A DNA stretch of 64,000 bases from an uncultured Myxococcales bacterium (GTDB taxonomy: Bacteria; Myxococcota; Kuafuiibacteriia; Kuafuiibacteriales; Kuafuiibacteriaceae), in NCBI GenBank assembly GCA_964519665.1, contig CAZFIV010000020.1:9268-73267 (forward strand). Reading direction: 5' to 3'. The stretch's first letter is position 1; each line of letters begins with the position of its first letter. The notes below the pieces were generated by a model. That model was not told where the DNA came from. It worked only from the letters and a program-made list of their open reading frames with translations, and did not search any database. Both the position numbers and the translations under genes were made by a program. This document shows positions 1 through 64,000 of this stretch, piece after piece.

Positions 1-564
1 ACGGGGCGGAGGCTGGGGCGGCGGAACGGCGTCGTTCAACGAAGGTGCCCGAGGGCGCGCTGGGGCCTCGCTTGCCGCACGCGCCGACGCGCCTCCCTGC
101 GTTGATGCGGTCCGCCGGGTAGTGCTCGCCTGGCTGCGAGCGGGCTGGGGGTTGGCCTGGCTGCGAGCGGGCTGGGGGCCGGCTTGGCTGCGAGCGGGCT
201 GGGGGTTGGCCTGGCTGCGTGCGGGCTGGCTGCGAGCGGGCTGGGGGTTGGCCTGGCTGCGAGCGGGCTGGGGGTTGGCCTGGCTGCGTGCGGGCTGAGG
301 GCGGGCCTGGCCGCCGGGACCTGGACTGGGGGCGGGATTGGGCGCCAGATCAGGGGCGGCGCGAGGGTCGGCGCGGCGCGGAGGGGCGGCGCGGCGCGGA
401 GATGCGGCGCGGCGAGGCGGCAATCGAGGCGCTCCGGCCGGGTCCGCCGGCCCACGCCGTGGTCGAGGATGGGGTGTCCCGGGGTCGGGCGCCAAGGCAT
501 GACCGCAGTGGGTGCATTGGGTCGCGTGGCCAGGATTCGGTGTGCCGCACTCCGGACAGAACAT
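1..564 (-). CDS. Zinc-ribbon (CxxC...CxxC) protein with Pro/Gln/Arg-rich repeat linker; partial, runs off the left edge
   Basis: Manual translation from ATG at 564: MFCPECGTPNPGHATQCTHCGHAL...(QPARSQANP)n...; no stop seen down to base 1. Absent from the ORF track because it is open at the edge. Confidence 0.8.
   Translation of the reverse strand, partial: MFCPECGTPNPGHATQCTHCGHALAPDPGTPHPRPRRGPADPAGAPRLPPRRAASPRRAAPPRRADPRAAPDLAPNPAPSPGPGGQARPQPARSQANPQPARSQANPQPARSQPARSQANPQPARSQAGPQPARSQANPQPARSQASTTRRTASTQGGASARAASEAPARPRAPSLNDAVPPPQPPPR
130..306. repeat. Intragenic tandem repeat, 27-bp unit CTGGCTGCGAGCGGGCTGGGGGTTGGC (about 6 copies plus one 15-bp partial)
   Basis: Units read directly at 130, 157, 184, 211 (partial), 226, 253 and 280; they encode QPARSQANP on the minus strand. 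Confidence 0.9.
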
Positions 565-738
565 GGTGGTCGGCCGCATCCTACGTAAAGCCTCGCGACC
601 CGTCGACCGTTGGTGGTCAGGCCGACACGGCATCGAACGGGCGGCGAGACACCTTCGGGCCCCGGGGTCTACCGGCCCGGTCGAACTGCGTCGACCGGTT
701 CAGTTCTCTAGTGGTCACGCGCGTGTTATCCGCGGTCA

Positions 739-2052
739 GTGGACCGGGTGGAGTACCTAGTTGTCGGCGCCGGAGTGAGTGGCTTGTCCTTCGCCAACTG
801 GCTGCGGGCCGAGGCGACGGCGCGAGGACGCTCGCCCCCCCAGATCTTGATTCTCGAGGCCGACGTCGAACCGGGTGGCTACTGTAAAACGGTCAAGCGG
901 GATGGTTTTGTCTGGGACTACTCGGGTCACTTTTTTCACTTCAAGGATCCGACCATCGAGGCGTGGCTTCGCGCTCGAATGCCGGGTCAAGAGATCGTTA
1001 CGGTCGATAAGCGGGCCTACATCCGGTTCGCAGGGCTCGACATCGATTTTCCGTTTCAGAAGAACATTCACCAGCTCGCCCGGACCGATTTCATCGACTG
1101 CCTCGTCGACCTCTACTTCCGGACATCGGACGCACCTGCGGGCGGACGAGCAGGGCCGCACTCAGGGCCGGACTCGTTCAAGGCAATGCTGTATCAGCGA
1201 TTCGGTCGTTCGATCGCGGAGAAATTCCTCATTCCGTACAACGAGAAGCTGTACGCGTGTGACCTCGACCACCTCGACGCGGATGCCATGGGACGTTTTT
1301 TTCCTTACGCCGACGTCGACGACATCATCCGCAACATGCGGCAGGCGGACAACCGAAGCTACAACAGCACGTTCACGTACCCGGCGGGAGGAGCGATCGA
1401 GTACATTCGGGCCCTGCTGCACGACCTGCCGGACGACACCATCAGCTTCGGTGAGCGACTCGAATCCGTCGACCTGCGTCGCCAGGTTGTTCGCACCAAT
1501 CGTCGACAACTACAGTTTCGGCGTCTGATCTCTTCCGCGCCGCTCGATCAGCTCGCCCGGGCATGTGGGGTCGACCACGATGCAGCGCAGTTCAGCTGGA
1601 ACAAGGTGCTGGTCTTCAATCTGGGCTTCGATCGGAAAGGCAGCGACAAACCCCACTGGATGTACTTTCCTGAACGGGAGTTCTGCTTCTACCGCGTTGG
1701 GTGGTACGACAACATTATGGGCACCGACCGCATGAGTCTCTACGTCGAGGTCGGCGCCGACAAGACTGCGGTCTTCGACGTGGAGCGGGAGCGCGAACGG
1801 GTGCTCGATGGCCTCGGCCGCGCAGGGATCGTGGACGGCCACGAGCTCGTCAGCTGGCACAGCGTCGTTCTCGACCCCGCCTACGTCCATATCAATCGCG
1901 GGGCGCAGGCCGAGCAGCGCAGACTTACGCCGGCCCTCAACGCAGCAGGCGTCTATCCCGTCGGTCGATACGGTGGATGGACGTACTGTTCCATTGAAGA
2001 CAACATGCTTCAGACGCGGGCGCTGGCGAGCGCGTTCGGGCCGCTGCTTTAG
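739..2052 (+). CDS. FAD/NAD(P)-binding oxidoreductase (HemY-like / UDP-galactopyranose-mutase-like family)
   Basis: N-terminal VVGAGVSG dinucleotide motif, GGYCKT...DYSGHFFH, C-terminal GRYGGWTY. Confidence 0.7.
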
Positions 2053-2064
2053 CGGCGAGCGTCG

Positions 2065-2796
2065 CTAGGTCTCCAAAAGTACGGACAGCGGTTCGACGGG
2101 CGGCGGTTCGACAGGCGCATCCGGAATCCACGCGCGCCAGACCGATGGAATCGGAGCGTTGAAGTTCAGCTCGGCGCCGGACCGGGGGTGAACGACGGCC
2201 AACCGAACCGAGTGGAGGAGAAGGTGTTTGGGCCTAGGCGTGCCGCGGTCGCGAACTTCGCGGCTCCAAGCCTTGTTGGCCGCGAAATCGCCGTACTTGT
2301 CGTCCATGAGCACCGGATGCCCGATGCTAGCGAGATGACGTCGGATCTGGTGTTGGCGCCCGGTCTGGATGACCACCTGCACAATGCTGACTTTCCCCTC
2401 GACGATGGGGGCCACATCGGACCTCGCGTCCTGCATTCGCCCATCTCTCGCCAGAAGCGGGGTCTCGATCCGGCGAGGCTCTCTGAGCCGGCCCACGACG
2501 GCGGCCCAATACCATTTCGTCGCGGATGGCCAGAGCGCTTGAAGAGTGTTGAGGAGTTCGACCGCCTTGAGGATCAGAAGAACGCCGCTGGTGCCTCGGT
2601 CGAGGCGGTGACCGAGGTGCAGGTCGACCGGACCGTCGTATGCATCCACCAGCACGCTAAGCAGATCGCGTCCTTTCGTATCGGCACCAGGGTGCACCGC
2701 GAGGCCCGCAGGCTTGTCGACAACCAAGAGGTCGTCATCTTCCGCAATGACTTGGACCTTTCGCAGTCTCTCTTGACGAAGCCGTAGTTCGGTCAT
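2065..2796 (-). CDS. RluA-family RNA pseudouridine synthase
   Basis: DKPAGLAVHP, HRLDRGTSG (catalytic Asp), TGRQHQIRRH. Confidence 0.9.
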   Translation of the reverse strand: MTELRLRQERLRKVQVIAEDDDLLVVDKPAGLAVHPGADTKGRDLLSVLVDAYDGPVDLHLGHRLDRGTSGVLLILKAVELLNTLQALWPSATKWYWAAVVGRLREPRRIETPLLARDGRMQDARSDVAPIVEGKVSIVQVVIQTGRQHQIRRHLASIGHPVLMDDKYGDFAANKAWSREVRDRGTPRPKHLLLHSVRLAVVHPRSGAELNFNAPIPSVWRAWIPDAPVEPPPVEPLSVLLET

Positions 2797-2811
2797 TGCG
2801 GCATGGCGGGT

Positions 2812-3090
2812 TCAGAGCCTTGGGGCTCGGTCGGACATCGTGAGCTTCGTAATACGTAGCTGAAGGTCGGCCAGGCGATCGTCGAGGTCTTCGAGGTCCG
2901 ATTCGAGGCGTTCGATGTCTCGACGGGTAGGCAAATCCAGCATCGACAATAGGCGATCCGCATTTCGGTCTATGGCCCGCCGAGCGTCCAGCGAGGAATG
3001 AAGGGTACTCTGAACGACGCGAAAGACCCCGTCGCTTGCCAGGAGCCGCGAGGTCCAGTGCCTCAGAGTATTCCCACGGAAGAACGACAT
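2812..3090 (-). CDS. Small phasin/PhaE-C-terminus-like coiled-coil protein
   Basis: LDLPTRRDIERLESDLEDLDDRLADL resembles the L(N/D)LPTRx(D/E) motif of granule-associated proteins. Confidence 0.5.
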   Translation of the reverse strand: MSFFRGNTLRHWTSRLLASDGVFRVVQSTLHSSLDARRAIDRNADRLLSMLDLPTRRDIERLESDLEDLDDRLADLQLRITKLTMSDRAPRL

Positions 3091-3224
3091 CGAGACTCGA
3101 CCGTCCTTGAATCCTGAACACGTTCTGCGTCAACCCCGCAGACGCGAAACCGACTTCAGAATCGACCCATTAGGGTTGATTTGACGACACTTGCGTTTAC
3201 GTAGAAGTTTGGGCGTGAGATGGC

Positions 3225-4196
3225 TTGTTGCGTAAGGTGACGGTGGACGGCCCCGAGCACATCTGGGACCGGCAGTTGGTCCTGGTGACCGGCAAAGGTG
3301 GAGTCGGCAAGACTACGGTGGCCGCAGCCCTCGCGCTTGCCGCTCAGAGGGCCGGCAAGAGCGTCTTGTTGGGCGAAGTCACGCCGGACGCTAAGGAACG
3401 CTCCAACCTGCTCGGTTTGTTCGGCCAACCAAAACCCCGAGGTGAGGCTCCCGTTCAACTCATCGAAGGCCTCGATGGTGTTCGGGTCACCCCTACGGCA
3501 GGGCACCGCTTGTTCATGCGGGCAGCACTGAGGGTGGGCATGGTCGCTGATGCTGCGATGCGCTCCGCCGCCTTGAACCGCTTTCTGACCGCTGCCCCCG
3601 CCTTTCCGGAGATCGGCACCCTCTATCAGCTGGTCCACCTGCTGCGAGCTGAGCGATGGGACCACATCATCCTCGATCTCCCGGCGACCGGTCACGCGTT
3701 GGGCCTCGCTTCCCTTCCGCGGACGGTCCTGCGGATCGTGCCGATAGGCACGATCGGAGACGCGATACGCGAGGGGCTGGATGCGATGACCGACCCCCAA
3801 CGCGGCGGTGCAGTCGTGGTGACTCTTCCCGAAGATATGCCGGTGACCGAGTCTCTGGAGCTGATCGACGGCCTTCGGGGCCTCTCGGTGCCGATTCGCG
3901 CCATGGTCTTGAACCAGATGCCCCCGGTCGTCTTCACCGAGGATGAACGTTACGCGGTCGCCGACCATCTCGCTGGTCGTCATGACGATGCACCCACTTT
4001 GCTCGGGAGCCGCGAGTTCCGTCGGCTGCAGCGTGCGTTGGCTGCACGGGAGCGATTCCGAGCCGAATCTCCCCTGGGCATTCCAAGGTCGGAGGTCGAG
4101 CTGCTCGACGGCTCCCCTCCAGCTCGGGTTGTCGAAAAGCTGGCCGATCACTTTCTTGGCACCTTCGATCGCGAGGCGACGGAGGGTGCCGCGTGA
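3225..4196 (+). CDS. ArsA/Get3-family ATPase, first of a tandem pair
   Basis: Deviant Walker A GKGGVGKTT, DLPATGH switch II, VTLPEDMPVTE; start approximate. Confidence 0.85.
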   Translation: MLRKVTVDGPEHIWDRQLVLVTGKGGVGKTTVAAALALAAQRAGKSVLLGEVTPDAKERSNLLGLFGQPKPRGEAPVQLIEGLDGVRVTPTAGHRLFMRAALRVGMVADAAMRSAALNRFLTAAPAFPEIGTLYQLVHLLRAERWDHIILDLPATGHALGLASLPRTVLRIVPIGTIGDAIREGLDAMTDPQRGGAVVVTLPEDMPVTESLELIDGLRGLSVPIRAMVLNQMPPVVFTEDERYAVADHLAGRHDDAPTLLGSREFRRLQRALAARERFRAESPLGIPRSEVELLDGSPPARVVEKLADHFLGTFDREATEGAA

Positions 4197-5326
4197 AGCT
4201 GCGCGATGTCGTGGCCCAGAAAAGGGTCATCGTTTGCTGCGGCGCGGGCGGGGTCGGCAAGACGACGACCTCGGCGGCGCTGGCCCTTTCGGCAGCCCGG
4301 CTGGGTCGCCACGCTTTAGTGTTGACCATCGATCCCGCGCGAAGACTCGCGCAGGCTCTGGGAATCCCGCCCACCGGGAAAGAGCCCGTTGGCATCGACC
4401 GAGCCGTTTTGGCGGCCAAAGGGGTTGAGATGCCCGAGGACGGGTCGCTGCACGCTTGGATGCTCGACCCCAAAGTGGTGCTCGAAGGGGTCGTCGACCG
4501 CTTCGCACCGAGCGCGGAAGATGCGGAAAGGATCCGAGGCTCTCGCTTGTATCAAGCGCTCGGCGAGATCGTGGCTGGCCTTCAGGAGTACACGGCCGCC
4601 GAAGCTTTGTACGCCTTCGAGCAGGAAGGACGATACGACCTCATCATTCTGGACACGCCGCCATCCCGCAACGCGCTCGACTTTCTCGATGCGCCGCGGC
4701 GGCTGGCTCGTTTTCTTGATGAGCGGACGCTGGCGATCTTCGCGCCCGACCCGAACAAGAAGCTGGGTGCGGTGATGCGGGCTGCATCGTCGCTGGTGTC
4801 GACCGCGCTGAGCCGAACCTTCGGAGCGCAGTTCGCCGCCGAGCTGCAGTCCTTCTTGGGTGCCTTCGGCAAGCTGTTCGACAAGATGCGGCTGCATGCG
4901 GACGGGGTCCGGACTTTGCTGCGATCCGAAAAGTCGGCGTTCTTGGTCGTGGCCAGTCCCGATGAAGCGGCTCTGTCCGAAGCCGTGTACTTCAAGGGAC
5001 GGATCAAAGACCTGGGGCTCACCACCGAGGGCTTCATCCTCAATCGCAGCTATGCGTCCGAGCAGCCGCTCGAACATCCGTCCGAGCTCCAGCGTCGGCT
5101 TGGTCCGCACGACCCGGAGAGCCTGGCGCGGGCCTTGGCGAAGATGGGGCCGCTAGCGGAGGTCGAGCAGGCACGGATTCGGCAGGATCGAGCGTTGTTG
5201 GACGAGTTGCGCCACGAAGGCCAAGAAACCGGTCAGGGCGCTCTCGCGCTGCCGTTTCTCGACGAGGTGGTCGACGACATCCCAGCGCTGCGGGTCCTGA
5301 GCGACTACATCCTGGCCGCCTACTGA
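4193..5326 (+). CDS. ArsA/Get3-family ATPase, second of the pair
   Basis: CCGAGGVGKTT, TIDPARRLA, DTPPSRNALDFL; GTGA overlap with the upstream gene. Confidence 0.9.
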   Translation: MKLRDVVAQKRVIVCCGAGGVGKTTTSAALALSAARLGRHALVLTIDPARRLAQALGIPPTGKEPVGIDRAVLAAKGVEMPEDGSLHAWMLDPKVVLEGVVDRFAPSAEDAERIRGSRLYQALGEIVAGLQEYTAAEALYAFEQEGRYDLIILDTPPSRNALDFLDAPRRLARFLDERTLAIFAPDPNKKLGAVMRAASSLVSTALSRTFGAQFAAELQSFLGAFGKLFDKMRLHADGVRTLLRSEKSAFLVVASPDEAALSEAVYFKGRIKDLGLTTEGFILNRSYASEQPLEHPSELQRRLGPHDPESLARALAKMGPLAEVEQARIRQDRALLDELRHEGQETGQGALALPFLDEVVDDIPALRVLSDYILAAY

Positions 5327-5345
5327 CAGCGGGCATACTGACCCA

Positions 5346-6032
5346 ATGACTCAAGCAAATCCCATTGAGGGCGCAGAGCGCGAACTCTACCTGCAGCACG
5401 TGTCGCAATTCGTGGGGCCCATCGGGGGCATCATAAGCATCGCACCCGTCGCACCCGGTCTTCCGCCGATCGACCTCGTGCACGTGGTCCCGACCGAAGC
5501 CAAGCCGTGGCACGTCGTGGTCACTCTTGGCATGAGCGGCACGGCCATGGCGACGCCGGAAAGCCTGCCTGACGAGCCCAGATTCGCCGAACTCGTGATC
5601 GGCTTGCCGCCGGACTGGCCCTTGGAAGGGCCCGCCATGGCCCGCCCCGCCGCTCGATGGCCTTTGCGACTCTTGGCGACCCTGGCGTCGTTCCCGGCCG
5701 CGTCCGGGCAGTGGCTATCGGTCGGACACACCATTCCCAACGGCCAACCTCCCCAACCGTACGTGGAAGGGGTCGGCTTTTGCTGTGCGATGCTCGCGCC
5801 GCCCATCACGCTCCTGCCCGAGTTCCGAACGCTCCGCTGCACCGCGGACAAGGAAGTGGTCTTCTACGGCGTCGTCCCCCTTTTCGAGCGGGAGATGGAA
5901 CTCAAGGTTGCGGAAGGCACTCGGGCGCTGCTCGATAGGTTCGACCAACACGAAGTGTGCGAGATCGTCGATGTCCACCGTCGCTCCGTCGCGGGCACGC
6001 TGATCGAGATGCTCGACGACCGTAACGACTGA
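5346..6032 (+). CDS. Suppressor-of-fused (SUFU) domain protein
   Basis: IDLVHV, VTLGMS, ELVIGLPPDW, WPLRLL, GHTIPNG, FYGVVPLFEREM pattern of bacterial SUFU proteins. Confidence 0.8.
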   Translation: MTQANPIEGAERELYLQHVSQFVGPIGGIISIAPVAPGLPPIDLVHVVPTEAKPWHVVVTLGMSGTAMATPESLPDEPRFAELVIGLPPDWPLEGPAMARPAARWPLRLLATLASFPAASGQWLSVGHTIPNGQPPQPYVEGVGFCCAMLAPPITLLPEFRTLRCTADKEVVFYGVVPLFEREMELKVAEGTRALLDRFDQHEVCEIVDVHRRSVAGTLIEMLDDRND

Positions 6033-6048
6033 GCGTCTGACTGAAGCG

Positions 6049-6885
6049 ATGCCCGAGCTTCCCGAAGTCGAGTTTGGTCGCAAAGTTGCGGAGAACGCCC
6101 TCGGTGGACGCCAGATCGTGTCCGTCGAGCTCGCTCACGACCCTATCGTCTTCGACGGCGTGCCCGCTGCCGAGTTCCAACGGACGCTCGAAGGCGCCAA
6201 GGTCGTGGCGGTCCATCGTCGAGGCAAGCACCTATGGTTCGAGCTCGATCGGCGTCCCTGGCCAACCTTCCACTTCGGCATGACCGGTGCGTTTCGAGTC
6301 CCCGACGCCGACCCACTGGTGCTCGAAGGTTCCGCTCGTTCGCCCGACCGTAGGTGGCCGCCTCGCTTCGCCAAGATCCGGATGACGAGCGGAGACGGTC
6401 GTGAGCTGGCGATGACCAACGCCCGCCGCTTGGGGCGGATAAGGCTTCGAGAAGACCCCGCCAACGAGCCCCCGATCGGCGACCTCGGATTCGACCCACT
6501 CACCGAGATGCCTCGACTGCCGGACTTTCGGGCCCGGTTCGCCCGCCGACGAGGCATCCTCAAAGGGCTCCTGCTCGACCAGACCTTTGCGGCAGGCGTC
6601 GGCAACTGGATCGCCGACGAGGTCCTCTATCAAGCGCGCCTCGATCCCCGGCGTAGAACGTCGACGCTGACCGACAGCGAAGTTCGGGCCCTGCACGAAG
6701 CGCTCAAGAAGGTCGTTCGCCGGTCCGTGTCAGTCGACGCCGACAAGGACCGGTTCCCGGCCTCTTGGCTGTTCCACCATCGTTGGGGAAAAGGCGCCGA
6801 CGCGCGCATGCGGGACGGCGCGCAGATTCGCTTTCTGACCATCGCCGGGCGGACCACGGCGTGGGTTCCCAGTCGACAACGCTGA
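6049..6885 (+). CDS. mutM: Fpg/Nei DNA glycosylase/AP lyase lacking the C-terminal zinc finger
   Basis: N-terminal PELPEV, RRGKHL, HFGMTG, H2TH LLDQ..AGVGNWIADEVL; no Cys in the protein. Confidence 0.9.
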   Translation: MPELPEVEFGRKVAENALGGRQIVSVELAHDPIVFDGVPAAEFQRTLEGAKVVAVHRRGKHLWFELDRRPWPTFHFGMTGAFRVPDADPLVLEGSARSPDRRWPPRFAKIRMTSGDGRELAMTNARRLGRIRLREDPANEPPIGDLGFDPLTEMPRLPDFRARFARRRGILKGLLLDQTFAAGVGNWIADEVLYQARLDPRRRTSTLTDSEVRALHEALKKVVRRSVSVDADKDRFPASWLFHHRWGKGADARMRDGAQIRFLTIAGRTTAWVPSRQR

Positions 6886-7390
6886 TCGAACGACAAGCCG
6901 GTACGACAATCCCGTTACCGTAGTCCGGTAACAGTAGTCCCGTTGCGGGGGGTGTATCGGGAAGAGGTAAGGAGTGCGTCCCTGACCGCGCAATCCCGCC
7001 CTTCGTCGGACAGGTTGACATGATAATTTCTGGGGAAGACCACTCGCCATCGATTCGGAATCCTCAAGTCAGGCCACCCGTCGCTAGTCGAGGACGCCGT
7101 CCAACGCTCGACCGGTCGCTAAATAGGCAAGATCGCACTGCGTTTGCCGCACTACAGAGCCCTAGGGTTGAATCCTCACGGGCGGCTTCATGAAGCGTAG
7201 ATTGCTCACGAGTTGATTCCCTGCCGGTCTAACCGTCCGAATCGACTTGGCGCCTATCACTCGTTCGGATAGGACACCTGTCAACAAGACAACCGGCCTA
7301 CCTGCGCCCCGTGGCAAGTGAGGCTGGTCCTGGTTCGTTGCGTCCTCTGCTGTCGCGACGAATACGTTGTAACGCGCTGAAGGGGTCAAG

Positions 7391-8032
7391 ATGGGCTTTC
7401 GGTTTCCTCCATGGACCAACCACATCCGCGCGCTGATCGCTCTGGGGGCGATCGGCGCCGGCGTGTATGTATTTTTGATAATCAACTTCGGCTTTTCGCC
7501 GCGCGCCACGGACCGCAACTACCAGCCGGTCCAACCCGTGCCGTTCAGCCACCGGCTGCACTCGGGCGAGCTCGGGATGGACTGCCGGTACTGCCACAAT
7601 TCCGTCGAACGGCAGATGCACTCGCCGATCCCGCCGACCGAGACGTGCATCGGCTGCCACAACAAGATCCACACTCAAAGCGTGAAGCTCCAGGTCGTTC
7701 GAGATAGCTGGGAGAACGACACGCCTATCCCGTGGGCTCGGGTCCACGACCTTCCCGACTACTCCTACTTTAACCACAGCGCTCACGTCCTCAAGGGTGT
7801 CGGATGCGCGAGCTGCCACGGCCGCGTCGATCAAATGGAGGTCGTCTATCAATATTCGTCGCTGAGCATGGGATGGTGTCTTCAATGTCACCGCAATCCG
7901 GAGCCCAACCTCAGACCTCTCGACAAGATTACGCAGATGGATTGGCAGCAGGAAAGCCCGGAGCAGGGAGCGCGTCTGAAGGCCGAGTACAACGTCAACC
8001 CGAACGACAACTGCTCCACTTGCCACCGGTGA
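7391..8032 (+). CDS. actA: Alternative complex III pentaheme cytochrome c
   Basis: N-terminal TM helix; five CxxCH (CRYCH, CIGCH, CASCH, CLQCH, CSTCH); QPVPFSH. Confidence 0.92.
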   Translation: MGFRFPPWTNHIRALIALGAIGAGVYVFLIINFGFSPRATDRNYQPVQPVPFSHRLHSGELGMDCRYCHNSVERQMHSPIPPTETCIGCHNKIHTQSVKLQVVRDSWENDTPIPWARVHDLPDYSYFNHSAHVLKGVGCASCHGRVDQMEVVYQYSSLSMGWCLQCHRNPEPNLRPLDKITQMDWQQESPEQGARLKAEYNVNPNDNCSTCHR

Positions 8033-8038
8033 ACCGAC

Positions 8039-11000
8039 ATGAGCGAAAAGAAATATTGGCGCACGCTTCAGGAACTCGAACAAGACCCCGAGTTCGAAGA
8101 GTTTCTCCGGAAAGAGTTCGTAGACGTCGACTACGACCGGCCCGGTTCTACGAACCGACGTCGGTTCATGCAGCTGATGGGTGCTTCGTTCGCCCTGGCT
8201 GGCGCATCCGCTTGCCGCTGGGAGGCCGAAAACTTTGCCCCCTACACGCGGCGCCCTCAGGGCCTAGAACCGGGCGCGATCAAATACTTTGCATCCGTCA
8301 TGGACGTGGCGGGCACCGCCATCCCGGTGAAAGTCGCGAGCTACGACAATCGTCCGTACAAGATCGAGCCCAACGAGCAGCACCCGTTCAGTCGGGGCGG
8401 CACCGACGCGTACGCACAGGCGAGCATCCTTACGATGTTCGACCCGGACCGCAGTCAGCAGGTCTACAAGGGCGGCGAGGTCAGTGACCGCAAGGCGTTC
8501 GAGGCAGCGCTCGGGGAGATCGCTGCGAAGGCCAAGCGTGCGAGCGGCAAGGGGGTGGTCGTACTGTCCGGCGAGAGCTCGTCGCCGAGCATGGCAGCGC
8601 TTCGGATGAAGCTGCTTGCCGACATGCCGCAGGCAAAATGGGTGGAGTACGAATCACTCAGTCGCGACAACGCCCGCGAAGGCGCTCGCCTCGCATTCGG
8701 CCAGGTAGCGCGAACCCACTACGACCTCTCCAAGGCCGATGTCATCGTGGCGTTGGGGGCCGACCTTTTTGGGGATCACCCGGCGAAACTGAAGCACGCT
8801 CGGGACTGGGCCGCGGGTCGCCGCCCCGACAAGTCGGACGGGCACGGCGACCACGACGACGTGTACATGAACCGATTGTACGTCTTGGAGACGCGGTTCA
8901 CGACGACGGGAGCCTCTGCCGACCACCGGCTTCCTGTCCGGGCGGAACAGATGCTGGCGCTGGCGCTCGCCCTGGAGGCCGCCGTCGAGAAGGACGGAAA
9001 AGTCGAGGGTCTCGAGTTCGCTCACAAGATTCTGTCCGACGAGAAGGTCAAGAAGATGGTGAGTGCGGTCGCCAAAGACCTCGTGCACCACCGAGGCAAG
9101 TCGGTGGTCGCGGTCGGCCACCAACAGGACCCGGCCGTGCACGCGGTCGTTCACCGGCTGAACGCTGCACTGTCCAACGTGGGCAGCACCATCCAGTACA
9201 CTGAAGAACCGAACCCTGACCGACCCGTGCACGGCACGGCGATAGCCGACCTCGTGCGGGACATGAACGCGGACCAGGTCAAAACGCTCTTCGTGCTCGG
9301 CGGCAATCCCGCCTACGACGCGCCCGGCGACCTGGATTTCGCGGCGGCCATGGAAAAAGTCGAGACCACCGTTCACTTCGGTCTCTACCGCGATAAGACC
9401 GCCAAGCTGTCGACTTGGCATGTGCCGGCGACCCACTTCCTCGAGACTTGGGGCGATGCACGGACCTGGGACGGCCTGGTCACCATTCAGCAGCCGCTGA
9501 TCGCGCCGCTGTACGACAGCTCGATGGCTATCATCGAAATGCTCCTCGTGCTGGCCGGGATCGAGGACTCACCCGACAAGTTCGTGCGCGCCACCGCCAT
9601 GGGCATCCGAAGCCAGATGTCGGCGGCTACGGACGAAACCGCGGCCGCTGGCGGGAAGACCGAGACGGTCGAAGCAGGCCCCGCGGTAGCCGCTCCCACC
9701 GATGACCAAGAGCTCGCGGAGGCTCAGGAGCGGCTTACCGGGTTCCTTGGCGACGACATGGTCTGGCGCAAGTCGGTCGCTCAGGGCTTTGTGGACGCGA
9801 CCGGTTATCCGACCATCAGTCTGCAAGTTCGAGGCTTCTCGGCCCCGACGCCCGCCGAGCGGGTCTTCAAGCGCGGCGAAGACCTCGAAAACAGCGAGCT
9901 CGAAGTCTTCTTCTACGATGATGGAAAGGTGCACGACGGCCGCTTCGCCAACAACGGATGGCTCCAGGAAACGCCGGACTTCACGACCAAGCTGACGTGG
10001 GACAACGCCGCGATTCTCTCGCCGGGAACGGCTCGACGATTCGGCGTCACCGATCAGGACATGATTCGGGTCAGCCTCGGTGAGAAGTCCATCGAGCTTC
10101 CCGTTTACATCATGCCGGGCCAGGCGCCGGGCTCGATCGCCATCGCGGTCGGCTACGGTCGCCCAGAGGCGGGCGCCGTGGGCGGCAGCATGTACTGGCA
10201 GGTCGACACAACCGGCTTCGACGTTCAACCGTTGCGGACCGCGGTCGCCCCCTTCCAGACGGTCGGTGCCTCCATTGAAAAGACAGGCGGGACCTACAAG
10301 CTGGCCTCGACGCAAACGCACTGGTCCATCGATACTTCGGGTCTGGAAGCGATCATGAAGCGAGTCCCTGAGCTTGCTCGGGCGGGAACCATCGAGGAGT
10401 ACAAGAAGGCGTGTGAGGAGCACTCGCTCAAGGAGCAGCGCCACGCCTTCTTCCATGATATTCACACGCCCCCTCTTCTGTCGCTGTTCCCCGAGTTCGA
10501 GTGGAAAGATGGGTACCAGTGGGGGATGACCATCGACCTCGGCAAGTGCACCGGCTGCAATGCCTGCGTCGTATCCTGTACTTCGGAGAATAACGTTCCG
10601 ATCGTCGGCAAAGAGCAGGTGCTCGTCGGGCGCGAAATGCACTGGCTACGCATCGACCGCTACTTCACAGGCGAAGCCGAAGACCCGACGATTTCGACGC
10701 AGCCGGTTGCTTGCGTGCACTGTCAAAATGCGCCCTGCGAGCAGGTCTGCCCGGTCGCGGCCACCGTTCACGACGAGGAAGGCACCAACAACATGGTGTA
10801 CAACCGGTGCATCGGGACCCGCTACTGCGCAAACAACTGCCCCTACAAGGTGCGACGGTTTAACTACTACAACTACCACATCGACCTGACCGAAGAGAAA
10901 AACAAGGTTCAGTGGCTGGCGCACAACCCCGACGTGACCGTTCGGTTCCGCGGGGTCATGGAAAAGTGCAGCTACTGCTTCCAGCGCATCTCGTATGCAA

Positions 11001-11272
11001 AAACGGAGGCCCGTAAAGAGGGTCGGACCGTACGCGGCGACGAGATCAAGTCGGCATGCCAGACCGCTTGCCCGACCGACGCTATCACTTTCGGCAACAT
11101 CAACGACCCGACGAGCACGGTCGCGAAGCTTCAGAAGAAGCCTCGTAGCTATGCGATGCTGGCGGAGCTCAACATCAAGCCCCGCACCGAATACCTGGCG
11201 CGAATCACTAACCCCAGCGAAGACCTGACGCCGAAGAAGGAAGGGGAGGCCGAAGGCCATGGCCATCATTGA
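8039..11272 (+). CDS. actB: Alternative complex III subunit B (molybdopterin-oxidoreductase-like plus Fe-S domain)
   Basis: YWRTLQEL start, Tat motif RRRFMQ with lipobox-like ASAC, C-terminal [37 protein letters not shown]. Confidence 0.93.
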
Positions 11273-12719
11273 TCAAGAGATCGACAACACCGTTCAGGGG
11301 TCGCGGACCAAGCAACAACTGATCACCGGTGAACGGTCATTTCACGACATCACCGAGGCGGTGGCGTCGATCACGGAAGTCAAGCGTTCGCACCGCAACT
11401 GGTGGATCGCGTTCGTCATCTCGGCGTCGCTGGCAGGGATGTTCGTCATTAACATCGGTTACCTGTTCTGGACGGGCACCGGTATCTGGGGGAACAACAA
11501 CCCGGTTGGCTGGGGTTGGCCCATCGTCAACTTCGTTTTCTGGGTCGGTATCGGGCACGCGGGAACTCTGATCTCTGCGATTCTGTTCCTCCTTCGCCAA
11601 GATTGGCGGACCTCGATCAATCGCTTCGCCGAGGCGATGACGATCTTCGCGGTGGTTTGTGCGCTGACCTTTCCGGGCATCCACATTGGTCGCCCCTGGC
11701 TGCCATACTGGCTGTTCCCGCTGCCCAACCAGATGCTGATGTGGCCCAACTTCCGAAGCCCGCTCCTGTGGGACGTCTTCGCGGTTGGCACGTACGGACT
11801 CATCTCGCTGCTGTTTTGGTACTTCGGCTTGATTCCCGACCTCGCGACTCTGCGTGACCGCTCGAAGACGGCCATCCGAAAGGTGGCCTACGGCATCTTC
11901 TCGATGGGGTGGACTGGCTCCGCTCGGCACTGGCACCGTTACGAGCGCGCCTACCTGATTCTGGCCGCTCTCGCGACTCCGCTGGTGCTGTCGGTTCACT
12001 CGGTCGTTTCGTTCGACTTCGCAACCTCGCAGCTGCCGGGATGGCACACCACCATTTTCCCGCCTTACTTCGTTGCCGGCGCCATCTTCTCCGGCTTCGC
12101 GATGGTGGTCACGCTAGCGGTTCCGGCCCGGGAAGCGTTCGGCCTGAAGCACATCATTACGCTCCGGCACCTTGACAACATGAACAAGGTCATCCTCGTC
12201 ACCGGGATGATGGTCGGTTACGCGTACGCGATGGAGTTCTTCGTCGCCTGGTACGGTGCGAACCAATACGAGGGCTTCGCGTTCATCAACCGGGCTTTCG
12301 GTCCCTATTGGTGGGCCTACTGGACGATGGTCACCTGCAACGTGATCAGTCCCCAGCTGTTCTGGTTCAAGAAAATCCGTACGACGCCGTGGATGATGGT
12401 TGTCGTATCGATCTTCGTGAACATCGGTATGTGGTTCGAGCGCTTCGTCATCACCGTGACTTCGCTCCACCGCGACTTCCTGCCCTCTTCTTGGGGCTAC
12501 TTCACTGCGACCCCGTTCGACATCATGTTGTTCGTGGGGAGCTTCGGCTTGTTCATGACCTTGTTCCTGCTCTTTCTCCGGTGGCTGCCTTGCGTCGCCA
12601 TCGCGGAAGTGAAGGCCATCCTGCCGCAAGCACACGCGCACGACGACCACCACGACGAACACGCCGCCGCGGGTGGCGAAGCGCCGCCCGCTCCGGCGAT
12701 GGCAGCGCCGACGAAGTGA
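11259..12719 (+). CDS. actC: Alternative complex III quinol-oxidising membrane subunit (NrfD/PsrC family)
   Basis: [41 protein letters not shown]. Confidence 0.95.
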
Positions 12720-12732
12720 GGATTCGGAAGCG

Positions 12733-14022
12733 ATGAGTCACGACAACGGACACGAAAACGGCAACGGCAACGGCAACGGCAGTCTGCCCGAGTACGGCCT
12801 ACTCGCTCAGTACGAGGATGTATCGAGCTTGATGAAGGCTGCCAAAGTGGTGCGCGACGCCGGCTATGAGAGCTGGGACTGTCACTCGCCATTTCCGGTT
12901 CACGGAATCGACCCAGCCATGGGGATCCAGCGCACGCGCCTTCCCTACATCATCATGGGCATGGGGATGCTGGGAACGTGCACGGCGCTGGTCATGCAAT
13001 GGTGGATGAACGCGGTCGACTACCCGTTCATCATTTCGGGGAAGCCGTACTGGTCAGTGCCGGCCAACATCCCCATCGCCTTCGAGCTCACGGTTCTGTT
13101 CGCGGGGGTCACCGCCTTCATCGCGACGTTGGCGATGAACGGGCTGCCGCGGTACCACCATCCGCTCTTCAACAGCGACCGTTTCGCGGCGGCCACGGAC
13201 GACAAGTTCTTCATTGCCATCGAAGCGAACGACCCAAAGTACGATGCCGCTGGCACTCGGGAGCTCCTACAAGCGACGGGTGCAACGGCCATCGAGAGCG
13301 TGGTTGACGATTCCAAGGTGAACTCCGGACTGCCAAAGTTCTTGGTCTACGCGGGCGTCGTCGCCTTCGTGGCAGGCTTCATTCCGCTCGGGTTCATCGC
13401 CACCATGTGGTACGAACGCAGCCCCCGGCCGCGCATCCACCCGAACCCCAACATGGACTTCCAAGAGAAGTTCAAGACCCAGACCTCTAACCCGATGACC
13501 CATATCTTCAAGGACGGGCGGTCCATGCGGCCTCAGGTTGCGGGCACCGTCGCGACGGAGCAGGTGGAGGCCGACAGCCACTACTACCGCGGCATGACCG
13601 ACGAGGGTCAATGGGCGCGAGGTTTTCCCGGTATTTTCACGAGCGACGAGGAGGGCAACAAGCTCGGAGCGGAAATGCTGAAGAAGAAGGTGGAGCGGGG
13701 GCAAGAGCGGTACAAGATCTACTGCGCGCCATGTCACGGCCTGGCCGGATACGGTAACGGGCTGGTTCACCAGCGCGCCGCTTCGCTTCAACAGGGGCTG
13801 TGGATACAGCCGAGTTCACTCCATCAGGATTACCTTCGGGAGCAACCCGAGGGGAAGCTGTTCAACACCATTACTTGGGGCATCCGCAGTATGCCGGCAT
13901 ACGGTTACGCGATTCCGGTCGACGACCGGTGGGCGATTATTGCTTACGTTCGCGCCCTGCAGCGGAGCCAGTTGGCCGAAGTAAAGGACGTGCCGGAGGC
14001 CGAGCGCGACGACCAGCGCTGA
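12733..14022 (+). CDS. actD: Fused ActD (DUF3341) and ActE monoheme cytochrome c
   Basis: HSPFPVHG and IPIAFELTVL (ActD), followed in frame by MDFQEKFK, CAPCH and MPAY (ActE); ATG at 12733. Confidence 0.88.
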   Translation: MSHDNGHENGNGNGNGSLPEYGLLAQYEDVSSLMKAAKVVRDAGYESWDCHSPFPVHGIDPAMGIQRTRLPYIIMGMGMLGTCTALVMQWWMNAVDYPFIISGKPYWSVPANIPIAFELTVLFAGVTAFIATLAMNGLPRYHHPLFNSDRFAAATDDKFFIAIEANDPKYDAAGTRELLQATGATAIESVVDDSKVNSGLPKFLVYAGVVAFVAGFIPLGFIATMWYERSPRPRIHPNPNMDFQEKFKTQTSNPMTHIFKDGRSMRPQVAGTVATEQVEADSHYYRGMTDEGQWARGFPGIFTSDEEGNKLGAEMLKKKVERGQERYKIYCAPCHGLAGYGNGLVHQRAASLQQGLWIQPSSLHQDYLREQPEGKLFNTITWGIRSMPAYGYAIPVDDRWAIIAYVRALQRSQLAEVKDVPEAERDDQR

Positions 14023-14034
14023 GGGACGACAACA

Positions 14035-15312
14035 ATGCAGCACAAGCCAGTCGAACTCGACGCAAGCGACCCGCAATTCACTTGGGATGGCGCTCCGAAA
14101 CTGATGATCGGCGCCTTTATTGTTGGCGTGGTGGCCTTGTTGGCCGCCGCCGGCCTCGGCTCCACGTACAACGACCATTTCGCCGCGTTCCTGCACAGCT
14201 ATCACGTGGCGTTTCTGTACTTCCTGGCCATCAGCCTGGGGTGCCTATTCTTCATTACCTTCCACCACCTCATTCGCGCTGAATGGGGTGTGGTGGTGCG
14301 CAGGCTCTTCGAGTTTGGCGCGGCGACCATGCCGGTCATGCTCGTACTCTCTCTACCGGTCGTCCTTCCGGCCCTTTTTGGGTCAGACGGGCTCTTTCTC
14401 TGGGTCAACGCCGAGGTGGTCGCCGGTGACCATCTGCTCGCCCACAAGACGCCCTACTTGAACGTGACGTTCTTCCTGATCCGGGTCGTCATCTACTTCG
14501 GCGTATGGATCGCGATGTCGCGGTTCTTCGTCGGGATGTCGATGCAGCAGGACAAGAGCGGGGACGATAGCCTCACCGACCGTGCACAGTGGTATTCGGG
14601 CCCGATCATGATAGCGTTCGCCCTGACGATCACGTTTGCGGCGGTGGATTTCATCATGAGCCTGGAGCCCCACTGGTACTCGACCATCATTGGGGTATAT
14701 CTGTTCGCGGCCTCGGTGCTCTCGTCGATGGCGGCGATGATCCTGTTCGCAAAGTTTCTACAAAGCCGCGGCAAGGCGAAGGTCATCTCGATCGACCACT
14801 ACCATGACCTCGGTAAGTTCCTCTTCGCGTTCACGCTCTTTTGGGCCTACATCGCGTTCTCCCAGTACATGCTGATCTGGTACGCGAACATTCCAGAGGG
14901 TACGATCTGGTATCAGCACCGGCAGCACGGTCAGTGGATCCCATTTGCGTTCTTGCTGTTGTTCGGACATTTCGCCGTACCGTTCGTCGGGCTCATCTCC
15001 CGTAACTTCAAGCGAGCCACGAACCTGCTCGCGATGTGGGCCGGCTGGATGCTGCTGATGCACTGGGTCGACATGTTTTATCTCGTGATGCCGTCCATTT
15101 ACGAGCTCTATGAGGTGCACCACCTCTACGAATCGAAGGAAGCTATGCACGAGGCTGTGAATACACTTCCCATTACTTTGCTCGACCCGCTGTGCTTGAT
15201 CGGCGTTGGCGGAATCTTCGTGGGAGCTCTCGCGATGGCCATGCGCGGCGCATTCCTGGTGCCGATGAAGGATCCGAGGCTTGCCGAATCGCTGGCTCAT
15301 GAGGTTCCCTGA
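14035..15312 (+). CDS. actF: Alternative complex III subunit F
   Basis: Polytopic; DFIMSLEPHWYSTI, HYHDLGK, FSQYMLIWYANIPE. Confidence 0.93.
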   Translation: MQHKPVELDASDPQFTWDGAPKLMIGAFIVGVVALLAAAGLGSTYNDHFAAFLHSYHVAFLYFLAISLGCLFFITFHHLIRAEWGVVVRRLFEFGAATMPVMLVLSLPVVLPALFGSDGLFLWVNAEVVAGDHLLAHKTPYLNVTFFLIRVVIYFGVWIAMSRFFVGMSMQQDKSGDDSLTDRAQWYSGPIMIAFALTITFAAVDFIMSLEPHWYSTIIGVYLFAASVLSSMAAMILFAKFLQSRGKAKVISIDHYHDLGKFLFAFTLFWAYIAFSQYMLIWYANIPEGTIWYQHRQHGQWIPFAFLLLFGHFAVPFVGLISRNFKRATNLLAMWAGWMLLMHWVDMFYLVMPSIYELYEVHHLYESKEAMHEAVNTLPITLLDPLCLIGVGGIFVGALAMAMRGAFLVPMKDPRLAESLAHEVP

Positions 15313-15331
15313 TGCTGTTGAGGAACATGAG

Positions 15332-15577
15332 ATGAATGAGAATCGAGACGATATCGATACCGCTCAGATCGTGACCGTAGCGTTCGGTGGTGCTTTTTTC
15401 ATCGCGGCGTTCATCCTGTTCGTGCAGGCATGGTTCTTCTCGGTTCAGTACGAAGACGACGCCTCGAAGCAGACCAAGCCGCTGGCTCGCGTTCGGTACG
15501 AGCAGGAGCAGGAAGCCAAACTGCAGGACACCATCGCGACGGCGAAAAACGCGGTCGTTACGCAATTGCATCAGTAG
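15332..15577 (+). CDS. Small single-TM protein, ActG-like by position
   Basis: One hydrophobic helix; lies between actF and sco. Confidence 0.6.
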   Translation: MNENRDDIDTAQIVTVAFGGAFFIAAFILFVQAWFFSVQYEDDASKQTKPLARVRYEQEQEAKLQDTIATAKNAVVTQLHQ

Positions 15578-15599
15578 AGCGACGCGTTACGATGGTCGT

Positions 15600-16496
15600 A
15601 TGACCATCCGGCCGTCGCCTCTTCTCCCACGAGCACTGATCACTTCCGTTGTCGCAAGTCTTCTTGCCGCAGGCTCCGGGGCTGCTTTGGGCCAGGCAGA
15701 CCCTGGCGGCGAGTCTTCGGCGGTGCGCAAAGAGGCCCTGCCGAAGGAACTGGAAGGCGTCGGGGTGACCGAGAGGCTTGGAGCTGTCGTTCCACCCGAC
15801 CTGGTGTTCACCGACAGCGAAGGTCGAGAGGTCAGGCTTGCATCTTTTTTCGACGGGAAGAAGCCGACCCTACTCACCCTCAATTACTCTGACTGCCCAA
15901 TGCTCTGCAGCTTGCAGCTCAATGCCCTCGTGGAAGCCTTGCAAGAGATGCAGTGGACACTCGGCGACGAGTACCAAGTGGTGACCGTGAGCCTCGATCC
16001 GTCGGAAGCCGTCGAGCGGGCTGCTGCTACCAAGAAGCGCTACCTCGACCAGTATAGTGAAAACGCTGATCCCCAAGGCTGGCATTTTCTCGTCGGACCG
16101 GAAGAGAACATCCGTGCGTTGGCCGACGCGGTGGGGTTTGGTTATCGCTATAGTGAAACTCGGCAGGAGTACCTGCACCAAGCGGCGATCGTCGTATTGA
16201 GTCCGAGCGGCTCCGTTTCTCGATATCTCTACGGCTTGTTGTATTCCCCACAGACCGTCCGGTTGTCGATGGTCGAAGCGTCTGAGGGCAAACAAGTCTC
16301 GACGCTCGACGCAATAGTACTCTATTGCTTTTACTATGATCCGAAATCGGGTAGCTATACGCCCGTGGTCCGCAACATCATGAAGGTGGGCGGAGCTGTG
16401 ACGGTGCTGCTGCTCGCGCTTTTCGTAGGGGCTGGCTTCACCGCGAACCGGCGAAGAAGAGCCGATGGAGTGAAGACCGCCGATGGAGTCGCCTAG
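15600..16496 (+). CDS. SCO/SenC copper chaperone
   Basis: CPMLC motif, conserved His (YLHQAA), signal peptide and C-terminal TM. Confidence 0.9.
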   Translation: MTIRPSPLLPRALITSVVASLLAAGSGAALGQADPGGESSAVRKEALPKELEGVGVTERLGAVVPPDLVFTDSEGREVRLASFFDGKKPTLLTLNYSDCPMLCSLQLNALVEALQEMQWTLGDEYQVVTVSLDPSEAVERAAATKKRYLDQYSENADPQGWHFLVGPEENIRALADAVGFGYRYSETRQEYLHQAAIVVLSPSGSVSRYLYGLLYSPQTVRLSMVEASEGKQVSTLDAIVLYCFYYDPKSGSYTPVVRNIMKVGGAVTVLLLALFVGAGFTANRRRRADGVKTADGVA

Positions 16497-17456
16497 ATGT
16501 GGATGACCGCTGAACCGACCTTTTGGATGCCTAGCGCGGCAGCAACCCAAGCTGCAGACGTCGACTGGCTCTACTATTTTCTGTACTACGTTTCCCTCGC
16601 CAGCTTCCTGGTCATCATGGCCGCGCTGGTTTACTTCGTCTTCAAGTTCCGCGCGAAGAGCCGCGGCGAGCGCGCCCGGTCGCCAGGCGGCCACAATACG
16701 CTCCTCGAGGTCAGCTGGACAATTCCGCCGGCGATCGTCTCGGTGATCGTCTTCGTCATGGGGGCGAAGGCGTATATCGATATGAAGAGCCCGCCGCCGG
16801 ACGCGGTCGAGATCCGGGTCATTGGCAAGAGCTGGAACTGGGAATTCTACTATCCCGGCTCGAGCCAGAAGGAGACCGTTCTCCACGTGCCGCCGAATCG
16901 ACCGGTGCGCTTGCTGATGACGTCGAACGACGTGCTGCACTCGTTCTTCGTACCCGCGTTCCGCATCAAGCAGGACGTCGTTCCGGGCCGGTATACTGAA
17001 GTTTGGTTTCAAGCGACCGAGAGTGGCGAACACCAGATCTACTGCACCGAATACTGCGGGACGAACCACTCGGCGATGGTCGCCAAGGTCAAGGTTTATG
17101 AGACCGAGACGACCTATGACGAATGGCTTCAGGGCCGACGTCGAATCATCGACCAGGGTCTGCCGCCCGAACAGGCCGGCGAAAAGCTGTTTGCCGTGAA
17201 CGGTTGCAACGGCTGCCACAGCGTAGACGGCTCCGCGAAGGTTGGCCCAACTCTGAAAGGCAACTGGGGCGTCGAGCGCGTATTCACAGACGGCACCAAG
17301 GCTGTGGTGGATGAGAACTACCTGCGGACCTCCATTCTCAATCCGACCGGTCAAATTGTTCAGGGATACCCGCCCGTGATGCCCGCCTTCAAGGGTGTGC
17401 TCGACGACCGGGAAATCGACGCGCTCATCGCGTACATGAAGACCCTCAAGGAGTAA
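16497..17456 (+). CDS. coxB: Cytochrome caa3 oxidase subunit II with fused cytochrome c
   Basis: DVLHSF, CuA motif [13 protein letters not shown]-terminal CNGCH...MP. Confidence 0.95.
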
Positions 17457-17463
17457 TCGAACG

Positions 17464-19141
17464 ATGACGGCCGACGCGACGACTTTGCAAGGAGTGCGTG
17501 ATGACTACATCACGCATACCAAGGGGCTCCTGGGATGGCTGGTGACCCTCGACCACAAACGCATCGGGATTCTGTACTTCTTCGCAACGACGTTCGCCCT
17601 CATTCTGGGCGGGGTCTTCGCGCTGATCGTCCGCCTGGAGCTACTGACGCCCGGGAAAGACATTATCGGACCCGACGCTTACAATCGAATGTTCACCCTG
17701 CACGGGGCGGTAATGGTCTTTCTGTTTATCATCCCTGCGATTCCCGCATCCATCGGGAACTTCGTCATCCCGCTGATGCTGGGGGTGAAGGACGTCGCCT
17801 TTCCGCGCCTCAACCTGGCTAGTTTTTATATTTGGGTGGTCGGCGCTCTGTTCCTGGTCGTGTCCATGTACGTGGGCGCGATCGACACGGGTTGGACGTT
17901 CTACACGCCCTACAGCTCGGACCCGACCAAGGGTAGTCAGGGCTCGGTGATGCTATCCGCGATGGGGGTGTTCATCCTGGGTTTCAGCTCGATCTTTACC
18001 GGGATCAACTTCATCGCCACCATCAATACGATGCGACCCCGGAACATGGGGTGGTTCAAGATGCCTCTATTTCTGTGGGCCATGTACTCAACCAGCATCA
18101 TTCAAGTGCTGGCGACGCCAGTGTTGGCCATCACGGTTCTTCTGCTTACCGTGGAGCGTGCGTTCCGGTTGGGCATCTTCGACCCGGCACTCGGCGGTGA
18201 CCCAGTGCTGTTCCAGCACTTCTTCTGGTTTTACTCACACCCGGCTGTATACATCATGGTGCTTCCCGCAATGGGCGTCATCTCCGAGGTGATCGCGGTC
18301 TTCAGCCGCCGCCGGATTTTTGGCTACTCGTTCATTGCGATGAGCTCGCTGGCGATCGCCTTTCTTGGTTTCCTTGTCTGGGGCCACCACATGTTTACTT
18401 CGGGTCAGAGCGCGCTCGCCGGTGTCATCTTCTCGGCGCTGACATTCTCGGTCGCGATCCCGTCGGCCATCAAGGTGTTCAACTGGTTGGCGACCCTCTA
18501 CAACGGATCGATCCGGCTCGACGTGCCGATGCTCTACGCGTTCAGCTTCATCTGGCTATTCTCGATCGGCGGACTCACCGGATTGTTCCTGGGAACCCTG
18601 GCCGTCGACGTGCACCTACACGACACGTATTTCGTGGTCGCTCACTTCCACTATGTCATGGTGGGTGGTACCCTCATGGCGCTCCTCGCGGGGCTCTACT
18701 ACTGGTGGCCGAAGTTCTTTGGACGGATGTACAACGAGACGCTGGCGAGGGTGGGTTGCCTGCTGACCTTCATAGGGTTCAACATCACTTTCTTCCCTCA
18801 GTTCGTGATGGGCAGCCAAGGCATGCCGAGGCGCTACTACACCTACCTCGATGAGTTCCAGACGTACCACCAGGTCTCGACGGTCGGTGCGATGATCCTA
18901 GGTATTGGTATCCTTTTCGCCTTCGGTGTTCTTATGGTCGCCATGTTCTCGGGGAGGAAAGCGGCCGCGAATCCTTGGGGCGCCAACACACTCGAATGGC
19001 ACTGCGCATCGCCGCCGCCCCACGATAACTTCGCCGTTCAACCCGACGGGCTCGACCCCTACGACTATTCTCAGCTCGAATACGACCAAGAAACCGACGG
19101 TTTTGTTGTGACCGGCGCTTCGAGGCCCAAGGAGGGGAATC

Positions 19142-19155
<14 letters not shown>
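17464..19155 (+). CDS. coxA: Heme-copper oxidase subunit I, type A2
   Basis: DHKRIG; [10 protein letters not shown] (YS motif of A2 rather than GHPEVY); WGHHM; [12 protein letters not shown]. Confidence 0.96.
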
Positions 19156-19906
<751 letters not shown>

Positions 19907-19917
19907 GAGGTCGACCG

Positions 19918-20409
19918 ATGGCTCACGATTCACACTCCGAGGCCCACGAGCATCACGCCCTTCCCGTGCCGCTGCTAGTCGGGTGCTGGGGTGGCCTCAT
20001 GCTCCTCACCGGAATCACTGTCTGGACGGCTCAGAATCTAGACCTGGGCCAGTTCAATCTTGTTCTGGCGATGGTCATCGCTACCGCGAAGGCTACGTTG
20101 GTACTCACTATCTTCATGCACCTAGCCTTCGAGAAGGGCTTCAACTTCATGATTTTCGCCATCTCGGTCATGGCGGTGATCCTTTTCGTGACGATTCTGT
20201 TCATCGATGTGCAGCAGTATCAGCCCGGCATACAGCAGAAACTCAGCGACATCACTCAGGCTTCGGCCAACGCCGAAGCGGCGGCCGCAGCGACCTCTGA
20301 GCCGTCATCCGCTGACGCGTCGTCCGGAGCCGAAGATCATGACGACGAGGCGCCCGAAGACCACGGCGAAAAAGCCGCAGAGGGCGATGCAGAGTCCGAT
20401 CATCATTGA
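19918..20409 (+). CDS. Cytochrome c oxidase subunit IV (caa3-type) with acidic/His tail
   Basis: LLTGITV, IATAKATLVLTIFMHL; three TM helices. Confidence 0.88.
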   Translation: MAHDSHSEAHEHHALPVPLLVGCWGGLMLLTGITVWTAQNLDLGQFNLVLAMVIATAKATLVLTIFMHLAFEKGFNFMIFAISVMAVILFVTILFIDVQQYQPGIQQKLSDITQASANAEAAAAATSEPSSADASSGAEDHDDEAPEDHGEKAAEGDAESDHH

Positions 20410-20436
20410 CCTCGCTAACTATCCGGGTCGCCTCCC

Positions 20437-21276
20437 TCAGCCTATGTGAGCTTGGGCGAGCAATGGGTTGAGCCCACCGAGGACCGCCGCGCCGTACTTG
20501 GCGGCTCGATCGGCGGCCTCTAACGGACCGCAGCCGGCCGCCATGAAGTACACGAAGGCGCCCGCGAAGCTGTCTCCCGCGCCGTATGCCCCACCCACTA
20601 CGTGACCGACCGTGGGCGCCTCGAAGCGGGCGCTGCCGGTAGCGGTTTCGATCACGCCTCCTCGGTCGCCCTCGGTCATCACGATCGCCTTGGGCGCGGG
20701 GTCATAGTCTGCCAGCACGCTCTTTTCGCGTGGGTCCGCATTGCTGCCGATAATGACGTCGAGGGGGACGCCGCAGTCACGGATGGCGGCCCGCCGCCTT
20801 GCAGTCACCACCGACACTCGGGCCGCCCTCGCGCGAGCGAGCAGCCTGGGATCTTGGGCCGTGAAGTACACCGCGTCGAGCTCCTGGAGGATTTCCCACG
20901 GAAGCGCGTCGCTAGCGCGCGGATGAAGCGGAGGACCGACAACGATGATCGTTCGCTCTCCGAAATCGTCGATCATGACGATATCCCGGGTGTGGGGCTC
21001 GGGTCGGCGTACAGCGTGAATGCTCGCGTTCGTGGTCTCGAGAGCGGAGCGTACCTCGTCTCCCGCCTGGTCGCTGCCAATGGCGGTGAAGAGGTGGACC
21101 TCGCAGTCACTCTTGGTGAGCTGGTAGAACGTGATTCCTCCACCGCCGCCCGGAAACCACTGCGATTCTTCGAGATGGGCGATGTCACCAGCTCTGGGAA
21201 CGGTTTCGACTCGACCAAGCGTCACGTGCTCGACATGTCCGATGACGCCAACGCGAAGGCGGCTCATTGCACTCAT
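20437..21276 (-). CDS. PfkB-family carbohydrate kinase
   Basis: GGGGG substrate loop, GERTI, C-terminal GAGDSFAG; start at 21276 or 21267. Confidence 0.88.
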   Translation of the reverse strand: MSAMSRLRVGVIGHVEHVTLGRVETVPRAGDIAHLEESQWFPGGGGGITFYQLTKSDCEVHLFTAIGSDQAGDEVRSALETTNASIHAVRRPEPHTRDIVMIDDFGERTIIVVGPPLHPRASDALPWEILQELDAVYFTAQDPRLLARARAARVSVVTARRRAAIRDCGVPLDVIIGSNADPREKSVLADYDPAPKAIVMTEGDRGGVIETATGSARFEAPTVGHVVGGAYGAGDSFAGAFVYFMAAGCGPLEAADRAAKYGAAVLGGLNPLLAQAHIG

Positions 21277-21281
21277 TGGGG

Positions 21282-21830
21282 CTACAATACGAACATAATC
21301 GCGTACATCACCACCCAACAAACGCTCACGAAGTGCCAGTAGTATCCCCAGAGCCGGACCTGAACGGCATCCCGCGAGCTGAATCGGCCCGCCTGAACAC
21401 CGATTGACAGGATGACGACCGCTATGACGCCGACCAGCAGGTGGATCGCGTGAAACGCGGCGAGGCCGTAGAGCAGAGCGGCGTACAGCGATTCACCCAG
21501 GTAGATGTTCAAGCTCGCGGCCTGACGAGCCAGCAATAGCTGTAGCAGCAGGAAGATTGCGCCAAGGTTCGCCGTAGCCAGGAGCAGGAGCCGGAATCGC
21601 TGCCGGCGGCCTCGGTCCAGCGCCCTGACGGCCCCGTGATAGGTCACGCTGCTGAGCAGAGCCACCGCGGTGTTGATGCTCGACAGCGTCAATGGCGGCC
21701 TCGCCAACCCCGTCGGCGGCCACGCGGGCATGGACGCGCGTAGCCAGGCGTACAAGACGAACAAGGCGCCGAAGGCCATACCCAAAGAAACGAGGAAGAG
21801 CACCGTCCCAAGCACGGAACGTTGATTCAT
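21282..21830 (-). CDS. Stand-alone heme-copper oxidase subunit III-like membrane protein
   Basis: INTAVALLSS, FHAIHLLVG, YWHFVSVCW; five TM helices; start at 21830 or 21866. Confidence 0.82.
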   Translation of the reverse strand: MNQRSVLGTVLFLVSLGMAFGALFVLYAWLRASMPAWPPTGLARPPLTLSSINTAVALLSSVTYHGAVRALDRGRRQRFRLLLLATANLGAIFLLLQLLLARQAASLNIYLGESLYAALLYGLAAFHAIHLLVGVIAVVILSIGVQAGRFSSRDAVQVRLWGYYWHFVSVCWVVMYAIMFVL

Positions 21831-22183
21831 GCGATCCTGTTCGGACCGAGGCCGCGAGGAAGTCATCTAAGTGTACCCTCATTGTGGAGAATCCGTAACG
21901 CGCCGTCGAGCTCGACACTTTGGATGAATTCCGTTCGCCTTGAATCAACAACGTTGCAACAGCGTTGATCCCTAAGGCTGAAGGGCCTTTACCCGAACGG
22001 TCTAGGACTTGCCTCCAATGAAACCATATCCACTCGTCGCCGATGGCCGAGTTGCCCACCCGTGACCCTTGCGAACGGGAAAGTAGCAATTCTAGCGGTA
22101 GAGGGTTACGTGCATGTAACGATGTCCGATGCTTGTGCGACCTAAGCATGCCCTGTACGCGTGGTTCGAGCGCGCAATCACCG

Positions 22184-22199
22184 TGGCACCCGCGTTGCA
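22184..22199 (+). promoter_or_regulatory. sigma54 (-24/-12) promoter upstream of ccoNO
   Basis: TGGCAC-CCGCG-TTGCA matches TGGCAC-N5-TTGCW; ends 57 bp before the ATG at 22257. Confidence 0.75.
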
Positions 22200-22256
22200 G
22201 GACGGGGCTCTGCCGGCCGCCGATTCCAGGCTGGCTCGACGGGAGAGCCCGCAAGC

Positions 22257-24500
22257 ATGCAGTCAGAAACCTTTACCTACGACGATGACATCACCAGGAA
22301 GTTTACCACCTTTACCGTAATCTGGGGTTTGGTGGCCACGCTTGCGGGGTTACTGATTGCCCTGCAACTTGCCTTCCCTGACCTCAGCTTCAATCAGCCC
22401 TATCTAACCTTCGGCCGACTACGGCCTCTGCATACGAACGCCGCGATCTTCGCCTTTGCTGGAAACGCCATCTTCGCTGGTGTCTACTACTCTACACAGC
22501 GCCTTCTCAAAGCGCGCATGTACAGTGATCTACTGAGTCGAATCCATTTGTGGGGTTGGCAACTCATTATCGTGGCTGCGGCGATCACCCTACCTATGGG
22601 AATCACTCAGTCGAAGGAATACGCCGAGCTCGAGTGGCCCATCGACCTGGCCGTCGCCGTGGTCTGGCTGGTCTTCGCGTTCAACTTCTTCGGTACCATC
22701 GCCAAGCGCCGAGAGCGGCACATGTACGTCGCCATCTGGTTCTACATCGCCACCATCATTGCGATCACCGTGCTGTACGTCTTCAACAATCTCGCCCTGC
22801 CAGTCTTCGCGATGAAGAGCTACAGCCTCTATGCGGGCGTTCAGGATGCCTTCATGCAGTGGTGGTACGGCCACAACGCGGTCGCGTTCTTCCTGACGAC
22901 GCCGTTCTTGGGCCTGATGTACTACTTCCTTCCAAAGGCGGCTGGGCGCCCGGTCTTCTCGTACCGGCTCTCGATCCTGCACTTCTGGTCGCTCGTCTTC
23001 ATCTACATCTGGGCCGGTCCACATCACCTGCACTACACGGCCCTGCCGGAGTGGGCCTCCTCGCTCGGAATGATCTTCAGCATCATGTTGTGGATGCCCT
23101 CGTGGGGCGGCATGATCAATGGCCTGCTTACGCTCCGCGGGGCTTGGGACCGGGTCGCCAAAGACCCCATCCTCAAGTTCCTCACCGTCGGGGTCACGTT
23201 CTACGGGATGTCGACCTTCGAGGGCCCCATGCTGTCGATCAAGACGGTCAACGCCCTGTCGCACTACACCGACTGGACGATCGCCCACGTGCACTCTGGC
23301 GCTCTCGGCTGGAACGGCTTCATCGCGTTCGGTATGATTTACTGGCTCGCCCCCCGTCTCTTTCAGACCAAGCTGTGGAGCGAGAAGCTCGCCGAGCTCC
23401 ACTTCTGGTTGGGGACGGTCGGCATCCTTCTGTACATCGTCTCCATCTACACCGCAGGGATCACGCAGGGTCTGATGTGGCGCGCGTTCGACGATACCGG
23501 TCGCCTCGCATACCCAGACTTCATCGAGACGGTGACTCGCCTGCTGCCGATGTACTATGTCCGCGCGGTCGGTGGCGCACTCTATGTCATCGGGATTGTC
23601 TTGATGCTCATCAACTATGTGATGACGTGGGCGAATCGACCGAAGAAGTACGAGCCCGCAACCTTCAGCGCCCCGCCGCTTGCCCCCACCTACACGGGTC
23701 AGCAGCCCGAGCCCATGAAGGGTGGCCTGTTCGGCATGTTCGCGTACTTTACGGGCGGCCGATGGCACCGGATTTGGGAGCGTAAGCCGGTCGTCTTTAC
23801 CGTGTGGACGACGGTTGCGGTGGTGGTGGCCTCTCTCTTCGAGATCATCCCGACCTTCCTGATCGAATCGAACGTACCCACCATCGCCGCGGTCAAGCCG
23901 TATACTCCGCTCGAACTCTATGGCCGGGATATCTACGTCGCGGAGGGTTGTTACAACTGCCACTCGCAGATGGTGCGACCCATCCGGATGGAGACGGTCC
24001 GCTACGGAGAATACTCCAAGCCGGGTGAGTTCATCTACGACCGACCCTTCCAGTGGGGCTCGCGACGAATCGGGCCCGACCTTGCTCGTGAAGGTACCGG
24101 CAAACTGAGACGAACCCACCTATGGCATGTTCGCCACTTCCGCAACCCGCGGAACATGGTCGAAACGTCTCTGATGCCCGCATACCCGTGGCTCGAGCGG
24201 AACGAAATCGACTATGCATCTATTCAGCCTCGAATCGATGCCATGGTGATGTTGGGAACACCCTACGGCGGGGTGAAAGCGACCGCCGACGATGGCCGGG
24301 AGCTTACCGCGATCCAGCATGCGTTGGAGATGGCCGAGATGCAGGCCGACGAGATCGCGAACAAGATCATGGCCGACGGTGGCAAAGACCTCCACAACAC
24401 TGACGTCATCGCCCTCATCGCGTACCTGCAGCGACTGGGTACCGATCTTGAAAAAGAGTCCCAACAGACCGACGGCGATAAGCCGGTGGCGACGCGATAG
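22257..24500 (+). CDS. ccoN: cbb3 oxidase fused subunits I/II (CcoN-CcoO)
   Basis: FGRLRPLHTN, QWWYGHNAV, WAGPHHLH, HVHSG; then EGCYNCHSQMVRP and WGSRRIGPDL. Confidence 0.96.
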   Translation: MQSETFTYDDDITRKFTTFTVIWGLVATLAGLLIALQLAFPDLSFNQPYLTFGRLRPLHTNAAIFAFAGNAIFAGVYYSTQRLLKARMYSDLLSRIHLWGWQLIIVAAAITLPMGITQSKEYAELEWPIDLAVAVVWLVFAFNFFGTIAKRRERHMYVAIWFYIATIIAITVLYVFNNLALPVFAMKSYSLYAGVQDAFMQWWYGHNAVAFFLTTPFLGLMYYFLPKAAGRPVFSYRLSILHFWSLVFIYIWAGPHHLHYTALPEWASSLGMIFSIMLWMPSWGGMINGLLTLRGAWDRVAKDPILKFLTVGVTFYGMSTFEGPMLSIKTVNALSHYTDWTIAHVHSGALGWNGFIAFGMIYWLAPRLFQTKLWSEKLAELHFWLGTVGILLYIVSIYTAGITQGLMWRAFDDTGRLAYPDFIETVTRLLPMYYVRAVGGALYVIGIVLMLINYVMTWANRPKKYEPATFSAPPLAPTYTGQQPEPMKGGLFGMFAYFTGGRWHRIWERKPVVFTVWTTVAVVVASLFEIIPTFLIESNVPTIAAVKPYTPLELYGRDIYVAEGCYNCHSQMVRPIRMETVRYGEYSKPGEFIYDRPFQWGSRRIGPDLAREGTGKLRRTHLWHVRHFRNPRNMVETSLMPAYPWLERNEIDYASIQPRIDAMVMLGTPYGGVKATADDGRELTAIQHALEMAEMQADEIANKIMADGGKDLHNTDVIALIAYLQRLGTDLEKESQQTDGDKPVATR

Positions 24501-24508
24501 GAGCAGTC

Positions 24509-24679
24509 ATGCGTTTGAGTGAACTCATGAGTAATATTGGGAGCGTCGACCTGGCGTTTTACCCCCAGGTCGCGCTCATCATCTTCTTGGTAGTCTTCGT
24601 GGGTGTCGTGGCCCAGGTCGTGTCTAGAAAGAAGAGTGAAGACTACCAGCGAGCGGCCGAGCTGCCGCTCGAGGATTGA
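24509..24679 (+). CDS. ccoQ: cbb3 oxidase subunit CcoQ (56 aa, not in the ORF track)
   Basis: Manual translation MRLSELMSNIGSVDLAFYPQVALIIFLVVFVGVVAQVVSRKKSEDYQRAAELPLED; GGAG RBS; position between ccoO and ccoP. Confidence 0.85.
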   Translation: MRLSELMSNIGSVDLAFYPQVALIIFLVVFVGVVAQVVSRKKSEDYQRAAELPLED

Positions 24680-24690
24680 GGTACCGAATC

Positions 24691-25281
24691 ATGGCTAAAG
24701 TGACCGACGAACTTCTTGATCATGAGTACGATGGTATTCGGGAATTCGACAATCCTACCCCCGCATGGTGGAACTGGATCTTCTTCCTGAGCTTCGTGTT
24801 CTCGGTGGCCTACTTTGCGTACTACCATATGTGGTCCGGGCCCGGGATCTACGACGATTACCGAGCCGATATGAAGGTGTATACGGAGGCCCGCGAAGAG
24901 CGAGAGCGCAAGGAGCTCGCCGGCATGTCGGAGGAGAAGCTGCAGGCGCTTCTGGGCGACGAGATCGCGGTCGCGGCTGGACTCGAGGTCTACGCGGCTC
25001 GATGCCAGGCATGTCACGCCGAACAAGGAAAAGGCAGCATTGGCCCGAACCTTACGGACGCCTATTGGATCCATGGAGATGCGTCGTTGTCTGCCATCCG
25101 CAAGGTCGTCGCCGAAGGGGTTCTGAGTAAGGGCATGCCGCCCTGGAAAGACCTCTTGTCTCCGAAGGAGCTGATGCAGGTCGTGGTGTACGTAGGAACG
25201 CTTCGCAACCTCAACGTCGAAGGCGGAAAGGCTCAGCAAGGCGAACTGGTCGGAAGCAAAGCGGAGAACGCGGAGCTCTAA
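24691..25281 (+). CDS. ccoP: cbb3 oxidase subunit III, monoheme CcoP
   Basis: DHEYDGIREFDNPTPAWW, CQACH, IGPNLTD, GMPPW. Confidence 0.93.
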   Translation: MAKVTDELLDHEYDGIREFDNPTPAWWNWIFFLSFVFSVAYFAYYHMWSGPGIYDDYRADMKVYTEAREERERKELAGMSEEKLQALLGDEIAVAAGLEVYAARCQACHAEQGKGSIGPNLTDAYWIHGDASLSAIRKVVAEGVLSKGMPPWKDLLSPKELMQVVVYVGTLRNLNVEGGKAQQGELVGSKAENAEL

Positions 25282-25292
25282 GCAGGGGCCGT

Positions 25293-25330
25293 CTGGAATC
25301 GGGGGTCGAGACCTCGGCCCTCGATTTCAG
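25293..25330 (+). terminator. Long intercistronic stem-loop between ccoP and ccoG (attenuator or mRNA stabiliser)
   Basis: CTGGAATCGGGGGTCGAG-AC-CTCGGCCCTCGATTTCAG pairs along its length with three G:U pairs; no U-tract. Confidence 0.5.
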
Positions 25331-25402
25331 GCACTGACCAGTATGGCAGCTGTCGGAGAGGGGTCGAAGCCCTCGCACACCCAAGACGCAGGGAGACTCG
25401 TG

Positions 25403-26773
25403 ATGGACCAACGGTACGAAGGAAACGTGCTCACAACCCTCCGAGACGATGGTTCTCGGATTTGGATGCGTCCCAAGCTCTCGCTGGGGCGGTTTCTCAA
25501 CCGCCGGCGAATTCTCGGCTACGCTCTGATCTTTCTCTTTCTCGTCCTTCCGTTCGTGAAGGTGGGCGGCCACCCGGCCCTGCTCTTCGATGTTCTGTCT
25601 CGTCGATTCCACTTCTTCGGGGTGACTTTCCACCCCACGGATACAGTTCTGCTGATGTTCCTGATGCTCAGCATCTTCCTGGGTATCTTCTGGATCACCG
25701 CCCTGTTCGGTCGTGTATGGTGCGGTTGGGGGTGCCCCCAAACCGTCTACATGGAGCTGCTGTTTCGTCCGATCGAACGGCTGATCGAAGGCGGGCCCAG
25801 CCGACAGCGGCAGCTAGATGGCAAGACCTTCAGCGGGCGCCGCTGGTTCAAGTATGGCGTCTTCCTGCTGATCGCTTTCATCCTCGGCAATCAATTCCTC
25901 GCCTACTTCGTTGGTTGGGAGCGTCTGGCCGTATGGATGACCGAACCCCCCACCGACCACCTCGGTGGCTTCAGCGTCATGGCGGTTACGACGGCCCTGG
26001 TCTTCTTCGATTTCGGATATTTCCGCGAGCAGATGTGCACGGTCATTTGCCCGTACGCCCGATTCCAGTCGGCCCTTCTCGACCGCCAATCCCTGATCGT
26101 GGGCTATGACAAGCTCCGGGGAGAAGCGCGCCGCAAGATCAAGGCGCGCAAGGCGAATGACAATAGCGGCGACTGCATCGATTGCCGAGCGTGCGTGACG
26201 ACTTGCCCCACCGGCATCGACATTCGCGACGGCCTTCAGCTGGAGTGCATTGCTTGCACCCAGTGCATCGATGCGTGCGACACCATCATGGATAAGGTCG
26301 GCAAGCCCCGGGGCCTCATTCGCCTATCGTCGCAGCACAACCTCGAGACCAAAGAGCCCACTCGCATCCTTCGTCCACGGGTCATCCTTTATCCGCTCGC
26401 GATTTCGCTCTTTCTCGGCGTGCTGGTCTTCATGGTGAGCACCAAGGCGGAGGCTGATGTCATGATTCTGCGGGTCAATCAGCCGTTTACGCTCTTGGAC
26501 GACGGGGAGGTCCGCAACCTGGCTCGGGTCAAGATCGTGAATCGAACGGAAGAGAAGCGAACCTACAACGTCGAAGTGGTCGGTCTCGAAGAGCACAAGC
26601 TCGTGTCGCCCTTCCCGGTGACCTTGGAAGGCGGCAAGCAGATGGTGACGCCGGTGTTCATCGACCTGCCTAGCACGGCCTTTCAGGATGGAAAGCGTGA
26701 GGTCGAGATCGTCGTGACCGACGACCATGGATTCCGGTCGGCTCGCACTTACAAACTGCAAGGGCCCGACTGA
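25403..26773 (+). CDS. ccoG: CcoG/FixG 4Fe-4S membrane protein
   Basis: GRVWCGWGCPQT, CTVICPY, CIDCRACVTTCPTGIDIR, CIACTQCIDAC; start 25343-25403. Confidence 0.94.
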   Translation: MDQRYEGNVLTTLRDDGSRIWMRPKLSLGRFLNRRRILGYALIFLFLVLPFVKVGGHPALLFDVLSRRFHFFGVTFHPTDTVLLMFLMLSIFLGIFWITALFGRVWCGWGCPQTVYMELLFRPIERLIEGGPSRQRQLDGKTFSGRRWFKYGVFLLIAFILGNQFLAYFVGWERLAVWMTEPPTDHLGGFSVMAVTTALVFFDFGYFREQMCTVICPYARFQSALLDRQSLIVGYDKLRGEARRKIKARKANDNSGDCIDCRACVTTCPTGIDIRDGLQLECIACTQCIDACDTIMDKVGKPRGLIRLSSQHNLETKEPTRILRPRVILYPLAISLFLGVLVFMVSTKAEADVMILRVNQPFTLLDDGEVRNLARVKIVNRTEEKRTYNVEVVGLEEHKLVSPFPVTLEGGKQMVTPVFIDLPSTAFQDGKREVEIVVTDDHGFRSARTYKLQGPD

Positions 26774-26826
26774 AATCGGACGGCTCAACGCGCAAGACCC
26801 CTAGCTCGGGAGGTTCGGAGAAGACG

Positions 26827-27285
26827 ATGTTCAAGGATGGAAAGTGGTTCCCGTACCTGCTGGTGACGATCCTGGTGGCGTCGGTCGGCGGAAACATCTA
26901 CATGGTGATGATTGCCACCGATGACCCCGGTTTCGCCGTCGAGGAGAACTACTACCAGCAAGCGGTTGAGTGGGACCGGCTCCAGGCTGAACGCGCAGCC
27001 AGCGACGCCCTCGGCTGGAACGTGGTCGTCGACGCTCGACACGAAGAACTTCGGATCCAGCTGACCGACCGGCTCGGACGACCGATCGAAGAGGCGGACG
27101 TCGACGTAGAGGCGTTCGCGAATGCGCGAGCTCGCCACCGGATTCGCGGGCGGATGGTCGAAATGGGGCGAGGCGTTTACGTCCTCGAGCGGTCGTTCGA
27201 GCGATCGGGAATCTGGGAGTATCGACTAGCGGCGGTTCGTGGCGAAGAGCGCTTCCTGCACACCACGCAGCAGGAGTTGCCGTGA
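26827..27285 (+). CDS. ccoH: FixH/CcoH family protein
   Basis: N-terminal TM, DPGFAVEENYYQQAVEW; operon position. Confidence 0.85.
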   Translation: MFKDGKWFPYLLVTILVASVGGNIYMVMIATDDPGFAVEENYYQQAVEWDRLQAERAASDALGWNVVVDARHEELRIQLTDRLGRPIEEADVDVEAFANARARHRIRGRMVEMGRGVYVLERSFERSGIWEYRLAAVRGEERFLHTTQQELP

Positions 27286-28004
27286 ACGAGCTGATGCTTA
27301 CGGTGGCCGTGGCGAGCTTTCTGGGCAGCCTTCATTGCGTCGGGATGTGCGGTGGCTTCGTCGCGTTCTATGCGTCGAACGACCGCTGGGACCATCGAGC
27401 CGGCGTCGACCCACACGCCGCTCTTTGGGGTGCGCACGCCGCTTACAACCTTGGTCGCTTGGCCGCGTACCTCGGTTTGGGAGCGGCAGCGGGGGCATTG
27501 GGAGCGGCGCTCAACCTCGCCGGCAACGCCGCGGGCATTTCCCGCCTGGCCGCCGTCGTGTGCGGAGGCTTGATCGTCCTGTGGGGGGCGACCATGTTGG
27601 CCACCGCCGCCGGCTACCGTCCGGCCCAGCTCGCTCTCCCGTCCTGGTTGAATGCTGGCCTCGGTAGAGTGCTCGTCCGCCTGCGCCAGGCCCCGGCCGC
27701 GGTGAGAGCGGGGGTGCTGGGCGTTTCGTCCGCGCTTCTGCCGTGCGGCTGGTTGTACGCTTTCGCGGGCACCGCGGCCGGAACTGGAAGCCCGGATCTC
27801 GGGGCCGCGGTCATGTTCGCTTTCTGGATGGGTACCGTTCCGGCCATGTTGTCGCTCGGACTCGGTGTTCACCGGCTAGGACGGTGGGTAGGTCCTCGGC
27901 TCGGCGTATTGATGCCGGCCACGCTCATCGTGATCGGGATTCTGACGGTCGTTCAGCGCGGGTTCGAGGGTGAGGGAGTCTTCGCCTTTGGGGGCGGGTC
28001 GTGA
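27282..28004 (+). CDS. DsbD_2 / TauE-SafE-like membrane protein of cco clusters
   Basis: GSLHCVGMCGG, YNLGR, LLPCGWLY, FWMGTVP. Confidence 0.88.
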   Translation: MNELMLTVAVASFLGSLHCVGMCGGFVAFYASNDRWDHRAGVDPHAALWGAHAAYNLGRLAAYLGLGAAAGALGAALNLAGNAAGISRLAAVVCGGLIVLWGATMLATAAGYRPAQLALPSWLNAGLGRVLVRLRQAPAAVRAGVLGVSSALLPCGWLYAFAGTAAGTGSPDLGAAVMFAFWMGTVPAMLSLGLGVHRLGRWVGPRLGVLMPATLIVIGILTVVQRGFEGEGVFAFGGGS

Positions 28005-30457
28005 TCGCGCCCGCCTCTCGGACGACGCCCGTCGCGTGCGACCACTGCGGTCTCCCGGTGCCATCGGGGCTGATTCGGCCAGAGGCGGAGCATCAGTTTT
28101 GCTGTATCGGCTGCCAAACGGTCTTCGAGGTTATTCACGCCGAGGGTTTCGAGGCTTATTACGCGCTTCGTGATTCTATGCCCGAGCAGGCGATCGAGGC
28201 CCACTCGCACACCTACGAAGAGTTCGACGACCCGGCATTCAAGAAGCAGTACTGCACCGAACGGCCCGATGGACTGCTGGCGACCGAGCTCTACCTCGAA
28301 GGCGTACACTGTTCTGCCTGCCTATGGCTGATCGAGAAGTCGCTGGCTCGGGAAGATGGCGTTGCCGAGGCCAGCCTCAACTTCGCCCGGGCGCGACTGT
28401 CGCTGTTGTGGCAGCCGGACGTGCAGCCGTTGTCGGTCATCGCGCGACGGCTGGCGGCGCTGGGCTACTCGCCCCACCCGGCTCGGGGCGGAACAGAAGA
28501 CGTGAAACGAGCCGAGGAACGCCGAATGTTCATCCGGATCGGCGTCGCCGGCGCGGCCGCGGGAAACGTGATGCTCATGGCCTTCGCGCTATACGGTGGT
28601 TCGTTTAGCGGGATGGATGAATCTCATCGGCAGTTCTTTCGATATTTGAGTCTGCTGGCGGCACTGCCCGCGGTCCTGTACTCCGCGGCGCCGTTCTTTC
28701 GGAGCGCTTGGGCGGGCTTGCGGGCACACGTGCTGCACATGGACCTGCCGATCTCCATCGGCATTTCGGCGGGCTTTCTGGGAGGCATGGTCAACACGAT
28801 TCGGGGTACGGGTGAGGTCTACTTCGATTCCGTTACCGCTTTGGTCTTTCTGCTCCTGGTAGGACGCCTGCTGCAGCTTCGACAGCAGCGCCACGCCGCC
28901 GAGAGCTCGGAGCTGCTGTACGCGCTGACGCCGTCCTCCGCGCGTCGGCTCGACGCCGATGGCGTGGCCCATCGCGTGCCGCTGGAAGCGTTGCAGGTCG
29001 GGGATCGGCTCGAGGTCCATTCCGGCGAACGCATTCCCACCGACGGAATCGTCCTCGAGGGCTTGTCTTCGGTCGATATGTCGCTGCTGTCGGGCGAGAG
29101 CATGCCGGTCGCAGTTCGGAGAGATGAGCCAGTGTGGGGCGGAACGACCAACCTTCAGGACATGATCACGATCCGGGTGACGCAGCCGATCCAAGCGTCT
29201 CGGGTTGGCAAAATCGCGGACATGGTAGCATCCGCGGCCCAGAGTCGAGCACCGGTGGTCCAGCTCGCGGATCGGGTTGCAGGGTACTTCGTGGCGGTGG
29301 TCCTCGGTCTGGCTCTCATCACCTTGGCGTTTTGGGCCTGGACGGCGCCCGGTTCGGCGTTGGACCACGCCGTTGCTTTGCTGATCGTCAGCTGCCCGTG
29401 CGCGCTAGGGTTGGCCACACCGCTCGCGATGACCGCGGCGATCGGAAAGGCCGCGCGCCGCGGTATCTTGGCTCGTTCAGGGGCCGCGCTGGAGACGCTC
29501 GGTGGTTTAGCCGGAGGCACCCTGTTCTTCGACAAGACCGGCACTCTGACCCACGGTCGAATGGACGTGGCCAAGAACGAGGGGCCGGCCTGGGTGTGGC
29601 CCCTGGTCGCGGCTGCGGAAGAAGGCTCCACCCATCCCGTCGGGCGCGCGTTGCGCAGAGCTTTTTCAGATCCGGCGGGTCCGGCTGCCGACCACATCGA
29701 GGTCGTCTCGTCGGGCGGCCTTCGCGCCCGCGTTGGGGGCCGCGCGCTGATCGTGGGCAGTCCTCGCTTCGTCGGCAAGGAAGCGCTGTACAACCAGGAG
29801 CTCGACGAACAGGTCGAGCGGTGGTCGCATGACGCGTTGACCCCCATCTGGGTCGCCGTCGACGGACGTGTGGTGGCGACCGTGGCGTTGGCCGACCGCA
29901 TTCGGAGCGAAGCGCGCGCCTGTATCGAGGCACTCCAATCATACGGATTTGAAGTGGCGATTCTGTCGGGAGACCATCCGAGGGTGGCTGCCGCCGTTGG
30001 GCGTCAGCTGGGATTGCCCGTGGGTCGATGTCACGGCGGGCTGAGCCCGGAAGACAAGCTGGCCCGCGTCCGGGCGACCCAGGGGGCGGTGGTCATGGTC
30101 GGTGATGGTGTCAACGACGCGGCCGCGCTGGCCGCAGCGACCGTCGGCGTGGCGGTCCATGGTGGCGCCGAAACCTGCTTCGCGGCCGCCGACGTATTCT
30201 TGCAGCGACCGGGCATCGAAGGACTACTGAGCTTGGTCGAAGGCGCGCGCCGAACCCACCGTACCATTCGACACAATATTAGTTTCTCGCTCGCCTACAA
30301 CATCATGGGCACATCGCTGGCGATCGGTGGGATCCTGAATCCACTCATCGCGGCGATCTTGATGCCGGTCAGCTCGCTGGTCGTGGTGACCAACTCGTTT
30401 CGATTCCCGTTTACGTCGCGATGGTCGAAGGCGCCGACGGGGCGTGGAGGTGCATGA
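28001..30457 (+). CDS. ccoI: P1B-type copper-transporting ATPase CcoI/FixI
   Basis: CDHC/FCCIGC metal-binding domain, [33 protein letters not shown]. Confidence 0.93.
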
Positions 30458-30675
30458 TGTCGGTTCTGTTTATCGTCGTGCCGCTGGCTCTCGTCATCGC
30501 CACCGTGGCGGTGGGGGCCTTCGTGTGGTCGGTGAGAGGCGGACAGCTCGACGACCTCGACAGCCCCGCTCTTCGCATGCTTCACGACGAATCGCCCCGC
30601 GCAAACCGGCGCCGATCCGGGTCACCCGATGGGCCATCGAGACCGCCCCTAACAGACCAACGAAGCAAGGGCTAA
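30454..30675 (+). CDS. ccoS: cbb3 maturation protein CcoS/FixS
   Basis: [13 protein letters not shown]...[21 protein letters not shown]; ATGA overlap with ccoI. Confidence 0.9.
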
Positions 30676-32027
30676 GCGGCGGCAGGGTGCCGGGCGAGCC
30701 AGTCCTCGAGTGAGCCGGTGTAGCCGACGGATCGCTGATGAGCGGCGATTCTATCGATGAGCCGGCCGACGGCGTTCGCGTCGAGCGGCGGCAAAGAACC
30801 CACCCCCTCGGCGACGAGCCCGGCCGACCGCGCAGCCTGGTCGGTGACGTTCTTGAGAGCGTCGTCGACGGGCAGCTGTTCCAGTCCTAGATACGCTTGC
30901 ACGAGGTGTTCACCGATACCTTGCGAGTGTCGGCGAGAGGCTACGATATTGCCCTTGCCGGTGACGACGTTGCCGGCGCTGAACACGGTCGGAAAGCTAT
31001 CGAGGCGACCGAGGTTCCAGTCGGTGAAAGCGAAAAGTTCGCCCTTCATGTCGATGCCCGGGATCGGTTCCGGGATACTCCCAATCGAGCTTATGATGTA
31101 GCTTGCACGGAGCTCGTACGTTTCGTCGGTGCGAATGAGCTTACGCCCTTCGCCGGGAGCCATTCTCCGAAGCTTCAATCCCACGAGACGGCCGTTCTCG
31201 ACGATGCCCTCCTCAGGGGCGGAGAGCGGCTCGAAGTTGAAGCAGAACTTGCTCTGTGCGCGGTCGAGGATCTTCCTACGGGTCGCCATGACCTTTTCGG
31301 CCTTCTCCCGGGTGGCGTCGGCCGGAATCTCCGACAGGGGCATGTCTTCAGCGCGCCTTCGGTACACGAGCGTAGCGCCGTGGAGGCCGAGGTCCTCGTA
31401 CGTAATGCCCAGCGATTCGCAGGTCTTGGGCAAGCCGGCCTTCTCGAGCGATTCGATATCGACGTCAAACCCGCGGGCCGCCAAGGCAGCGCGCCCCGTC
31501 TCGAGCATCAGCACCTTCACGACATCGAGCGATGCCAGGCCGCCGCCGACCACGACCGCGTTGTCGCGGATGGGATACCGCGGACCTCGGTAGCTCGGGT
31601 CTTCTGAGTGGTTGAACGAGACGATGAATGGGTTCTGGTAGATCAGCCCTTTGTCGATGAACTTGTCGGCATCGGGAATGGGCAGCGGTCGATCCCGCCA
31701 CGCGCCATTGGCCAGGACGACGGCGCCGAAACCCCAGCTCTCGACCAGGTCGCGAAACGCAATGTCCCGCCCGATCTTTGTAAGCGGAACGAAGTGAATG
31801 TTGGGATGGTTGAGAAGCTCTCGAATCCGCTGGAATTCCTTCGATCGAAGCGCGGAATGCCAGCGCGGGAGCCCGTCCTCGATCTTTCCGAACGGCCGAA
31901 CGTTTTGCTCGAATACAGCGACCAGTACGTCGCGGTCGGCGAGCATTCGTGCGACCTGGGCGCCGGCGACGGCGCCACCGATGACGGCAACGGCTTGTTG
32001 GGGGTGCGGAGCGGTCCCTTCATTCAT
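30672..32027 (-). CDS. FAD-dependent oxidoreductase, ferredoxin-NADP+ reductase/adrenodoxin-reductase-like
   Basis: [45 protein letters not shown]. Confidence 0.75.
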
Positions 32028-32230
32028 GCGTCGAGCATTGTGGCAGGGTGAGGCGACACTGCAAATCATTCGTCGCCAACTTCCGATGCCTCCGGCCCAG
32101 AACCTGTCCGGTCGGTCGTGCAGAACACCGGCACCATGGGTTGGCAAGCGATCCGTATCTCACAGGCGGGCCGCACCGACTAGGGTTCGCCATCCTTGCA
32201 TTTGAGGCTGCTACGCTCCACGAGACCGGC

Positions 32231-33934
32231 ATGGAGGTGTTCCGGCGCGCTCTGAGCGAGCGCAATCCGAATCCCGAAGGCCGTCGCTGGGTTTTCGTGC
32301 CCTATGACCAGCTGTCGGATGAGATCGGGCCCCTCGCATCCTGGTCCCCGTCCGAGACCGGCATCGTGCTGGTCGAAAACGCCTGGAAGGCCGGTCAGCG
32401 TCCGTACCATCGTCAGAAATTGGCCCTCACCTTGGCGAATATTCGGCATTTTGCGCTCGAGCAGGCGGCGCGAGGGGTCGCCGTCCGCTTCGTGGTTGGC
32501 TCCGCCCCCTACAGCGACCTGCTGCGGCCGATCGTCGCCGAGCTCGGTCCGCTGACTCACATGCGAGCCGCCGAGCGAGCGCTTCGGGACGACCTCGCGC
32601 CGCTCATCGCCGACGGCGGGCTGGTCGAAGTGCCGCACGAGGGGTGGCTCACGGATCGCGCGACGTTCCTGAAATCGACCAAAGGCAAGGTACCGTGGCG
32701 GATGGATGCCTTTTATCGTCTCGTCCGTCAGCAGACGGGCATCCTGATGGAGGCTGGCAAGCCGGTCGGCGGCAAGTATAGCCACGACGCAGACAACCGG
32801 CAGCCGTGGTCGGGGACGCCATCCGCAGCCCGGCCACCGGAGTTCGAGCCGGACGAAATCACCCGAGAGGTCGCAGACCTTATCGAACAGCGATTCGACG
32901 GCCATCCGGGCCGGCTCGACCTTGCGGCTCTCCCGGCGACTGCGGACGACTCGGAACGTCTCTGGTCTTGGGCGCGCTCGGCGTGTTTGCACAACTTCGG
33001 GCCCTACGAGGACGCGATGAGCGTACGGTCGACGACGATTTTTCATACCCGGGTGTCGCCGCTCATCAACCTGCACCGCCTGTTGCCAAGACGCATCGTG
33101 GCCGACGTGGTCTCGCTCTCGGTGCCGCTCAGCAGCTTGGAGGGGTTCATTCGCCAGGTCTTGGGCTGGCGAGAGTTCATGCGCCATGTGCACGAAGAGA
33201 CCGACGGGTTTCGGCGACTCCCGGTCGATGTTCAGCATCAGCCGCCCACGGCCGAACCCGGCGACGGGGGCTTCGAGCGCTGGTCGGGCGTGCGCTGGGA
33301 GCCCGTCGAACCGACGACCGATGGGGGGGCCCGTCCCTCGTTCTTGGGCGACGAGCTTCCGGTACCGCCCGCGTACTGGGGACAAAAATCGGGTCTCGAC
33401 TGTTTGGACCGAGTCGTCGACGATGTTTGGCGAGAGGCCTACAGTCACCACATCACCCGCCTCATGGTGCTCGGGAATATCGGAACGTTGCTCGGGGTGT
33501 CTCCGCGTGAGCTCGCCGATTGGTTCTGGGTCGCCTACGCCGATGCGTACGACTGGGTGGTGGAACCGAATGTCCTCGGAATGGCCACTTTCGGGCTGGG
33601 GCCCCTGTTCGTTACGAAGCCCTACGTATCCGGGGCCGCTTATATTGACAAGATGTCCGACTACTGTGGTGGTTGCCGGTTCCATCCAAAGAAGACCTGC
33701 CCCATTACACCGATGTACTGGGCTTTTTTGGGTCGGCACGAGTCATTGCTGGAAGACAACCCTCGCCTGAAGTTGATTCTCGCGAGCTGGCGACGTCGCG
33801 GAGCGGCGCAGCAAGAATCCGATCGGAGGGTGCACGGGGCGGTCGTCGACGCTCTGATGGCCGGCCGCGAAGTACCTTCTTCGGTGGTGGCTGACGCGGC
33901 CCAAACCCGTACGGGCAACCGCGGTCGGGGTTAA
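32231..33934 (+). CDS. FeS-type bacterial cryptochrome/(6-4) photolyase (PhrB/CryB-like)
   Basis: DQL, YHRQKL, MDAFYR, GGKYSHDADNR, RQVLGWREF, HHITRLMV, KPYVSGAAYIDKMSDYCGGC...CP (four Cys ligands including LDCL). Confidence 0.92.
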   Translation: MEVFRRALSERNPNPEGRRWVFVPYDQLSDEIGPLASWSPSETGIVLVENAWKAGQRPYHRQKLALTLANIRHFALEQAARGVAVRFVVGSAPYSDLLRPIVAELGPLTHMRAAERALRDDLAPLIADGGLVEVPHEGWLTDRATFLKSTKGKVPWRMDAFYRLVRQQTGILMEAGKPVGGKYSHDADNRQPWSGTPSAARPPEFEPDEITREVADLIEQRFDGHPGRLDLAALPATADDSERLWSWARSACLHNFGPYEDAMSVRSTTIFHTRVSPLINLHRLLPRRIVADVVSLSVPLSSLEGFIRQVLGWREFMRHVHEETDGFRRLPVDVQHQPPTAEPGDGGFERWSGVRWEPVEPTTDGGARPSFLGDELPVPPAYWGQKSGLDCLDRVVDDVWREAYSHHITRLMVLGNIGTLLGVSPRELADWFWVAYADAYDWVVEPNVLGMATFGLGPLFVTKPYVSGAAYIDKMSDYCGGCRFHPKKTCPITPMYWAFLGRHESLLEDNPRLKLILASWRRRGAAQQESDRRVHGAVVDALMAGREVPSSVVADAAQTRTGNRGRG

Positions 33935-33993
33935 GATCGCGTACCCGCCCTCCGAACGACTCATCCGAGCGTTTCGGCTCTCGGACGCTCCGT

Positions 33994-35934
33994 TCAAGCG
34001 CCTGCTTTGTCTTCGTCGACGGGGACGGGATGCGCGCCCTGAGCCAGTCGGCCTTCGAAGCCGCGGGTGGGGTCCATCGCGTCCTCTTCGTCGCTGAGTA
34101 TCCGCAGCTCTTCACCTTCGAGCCGGGCCATCAGGGCGGTGGCCGTCGAGTCACCGACGACGTTGGTGGTGGTCCGGAACATATCGAGCAAGCGGTCGAC
34201 CCCTAGGATGAGGGCGAGGCCTTCGGTAGGCACGCCCACCGCGGTGAGGACCATCGCCAGCGTGATCATCCCGGCGCCGGGCACGCCGGCCGCACCCACC
34301 GAGGCGAGTGTCGCCGACAACACGATGGTCGCTTGGTCGGTGAAAGAGAGTGGGTCGGCGATGTAGATCTGCGCGATGAAGATCGCGGCGACCCCTTGGT
34401 ACAGAGCCGTACCGTCCATGTTGACGGTTGCGCCAAGGGGAAGCACAAAGCTCGTGATCCGCGGGCTGACATTGAGGTTGTCCTCGCACGCCTCTTTCGT
34501 CACCGGGAGGGTCGCCGATGAGGACGAGGTCGAGAAGGCCACCAGCAGCGCTTCCTTGATCGCCCCGAAGAATCCGAACAACGGCAATCGAGCGCCAAAC
34601 TGGACGACCAGGCCGTAGGTGAGAAATACGTGCAGAAGGAGACCCACGACAACCACCACGCCGTAAGCGGACAGGGCGATCAGCACCGAAATCCCCGTTG
34701 TCCCGACCACTTTGAACAAGAGAGCGGCGACGCCGAACGGCGCAAGTCCCATGGCGATGTGCACGAGCATGATCATGGCGTCGTTGATGCGGTCGAAGAC
34801 ATCGACAACCGGCTTGGCCCGGTCGGGTTTCATCAGTGTGAGCGCAATGCCCAGCATCAGCGCGAAGAAGATGATCTGGAGCATTTCGCCTTTGCCCAGC
34901 GCATAGAGCGGATTCTCGGGCACGATGCCGACGATCTGATCACCCAGCGACGGCGCCTTCGAAGCATTCGCTTCGAGATCGCCGACCGATGCAGAGTATG
35001 AGCTCTTCAGCCGGGCGCTGTCGGCCTCGCTGAGCCATTTACCGGGCTGAACGATATTCGCGAGCCCAACCCCAATGATGAGAGCGACCACCGTCGTCCC
35101 CGTGAAGTAGACCAGCGTCCGCCCCCCGAGGCGACCGAGCACTCGAAAATCTCCGAGCGACGCTACGCCGACCACCAGCGAAAAGAAGACCAAGGGCACC
35201 ACGACCATCTTGATGAGCTTCAGGAAGAGACGCCCAATCCACTCGGTAGAACCGACCAACGTTTGGCCGATCGGGGCATAAAAGTCCGCCTGCGCCGGAT
35301 CGTTGGTGATCCAGCCGGAGGTCGAAGTACCCGCGCGAAGGTTCTTTCTCAGGCCTTCACCGAGCTGGGGTTTGAGCCGAAGAAGGTCGGGCGCGGTGAG
35401 GGTCCATTCAATGTTTAGCCACTCCGTGTCGCCGATCGTCCGGCGCCCGATGACCAGCGCTCTCTCCTGCCCGTCAGCCAAGATGTGGTTGTACTGACTG
35501 CCAATATCCGGCAGGGTCCGAACGTCGGCCCGTTTGGCCAGCCGGACGCCGGCCATGTCATCCACCTCTACCAACTCAGGATCATTCTCGACCCAGCCGG
35601 AGGCGGACATTCCGACCCGAAGCTCAGCCTTAAGGCGTTCATCGAGCTTCGGACGCAAGCGTTTCACCGCGGTCGCGGTGAGGGTCCATTCAATGTTCAG
35701 CCACTCGGTGTCGCCGACCGTCTGCCGGCCAATGAGCCGCGCGGTGCGCTGTCCTTGGGCCAGAGCCTGTCGTTCGCTGGCACCGTCGATCGGTAGCGTG
35801 CGTACGACCGCCTGTTTGCTCAGCCGTACGCCGTCTTGAGGTAGCAGGCTGGAGTTAGGGCCGACGAGAAAACCCAGGACAACCCCCGCGCCCATACCGA
35901 TGAGGATCTTGGTGTAAAGCTGCATTTCCGACAA
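33994..35934 (-). CDS. Dicarboxylate/amino acid:cation symporter (DAACS/GltP family) with a duplicated inserted domain
   Basis: FLKLIKMVVVPLVF, AFSTSSSSATLP, GATVNMDG, GVPGAG, DRLLDMFRTTTNVVGD. Confidence 0.93.
   Translation of the reverse strand: MSEMQLYTKILIGMGAGVVLGFLVGPNSSLLPQDGVRLSKQAVVRTLPIDGASERQALAQGQRTARLIGRQTVGDTEWLNIEWTLTATAVKRLRPKLDERLKAELRVGMSASGWVENDPELVEVDDMAGVRLAKRADVRTLPDIGSQYNHILADGQERALVIGRRTIGDTEWLNIEWTLTAPDLLRLKPQLGEGLRKNLRAGTSTSGWITNDPAQADFYAPIGQTLVGSTEWIGRLFLKLIKMVVVPLVFFSLVVGVASLGDFRVLGRLGGRTLVYFTGTTVVALIIGVGLANIVQPGKWLSEADSARLKSSYSASVGDLEANASKAPSLGDQIVGIVPENPLYALGKGEMLQIIFFALMLGIALTLMKPDRAKPVVDVFDRINDAMIMLVHIAMGLAPFGVAALLFKVVGTTGISVLIALSAYGVVVVVGLLLHVFLTYGLVVQFGARLPLFGFFGAIKEALLVAFSTSSSSATLPVTKEACEDNLNVSPRITSFVLPLGATVNMDGTALYQGVAAIFIAQIYIADPLSFTDQATIVLSATLASVGAAGVPGAGMITLAMVLTAVGVPTEGLALILGVDRLLDMFRTTTNVVGDSTATALMARLEGEELRILSDEEDAMDPTRGFEGRLAQGAHPVPVDEDKAGA
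35281..35832 (-). repeat. Two tandem copies of a ~94-aa (282-bp) domain inside the DAACS gene
   Basis: GVRLSKQAVVRTLP...GDTEWLNIEWTLTA...SGWVENDP versus GVRLAKRADVRTLP...GDTEWLNIEWTLTA...SGWITNDP. Confidence 0.9.
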
Positions 35935-36056
35935 CGGTAGGCGACTCGGAAGGGTCGGTCAATTCGACGACCGGCGACAGACGCCTACGGCGGGACCGTA
36001 GTATGCGTCGAGCACGGTTCGGGCGAAGTAGGGCCGAGTCACAAGAGAAACGGGCT

Positions 36057-37364
36057 TCAAGGGACCAAGCTCCGGGCGAGGGCCCGCAGCGCTTTTTTCG
36101 CGCCCGCGACCTGCCCTCGCGTCGCGCCTCCGACCCCCACCACGGTCAGGCGCTCGGGTCTGAAGTACTTGCGAATGACTCTTCGAATGTCGCGGACCGT
36201 GACCTGGTCGAGCTGATCCATGCGGGTCTCGGGGCGAATCGCCGGATGAAACAGCCGGGTGGGGCCGAACCATTGAGCGAGCTCGGCTGGGGTGTCGAGG
36301 CCGAGCTCGAGCCCAAGCCTAGACCGAGCTCGAACCCGTTCTAGCTCTTTGTCGTCAACCCCGTGGTGGCGGAGGTCGGCGAGGACCCTTCCGAGTTCGG
36401 TGATCGCGTACTCCAGCTTTCGGTGCGCCACGGCAAGCTCGAAGCCGAAAAGACCGCAGTCCACGTAAGTATCAAAATCGGCGCCGACTTCGTACACGAT
36501 GCCCCGCTTTTCGACGAGCTCGACCTGAAGGCGAGCGGACAGGCCCCCGTCCAGGATCCTCCGCACGAGCAACAGGGCGGGATAGTCGCGATGGGTGGAC
36601 GAACCCGTCGAAAAGACCAGACGGAGGCGGGTCTGTGCGTCGTCGGACGTCACGAAGCGCATGGTGGGCCCGTCTTGGGAGACTCGCGGCGGTCGCCCCT
36701 CTCGAGCCTGACGCCCTTCGAAGAGGTCACCAAACGCGGTTCTAGCCCACCGCCGGCTCGCCCGGTGCTCCAGCTTGCCCGCGACACTCAGCACCAAGTT
36801 GCGAGCGCCGTAAAACTTCTGGCGATGCCGATGAAGGTCGTCGCGACTGAATCTCCTCAGGTTCCGGCGAGGCCCATCGACCGTTTGGCTCAGGGGATGG
36901 TCGCCGAACACCGCGCGGTGGACGAGGTTGTCGAGGTCGAGGTCTCGGCCCCGGTCATCGAGTGCATCCAGTTGCTCCTCCAAAATGATCGAGCGCTCGA
37001 TATCGATGTCGACGAAGCGGGGTTGGCTGAACATCGCGCCCAGGATCCCGATCGCCTCCTCGAGTCCGGAAGGATGAACGGTCGACTGGTAGCCGGAATA
37101 GTCCCGGGACGTAAAACCGTCCAGAATGCCTCCGAGATCTTCCATGGCCGCATTCAACGCGGTTGAGTCCGGGTACCGGTCGCAACCCCGAAAGAACATG
37201 TGCTCCAGAAAATGGGATAGGCCGTTGTCGGTGGGGGGTTCGTGGCGACTTCCGACCCGCGCGAACACTGAGACCGTGACCGAATGCAAGTGAGGCTGGC
37301 GGATGGTCTGCACGACCAGCCCGTTGGCAAGGACCTGCTCCTTGAGGTCGTAGGCGCGATTCAA
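36057..37364 (-). CDS. M16 (pitrilysin-like) zinc peptidase
   Basis: GLSHFLEHMFF (HxxEH), ERSIILEE, GGLSARL; start approximate (TTG at 37364 or 37382). Confidence 0.9.
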   Translation of the reverse strand: MNRAYDLKEQVLANGLVVQTIRQPHLHSVTVSVFARVGSRHEPPTDNGLSHFLEHMFFRGCDRYPDSTALNAAMEDLGGILDGFTSRDYSGYQSTVHPSGLEEAIGILGAMFSQPRFVDIDIERSIILEEQLDALDDRGRDLDLDNLVHRAVFGDHPLSQTVDGPRRNLRRFSRDDLHRHRQKFYGARNLVLSVAGKLEHRASRRWARTAFGDLFEGRQAREGRPPRVSQDGPTMRFVTSDDAQTRLRLVFSTGSSTHRDYPALLLVRRILDGGLSARLQVELVEKRGIVYEVGADFDTYVDCGLFGFELAVAHRKLEYAITELGRVLADLRHHGVDDKELERVRARSRLGLELGLDTPAELAQWFGPTRLFHPAIRPETRMDQLDQVTVRDIRRVIRKYFRPERLTVVGVGGATRGQVAGAKKALRALARSLVP

Positions 37365-37447
37365 GGCGCCGGACTCTAGCAACCTCCGAGGACCGCACGC
37401 GAGCAGAAGTTGACCGCTGCGACCCGGAGGAGGACACATGAAGGGAA

Positions 37448-39148
37448 ATGCTAGGTACCACTGGCAAAAACCTGGCTCGTCTGCGCCGGATTGCCGCGGT
37501 TCTCGGCAAATACGGATACAGCGAGCTGCTGCGCCGAGATGAATGGTCGCCGGAGGTTTCCGAGCTGAAGGTCGAGGCGCCGGGCGAGCCATCGGTTCCC
37601 GACTCGATGAGCGGTCCGCGCCGGTTTCGATTGATGCTCGAAGAGCTGGGGCCGACCTTCATCAAGTTCGGGCAGGTGCTATCCACCCGACCCGACCTCG
37701 TGTCCCGACCCTACGTGACCGAGCTTCGAACCCTGCAAGACAACTGTGAGCCTCTGCCGTTCGACGTCATCAAGGAGGCCATCCACACCGGATTGGGCCG
37801 AGCCGCCGACTCGGCCTTCGGCTCCGTCGATCCGGAACCGATCGCGACCGCATCGATCGCTCAGGTGCACCGAGGTACGACCAAGGACGGTCAGCCGATC
37901 GCCATCAAGATCCAACGGCCGGCGATCCGAGAGGAGGTTCGGCGCGACATCGACCTCTTGTACCGCCTGGCGCAGCTGCTCGACGCGGTCGTCGAAGAGT
38001 CGGCGATGACCGAACCGGTCGGGGTGGTCAGCGAGCTGGACAAAGCGCTGGCCGAAGAACTGAACTTTCTGCAAGAAGCGGCCAACTGCCGGGAATTCGG
38101 ACGCCTGCATCAGAACCGTCCCGACATCGTCATTCCGACGGTTTTCGACGACCTGTCGTCGGCGACGGTGCTGACTCTCTCTTTCGTAGAGGGCGTTCCG
38201 TTTTCGCGCTTGCCGGCCCACGTCGATCGTGCGGCGATCGCCGATCGGTTGATCCGTGAAGCCTTCGACCAGGTGTTCGTCGACGGCGTCTATCACGCCG
38301 ACCCTCACCCCGGAAATCTCCTCTATTTGCCCGACGGACGGTACGGGATTCTGGATTTTGGTCTCCTCGGCAAGCTGACGCCTCAGATGCAAGAGACGCT
38401 CATCGTGCTGACGCTGGCTGTCTCGGTGCGCGATGCCGACACCGTCGCCCGCACGCTCTACCGCCTCGGGCAGGGCGACCATCGCGTCGACTTGTCCCAT
38501 GTTCGCGACGACACGGTCTTTCTCCTGAACCGATATCTCGATCGAAGCATCGCCGAGATCGATTCATCGTTGCTCATGCAGGAGATCTTGTCGCTGGGCA
38601 TGAAGCATCAACTTCGGATCCCTTCAGAGTACACGATGCTCGGCCGGGCCGGCGCGACGCTAGAAGGGATTATTCGGGACCTCGATCCGAAGCTCGATGT
38701 CACCGAAGTCGTGCGTCCGTACGCCGAACGCCTGCTGATCAATCGCGTGAAGCCCGAGCAGGTGGAAGGCAGCCTTTATCGGACCCTCCTTCAGTTCCAG
38801 GGGCTGTCCGCCGACGTACCCCTCCAGGTCTCCCAAATTCTCTCCGATCTTTCGTCGGGCAAGATGCAGGTGCGGGTGCTCGGAACAGACCTCGAGCGAA
38901 TCCAGTCCTCGGTCCTTATCGCCGGAACCATGATCGGAGGCTCGATCCTGGCCGCGGCCTTTATCATCGGAGGATTCGTAGCCCTCGCGCAGGTGCCGTG
39001 GACCTTCTTCGGAGTACCCGTGCTCGGCTTCCTGGGCGCTGCCGTGGGGGTGATGATCGCCTCCGTGGTCGGCACGTACGCCCTGTTCCGGCCTCGTCTC
39101 AAGAAACTCAGTATCCTCAAGCTTCTGCGGCTCAAGACGCCGACGTAG
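37448..39148 (+). CDS. AarF/UbiB (ABC1) atypical kinase with C-terminal TM helices
   Basis: LGPTFIKFGQVLSTRPD, ASIAQVH, AIKIQRP, HADPHPGN, DFG. Confidence 0.92.
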   Translation: MLGTTGKNLARLRRIAAVLGKYGYSELLRRDEWSPEVSELKVEAPGEPSVPDSMSGPRRFRLMLEELGPTFIKFGQVLSTRPDLVSRPYVTELRTLQDNCEPLPFDVIKEAIHTGLGRAADSAFGSVDPEPIATASIAQVHRGTTKDGQPIAIKIQRPAIREEVRRDIDLLYRLAQLLDAVVEESAMTEPVGVVSELDKALAEELNFLQEAANCREFGRLHQNRPDIVIPTVFDDLSSATVLTLSFVEGVPFSRLPAHVDRAAIADRLIREAFDQVFVDGVYHADPHPGNLLYLPDGRYGILDFGLLGKLTPQMQETLIVLTLAVSVRDADTVARTLYRLGQGDHRVDLSHVRDDTVFLLNRYLDRSIAEIDSSLLMQEILSLGMKHQLRIPSEYTMLGRAGATLEGIIRDLDPKLDVTEVVRPYAERLLINRVKPEQVEGSLYRTLLQFQGLSADVPLQVSQILSDLSSGKMQVRVLGTDLERIQSSVLIAGTMIGGSILAAAFIIGGFVALAQVPWTFFGVPVLGFLGAAVGVMIASVVGTYALFRPRLKKLSILKLLRLKTPT

Positions 39149-39376
39149 ATGGTCGGGAGCAGGGGGCTGCCTGGACAGCGCACCGTGTTAGCCACGGTGG
39201 TCGTCCGAGTGCCAGCCCGGCCACCCCCGCCCCTCGGTAAACACAGAAGATCAAACGACTTTTTCGTGTCGAAGCACGAGCGAGAGCGGCGCATGCTGAT
39301 AGGTATGTCTTTAAGTGTCTGAAATTATTGGGTTTCGGGGCTACAGAGACGCCTCGTATGTCCGTACACTTCAGTC

Positions 39377-39982
39377 ATGGCGTTTGATATTGAGACCTCT
39401 GATGCCCTTGAGCGCCTCTTCCGGGACTTGCTCTCGGAGGCTCTAGCCAGCGAGAGGGTCATGCTCCAAGCGGCCGGCCAGGCCTACCTCTGCCGGCTCT
39501 GCCGCCGAATGGCGCACTCGAACGCGCTTCACGGCGGTCAAGATGCCGACGAGCGCGGGACGCCGGCCCTCGCTTGGCTGTACCGGGAGGCCCGCCGCGC
39601 GGCGCCCTCGCAACGCTTCAACGCTTACCGCACCCTCGGCGACATCGCGCTGGTCGTCAGCGGTCTGTTTCAGCCCCACGTCGTACGGCGGAGCTCGGCC
39701 GTTGGAGTCGACTACTATGTGGGGATGGGCTCCGCGGGTTACGCGACGGCAGCGCAGCTAGCTGCGGACTCTGGTTTTGGGCCTATCTTGGCCGAGTTGT
39801 CCGAGAACTTTGCTCGCCTCGTCGAAGTGTTCGCGCGGGTCGCCGAGAACACCGGCCTTCCCGTTGCCGACGATCTCTCGGCCCTTTATGCGCGGTTTCG
39901 ACGCAATCCGGAGAGCCGAGCGATGCTGGACCGTCTGCATGCCGCCGGCGGCTCGCCGGTATGGATGGTGGGTGAGGCGTGA
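39377..39982 (+). CDS. Hypothetical helical protein
   Basis: Clean ORF; LGDIALVVSGLF...VGVDYYVGMGSAGY; GTGA coupling to the next gene. Confidence 0.75.
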   Translation: MAFDIETSDALERLFRDLLSEALASERVMLQAAGQAYLCRLCRRMAHSNALHGGQDADERGTPALAWLYREARRAAPSQRFNAYRTLGDIALVVSGLFQPHVVRRSSAVGVDYYVGMGSAGYATAAQLAADSGFGPILAELSENFARLVEVFARVAENTGLPVADDLSALYARFRRNPESRAMLDRLHAAGGSPVWMVGEA

Positions 39983-40611
39983 CCGCGTTGCCCACCTGCC
40001 TCCAGCGAGCGTTGGAAAACTTGTATCGCATCGACGGTCTGGCCGATGTGACCGACTTTCGAGTCTCCCGGGAGGTGCTGCGGTCGGCGCTCGGGTCGGA
40101 CGCTTCCGATCATCGCGAGTCTCTGCTCGTTCAGGAGTCGGGCAACGAAACGTATGTTGCGCTGTTTCTATGCGAGGAGGTAGAGCAACAGGCCCTGCGG
40201 TTTCTGCAGGTCCGGTGTCCGCGTGGACTGGATGCCTTCTGCGTAGCCCTCGAGGGCGTATCACATTTCGTGTACCTCACTTATGCCGGCGCTCGTCAGG
40301 AGCGGCCGGTCTCCCAGGTCGAGCTCGAGTTGCAGGCCGAGATCGATAAGTTCTTGGTTCTTCGAGCTGTCTTGGGCCTGTGCGGGACGACTTTGCGGGA
40401 TCGCCTGTTCGGAGGATTTGAGTTGCGCCCCGGTATCTCCACGGTCGACCGGGCGCGGTATCGGTTCGCGAACCGGTACGGGCGGCGTTACGCGAAATGG
40501 CTCGACCAACGTTTCTCGAGCGGACGCGGCTCGGAGGCGCTCGCCGATGCCCGGATCACATATCGCCGACCGCTCGAACACAAGCTCTCACGGATCGCTC
40601 GACCTACTTGA
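39979..40611 (+). CDS. Hypothetical protein with a degenerate zincin-like motif
   Basis: ALEGVSHFVY...ELELQAEIDKF; translationally coupled to the upstream gene. Confidence 0.72.
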   Translation: MTALPTCLQRALENLYRIDGLADVTDFRVSREVLRSALGSDASDHRESLLVQESGNETYVALFLCEEVEQQALRFLQVRCPRGLDAFCVALEGVSHFVYLTYAGARQERPVSQVELELQAEIDKFLVLRAVLGLCGTTLRDRLFGGFELRPGISTVDRARYRFANRYGRRYAKWLDQRFSSGRGSEALADARITYRRPLEHKLSRIARPT

Positions 40612-40616
40612 GCTCA

Positions 40617-42185
40617 CTACAAACACGTTCCGCGGCGGCTCGTAATGTGGTTCTCGCCGCCGTCCACGACGCGAGCCTTGTCGGTGCAGGCGCTGAAGAT
40701 GCCCCACGGGGAGCCGCCCACGGTGGATGTGCTGACCCAGACCTGCGCACCGCCGAACGCTGCGATGCCGTACTTCCCGTTGGCTCGAATCGCCGACCGA
40801 GTGACTCGAACGCCTGCCCGGTCGCCGGCCAGGAGGCCGGCTTCCGGACAGCCCGTCAGGAGACTCCTTCGAATGCGGACGTTGGCGCTGTCCAGGACGC
40901 GCACCGCGGAGCCGGATTTGCAGTCGGAGATGCGGCTGTCCAGAATCGTCACCGGCCCCGACAAGACGTCGTCGATTCGAATGCCCCCGAGGCTGGGGGC
41001 GGTTATGGTGGCCGTGACGGTCGCTACCGCATCCTGTCGGAGGTCGATGCCCACCCCGGCCGGGGTATCGATTTCGACGTCGGTGATCGCGGCCTTGGCC
41101 TGAGGCCCTTCGAGTTGGATCGCATTGCCCTGACGACCGCCGTGGCGACCCAGAAAACGAGTCGCCCGGACCTCCACGAGGCTGCTCGTGCCGTGAATTC
41201 CGCTCCGGTCTCGGTGATCGATGGTTCCGTTGGTGATGTAAAGCTCGGTCGGCCATTCATCGAAAGGTTCGGCCCGAATGGCGCTGGCTGACGCCGATTT
41301 GACGCGAGAGTCGATCAATCGAATCATTGCGCCGGATCCGTGAATCGTGTGCTGCCCGGAAGCGCTCAGGCGAGAAGAGGTGGCGACCACGGTGGCTGTC
41401 TGAGCGAACAACGCGCCGTCGGCGATCGATGCCGTTTCGACGTTTGCGAGGTCGACCATCGAATCGATGACGGCAACCACCGCGTATCCGCGAGCTTCGG
41501 TCAGCCGGGCGCCGCTGACGTTGACGACCGATCGCATTTCGGCTTGCAGATGCGCAACCCGAGTTCCGCGCGCTTCGAGGTTTTCGATGTCCACCCGGCT
41601 TCGAGAAATGCGCAGGCCGCGGCGAGTGTCGGTGGGCGCTTCGAGGCGGAGGCCTCGAATCACCACGGTCGACGTTCGCACCTGCATGCAGGTCTGAGGC
41701 GCGCATCGGATCACCGTGTCTTCGAGGCGGCCAGTGCTTCGAACCATCGCGACCGTGTCGTCGGTCTGCTCGGGCAGCATAGTGACCCCGTCAAGCTGGA
41801 AGTCTCGGCTGTGCGTGACCTCGAGGCTGCCTTGCAAGGTGAGGCCTCGCATGGCGATGTCCGAGCCGGATACGGAGACCCGACCACGGAGCGTCGTTCC
41901 CGTGGAGGTCGCGACGATCCGGATCGGACGAGTAAGGAGCAGCCGCCCCATCGGGTAGGAACCGGGGCCCACTCGAATCTCGGCGGTCCGCTCGCGCAGC
42001 GCTCGAGCGAGGGTCTGAAAAGGAGCTTCAGGGCTTCCCGGGTCGCGGTCGTCGCCCTGGGTATCCACGTAGACGACGTTCACTGGCGTCGACATCACGA
42101 CGGCCGGAACCACCGACGTCGACGGGACGCATGCCGCCCCCGAGATGACAACGCAGACCCAACACAAGGCGTTTCCCGGCCGCAC
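40617..42185 (-). CDS. Right-handed parallel beta-helix lipoprotein (DUF1565-like N-terminus)
   Basis: Lipobox GAAC, VYVDTQGDDRDPGSPEAPFQTL, VGPGSY, repeated short beta-strand pattern. Confidence 0.75.
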   Translation of the reverse strand: MRPGNALCWVCVVISGAACVPSTSVVPAVVMSTPVNVVYVDTQGDDRDPGSPEAPFQTLARALRERTAEIRVGPGSYPMGRLLLTRPIRIVATSTGTTLRGRVSVSGSDIAMRGLTLQGSLEVTHSRDFQLDGVTMLPEQTDDTVAMVRSTGRLEDTVIRCAPQTCMQVRTSTVVIRGLRLEAPTDTRRGLRISRSRVDIENLEARGTRVAHLQAEMRSVVNVSGARLTEARGYAVVAVIDSMVDLANVETASIADGALFAQTATVVATSSRLSASGQHTIHGSGAMIRLIDSRVKSASASAIRAEPFDEWPTELYITNGTIDHRDRSGIHGTSSLVEVRATRFLGRHGGRQGNAIQLEGPQAKAAITDVEIDTPAGVGIDLRQDAVATVTATITAPSLGGIRIDDVLSGPVTILDSRISDCKSGSAVRVLDSANVRIRRSLLTGCPEAGLLAGDRAGVRVTRSAIRANGKYGIAAFGGAQVWVSTSTVGGSPWGIFSACTDKARVVDGGENHITSRRGTCL

Positions 42186-42385
42186 GTGCGTAGGCTAACT
42201 TGCTCGGCGCTTCGTTTCATCCCTTGTGTCTTGACGACGAATCGACGGCTCGGTACGTCCGCACCCTATGGTTGACCCGTCCGCAGCGACCTGGCTTGGC
42301 CAACTCCTCGAACCGGACGTTCTTCCGGTTTGGTTGATGGCTTCCGCCATCGTTCTTCTGACCGGGCTAACGGTGCGTCAGGCGC

Positions 42386-43120
42386 TCAGGGATCGTTCGA
42401 ACCGAGGCGAAATGCGGGATCGATAGACTCGACCGGGGTGCCGTCCGGGTTCACTCGCTGGGGATTGGTATCGCGGAACTCGGGCTCGGGTACGGGGCCT
42501 GCCGGTTCGCGAACCTTCTCGAAAAGCATACGATAGACGGGCTCGCTTTCCGACTGATGGTGCTGTTCCCACTCGGTGCGTTCGGGAAACGGGCTGGGTA
42601 CCTCCATATCGGTTCCGAGCTTCGATACCAGCGCGGCCTCTTGGTCGAGGAACATGTACATCTCTTCAGCGAGCGGACGAATGTCTGACTGAGCAAAGAC
42701 TTCGCCTCCGAGGGGAAGCGCCAGAGCCATCTCGCGGACCAGCTGGGGTTGGAGAATCCGGCGCTTCCAATGCCGCTTCTTGAAGCAAGGGTCGGGAAAC
42801 ATGATGAAAAACCGGGCCACGCTACCCGGTGGCTGGTCGCTCAGGTTCATGTTCGCATTGGCGTAGAAAAACCGGAGATTCTTCAGGCCGTGGGCCTCGG
42901 CGCGTCGGTTGTTATCGTCGACGAGCGGCTTTCGGATCTCGAGGCCGGCAAAGTCGCGGTCGGGATGCGCGAGCGCACGAGCAAACAGAAAGCCCCCACC
43001 CCCGCATCCGAGGTCCATTTCGAGCGGAGCAACGCGCCCGTACAGCTCCTGACGATCGAGTGGGCCGAGGTGAGTGACGACCGTGAAAGGATTGGCGTGC
43101 TTACGGATCCGGCGCGACAT
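42386..43120 (-). CDS. trmB: tRNA (guanine-N7)-methyltransferase
   Basis: RIRKHANP, DLGCGGG, GLEIR, FPDPCFKKRHWKRR, TEWE. Confidence 0.93.
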   Translation of the reverse strand: MSRRIRKHANPFTVVTHLGPLDRQELYGRVAPLEMDLGCGGGGFLFARALAHPDRDFAGLEIRKPLVDDNNRRAEAHGLKNLRFFYANANMNLSDQPPGSVARFFIMFPDPCFKKRHWKRRILQPQLVREMALALPLGGEVFAQSDIRPLAEEMYMFLDQEAALVSKLGTDMEVPSPFPERTEWEQHHQSESEPVYRMLFEKVREPAGPVPEPEFRDTNPQRVNPDGTPVESIDPAFRLGSNDP

Positions 43121-44123
43121 CTTGGTCCCGAGGTGAAAACGAAATCACATCTTGAATGCAGTCCAGGCCCAAGCACAACATCAATAGCCGATCGAAACCC
43201 AGGGCGATACCTGCGGCTTCGCAGATGTGACCGAGATCCTCGAGCAGCCCCTCGTCGATCGGATAGACATCCCGCCCGAGTCGTCGGCGCATCGCGATGT
43301 CGGCCTGGAACCGTTTTCGCTGCTCGTCGGGGTCGGTCAGTTCGCCGAAAGCATTCGCGAGCTCGAGGCTACCGACGTACACCTCGAAGCGTTCGGCGAC
43401 CCGGGGGTCATCCGGGCTGAGCCTCGCCAGGGCGGCCATCGAGGCCGGAAATCCGTACATGATGACCACCTGGTCGGGCGGAAAACTCGGTTCCACATGT
43501 TCCAGGAACGCGCGGTGCCACACGTCTTCCCAGTCGTCGTCGTCGGCGCTGCGAACGGCCATTGCCGCCCGCAGACCCTCCGTTTCGGGGTAGTCGAGCG
43601 GATTGGGCAGGCCAGCCTGCACGAACGCCTCGGACGCCGACCATCGAGTGAAGCCCTTGGGGCGCCACGGTCCGTCGACCTCCTCGGCCACGGTTCGCAG
43701 GAGGCACTCGACGTCATCCATGAGCTCGGATAGCAGCCCCGGCTGCCGATACCATTCCAACATCGTAAACTCGGGCGCGTGGGTCTTCGAGCGTTCACCG
43801 TTTCTAAACACCCGAGCGAGTTGATAGATGTGGCCGAGGCCGCGTCCGAGCATTCGCTTCATCGCGTATTCCGGAGACGTATGGAGAAATAGGGGGGTCC
43901 GGCTGCGGTCCGGTCCAACCTCGACGGTTGCAAACGCCTCCAGGTGCGGCTCGAGGCCCGGTGACACGACTGCGATCGGCGTATCGACTTCCAGAAAGCC
44001 GCGCCGATCCAAGAACGTCCGCACGGCGTCGCTCAGGCGTTTGCGAGCCTCGAGAACGAAGCGCGGGGGGACGTGATTTCGGTCGACGGTGCGTTCAGCG
44101 GTCGGCGAATCTGCATTCGGCAT
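43101..44123 (-). CDS. epmA: EF-P lysine aminoacylase EpmA/GenX
   Basis: LHTSPEYAMKRML, FRNGE, HAPEFTMLEWY, ELANAFGELTD, GIALGFDRL; no anticodon-binding domain. Confidence 0.93.
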   Translation of the reverse strand: MPNADSPTAERTVDRNHVPPRFVLEARKRLSDAVRTFLDRRGFLEVDTPIAVVSPGLEPHLEAFATVEVGPDRSRTPLFLHTSPEYAMKRMLGRGLGHIYQLARVFRNGERSKTHAPEFTMLEWYRQPGLLSELMDDVECLLRTVAEEVDGPWRPKGFTRWSASEAFVQAGLPNPLDYPETEGLRAAMAVRSADDDDWEDVWHRAFLEHVEPSFPPDQVVIMYGFPASMAALARLSPDDPRVAERFEVYVGSLELANAFGELTDPDEQRKRFQADIAMRRRLGRDVYPIDEGLLEDLGHICEAAGIALGFDRLLMLCLGLDCIQDVISFSPRDQDVAPDP

Positions 44124-44132
44124 CGTCGGGCC

Positions 44133-45461
44133 CTACGCGTCGGCCTTGGCCCTATTCGCGAATTGAACCCGTACGAACCCTCGTCGCCGGGGAACGCTGG
44201 GCCAAAGCAGTTGGGTCACCCCGACCGCCAGTGGTGTGAGTGCCGCCAGCCGGCCGAGGCCGTCGAGAGCCATCAGCCAATACGCGGCAACCAAAATGGC
44301 GTAGAACGCCCAAAGATTGGGCCAGGGCGACTCTCCCTGCGCTTCGCGCGCCCTGCCGCGAGCCACGAGCCAGCGCAGGAACCACGACTCGGGCGTGAAC
44401 AACAGCGGCGTCATGCCGAGCAGCAAGCACAGCACGATATCGACCAGGCCCCCTCGAGCTCCCCAGCCAGGAATACGCGGAGCGTCCGTACCGGCAAAGG
44501 CATGCTCCCGCCAGATCTCGTCGCCGTGGCGGAATCGATGACGAACGAGCTGCGGGGTTGGAGGGAGCCGCAGGTCGAGGTCGTGGGCAAGGATGGTTGC
44601 CAGGGCATCGCGTGGTTCCACTTGTCGACTGAACACCGCGCAATAGTGTCCGGTTCGCTCCTCCGCCGGGTCCCACGGGCGGTCGGCCCAAGTTTGAGGA
44701 AAGTCCGCCGATCCGAGGGGGCGAGCGGCGAGGGTCCAGATATCGAACGAGGGGTCCTCGGCGAGTCGCTGAGGTTGTCGAAGCAGGGGCAGAAGCGGCT
44801 GGTCACTCGGGAAGCGGAACATGACCGGAACGGTAGCCCCCCGCTGGGTGGCCCTCGGCTCCCGGTCCTCGACATGCAACGCCACCAGGACCCAGCCTCG
44901 GTTGAGGTGACCGGCGATCGACGACTTGAGCCTCTCCGACACTGGGTACCGACCGCGCGCCAACCACTTGCGCATGCGCTCCGGCAGGACCATCCGTCCG
45001 GTGATGGTGGATGTCTGAACCTGGCCGTCGAAGACTTCGTACTCTGAGATCGCGAGGCGAGGGACCGGCGGCGACTCGGGCCTAGCGGGGCGCGTTTCGA
45101 TAACCTCGCGCATCAACCACGACACGCTGCTCGGGCCAAACAGGTCGTTGCGAATATCGAAGTTGTAGGGGGCGGGGACGGTCGTTTCTTGCTCGAGCCC
45201 CCGAAACGTCAAATCCGGCTTCACCAGAATGTTGGGCCGGACCGGAAACGGTTTTAGCCAAACGAACCGGCTTCCGCTGCTCTGCACCTCGACCGACTCG
45301 ACCAAAGTTGTCGTCGGCGGCTGGAAACTGATGACCGCGTGGAAGTGAACGGGGCGGACATTGGCGTCCACCTCACTGAGGAAGACGGCACCGTAGGTTG
45401 GCGTCGCGACCGCCACCATGCTCAGTGTGATTCCGGCCAATCCAAAACCCCAGGTCTTCAT
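44133..45461 (-). CDS. Exported protein with C-terminal TM helices, DUF2330-like
   Basis: Signal peptide, FVWLKPFP, WLARGRY...GWVLVAL...PVMFRFPSDQPLLPL; hydrophobic C-terminus. Confidence 0.55.
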   Translation of the reverse strand: MKTWGFGLAGITLSMVAVATPTYGAVFLSEVDANVRPVHFHAVISFQPPTTTLVESVEVQSSGSRFVWLKPFPVRPNILVKPDLTFRGLEQETTVPAPYNFDIRNDLFGPSSVSWLMREVIETRPARPESPPVPRLAISEYEVFDGQVQTSTITGRMVLPERMRKWLARGRYPVSERLKSSIAGHLNRGWVLVALHVEDREPRATQRGATVPVMFRFPSDQPLLPLLRQPQRLAEDPSFDIWTLAARPLGSADFPQTWADRPWDPAEERTGHYCAVFSRQVEPRDALATILAHDLDLRLPPTPQLVRHRFRHGDEIWREHAFAGTDAPRIPGWGARGGLVDIVLCLLLGMTPLLFTPESWFLRWLVARGRAREAQGESPWPNLWAFYAILVAAYWLMALDGLGRLAALTPLAVGVTQLLWPSVPRRRGFVRVQFANRAKADA

Positions 45462-45605
45462 GGACTTGCGGAGACTAGCTCGAAAGAAATGGAACGAGAA
45501 CTCGAGCAGGGCGAGGTCGAACCGGCATGCGAAGCGCAAGGCCGCTTCCACCGCGAGCGTCGCGTCCGATGATTGATGAGGCGAGGAGATCGCGACAAAG
45601 TCGGA

Positions 45606-45652
45606 AAGCAGTATACGTCTTGTAGGACGCCATCGTTAAGCAGTATACTGCT
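45606..45652 (+). promoter_or_regulatory. Operator/promoter of the BzdR-like gene: 14-bp palindrome AGCAGTATACTGCT plus an upstream copy of AAGCAGTATAC
   Basis: Palindrome at 45639-45652 contains -10 TATACT (45644-45649); TTGTAG at 45620; AAGCAGTATAC at 45606 and 45638. Confidence 0.65.
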
Positions 45653-45655
45653 GCC

Positions 45656-46438
45656 GTGGACTCGTTGGAGCCGCTCGGTAAGGCCATTCGCCGGGCTCGC
45701 CTCGACGCCGGGCTGACCATCAAGATGCTCGCGTCGCGATGCGGGCTGTCCCCTCGCTTCCTTTCCGATCTCGAAAAAGGCCGGGGCAACATTTCCATCG
45801 GGCGCCTGTGGGCTGTGGGGCGTGCGTTAGACCGACCATTGGCGGAGCTGGTGACACCTCTAGATTTGGCCGCCCAGGCGCGTCGCCGGCGGGCACCCGT
45901 GTCGCTGGTCGGTGTGCGGGGGGCGGGGAAGAGCACCATTGGCCGCCGGGTGTCGGAGCGCCTGAAGCTACCGTTCTTCGAGCTCGACGCTCACATTGAG
46001 GCCGCCGCCGGTCTCCCGCTCGGGCAGCTGTTCGAGATCCACGGCGAGACCTACTACCGACGGCTGGAGCGGGAGGCGCTCAACCGTTTTCTCTCGGAGG
46101 AGAGGGAGGGTGCCGTCCTGGCTACCGGGGGTGGGATCGTGACCGATCCGGATACCTGGTCGACCCTTCGAGAAAGCACCCTCACGGTGTGGCTTCGAGC
46201 GGACCCCGAGGACCATTACCGGCGCGTGATGGAGCAAGGCGACCTTCGCCCGATGAAGAACCGGCCTGGCGCCATGGCTGAGCTTCGCGTGCTCCTGGCG
46301 AAGCGGGCGCCGCTGTACGCTCAGGCTCAGGTCGTCGTCGAAACCTCGCAACTCGGGCTCGACGGCGCCGTCGAAGCGGTTTGCCGAGCGGTCGAGGCTC
46401 TTCCACCAGAACCCGACACCTCTGCTGAGTATCGGTAG
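45656..46438 (+). CDS. BzdR/BoxR-like regulator (XRE HTH fused to a shikimate-kinase-like domain)
   Basis: N-terminal HTH (LSPRFLSDLEKGRGNISI), then GVRGAGKSTIG, ATGGGIV, RVMEQGDLRPM. Confidence 0.88.
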   Translation: MDSLEPLGKAIRRARLDAGLTIKMLASRCGLSPRFLSDLEKGRGNISIGRLWAVGRALDRPLAELVTPLDLAAQARRRRAPVSLVGVRGAGKSTIGRRVSERLKLPFFELDAHIEAAAGLPLGQLFEIHGETYYRRLEREALNRFLSEEREGAVLATGGGIVTDPDTWSTLRESTLTVWLRADPEDHYRRVMEQGDLRPMKNRPGAMAELRVLLAKRAPLYAQAQVVVETSQLGLDGAVEAVCRAVEALPPEPDTSAEYR

Positions 46439-46563
46439 GCAGCCTACATCCCGGGGAGCGCCACGACTTTTCTTCGCAACGGAAGAATCCAACCGTCGAA
46501 GATCCAAACGTACCCTTAGCCCGGCCGCCACGGATGGCGCGACCGGCTTCAAGGACGTAAGGC

Positions 46564-46965
46564 ATGAACAAAGTCGCAGGAACCAACACCTCTCCGATCG
46601 GCGTCAGCCAGGGACAAGGCTCGATCGGGAACCCCGACCAGTCCGACCAGATCCGAAAGCTGGTCGAGCAGCTCATGAAGCTCGTGCCGATGCTCGAGCA
46701 GGCGCTGAAGGGCCAGGATCAGTGCAGCGATGGCCAGTGCGGCAACGGCGGGGGAACGCCGCCAACAGCTTCCCAGGGTGGCTCGCCAGGCATTGGCGAC
46801 CAGTTCGGTATGCTCGAGGAGCTTCTGAGAAAGCTCGGCAAGTTTGACAACCGATCGATTCAAGACGCCGTGGCCGGGATTCCGGGCGCTCAACAGGCCA
46901 TCATGACGGGGGCGAACCTGAACTCCGCAGGCACTGTTGCGGGAATGCCCGCTGGGTTCGCTTGA
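46564..46965 (+). CDS. Gly/Gln-rich hypothetical protein, harpin-like composition
   Basis: AAGGA RBS; amphipathic IRKLVEQLMKLVPMLEQAL and MLEELLRKL helices separated by G/S/Q linkers. Confidence 0.65.
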   Translation: MNKVAGTNTSPIGVSQGQGSIGNPDQSDQIRKLVEQLMKLVPMLEQALKGQDQCSDGQCGNGGGTPPTASQGGSPGIGDQFGMLEELLRKLGKFDNRSIQDAVAGIPGAQQAIMTGANLNSAGTVAGMPAGFA

Positions 46966-47021
46966 TCCGCCGAGCCATTCTACGCCCGCATTGAACCGAT
47001 CGAGCCGACCATCAGGGCCCT

Positions 47022-48101
47022 TCACCCAACCCGGAGCGCAGTTGGCGGCAGGATGCCCGCAACGCACTCCTTGAAGGTCGAGGACGGGCTTCCGGCCTCG
47101 CCGGTGACCATCATCGTGAGCCAAGCCCCGTGGCTCCCGTCCGGGCGTCCCCCGAGGCCCCCGACCTCCGTCCGGGTCCAGCGCACTCGAAAGTCTCGGG
47201 GATGACGCCGCCAGCGGGCCTTGACTGCAGCGACGACCGCCTCAGCCGAAGCTCCGCCAGGAGCGTCCACCGGATGCGTCGAGCCCACGACCGTCGCCAG
47301 GCGGCTGAAATACGGACCTTCGCCAGCGATCTGGGCCACGAGAGCATCTAGCGTGGTTACTTTGGTGCCGATGTGGAGGGTGCTCAGCGTCGAGTTGCGC
47401 AGGGCAGCAAGGGTGCCGGCTTGTCCGAGTGCCAAGGCGAAGACGAAGCGATGGCCGAGGCGAACGTGGGTCCGTTCGTCGAGCGTAGCGCGAACGCCGG
47501 CTTGCCACGCGAGGTCGATCGCTAAGAAAGGCATGCTCAAGACCGCCCAACGTCCATCTCGTGGGCCAAGGGCGACCGAACAGCGGAATTTTGAGGTTGG
47601 GTCGGGTCCGCTAAGGTCGGCGCAAACGATCAGTGAAGTCTCCGCAGCGAGCTCGACCAGAAGCGCGTCACCGACCCCTCCGGGCAGAATGCTGCGAACG
47701 CTGGCCCGGGTGTACCCTCGAACAGCCGAAACTTGACGGGGACCGACTTCCAGTCGGACTCGTTCCGAGAGAAGAACTTCGGTCGGTATCCATCCCAACC
47801 GGTGGTTGGGGTGAGCGACCCACGTGTCTTCCCCTAGCCAAGGCGAGACGGGTCGGTCGCGGGTGAGCGCGTCCAAGAACGCCGCGGCGGTGCGGTGGGC
47901 CTCGATCAGGTCCAGCCGGCTGCCTGCGACGGGGCTCCAGCCTGAGACCCGTGCGACGGGCACGAAGGCATCCGCTGACAGGGCGCTGAGCCACGGTCCG
48001 AGCCATCGGTAGAGTTTGGACCGTGAGGCTTCGAGTACGCCGTCAAACGACTGGGTTTCATGGGCCGTCGCCGGTGCGAGCCAGTCGATGACCGACCCCA
48101 T
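47022..48101 (-). CDS. Hypothetical protein
   Basis: Longest ORF filling the interval; no recognised motif. Confidence 0.55.
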   Translation of the reverse strand: MGSVIDWLAPATAHETQSFDGVLEASRSKLYRWLGPWLSALSADAFVPVARVSGWSPVAGSRLDLIEAHRTAAAFLDALTRDRPVSPWLGEDTWVAHPNHRLGWIPTEVLLSERVRLEVGPRQVSAVRGYTRASVRSILPGGVGDALLVELAAETSLIVCADLSGPDPTSKFRCSVALGPRDGRWAVLSMPFLAIDLAWQAGVRATLDERTHVRLGHRFVFALALGQAGTLAALRNSTLSTLHIGTKVTTLDALVAQIAGEGPYFSRLATVVGSTHPVDAPGGASAEAVVAAVKARWRRHPRDFRVRWTRTEVGGLGGRPDGSHGAWLTMMVTGEAGSPSSTFKECVAGILPPTALRVG

Positions 48102-48189
48102 GGAGGAAGGTTGACAGCCTCGACCGGCCTGGTAAAGGTCCTCGACCTCGCCCGCCTGAGATAGGCCGGCTCAAAGGAGTCTCTGACCG

Positions 48190-48549
48190 ATGTCCAATCT
48201 GTCCGACTTTCTGCAAGAAAACGAGATAGAACCCGAAGCCGTCGTCGACCGTTCCAAAGTCCTCGAAACGCGCGACGCTGCCGAGAGAGAAAAAAGCGTG
48301 AAGCGTGCGGCAGCTCGACGCGCCAAAAAGTCGTATGAAGAGCTCAGCATTGAAAAGCCGCAAGGTCTGGGCCGCGGGGTCAGCATGCGGACCCTGCGCG
48401 ACGCGCTCGAAGGCAACAAGGTTCCGCGGCTTGGTCGCAAGAAGATAACGCGAGCAGTCAACTCGCTCCTGGCGTCCCAAAGTAAAGACGAGATCGATTT
48501 TCGGGCTCTGTTCGCGGACGTAGGTTCTCGTAAGGGCAAAGGCAAGTAA
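48190..48549 (+). CDS. Small basic hypothetical protein
   Basis: AAGGAG RBS; TTGACA at 48111 upstream; K/R-rich. Confidence 0.75.
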   Translation: MSNLSDFLQENEIEPEAVVDRSKVLETRDAAEREKSVKRAAARRAKKSYEELSIEKPQGLGRGVSMRTLRDALEGNKVPRLGRKKITRAVNSLLASQSKDEIDFRALFADVGSRKGKGK

Positions 48550-48614
48550 GGCCGCCGATACGAGCGAGGCTCTGGAAGGTTGCCTTGCCTGCAGGCTGGG
48601 CCCATAGTCGCAAC

Positions 48615-49130
48615 ATGGGCGACGATCGGCCGAAACGGAGTTGGCGGGAAATCGACCAGTCGCGAGAGAAGGCGCGTCCGCGAAGAGACGAGCGCGAGCG
48701 CTCGCGGGAACGGGTCAGCAACTCGTCTTCGTACAACCGCTACAAGGCCCAGCTCAACGACCTCTTCAAACCCGGGGGCTCGGACCTTCCGGACCACATT
48801 CGAGCTCAGCTGGGACCTGTGAGCGACGAGTCGAAGGAGCGCCGAGCGCTTCTCGACGCGCTCCGAAGCGAGCCCTCCGAGCCAACGCTCCGCGCCTATC
48901 TCGAGTCCGACCAGCCGCTCCCCGATGACGCGCGGCTGCTGATGAGCTTGCTGGCGATTCGGGATGAAGAGCTGATCCGTCCTGTCCTCCAGAAACTCCT
49001 CGATGTGGTCGAATCCGGGAAGCGCCCCAACCGGATGCTCTTGATTCAGCGGCTGGAGGCGCTCCAGAACTTCGCGGAGCAGTCGGAGACGATCGACCTG
49101 GTCAGGATGCTCCGGGCCGCCCTCGACTGA
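48615..49130 (+). CDS. Hypothetical helical protein
   Basis: MGDDRPKRSWREID...; protein-like helical composition. Confidence 0.7.
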   Translation: MGDDRPKRSWREIDQSREKARPRRDERERSRERVSNSSSYNRYKAQLNDLFKPGGSDLPDHIRAQLGPVSDESKERRALLDALRSEPSEPTLRAYLESDQPLPDDARLLMSLLAIRDEELIRPVLQKLLDVVESGKRPNRMLLIQRLEALQNFAEQSETIDLVRMLRAALD

Positions 49131-49189
49131 GCGGTCCGCGCCTGTCCAACTACAGCCGCCTCGCTGGGCGACTGATCACAGGGAGTGCC

Positions 49190-49771
49190 ATGACCGATAA
49201 GCCGACATCCGACGTGGCGGGGTTCTGGGCCTGGTTCGAGGCCGAGGCCGATAACCTGGCCGAAGTCGTGCGCGGTCAGCGCCAGGGCGAGATCACTGCG
49301 ATGATGGACCAAGCCTTCCTGCGCTTCGGTCTGCCCGTGACCTACGAGATCAGCGGGAGCGCCGAGGGCCCCGAGTTGGTATTGACCGCCGAGGGCGACG
49401 TCGAGTGGGCCTCATTCCTCAAAACGATGGTCGCCGACGCTCCGGCGACGTGCTGGACGATCTACGGGCTACGACCTCGACGTCCGCTCGAAGAAGCGAT
49501 TCGCATCGTGCGGGTCGTGCACGGCGTTGACCTCGGCGAAGCTCGATTTCAGGCGCGCGTGGTCGACGGGCGGTTTCATCTGCGGTTTCTGGACGACGTG
49601 CTCTTCCGAATGGACGACCGTCGGCGCTCCGCAGTCGCGGCACTGTTTCTCGACTACGCGCTCGGAGAAGAGGTGGCCACCCGGACCGTGGGGGGGCTGG
49701 ATTTCCAGCCGTCCGGCGACGGTATCGCGATGGGTCTCATGGTCAACGAACTGATTCGTAACGCGAACTAG
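49190..49771 (+). CDS. Hypothetical protein
   Basis: GGGAG RBS; FWAWF...ELVLTAEG...LDYALGE pattern. Confidence 0.7.
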   Translation: MTDKPTSDVAGFWAWFEAEADNLAEVVRGQRQGEITAMMDQAFLRFGLPVTYEISGSAEGPELVLTAEGDVEWASFLKTMVADAPATCWTIYGLRPRRPLEEAIRIVRVVHGVDLGEARFQARVVDGRFHLRFLDDVLFRMDDRRRSAVAALFLDYALGEEVATRTVGGLDFQPSGDGIAMGLMVNELIRNAN

Positions 49772-49929
49772 TGCGCCGGTTCCGACAGATGGGGTCGGGC
49801 GCACTCGACCGCACTAAGCATTGAGCGAGCCGAAGACGGTTTGGCGGCAGGCGCGACAGAGGGCACCGAGAACGGCTTCAGATGTCGGACCCGCTGACAA
49901 GGCCCAGCCCGAGCGCATCTCGATTGTGG

Positions 49930-52836
49930 TCACAGGCTGAACCAGGCGATCATGAGGAGGAACACGATCAGCAGCGATAAGCCGAACGCGATAAGAACGG
50001 TCATGAGCAGACTCGGTCCGGACCGAGCGGGCGCCGCGGGCATCCTGTCGATCGAAAATGGTCCGCTGCCGTAGGGAGCGGCTTGCACCTGCCTCGACGC
50101 CGTGGGGGACGACGACACGTCAGAGGCCGGCGCCGGAAGGACTTTGGTGGGTGGCGCGGAGGTTCGTACCGCGCCGGGCTCGGACGTCTCCGGCGCCCCG
50201 GGGGTTCGTGCGGTCAGGGGCGACGGTAGCTCCCCCAACTTGGGGCCAGCGGCACTCCCTGCGGACGGCGGAGACTCGGTTGCCGTCGGCGCGAGGTACT
50301 GAAAATGGTACCGAGCTAGAGCCGGCGGCGGGAGATTGCGGTGAGGGTCTTGGGGCAGCGGTTGCTCCCAGAAGACGGGTCGAATGTCGTGCCCCAGCGA
50401 CAAGGCGTATTGCACTTCTTCGAGCACGTACACGGACGTCATCGCATTGCTCGACCAGAACAGCTGAAACACGTCGGCGGTGCGGATCATCTCTTCCAGA
50501 CGGTCAGTCCATACTTCGCCCGCCCGCAGGTCGAGTAGATCGATGAGGTATCGGTCGCCCAGTCCGCGGGCGAAGGCTTCGAAGGAGCGAACGATCGGGA
50601 GGTCTCGGCGGCTGTATGACGCGAAGATTCTCCGGTATCGGCGACCGTCTTCGGGAACGATCGGGGAAGACGGCGTCACGGAGTCATGCGGCTCGACCCG
50701 CAAGGCCAAAGGCACATCCCCGACCAGCACCGCACCATAGAACACGCTGATCAAGCCGCGGTGAATCTGACCGGGGTTGTCCGATCGGGCCCGGAATCGG
50801 GTCAGATGCACGTCTTCGCTCCAAACGAAGGACGCGGAGGGCGGGTTGAAGGTCACGCCGTTGACGGCGGGCATGATCGTGAGCGTGCCATCCCGTGGGA
50901 TGGCCGATCGGGCATCGGTCGTCCCGGTTCGATAGTCGTGGACCGCTTCGCCGAGCGCCCCGGCGGCGAGCCGTTGCACCTGCGCCTGGGGATCCGGACT
51001 CTCAGACGGGGCCTCGGGACGCTTCTCAGACAGGTGAGCGAAAAAGAGGACGTCGGACCACTGCTTCGCGACCAGATGCTGGGGACGATAGACCGTGAAC
51101 TGTACATTCTCATCGAAAGCCGGCACGAACCCCGCTGGGCCATCCAGACGGATACGGTCGGCGGATGGGGGGGGCTCGCCCTCATCGAGGTCGATCTTTT
51201 CGTCTTGTCGCGCCTCGGGCTCCCTCGGCCGGTCGAGGTTGCTCCAGGGTACGTCGGCGTCGACGACCTCGGTGTCGACGAGCTTGGGGCCGTCGAACGG
51301 GTCGTCGGGCGGGATGACCCCTGCCGACCCGGGGTCGTTCTTGGTCCTCGTCAACTCCGTCAGCAGGGCTTGAGCCGGTCTATGCGTCGGGTCGTGCCGA
51401 AGAATCTCATTGAGCCGGCGGGTCGCGTGGTCGACCAGGCCGTATTGAGCGAAGGTAACAGCTTCGAGCCAATCCTTCTGCAACGAATCAGGAGGGGACG
51501 GCGGAGGCACCAAGTCCGCCGCGAGGCTGGTAGGGCCCCGACGCCCTCCGCGCCGAGGTAGCGGCCGTTCTTCCTGTTCGACGAAGCGGGCGTCGGGCCC
51601 AGCGGGTGGCTGGTCGGTGGCGAGTCGCTCGGACGGCTCCGGAAGCTCCGGTTCCAGGAAGTCTTCCTCGATCAGGTCGGGCGGAGCCGTGGGGATCGCA
51701 TCGGGTGCGTCGAAGAGCGGCGGGTGGTCGACGAGACCGTCGCCCGGCTGCGTTATGACGATCTGTTCGCCTTCGGTCTCGGAAGGGACTATAGGCGGGA
51801 CAACGACCGTGTCCATGTCGAGATCGAGGGTCGACCCAGCCTCTTTCTGGGCGACCTCCGCCTGCGGAAGCGGGTCTTCGCGATAACCGGTAGGTCGTCG
51901 GCGTCGCCTGGGGATGAGGTCGGACGGTTCGCCGCCCGGCGAAGGGACGCTGCCGCGCAGCGGGACCGATCCCGAACCCGACGAGGTTGGGGGGCTCGCC
52001 CGGGGTCGACGATGGCGCTGGACACTCGCGTCGACCTGCTGAACGACGTCATCGATCGAGGGGCGCGCGTCCGGGTCGCGCCTGAGACACTGCTGCGCGA
52101 CGGACCGCAAACGCTCCCGCGGCGCGCCGAGATTTCGGGGCAGGATGTCGAGCGCCGCTTCGATGATCCGTCCGAATCCGAATACGTCGGCGGACGTCGT
52201 CGGAAAAGGCGCATCCTCACGGTCCATGAAGTCTCGGACTTCGGGAGCCCACGTCTGAGCCCGGGCGGCCCGGGTCAGGGCCCATCGATCACGGTCGGTT
52301 TGCAGGGTGGGAGCGACGAACAGGTCGAGCCCAGGTCGAAGCAGCGCGATAGAGCCCTCCACGCGGCGTAAGATTTGCGAGGGCCGTAGCCCTCCGTGGA
52401 GCAAGCCTTGCCCGTGAAGCGCATTCAGCGCTTCGAGGGCCGACAATAGCAGGTTGACCATCTCGGCTACGGACGGTTCGGCGTCTTGCGTCCAGCGGTC
52501 GTTAACCGACCAGCCGTCGATCCATGGTGCGACGAGGAAGGTGCCGCGGTTGTCGCGGCCGAGGGTGATCTTGCGGGGGCCCCATGCTTCCATCGTCCCA
52601 TCGGGGGAGAATTGGCCCCACTGCACCCATCGGCCGAGTGCCTCCTGCAGGACCTCTTGCTTAGGCCATCGGACGAACAGCTTGAGGAAGACTTCTTCAC
52701 TCTCTTTGTGATCGTGAGCCTGGTAGGCGGGCCCCAAGACGCGCCCCCGCTGCTGCGTGACCAGCGAGTATCGGTTCTGGACCAACGCTCCGATGTGCTC
52801 CTGGCCGAAGCGCACAGCGGACCAACTGTAGCCCAT
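49930..52836 (-). CDS. Multidomain protein: degenerate Ser/Thr kinase, Pro-rich linker, TPR-like hairpin, beta domain, TIR domain, C-terminal TM
   Basis: Kinase: VFLKLF, HGGLRPSQI, WAPE, ADVFGFG, CLRRDPDARP. TIR: IFASYSRRD...LFWSSNAMTSVYVLEEVQYAL. TM at the extreme C-terminus. Start approximate. Confidence 0.8.
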   Translation of the reverse strand: MGYSWSAVRFGQEHIGALVQNRYSLVTQQRGRVLGPAYQAHDHKESEEVFLKLFVRWPKQEVLQEALGRWVQWGQFSPDGTMEAWGPRKITLGRDNRGTFLVAPWIDGWSVNDRWTQDAEPSVAEMVNLLLSALEALNALHGQGLLHGGLRPSQILRRVEGSIALLRPGLDLFVAPTLQTDRDRWALTRAARAQTWAPEVRDFMDREDAPFPTTSADVFGFGRIIEAALDILPRNLGAPRERLRSVAQQCLRRDPDARPSIDDVVQQVDASVQRHRRPRASPPTSSGSGSVPLRGSVPSPGGEPSDLIPRRRRRPTGYREDPLPQAEVAQKEAGSTLDLDMDTVVVPPIVPSETEGEQIVITQPGDGLVDHPPLFDAPDAIPTAPPDLIEEDFLEPELPEPSERLATDQPPAGPDARFVEQEERPLPRRGGRRGPTSLAADLVPPPSPPDSLQKDWLEAVTFAQYGLVDHATRRLNEILRHDPTHRPAQALLTELTRTKNDPGSAGVIPPDDPFDGPKLVDTEVVDADVPWSNLDRPREPEARQDEKIDLDEGEPPPSADRIRLDGPAGFVPAFDENVQFTVYRPQHLVAKQWSDVLFFAHLSEKRPEAPSESPDPQAQVQRLAAGALGEAVHDYRTGTTDARSAIPRDGTLTIMPAVNGVTFNPPSASFVWSEDVHLTRFRARSDNPGQIHRGLISVFYGAVLVGDVPLALRVEPHDSVTPSSPIVPEDGRRYRRIFASYSRRDLPIVRSFEAFARGLGDRYLIDLLDLRAGEVWTDRLEEMIRTADVFQLFWSSNAMTSVYVLEEVQYALSLGHDIRPVFWEQPLPQDPHRNLPPPALARYHFQYLAPTATESPPSAGSAAGPKLGELPSPLTARTPGAPETSEPGAVRTSAPPTKVLPAPASDVSSSPTASRQVQAAPYGSGPFSIDRMPAAPARSGPSLLMTVLIAFGLSLLIVFLLMIAWFSL

Positions 52837-53044
52837 AACTCGACGGGGCAAAAAGACGATGCTGTGTCTTCCGAGGGCGCTTCTGCAAGCCGGCGTCATC
52901 GGACGGGGCGCGGTCGCGACGGATCCGGGAATCCTTAGCGTTCCCCGGATCCCCGACCGACCGCGGGTCTGGTAAGGCCTGCGATGGATCGTCGCGGACC
53001 GCCGAAGGCGAGACAACCCACCCGGTGAGGGGTACGGATAGGGC

Positions 53045-54418
53045 ATGGACGTCGCGCGTAACTTCCGGATCTACGTCTCGCTGGCCGCGATGGCCGCAGT
53101 CATGGTCGCGGTTTTCGTCCTGTCGGTCTGGCAACTCGGATTCTGGCGGCGTTCCGGCAATTGGACGATCGCCACCGGGCATCCCGAGGGGATGTATTTT
53201 GCCCTCGGCAATGAGCTTGAAGAGATGCTCGATGGCGCGATGCCCGACGACAGGTTCACCCTGCGGGTTTCGGCGGGAAGCGTCGAAAACATGCGGCTGA
53301 TCGCCACCGGCGAGGTGGACTTCGCGTTCGTACAAAGCGACACCCGTCCCAGCCGCAATGCCCGGTTGATCGCAACCCTCTACACCGAAGTCGTCCACAT
53401 CGCGGTGCGTGCCGATTTGGTCGAAAGCGGCCAAGTCACCCAGCTCGAAGACTTGCGCACCCTTGAGTCCGTCTCGTTAGGGCCCGAAGGCAGCGGCACC
53501 CAACGGGCTGCCGAAAAGCTCCTGCAGCACTTCGAGATCGAAGTGCGCCCGGAGTGGAAACCGACCGATCCATCCCGGCTCCATCAAGCGTTTCTTCAGC
53601 GCCGGCTCGAGGCGGCCTTCGTTTTGGTCGGGCCGGGCACTGAATTCGGGCGAAAACTCTTCTCGGGGGGGGATGTCGAGCTGCTTTCGCTTGGCGCGGG
53701 CCTTCCGGGCGGTACCCCGGCCGATGCGTTCGCGATCCGGTTTCCGGCCTTCAAGCCGGCGCTGCTGCCGGCGCGACTTTATGGGCAGTACCCGCCGGAG
53801 GCGAAGCAGACCATCGGCGTAACGGCCGCGCTGGTCGCGTCGGAGGTCGTGAGCGACGAGGTTGTTCGCCGGGTGACCGAGCTGCTCTTCGAGCGCCGCA
53901 ACGAGCTGCAGCGCCGGGATGTCCCTCCTCAGCCCCACGGGGGTCACATGGCCGAATTCCCGCTCGATTTCGGGACCGCCGACGAGGTGCAGCGACATGT
54001 CATACCGCTTCATCCGGGGGCGGACTCCTTCTACCGGCGCGAACGTCCGTCGTTTTTGGTGACCTACGCCGAGGTCATCAGTCTCGGCATCACCCTGCTC
54101 GTCGGCTTGTATTCGATCGCTTCGCTCTTTCTCCGGTGGCGGGCCGACCTGAAGAAAGAGCGAATCGATGACTACTACGCCGAGATTCGAAGTGTTGCCG
54201 AGCTGCCGACGAGCCAGCGGCTCAAGGCGCTGTACCGGATCAGAGAGCGTGCGTTCGACGAGCTCATGGCCGAGCGACTCGCCGCCAACGACGCATTCGT
54301 GATCTTCCACGACTACGTCATGAGCGAAGTGGGTCGGACGGAGCGGGAGGCGGAAGCCGTGCGGCGCCGTCGGAAGTCGACTAAGGCTCGTCGTCGGGTC
54401 GCTTCCGAACGCGAATGA
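53045..54418 (+). CDS. TAXI-family TRAP solute-binding protein with C-terminal TM and cytoplasmic tail
   Basis: IATGHPEGMY, SAGSVENM, AFVQSD, LYTEVVH, GPEGSGT, IPLHPGA. Confidence 0.88.
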   Translation: MDVARNFRIYVSLAAMAAVMVAVFVLSVWQLGFWRRSGNWTIATGHPEGMYFALGNELEEMLDGAMPDDRFTLRVSAGSVENMRLIATGEVDFAFVQSDTRPSRNARLIATLYTEVVHIAVRADLVESGQVTQLEDLRTLESVSLGPEGSGTQRAAEKLLQHFEIEVRPEWKPTDPSRLHQAFLQRRLEAAFVLVGPGTEFGRKLFSGGDVELLSLGAGLPGGTPADAFAIRFPAFKPALLPARLYGQYPPEAKQTIGVTAALVASEVVSDEVVRRVTELLFERRNELQRRDVPPQPHGGHMAEFPLDFGTADEVQRHVIPLHPGADSFYRRERPSFLVTYAEVISLGITLLVGLYSIASLFLRWRADLKKERIDDYYAEIRSVAELPTSQRLKALYRIRERAFDELMAERLAANDAFVIFHDYVMSEVGRTEREAEAVRRRRKSTKARRRVASERE

Positions 54419-55028
54419 CGCCCTGGGTGGTCGCTCGTCGCTGCGACGGTGGCGGCGGACCGTGGGGCTCGTCGTTGCCCGGCCGCTCTTCCGAATTGGG
54501 CGGAAGAATCCCCGCATCGGTATCCGCGACGTCCAAGGTTGCAGCGGCGCACTTTCGGCACAAGGCCCGCGCTTCGTGCCGAGGAATGAAGTGCAGCGTG
54601 TCGTCGGCGCCGCATCGGACGCAGGTAATGGACCGCGCGACCCGGGTGCCGTGCTCGGTGCGGACCTTCGGGTGTTCTCGGCCTGCCTTTTCGCTCTGCT
54701 TCGCGGAGCCGTCCAAGAGTTCGTCGGCAGGACGGCTCGGGGTGCCGCTTCGATGGTGTCGGCGAAGCGGCGCGGTCTCGGCACCTCGAGAGGCGCGGCC
54801 GCGGGGCGCTCGAGCGCCCGGTCGCGGATCGTGTCCGTCGCGGGCCCCGGTAGAACCGCCTCGGTTTGATCCGCGCGCGTGTCGGGCGGAGCCCGCCTCC
54901 GCGCTCGATGGGCGCCCCCATTGATCGTCGGGTCGTGGGTCGACGCCCTGCGATGATGCCGAACCGGCCTTTCGAGGCTGCCGGCGCCCGGTGCCAGGGG
55001 ATGTTCCGCCGTTCGATTGTTCGGTCAC
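54381..55028 (-). CDS. Arg-rich disordered protein with a CxxC-x17-CxxC zinc ribbon
   Basis: CVRC-GADDTLHFIPRHEARAL-CRKC (exactly 17-residue spacer); GGAGG RBS before GTG at 55028. Confidence 0.7.
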   Translation of the reverse strand: MTEQSNGGTSPGTGRRQPRKAGSASSQGVDPRPDDQWGRPSSAEAGSARHARGSNRGGSTGARDGHDPRPGARAPRGRASRGAETAPLRRHHRSGTPSRPADELLDGSAKQSEKAGREHPKVRTEHGTRVARSITCVRCGADDTLHFIPRHEARALCRKCAAATLDVADTDAGILPPNSEERPGNDEPHGPPPPSQRRATTQGVIRVRKRPDDEP

Positions 55029-55088
55029 GTAGGTCCCTCCGAAGCCTTGGCATTTCTTCGTAGAAACACGCAGGCTCAAATGTTGCGC

Positions 55089-55105
55089 ATACACAGGTGT
55101 TCAGC
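55089..55105 (+). promoter_or_regulatory. Myxococcus-type LexA (SOS) box
   Basis: ATACACAGGTGTTCAGC matches CTRHAMRYBYGTTCAGS at 15/17 positions, ending 15 bp before the lexA start. Confidence 0.7.
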
Positions 55106-55120
55106 TAAGGTCCACCCGTC

Positions 55121-55858
55121 ATGCAGGGGCTCACTGGGCGACAGCGAGAGATTTTGGAGTTCATCACCAAGCGCATTGAGGAGCAGGGTTATCCGCCGAC
55201 CATTCGCGAGATTGGCGAGCACATGGGTATCAAATCCACGAACGGCGTGAATGATCATCTCAAGGCCCTCGAGCGCAAGGGCTTTCTGAAGCGCGAGGGG
55301 CTCAAATCTCGCGCTCTTCGCCCGGTGCAGGCGGAAGGCGGCAGCACCGGGCCAGCCGCCCGCATTGGCGGTTCGCTTGGCTCGGGCGCCGTTGATGTTG
55401 CCGGCTCCGAACCGGGGATCGAATCCAACGTGGTCAGCGCCGTTATTCCCGATCGTGGCGCCACCATCGCCGTTCCGGTGCTCGGGCGCGTCGCGGCGGG
55501 CGCTCCTATTCTCGCCGACGAGCACCCCGAAGCAACGGTGCATATCGACAGCTTCTTCCTCGGCGGCAAGAGCGGAGAGAAGATTTTCGCGCTCCGAGTG
55601 ACCGGCGACTCAATGATCGAGGCCGGGATCCTCGACGGCGACTATATCTTCGTTCGCAAACAGCTGGAGGCTCGGCGCAGTGACATCGTGGTCGCGATGA
55701 TCGACGGTGAGGCGACGGTGAAGCGGTTCGAGCCCAAAGGCGACGTCATCCACTTTGTGCCCGAGAACTCGTCGATGGATCCGATCGTCGTGCGCCGTTC
55801 TGACTTCCGAAACACGTGTATTCTGGGCGTTGTCGTGGGCGTCTATCGAAACGTCTGA
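55121..55858 (+). CDS. lexA: SOS repressor LexA
   Basis: [19 protein letters not shown] cleavage site (VAAGAP), Ser in GDSM, Lys in TVKR; extended G/S/A linker. Confidence 0.96.
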
Positions 55859-55867
55859 GCGTGGGGG

Positions 55868-57457
55868 TCAATCTAGCTTGCGGGCTCTGAGCCCACCGAC
55901 CACGCCGCCCATCGGGGTCAGGGGCGTGCCGTTCGTCGACGGCCGAAGGGCCCGGATGACAGGTTCTCTCCACGACAGGCCGGTATCGATCGGGTTCCGA
56001 TCCATGGACTGAAAGGTGAAGCCGTCTCCGCCGGTGTACATGAAGTCGATGATCAGCACCTCGTAGACCTTGCGGTCGGCGATCGGCTCGCCGTCCATAT
56101 CGAAGACTTCCACGACTGTTCGGGCCTTGCCGGGCCCTTCGGACTGTCGGTAGGCCCAAGTCATGCCCCCCACGACCGGCTTATCGATCGCGAGTTGGCT
56201 TCGGATCTGAGCCCCGGTGAGCTTGACGCGTTGGATGTTGTTTTCGAATGGCATCGCGCTCAGCAGATCGCTCATCGTGACCGGGCCCGACTCGATGCTC
56301 TGGCGGAGACCACCGTGGTTCAGCATCGCGAAGTCGGCTTCCGGCATCGCTTGCAACCAGCTGTCGACAACAAAATGGCCCAACGGGCTCTCGCCGAACG
56401 TACCGGTGGGCAGAGGGACGTCGAGGCGGCCGATGCGCTCCGACGTCGTCGATTCTGCGTGGGCCATTGCGCGCTCGACCACTGCCCGTACCGCTTCGGG
56501 GACGGGATATGGTGGTGCGCCGACTTCGCCGGTAACGTCGACGGTCTGATCGACGACCCGAAGAACCTGACGGGTGCGGATGTCGAATTCGATATCAAAC
56601 CGGGTGTAGCTTCGGCCGAACGGTCCTGGATTCACGATCTTGGTTCTTCGAACCACGGCCCGCCCTTTGCGGTGGTTTTGACCGGCGACCACGACGTCGA
56701 CGTCGAGGTCGGTGTTTTTTTCAAAGAGCTCAACGCCGGCCTCGACCTCATCGTGAAGAAGAACGACGACCACCTCGGCTCCGGCTTTGCGGACCTCGGG
56801 CAATTCGCGCCGCAGGGTCGCCGCGTACTCTCGAAACTCGAGGTCGGCGACGTTCTTGGCCATCGTCGTCTGCGGCGTGCCGATATAGCACAAGCCCAAG
56901 ATCCCCACCGCCACGCCGTTTCGTTCGACGATCGTCCACGGGCGCACGTAACTGGGGCGGTCGTCGGTTCCGGCGCGATAGATATTGGCGCCGAGAAACG
57001 GGAACCGTGCCTGTTCGATTCGGGCTTGGAGGCTCTCCTGCCCGAAGTCGAATTCGTGATTGGCGACGTTCACCGCCGAGAAACTCAGGAGGTTGTAGAT
57101 CTCGACGACCGGTGCGCCTTTCAACAGGGTGGCGGCGGTCTGCCCAGTCCACATATCGCCGTTGTCCACGAACACCGCGTTGTCGCCGGAGAGTTTCTCT
57201 CGGTGCTCGAGCATGGCCGCGAGGTTTCCGATGCCCCCGTAGTACTGCGGAGATCGGCGCGGCTGCAGGGGGGCGAGCCAGCCGTGGAAGTCGGTCAGTG
57301 CGATGACCGGGATAACGACGGTGTGACTCCGCGACTCGACCGGAGCGCTCGTCGCGCCCCCCAACCTATGCGTCGACGGCCCACAGCCCCCTGCTAGCAG
57401 CATGAAGATGATCGAGAGGGTCGACGCACAAGTGACCCGCCAACGACGAAGCGGCAT
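55868..57457 (-). CDS. Bifunctional metallophosphatase/5'-nucleotidase lipoprotein
   Basis: Lipobox AGGC, TDFHG, DNGD, NHEFD, NHGGLR, MPFEN, GGDGF. Confidence 0.92.
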   Translation of the reverse strand: MPLRRWRVTCASTLSIIFMLLAGGCGPSTHRLGGATSAPVESRSHTVVIPVIALTDFHGWLAPLQPRRSPQYYGGIGNLAAMLEHREKLSGDNAVFVDNGDMWTGQTAATLLKGAPVVEIYNLLSFSAVNVANHEFDFGQESLQARIEQARFPFLGANIYRAGTDDRPSYVRPWTIVERNGVAVGILGLCYIGTPQTTMAKNVADLEFREYAATLRRELPEVRKAGAEVVVVLLHDEVEAGVELFEKNTDLDVDVVVAGQNHRKGRAVVRRTKIVNPGPFGRSYTRFDIEFDIRTRQVLRVVDQTVDVTGEVGAPPYPVPEAVRAVVERAMAHAESTTSERIGRLDVPLPTGTFGESPLGHFVVDSWLQAMPEADFAMLNHGGLRQSIESGPVTMSDLLSAMPFENNIQRVKLTGAQIRSQLAIDKPVVGGMTWAYRQSEGPGKARTVVEVFDMDGEPIADRKVYEVLIIDFMYTGGDGFTFQSMDRNPIDTGLSWREPVIRALRPSTNGTPLTPMGGVVGGLRARKLD

Positions 57458-57510
57458 GAAGACGGGCAATAGTCTTTGCGCTTGGACAGATCAATGCTTA
57501 GTGGCCTTCA

Positions 57511-58446
57511 GTGGAATACTACTTCGCGCGTTACGGCGATCTCGAGCTGCACCGCCGGATGGTTGCCGACCGATGGCGGACCGAGGCGTTTGCTCGGGCC
57601 CTGCGCGGTGCGGTCCGGCCGGGTGACCATGTTCTCGACGTGGGGACCGGAACGGGCATCCTCGCCATGCTCGCGGCCCAGGCCGGGGCTGAGAAGGTCT
57701 TCGCGGTCGAGCAGTCGCCGATCGCCCAAACGGCGGCGAATCTCGTGAAGGCAAACGGCCTCCAGGATCGTGTCAAGGTGCTCCGAGGTCCTGCGTCCGA
57801 GGTCGATCTCGACGAACCGGTTGACGTATTGGTCAGCGAATGGCTGGGCCACATGGCATTCGTCGAGAACATGCTGGATGACGTGCTGGCTGCTCGAGAT
57901 CGGAACCTGGCCTCGGATGGTCGGATGCTTCCCGTCGACGTCGACCTGAAGCTCGCCCCGATCGGCGACCCGGTCTTATTCCATCAGTTCGGACCGGGCT
58001 TTTGGCGGCGATCCATCGAGGGGCTGGACTTTTCTTCGCTCGAACGGCTCGAGCTCGAGCAAGGTCGAGCGTTGCAGACCCGGGTCGAGGCGTCGACGCT
58101 CCTCGCAGAGCCGGCGAGCCTGGTCCGCCTGGACCTCAAGACCTGCGAGCGCAACGATCCTTTCGGCACGGGCAAACTGACCTTCGAGATAATCCGCGAC
58201 GGCGTGGTCGATGGTTTCGCCGGATGGTTTTCGACGACGCTCGCGGAGAATGTCATTCTCGATACCGGGCCCCGGCAGCCCGAAACCCACTGGTCTCAAA
58301 CCTATTTTGCGTTCGAACCGTTTCCCGTGGATGCCGGTGAGGAGCTCGAAATCGAATTCGGACTGGCCCGAGATCCCGAAGAGCCGCGCCACTTGAAGGT
58401 GACCCTGCACGTCGAGGGCGACGGCCGGACTTATACCGTCGAGTGA
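57511..58446 (+). CDS. SAM-dependent methyltransferase resembling a type I protein arginine N-methyltransferase
   Basis: YFARY, HxxMxxDxxR, VLDVGTGTG, VFAVE, double-E loop SEWLGHMAFVENM, FWRRSIEGLDFS arm, THW loop. Confidence 0.85.
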   Translation: MEYYFARYGDLELHRRMVADRWRTEAFARALRGAVRPGDHVLDVGTGTGILAMLAAQAGAEKVFAVEQSPIAQTAANLVKANGLQDRVKVLRGPASEVDLDEPVDVLVSEWLGHMAFVENMLDDVLAARDRNLASDGRMLPVDVDLKLAPIGDPVLFHQFGPGFWRRSIEGLDFSSLERLELEQGRALQTRVEASTLLAEPASLVRLDLKTCERNDPFGTGKLTFEIIRDGVVDGFAGWFSTTLAENVILDTGPRQPETHWSQTYFAFEPFPVDAGEELEIEFGLARDPEEPRHLKVTLHVEGDGRTYTVE

Positions 58447-58483
58447 TCCGCTGACGAGTCGAAGCGGCCCAAGGCGGCCCCGG

Positions 58484-59914
58484 TCACTGAGCGGAGAGAT
58501 TCGCAACGAGGATCGTCATTCGTTGGACGGCGTTTCGGAACTCTTCCTCCCCGACCGGTCGCGGTCGGTCGGAACGCAGATCTTGGGGCGTGCGGGCCCA
58601 AGGAATGTATCCGAAGACCGGAACGCCGATCAGGCGCAGCGGCACGGCACCTTGGGGATGATCCGAGAGGATCGGCACGGTGACCGAGTCGTCGGTAGCT
58701 CGCGCGCCGCGTCGAATTCTGTCGAGCCAGCGGTTGGACGCGCCTGACGTGCTCAGCGGCGACGCAACCTTCACCGTAAAATGAACGTCGGGGTCGTCGA
58801 CCGCCTTCCGCAGCTCTCCAATGAACGAGCCGGGGGTGGAGTCTTCGAGAAGCGAGGCGCGAAGCAGAGCGCGGCTGCGATACGGGGAGGCGGTGGTCCG
58901 GGTACTCGTATCGCCCCGCAATCCCGCTTCGATGCGCAGGATCCGGACGTTGTCGAGGAACTGGGCGCCCAACCCGGGCCGGTCGATCAGTTCGGGGACC
59001 ACGAAGTACCTCACACCGATCCGCGACCCAAGAAGCAAGCGTTGCGGTATGCTCAAGCCTTCGGCGGATGCCCGGAGGGTGGCCCGATTGGTCGCGGTGA
59101 GGCGGGGTTGGCGGGGTCGATCGCGAATGGCGACCAACGCTTGGGCGAGACGCTCGCTGCTTGGCGGTCCTTGGCCGTCGCTTCGATTCACGGTGGCAAC
59201 CTGAATGACCGCCGTCGCTCGCTCGCCGACCGACACCGCCTGGACCCGTCGCCCGTCGCCGAACCAGTCGACCACGTCGCAACCTCCCCCGGTGAGGGCG
59301 ACGGTCGCGGTCGCGATCGCGGGAGCTGTCGCGATCAACGCGTCCAGGCTGTTCGCACCTAGATCTAGGGCATCAGGAAGCGCCACGAGGTGAACGTCCC
59401 GTTTTCGAGGGCCGCCGAGCTCGGCGAGGACGGCGAGGCTCGTCGCATGGAGTACTGCGAGGCCCTTGCCATCCGCGACCCCGGCGCCCCACATCCTCCC
59501 TTCGCGGATGGTCAGGCTTCGCGGCGGGGTCTCGCGGGGCCAAGCCGCCGGGTCGACGCTCGCCGTGTCGAGGTGCGATAACAATACAACCGGAGGCCCC
59601 TTCGCATCGACGGCCTCGACGCGTCCCCAAACGGCCCATCGGCCGTCGCCGATATTGATAAGCTCGGTCTGGACCGATTCTCGGCGCAGGAAAGCCTGCA
59701 GGACCTGGGCCGCGTCGCGGCCGGCCCCTCGGGGCTGGGTCGTGTCGATGGCTACCAGCCGCTGCAGCAGCTCCTCCGCCCGCGCGGTGAGAGCGGACCA
59801 GGAGATGTCCGTCAATACGAACGGCGCGGGATCGGGGCGAACAGGGCCGCTCGCACATCCGAGTAGCGTCGCCATGACGCCGGCCACCGCGGCCGGCAGA
59901 TGTCGCCTCCCCAT
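58484..59914 (-). CDS. M20/M25/M40-family metallohydrolase-like lipoprotein (possibly inactive)
   Basis: Lipobox LLGC, LLQRLVAIDT, LLSHLDT, GAGVADGKG; the canonical EE motif is replaced by DA. Confidence 0.78.
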   Translation of the reverse strand: MGRRHLPAAVAGVMATLLGCASGPVRPDPAPFVLTDISWSALTARAEELLQRLVAIDTTQPRGAGRDAAQVLQAFLRRESVQTELINIGDGRWAVWGRVEAVDAKGPPVVLLSHLDTASVDPAAWPRETPPRSLTIREGRMWGAGVADGKGLAVLHATSLAVLAELGGPRKRDVHLVALPDALDLGANSLDALIATAPAIATATVALTGGGCDVVDWFGDGRRVQAVSVGERATAVIQVATVNRSDGQGPPSSERLAQALVAIRDRPRQPRLTATNRATLRASAEGLSIPQRLLLGSRIGVRYFVVPELIDRPGLGAQFLDNVRILRIEAGLRGDTSTRTTASPYRSRALLRASLLEDSTPGSFIGELRKAVDDPDVHFTVKVASPLSTSGASNRWLDRIRRGARATDDSVTVPILSDHPQGAVPLRLIGVPVFGYIPWARTPQDLRSDRPRPVGEEEFRNAVQRMTILVANLSAQ

Positions 59915-59986
59915 CTTCACTCCGCGGGTATAAACCCGGCGCGCCACTGGACGCACCCGCTTGTGGTGGTGTACGCCGAATAACGC

Positions 59987-60496
59987 GTGGCCGGCCTGGA
60001 CCTTCCTGTCAAACTCCGCCGCGGACTCGGCAAGGGCAAAGTGGTGCCCGCCGAAGAGCTGACGCGACGACTGCTGCAGTTCGACGGCAACGGCGACGGA
60101 AACTTGAGTCGCGACGAGCTGACTAAGTTTTTCCTGCACCACCGCGTCGGCGGGCCGTGGTTCTGCGAGGTCGTGACCAAGACCCTGTGGGATATCGCGG
60201 AAGAGCGATGGTCGCAGCCGATCGAGAGTATCACCGCCCAGGCCCTCGGTCGGGTGATCAGTTACAGCATGGCCCGACCCGGGCGCCCGACCGCACGATA
60301 TGTGATCACGCCGGACGCCGTGCAGGGACTCGAAGAGAAGCGCGGCCTGGGCGAAGGAGGCCCGCGCCCCTCGGTTTCGCCGCCGCGGCGCCCCGTCGCC
60401 GACGCTTCGGGGCGCTCTGCGGTTCGCACGATGCTTCCGCCCCAAGGTCCTGGTCGGGCGGCACCACGCCGAGCGGGTCCGCGTCCGAGACGGTGA
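59987..60496 (+). CDS. EF-hand-containing protein with Arg/Pro-rich tail
   Basis: DGNGDGNLSRDE canonical 12-residue EF loop; stop overlaps the next GTG. Confidence 0.65.
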   Translation: MAGLDLPVKLRRGLGKGKVVPAEELTRRLLQFDGNGDGNLSRDELTKFFLHHRVGGPWFCEVVTKTLWDIAEERWSQPIESITAQALGRVISYSMARPGRPTARYVITPDAVQGLEEKRGLGEGGPRPSVSPPRRPVADASGRSAVRTMLPPQGPGRAAPRRAGPRPRR

Positions 60497-61407
60497 CCGA
60501 GTCCGGGCCGGGCAAGCCGGAAACCACGCTTCCGTCGGGGGCCCTCGGTTCCCGATACGATCGCGCGATCCACAGGGTATTGACCGCCGCTGGACGTGAG
60601 GTCTCGGTGCGTGAGATCCGCCAAGCCCTCAAGAACGGCCTCATAACGGTGGACGGCCGGCCGAAGGCCCCGGGGCGAACGGCCCGTGGGGGCGAGCGCG
60701 TGCAATGGGGAGCATTCGTGCCCCGCCGCGAAGCGGTTTTGCGGCCAGCGAGCGAATGGTTTCACGAGATTAGGGTCCTCGCCGACGAGGACGACCTCCT
60801 GGTGCTCGACAAGCCGTCCGGCCTGCCGACCCATCCGCTCCGGCCCGACGAAGACGTGACCCTCCTCAACGCGGCGATCGCGATCCGACCGGACGTCGGC
60901 CAGGCGGGTCCTCACCTCGAAGGAGGCTTGGTCCATCGCCTCGATACCGGCACGTCGGGCGTGGTGGTGTTCGCGACCTGCGTCGACGGTCGCGAGCGCT
61001 TGCGGGGCGACTTCGTCGCCCACCGCGTGATCAAGCGCTATTGGGCGCTGACGGTCCCGCCAACCTGGCAAACCCACCGAGCGGACGGCGCGATCGGAGG
61101 GACGGGCCAACGGGTTCGGGTCTTGCCTCCCGACGACCCCAATGGCTTGCCGGCAGAGACGTTGTTGACGGTACGAAAGGTCGATGGTGACCGGGCCTGG
61201 ATCTGGGCCGAGACGGTAACGGGTCGGCGGCATCAAGTTCGTGCCCATCTCAGTGCCCTGGGCGCACCGCTGTGGGGAGATGCGCTCTACGGAGGGCGGT
61301 CGGCGGCGCGGTTGGGGCTTCATGCGTCGGAGCTCGAGCTGCCGGACGGGCGGTGCTTTCGATCGCCCCTTCCCCCCGACCTGACCGACCAACTGGAGGC
61401 TCCATGA
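60493..61407 (+). CDS. RluA/RluD-family pseudouridine synthase with S4-like N-terminus
   Basis: DKPSGLPTHP, HRLDTGTSG, TGRRHQVRAH, GDALYG. Confidence 0.9.
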   Translation: MTESGPGKPETTLPSGALGSRYDRAIHRVLTAAGREVSVREIRQALKNGLITVDGRPKAPGRTARGGERVQWGAFVPRREAVLRPASEWFHEIRVLADEDDLLVLDKPSGLPTHPLRPDEDVTLLNAAIAIRPDVGQAGPHLEGGLVHRLDTGTSGVVVFATCVDGRERLRGDFVAHRVIKRYWALTVPPTWQTHRADGAIGGTGQRVRVLPPDDPNGLPAETLLTVRKVDGDRAWIWAETVTGRRHQVRAHLSALGAPLWGDALYGGRSAARLGLHASELELPDGRCFRSPLPPDLTDQLEAP

Positions 61408-61931
61408 CTCGAAACGCAGCCCTTTGCGTAATGACCGCGGTGCTCGGCGCCTGCGCGAGCTCGACGCCCGGGCCAGGGTCGGCCCAGCTGCCCGAGGGAC
61501 CGACCGTGGGCACGTTGCGCAAGCTGGATGGTACATACTTCACGCTGGACGCCCTGCGCGGAAGCGCGACTCTGATTACGTTCATCCAGACGTGGTCCGA
61601 TCATGCCCTCGTCGAAGTCTCGCTGCTCGACGAAGTGGCCGAGCGGTACGGCGACCGGCTCACCGTCTTGTGCGTAGCCCTCGATGAGCAGCCGGAGATG
61701 GTGCAAATTTTCATGGATACCTTCCATCCATCGTACGAGGTGGTACAGGCTGCCGATGCAACCGCGCTCACCGGTCCTAACGGCCCCTTCGGACCGATCA
61801 CCATGATTCCCACCTCGGTTCTTCTCGACGTTGATGGGCGGGTCGCGGCCCGAATGGATGGGATGTGGCGACCGCCGGTTCTTCGCAAGGCCGTCGAGCG
61901 CCTCGTGGGATCCATTGAAAAAGAGCGTTAA
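61404..61931 (+). CDS. TlpA/thioredoxin-fold lipoprotein lacking the CxxC cysteines
   Basis: Lipobox LGAC; FIQTWSDHA in place of WATWCxxC; IPTSVLLDVDGRV. Confidence 0.75.
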   Translation: MTRNAALCVMTAVLGACASSTPGPGSAQLPEGPTVGTLRKLDGTYFTLDALRGSATLITFIQTWSDHALVEVSLLDEVAERYGDRLTVLCVALDEQPEMVQIFMDTFHPSYEVVQAADATALTGPNGPFGPITMIPTSVLLDVDGRVAARMDGMWRPPVLRKAVERLVGSIEKER

Positions 61932-61977
61932 GTTGCCGCGTTCGGTCTGCCCGGTTAAGGTCTCGCGGGTGTCGCGG

Positions 61978-62304
61978 ATGAGCGTCATGGTGGGCGCAGC
62001 CGGGCTCCTGTCCGCGCTGATGGTTGTGGCGTTGCTCACGGCTGCGCTGCTCGGTCCCGACGGGATCGTTCGTCACCGCCAGCTTGAATCGGACCTCGAA
62101 CGTGTACGCGCTCTGAACGAGCAGCTGCGCGGCGAGAACCGCCGACTTACGGCGGAAAGAGACGCTCTACGACACGACCCGACGTACATCGACGCCGTCA
62201 TTCGAGATGATCTTGGTTACACTCGGCCGGACGAGCTCGTCATTCAGCTGCCGTCGGCCCCCCCCCATCCGGCCGACGTTTCAGCCCGCCAGCCAACGCC
62301 CTGA
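61978..62304 (+). CDS. ftsB: Septum formation initiator FtsB/DivIC
   Basis: TM, GPDG, coiled coil, IDAVIRDDLGYTRPDE. Confidence 0.85.
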   Translation: MSVMVGAAGLLSALMVVALLTAALLGPDGIVRHRQLESDLERVRALNEQLRGENRRLTAERDALRHDPTYIDAVIRDDLGYTRPDELVIQLPSAPPHPADVSARQPTP

Positions 62305-62508
62305 GGGGGCATTGACTTGAGGGCGATCATCGACGGCGGATGCAAAGCCCGCGTGGGCGGCCTCTGACCGCTCCGTGCGACCCCCGAATGCGAGGGCGAT
62401 CGCGGTCGATCTTATACTCGCGAAGAGGCGACCGAACGCCCCTTGTCGATGCTAGCGGTTCCCGGCTATATCCGAGGGGGCCGATCCGCAGCCCCAAGTG
62501 GTTTGAGT

Positions 62509-63825
62509 TTGAGCAAAACTTTCATCCTCGACACGAACGTTCTTCTGCATGACCCGGGCGCGCTATTCGCGTTCGAGGAGCACGCGGTCGTCGTACCCAT
62601 TTACGTCATCGAAGAAATCGACAAGTTCAAACGGGACGCCAACGAGTTGGGGCGGTCCGCGCGGGAAGTCGGTCGCCGTCTCGACGAAATCCGAAAGCAG
62701 GGAAGCATCGCCAACGGCATCACGCTCGATTCGGGAGGCATGCTGCAGATCGCGTTTTCGGCGCGGACCCTGCCGCCCGAAGTGGCCGACAGCGCCAACT
62801 CCGTCGATTCCAGAATCTTGTCGGTGGCGATGGACTTCAAGGAGAAGTCCAACGGCAACGGGCCGACGATCCTGGTGACCAAGGACGTCAACCTCCGCAT
62901 TCGGGCCACGGCCCTCGGTCTCGAAGCCGAGGACTACGACCACGACCGGATGGAGATCGACGAGCTCTATACGGGCACCGTCGAGCTGGAGTGTGATGGC
63001 GAGGAGATCGATACGTTCTACAGTCGCGGCGAATTGACCTTGTCCGACCCGTACCATTTCCCCAATGAGTTCATTCACTTGCGGAACCGCAACAACCCGA
63101 GTCACTCGGCGTTGGGCAAGGTCGATCTGCCGCTCGAACGCATTATTCCGATCAACCGATACAAAGACGGCGTGTGGGGGATCCGTCCCCGGAACAAAGA
63201 GCAATCGTTCGCGATCGACCTCCTGATGGACGACAACGTCAAGATGGTCACCCTGGTCGGCAAGGCAGGGACCGGCAAGACCCTGCTAGCGATCGCGGCC
63301 GGCCTTCACAAGGCCACCGAGGAAGGGGTCTACCAGCGGGTTCTCGTGTCTCGACCTATCTTTCCGCTCGGCCGCGACCTCGGCTATCTGCCCGGCACCG
63401 TCGAAGAGAAGCTGTCGCCGTGGATGCAACCGATTTTCGACAACGTCGAGTTCCTGATGGGCCTGTCCAACGATGAGAAGAAGGGCGGTCGGTCGTACAT
63501 GGAACTGGTCGACCTCGGGATTCTCCAGATCGAGCCGCTCACCTACATCCGCGGTCGCTCGATTCCGCATCAATACATGATCGTCGACGAGGCGCAGAAC
63601 CTCACTCCGCACGAAGTCAAAACGATCGTGTCGCGGGCCGGCGATGGAACGAAGATCGTTCTCACCGGCGACCCCTATCAAATAGATAACCCTTACATGG
63701 ACGCTACCAATAACGGGTTGGTTCACGTCGTGAATCGGTTCCGCACCGAGCGGATCGCAGGTCACGTAACGCTGTTCAAAGGTGAACGCTCCGACCTCGC
63801 GGAGTTGGCGGCCAATCTGCTGTAA
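62509..63825 (+). CDS. PIN domain plus PhoH ATPase (PhoH2/YlaK-like)
   Basis: FILDTNVLLHDP, TKDVNLRI, GKAGTGKT, GYLPG, YIRGRS, DEAQN; TTG start at 62509. Confidence 0.93.
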   Translation: MSKTFILDTNVLLHDPGALFAFEEHAVVVPIYVIEEIDKFKRDANELGRSAREVGRRLDEIRKQGSIANGITLDSGGMLQIAFSARTLPPEVADSANSVDSRILSVAMDFKEKSNGNGPTILVTKDVNLRIRATALGLEAEDYDHDRMEIDELYTGTVELECDGEEIDTFYSRGELTLSDPYHFPNEFIHLRNRNNPSHSALGKVDLPLERIIPINRYKDGVWGIRPRNKEQSFAIDLLMDDNVKMVTLVGKAGTGKTLLAIAAGLHKATEEGVYQRVLVSRPIFPLGRDLGYLPGTVEEKLSPWMQPIFDNVEFLMGLSNDEKKGGRSYMELVDLGILQIEPLTYIRGRSIPHQYMIVDEAQNLTPHEVKTIVSRAGDGTKIVLTGDPYQIDNPYMDATNNGLVHVVNRFRTERIAGHVTLFKGERSDLAELAANLL

Positions 63826-63853
63826 GTCGGCTTCAAGTCGGCTTTAAGTCGGC
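63823..63853. repeat. Three 11-bp-period direct repeats (AAGTCGGC core)
   Basis: TAAGTCGGCTT CAAGTCGGCTT TAAGTCGGC starting at the PhoH stop codon. Confidence 0.7.
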
Positions 63854-64000
63854 CGCCGCGGAGTCGATGGGCGTGTTATGGTCCCTGCTGTGCTTGCCAT
63901 CGTGGCATTCACGTTGGCGCGCCGGCGCGCGACCGCGTCGGTCGAGGTGACTCGGTAGCGTTGCCGGTCAACAAGGTTCGATGGCTTCGGCGCGCGTCAT

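Follow-up and report, generated by a model that had tools for sequence, protein, structure and literature searches.

A complete, type I-like protein arginine methyltransferase core apparently encoded by a native gene of a Myxococcota bacterium

Whether a bacterium can carry a protein arginine methyltransferase (PRMT) of the eukaryotic type I kind as a gene of its own, and what such an enzyme would methylate, is the question raised by an open reading frame (ORF) in the window, i.e. the whole stretch of 64,000 nucleotides from an uncultured Myxococcales bacterium that was analysed here. Reports of methyl-arginine in the proteomes of bacteria are appearing (preprint 10.1101/2023.06.29.546327; PMC8466066), and no dedicated bacterial PRMT-type writer was found characterised in the literature searched. 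Judged from its sequence, the encoded protein is apparently a complete and catalytically intact type I-like PRMT. With the predicted structure considered as well, it is probably an arginine omega-N-methyltransferase of the cytoplasm that uses SAM, consists of a stand-alone catalytic core and is built like the eukaryotic type I enzymes; most likely it works as a homodimer and methylates arginine in proteins of the cell itself. Coordinates of the gene, its motifs and its neighbours are given in Table 1.

Table 1. Positions in the window of the PRMT-family gene, its motifs and domains, and surrounding features
Feature	Position	Strand	Remarks
PRMT-family ORF, stand-alone catalytic core	57511..58446	+	GTG start, 311 aa
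YFxxY motif (YFARY), residues 4-8	57520..57534	+	Type I PRMT motif in the N-terminal helix
H14-x2-M17-x2-D20-x2-R23 helix	57550..57579	+	Scripted motif check
Motif I VLDVGTGTG, residues 41-49	57631..57657	+	SAM-binding glycine loop; G45, G47, G49 each 49/50
Post-I VFAVE, residues 63-67	57697..57711	+	Position 67: D 41/50, E 8/50 in clade
Motif II VDVLVSEW (104-111) and double-E loop to E119-N-M121	57820..57873	+	Scripted motif check
Dimerisation arm, helices 154-160, 162-166, 176-184	57970..58074	+	AF2 secondary structure; predicted interface 159-188
PRMT_C beta-barrel domain, residues 163-300	57997..58410	+	PF22528 match, AF2 strands
THW loop, T259-H260-W261	58285..58293	+	Each residue 49/50 in clade
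lexA, co-oriented upstream neighbour	55121..55858	+	Peptidase_S24, LexA_DNA_bind
5'-nucleotidase-like lipoprotein gene, between lexA and PRMT gene	55868..57469	-	5_nucleotid_C
Upstream element AATAGTCTTTGC-N(about 10)-AGATCAA	57468..57494	+	Conserved among family loci
Neighbouring ORF, RGG-like motifs 1	54381-55094	-	Arg/Pro/Ser-rich, no Pfam match
Neighbouring ORF, RGG-like motifs 0	59987-60496	+	Arg/Pro/Ser-rich, weak EF-hand below cut-off
Neighbouring ORF, RGG-like motifs 0	1-633	-	Arg/Pro/Ser-rich

The preliminary description had assigned to this protein the full motif set of a type I PRMT with PRMT1-like spacing, and a scripted check of the 311-aa ORF indeed located every motif at the residues it had given, including a dimerisation-arm-like stretch FWRRSIEGLDFS at residues 164-175 and the barrel motif GFAGWF at residues 235-240. 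The spacing was borne out as well, since the PRMT1 numbering fits the offsets of the alignment with PRMT1 chain 1orh_A (353 residues), in which residues 2-305 of the query are aligned to 33-339. H14, M17, D20 and R23 are what we take to be the equivalents of PRMT1 H45, M48, D51 and R54, and the acidic residue 67 is presumably the ribose contact of PRMTs. M48 and M155 of PRMT1 go with asymmetric dimethylation, YFxxY and both methionines constitute the type I signature, and the double-E and THW loops together make up the guanidinium pocket. In a 50-row alignment of the clade to which the protein belongs, E110, E119 and M121 are each conserved in 50/50 rows and M17, D20 and R23 each in 49/50, with the YFxxY motif retained as Y4 in 43/50, F5 in 35/50 (L in 10/50) and Y8 in 49/50. 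Position 14 is H in only 6/50 rows of the clade and Q in 43/50, so the ORF has the rarer residue there, and in most members the equivalent of PRMT1 H45 is Gln. E110, E119, M121, M17, D20, R23, T259, H260 and W261 are all invariant in a 39-row alignment consisting of the query and 38 of the 120 listed matches. In the phmmer alignment with PRMT6, E110 and E119 fall on the double-E region and the THW of the ORF on the THW of PRMT6.

Searches with phmmer against PDB sequences gave PRMT6 (E 3.5e-52, query 3-302) and PRMT3 (7.8e-50, query 4-310), followed by PRMT2 (1.5e-44), PRMT1 (about 1e-40) and CARM1 (about 1e-39), and the Pfam PRMT_C model (PF22528) scored 71.1 bits (cut-off 27), all of it well above what chance would give; the full-length matches to PRMT6 and PRMT3, this PRMT_C score and the conserved active site uphold the earlier reading of a complete type I-like PRMT. 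The AF2 model (pLDDT 93.9, pTM 0.89) assigns residues 3-310 to the PRMT core, with arm helices across 154-184 and strands across 188-310, so that the anticipated beta-barrel is found in the predicted structure. The top Foldseek match of this model is PRMT3 (2fyt; TM 0.90/0.90, rmsd 2.0, 308 columns), with PRMT6, PRMT2 and PRMT1 ranking closely after it, and in these matches identity to the eukaryotic PRMTs is 33-36%. The Rossmann SAM domain, double-E, THW, M17/M121, C-terminal barrel and helical arm are all present. A homodimer is also predicted, with a score of 0.76 as compared to 0.01 for the best of three controls, which may reflect likeness or memory only, since PRMT dimers are already solved; the homodimer mark was reached by 20/30 proteins solved as same-chain pairs and by 1/23 solved as single chains. 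Contact agreement between runs was at least 98% and partner pLDDT at least 92, and the predicted interface places the arm (159-188) against residues 10-28, 48-57 and 74-82 of the partner copy. The ORF resembles the eukaryotic type I cores (PRMT3 1f3l/2fyt, PRMT6, PRMT1) in domain order, in a core length of about 310 aa and in YFxxY, motif I, post-I, double-E with trailing Met, THW, barrel and arm; the dimer predicted for it is of the head-to-tail kind and runs through the arm. It differs from them in its low identity, in belonging to a bacterial clade of its own that is not nested among the paralogues, and, as compared to PRMT3 and PRMT2, in having no N-terminal targeting module, which is a zinc finger in PRMT3 and an SH3 domain in PRMT2. 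The preliminary description was also right in seeing no signal peptide or additional domain, as the N-terminus, read from the sequence, has no hydrophobic stretch and the core occupies residues 3-310.

Mechanistically, two subunits would pair head to tail via the arm, SAM would bind beneath the N-terminal YFxxY helix, and E110 and E119 would clamp the substrate arginine, which would be mono-methylated and then asymmetrically di-methylated. Its substrates would be proteins of the same organism, with basic tails rich in Arg and Gly as the most plausible targets, because the enzyme is acidic (pI 4.77; D+E 52 vs K+R 32) and the genome encodes such tails, e.g. a glycine/arginine-rich (GAR) stretch GRGGRGGGGRRG in ribosomal protein bS18 and a 126-aa GAR tail in a PHP_C protein. 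Among the genomes compared, neither the RGG-extended bS18 nor the PHP_C tail co-varies with the PRMT, in either direction: the former is also encoded in genomes (G103, G034 and G115) of families where no PRMT_C was found and is absent from PRMT-bearing Pelagicoccus, DG1235, two Planctomycetota and one Bdellovibrionales genome, and the latter is also encoded in G022, where no PRMT was found. A genome-wide GAR scan returned 40 of 8639 frame-filtered ORFs with at least four RGG-like motifs per 40 aa; many of these 40 look like wrong-frame ORFs. Three nearby ORFs, described earlier as Arg/Gly-rich and proposed as substrates, were rejected, as they are Arg/Pro/Ser-rich and not GAR, with 1, 0 and 0 RGG-like motifs, and bS18 and the PHP_C protein are better candidates; the Zn-ribbon ORF is the sole recurrent neighbour among the three, and only within this one Myxococcota family. 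A search for a TUDOR-family reader gave no match in the same genome but was equally silent in the control genomes, so that its silence carries no weight.

No partner or substrate gene is conserved with the enzyme across phyla in the 53 loci compared, which would also suit an enzyme that methylates, in natural-product style, the guanidino group of an arginine either free or within a small or ribosomal peptide, and not cellular proteins, a reading that we regard as unlikely. Precedent for bacterial arginine-guanidino methylation is provided by SznE/StzE of streptozotocin biosynthesis, which converts free L-arginine to N-omega-methyl-L-arginine; both enzymes are bacterial, and methylation of an arginine guanidino nitrogen is described for SznE/StzE and predicted for the ORF. 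A non-protein acceptor is likewise possible in view of Aravind et al., who assign the bacterial proteins most closely related to eukaryotic PRMTs to peptide or secondary-metabolite pathways. In many of the adjacent bacterial clades, moreover, about 90 residues at the N-terminus form an additional domain. These clades share the PRMT_C-containing fold with the ORF and occur in overlapping phyla (Myxococcota, Planctomycetota, Pseudomonadota, Acidobacteriota); their extension, about 70-110 residues long, had no Pfam match (E<=0.001) in any of 10 proteins, and the idea of a PqqD/RRE-like domain there is no more than a guess. However, the window clade has no such extension and keeps the peptide-groove elements (YFxxY helix, arm and barrel), whereas most of the other clades have no YFxxY-like motif by a crude regular expression and some have no THW. 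SznE, which belongs to the PRMT fold, sits in a biosynthetic gene cluster, whereas the surroundings of the ORF are of the housekeeping kind noted from the beginning, with LexA, a 5'-nucleotidase, an M20 peptidase and a pseudouridine synthase and no biosynthetic genes. Further against such an acceptor, the loci of Myxococcota, Planctomycetota and Verrucomicrobiota (53 loci compared) have no neighbour family in common, and the PRMT gene looks like a core gene, with one copy in the genome and a counterpart in 19/19 sampled genomes of its own Myxococcota family (no stops, 48-75% identity), where it usually lies next to lexA.

The enzyme, with its PRMT fold, could instead have drifted to another acceptor, such as Lys, Gln, an N-terminus or a ribosomal protein site, which is quite improbable. 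This suspicion is fed by relatives bearing the NCBI pipeline name '50S ribosomal protein L11 methyltransferase' and by Methyltransf_25 and PrmA Pfam matches across residues 29-137, of which PrmA covers the N-terminal half only (46.9 bits, residues 29-125). PrmA and the ORF have a related Rossmann SAM-binding half, and this likeness accounts for the common misannotation. PrmA identity itself is ruled out, in keeping with the distinction drawn in the preliminary description, since the TIGR00406 prmA model gives about 39.6-39.8 bits on the ORF, below the equivalog cut-off of 183.15, and a true prmA lies elsewhere in the same genome (C15:78177-78743, 191.3 bits). PrmA is not known to have the PRMT_C barrel or the double-E and THW loops, and the guanidinium-binding double-E and THW are kept in 49-50 of the 50 clade members, which argues against a different acceptor.

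The view that PRMTs are essentially eukaryotic was not supported: bacterial homologues are numerous, some are labelled 'type I protein arginine methyltransferase' by JGI, and Aravind and colleagues noted bacterial PRMTs and derived the eukaryotic ones from within a bacterial radiation. The ORF is hence a further member of a widespread, already known bacterial family and not unique; for the same reason it is a real, testable lead and not a one-off oddity. With its nearest relatives it makes up a clade that has good support and whose proteins, about 311 aa long, come from Myxococcota, Planctomycetota and Verrucomicrobiota, including the cultured Pelagicoccus mobilis (KCTC 13126); members are compact (309-315 aa, exactly 311 aa in 26/50 rows) and fall within a large radiation of PRMT-like proteins, which counts 1247 clusters at E<=1e-30. 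In the IQ-TREE phylogeny, the window clade (14 rows, support 99) stands apart from a eukaryote-containing clade (16 rows, support 99), in which 7/16 rows carry eukaryotic names, including PRMT2, PRMT3 and PRMT6, and FastTree likewise separates the two. As the ORF lies outside the eukaryotic type I clade, its being an orthologue of a eukaryotic paralogue (PRMT1/2/3/4/6/8) was ruled out. In the IQ-TREE phylogeny, the rows nearest to the eukaryotic type I clade are P0151 and P0192 (support 86); a sister placement of the window clade and the eukaryotic clade was not recovered in the trees and not rejected either (p-AU 0.406), and, since the trees were built without a PRMT5/7/9 outgroup, neither transfer direction nor donor can be stated. 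A bolder combination, in which the 311-aa clade would be a working ADMA-forming enzyme, the sister of the eukaryotic type I PRMTs as a whole (of what survives, the lineage closest to their donor) and, in this Myxococcota family, ancestrally the second gene of a lexA operon, appears improbable. Such an ancestral operon would link the methylation of arginine with the response to DNA damage. The gene is native to the bacterium, as the preliminary description had held: a chimeric contig containing eukaryotic DNA, or acquisition from a eukaryote in the very recent past, is scarcely credible even with all the best named PDB matches being eukaryotic, given a GC content of 63.6% as compared to 62.9% for the window (GC3 76%), orthologues that are linked to lexA in the same way in related genomes, the separation of the two clades in both trees and the modest identity to eukaryotic PRMTs.

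The window clade offers a clean test case, being a minimal stand-alone type I-like core with every catalytic residue conserved and with carriers that are cultured and non-pathogenic, such as Pelagicoccus mobilis, and, since PRMT_C was found in 0/14 control genomes including E. coli, the latter suits as a background-free expression host. Activity on proteins would show that bacteria have PRMT-type arginine methylation of their own, and would furnish a prokaryotic reference for how the product specificity of type I enzymes and their dependence on dimers arose; the recurrent 'L11 methyltransferase' misannotation is corrected. The literature searched, with subscription journals mostly outside its reach, yielded no biochemical data on any member. 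Four DNA runs, all from one study (P1), contain the stretch itself, and no RNA run is listed for it.

Relative loci were searched with a 16-row alignment, and neighbours were called with a simple GC3-based gene caller, which missed the PRMT gene itself in 5/53 loci and hence may have missed weak neighbours too. By these calls, lexA lies near the PRMT gene in 16/53 loci, every one of them from Myxococcota or the same family, and directly adjoins it in 5 loci with gaps of 6-74 nt, while the 5'-nucleotidase gene separates the two in 7/13 loci, as it does in the window. The conserved element upstream of the PRMT gene was recognised by eye in 8/13 family loci (WIN, L044, L047, L049, L050, L027, L031 and L033), and may be promoter-like.

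Each motif that the preliminary description had listed for the PRMT ORF, encoding the 311-aa type I PRMT-like window protein, was recovered by a script search at the residues claimed for it (see table). In Pfam, PRMT_C (PF22528) matches residues 163-300 at 71.1 bits (cut-off 27) and the N-terminal half matches generic class I methyltransferase and PrmA models, and in an NCBIfam scan no model scored above its cut-off, the prmA model reaching 39.8 bits vs a required 183.15. Sequence search of solved structures returned PRMT6 (E 3.5e-52, query 3-302), PRMT3 (7.8e-50, query 4-310), PRMT2 (1.5e-44), PRMT1 (about 1e-40) and CARM1 (about 1e-39), with PRMT7, PRMT9 and others last and far weaker. The AlphaFold2 model, built from a 39-row alignment (mean pLDDT 93.9, pTM 0.89), combines a Rossmann half with a C-terminal half rich in strands and has three short helices at 154-184; its top Foldseek match in PDB is the PRMT3 catalytic core (2fyt; TM 0.90/0.90, rmsd 2.0, 308 columns, 33% identity), followed by PRMT6, PRMT2, PRMT1 and CARM1. 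The strand-rich half and these matches thus support the presence of the PRMT beta-barrel, whose absence had been named as grounds for abandoning the assignment. The window protein can be assigned securely to the PRMT family, and its architecture is that of type I.

Features of the PRMT ORF and its neighbourhood in the window
Feature	Position	Strand	Source
NMT1_3 solute-binding protein	53045-54418		Pfam
Zn-ribbon ORF, no Pfam match; CxxC...CxxC near C-terminus; divergent from lexA	54381-55094	-	Pfam scan
LexA	55121-55858	same as PRMT gene	Pfam
5'-nucleotidase-like lipoprotein	55868-57469	-	Pfam
PRMT ORF, GTG start, 311 codons	57511-58446	+	ORF call
YFARY	residues 4-8 of PRMT ORF	+	script search
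H14/M17/D20/R23	PRMT ORF residues	+	script search
VLDVGTGTG	PRMT ORF residues 41-49	+	script search
VFAVE	PRMT ORF residues 63-67	+	script search
VDVLVSEW	PRMT ORF residues 104-111	+	script search
E110/E119/M121	PRMT ORF residues	+	script search
FWRRSIEGLDFS	PRMT ORF residues 164-175	+	script search
GFAGWF	PRMT ORF residues 235-240	+	script search
THW	PRMT ORF residues 259-261	+	script search
M20 peptidase; ORF probably over-extended	58484-60445	-	Pfam
EF-hand ORF, weak match	59987-60496		Pfam
pseudouridine synthase	60157-61407		Pfam

In the structures of PRMT1 and PRMT3, the double-E loop forms the guanidinium clamp, the histidine of THW is the partner of D51, R54 binds the SAM carboxylate, and M48 and M155 are linked to asymmetric dimethylation. 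Within the window clade, the 50-row bacterial clade that includes the window protein, E110, E119 and M121 are found in all 50 rows, while Y8, M17, D20, R23, G45, G47, G49, T259, H260 and W261 are each present in 49 with a gap as the sole miss. Position 67 is acidic in 49/50, Y4 is retained in 43/50 and F5 in 35/50 (L in 10), and position 14 is Gln in 43/50 and His in just 6/50. The window protein is acidic (pI 4.77; 52 D+E vs 32 K+R). Modelling of two copies gave a complex score of 0.76 (runs 0.76, 0.76 and 0.80; best of three controls 0.01), with at least 98% of contacts in agreement and a partner pLDDT of at least 92. In calibration, 20 of 30 proteins with solved one-chain pairs reached the mark, as did 1 of 23 whose solved structures are single chains. 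Because PRMT dimers have already been solved, passing the mark speaks for likeness and not for binding. In the predicted interface, arm residues 159-188 face 10-28, 48-57 and 74-82 of the partner copy, the same arm arrangement as in solved PRMT dimers. It is likely that the window protein would act as a homodimer using SAM as methyl donor, whereby arginine of the cell's own proteins would be mono-methylated and then asymmetrically di-methylated.

The main rival to a protein substrate, that the acceptor is free arginine or a peptide, is rather improbable. Precedent for such chemistry comes from SznE/StzE, described in reviews as an arginine-guanidino methyltransferase on free arginine. Lys/Arg methylation is widespread in bacterial proteomes according to a preprint (10.1101/2023.06.29.546327). 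The phrase 'bacterial PRMT' was found in one paper of the literature searched (Aravind et al. 2012, PMC3417536), which has eukaryotic PRMTs arising inside a bacterial radiation and, citing Aravind et al. 2011, places their closest bacterial sisters in secondary-metabolite operons. The literature searched, which lay mostly outside subscription journals, yielded no bacterial type I PRMT that has been characterised, and exactly this clade may have been described earlier.

As to methylation of the cell's own proteins, three nearby Arg/Gly-rich ORFs had been put forward as substrates in the preliminary description, a proposal that finds no support, as they contain 1, 0 and 0 RGG-like motifs and show no link to the enzyme outside their own family. 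A whole-genome scan of the own genome, the assembly containing the window, for GAR (a stretch of 40 residues with 4 or more RGG-like motifs) retained 40 of 8639 frame-filtered ORFs, among them two convincing real genes, encoding ribosomal protein bS18 and a PHP_C protein. bS18 (PF01084; contig C24:10504-10830, +) has an N-terminal extension that includes GRGGRGGGGRRG, and in many Myxococcota (loci L124-L152) N-terminal (RD)n repeats are followed by RGG repeats, e.g. GRGGRGGRRGGKRK; none of the Verrucomicrobiota and Planctomycetota bS18 examined has the extension. The PHP_C protein (contig C50:22772-23797, +) carries a GAR tail of 126 residues and then DD[IV]GNR repeats, and across the family (loci L161-L179) this tail is Gly/Arg-rich, 105-194 residues long, with up to 28 RGG-like motifs and two or three terminal DD[IV]GNR repeats. 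Both extension and tail are conserved throughout the PRMT-bearing family. RGG-extended bS18 also occurs in three genomes (G103, G034, G115) whose families yielded no PRMT_C match and is missing in five PRMT-bearing genomes of other phyla, and the PHP_C tail occurs in another (G022) where the PRMT was not found. Their presence and absence do not follow the PRMT; extension and tail are reasonable test peptides, no more.

The own genome (7.98 Mb, 240 contigs, 91.9% complete) contains the PRMT gene in single copy and a separate true prmA (contig C15:78177-78743; 191.3 bits, vs 39.6 for the PRMT ORF). Among 40 relatives, a stop-free orthologue with 48-75% identity is present in 19/19 genomes of the window organism's family, and distant homologues (28-44% identity) in only 3/21 genomes of other families of the phylum. 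The PRMT_C model matches 84 of 401 sampled Myxococcota genomes at E<=0.001, 57 of them above cut-off, and 0 of 14 control genomes. GC of the PRMT ORF is 63.6% vs 62.9% for the window, with GC3 of 76%, hence no compositional anomaly. These family orthologues and GC uphold the earlier claim of a bacterial, endogenous gene: the PRMT gene is vertically maintained. Recent transfer from a eukaryote and a chimeric contig can both be dismissed in practice. Movement among phyla (Myxococcota, Planctomycetota and Verrucomicrobiota) is also part of the history of the window clade.

In a word-indexed protein collection, 865 of 8000 scored sequences matched at E<=1e-5, the best 120 being 51-100% identical to the window protein, mostly exactly 311 aa long and labelled Myxococcota, Myxococcales or Deltaproteobacteria. 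Names among these 120 are '50S ribosomal protein L11 methyltransferase', 'class I SAM-dependent methyltransferase', 'SAM-dependent methyltransferase' and, from JGI, 'type I protein arginine methyltransferase'. Exhaustive search of 50%-identity representatives yielded 13218 clusters at E<=0.001, 6753 at 1e-10 and 1247 at 1e-30, and a single peptide pattern gave 224 confirmed loci in species-representative genomes. The best 80 of these 224 fall in Planctomycetota (26), Myxococcota (25), Verrucomicrobiota (14), Pseudomonadota (5) and four other phyla (1 each), with 6 unlabelled, and include cultured Pelagicoccus mobilis KCTC 13126, two Pelagicoccus spp., Verrucomicrobiae bacterium DG1235 and, belonging to a different clade, Ruegeria meonggei. 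The PRMT ORF is no isolated curiosity and belongs to a large bacterial radiation known from comparative genomics and partly labelled in databases. Many other bacterial PRMT-like clades (cluster representatives P0127, P0130-P0133, P0136-P0139, P0143-P0146, P0151, P0162 and others) consist of longer proteins, 380-440 aa, whose N-terminal extension (about 70-110 residues) gives no Pfam match at E<=0.001; recurrent strings like 'LDLLALCDG.R...EIA' are reminiscent of a peptide-binding winged-helix (RRE-like) domain.

FastTree analysis of 226 of 231 sequences, five having fallen below the minimum length (270 aa for representatives, 250 aa for locus proteins), placed the window protein inside its 50-row clade with support 99 (Myxococcota 16, Verrucomicrobiota 12, Planctomycetota 11, Pseudomonadota 2, Bdellovibrionota 1, unlabelled 8), where 26 rows are 311 aa long and all are 309-315 aa except four (388 aa twice, 275 and 255). 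A second, distinct 28-row clade (support 99) holds the eukaryote-named sequences, namely PRMT6-like (spider, cotton), PRMT3 (fish), PRMT2-like (sponge), tick, snail and malawimonad; the whole clade is called eukaryotic by inference, because its remaining rows are metagenome proteins without names. With IQ-TREE (LG+C20+F+G4 by PMSF, short search, 72 rows chosen after the first tree was seen) both clades were again supported at 99 without a resolved backbone, and the rows nearest to the eukaryotic clade were P0151 and P0192 (support 86). Forcing the eukaryotic and window clades together, a grouping named after the tree was seen, costs 4.04 log-likelihood units (p-AU 0.406), hence their sister relation is neither rejected nor established. 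The tree has no outgroup and is therefore unrooted. Two representatives inside the clade of named eukaryotic PRMTs, P0156 (566 aa) and P0180 (358 aa), are Arg-rich and Lys-poor (K 1%, R 9-10%); if bacterial, they would be nearer to eukaryotic PRMTs than the window clade.

When the ORFs of 53 loci were clustered, the PRMT itself (called in 48) was the only family recurring across phyla, and the recurrent neighbours LexA (16 loci), 5'-nucleotidase (11) and Zn-ribbon ORF (9) were all from Myxococcota/own family. In five loci (L046, L049, L027, L036, L040) lexA lies directly ahead of the PRMT gene on one strand, with 6-74 nt from its end to the PRMT start, and a 5'-nucleotidase gene on the opposite strand lies between them in seven (the window and six others); therefore lexA followed by the PRMT gene is probably the ancestral order in the window organism's family, and the pattern suggests a split of the pair by insertion. 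An operator-like element, ATGTTGCG..ACA..GTTCAG (ATGTTGCGCATACACAGGTGTTCAGCTA; at 55080-55107 in the window), precedes lexA in 16/16 loci and in this Myxococcota family probably serves as the LexA box. Upstream of the PRMT gene no lexA-type element was seen in family loci, and another conserved element, AATAGTCTTTGC-N(about 10)-AGATCAA, present in 8/13 loci, suggests that the gene has its own promoter. A tie to the SOS response is a lead and no finding. The Zn-ribbon ORF ranges from 124 to 273 aa in nine family loci, and therefore its long Arg/Gly/Ser/Pro-rich N-terminal part may be over-called or lineage-specific. A 1038-aa ORF (49930-53046, -) has a weak Pkinase region (below cut-off at 19.3 bits), TIR_2 at residues 807-898 (45.6 bits), a long linker rich in Pro/Arg and a C-terminal hydrophobic segment; as a TIR protein it may serve in signalling or defence. 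The ORF at 1-633 (-), which extends past the edge of the window, bears a zinc ribbon (CPxCG...CxHCG) at its N-terminus; Pro/Arg-rich sequence comes next, together with about nine tandem PQPARSQAN-like repeats.
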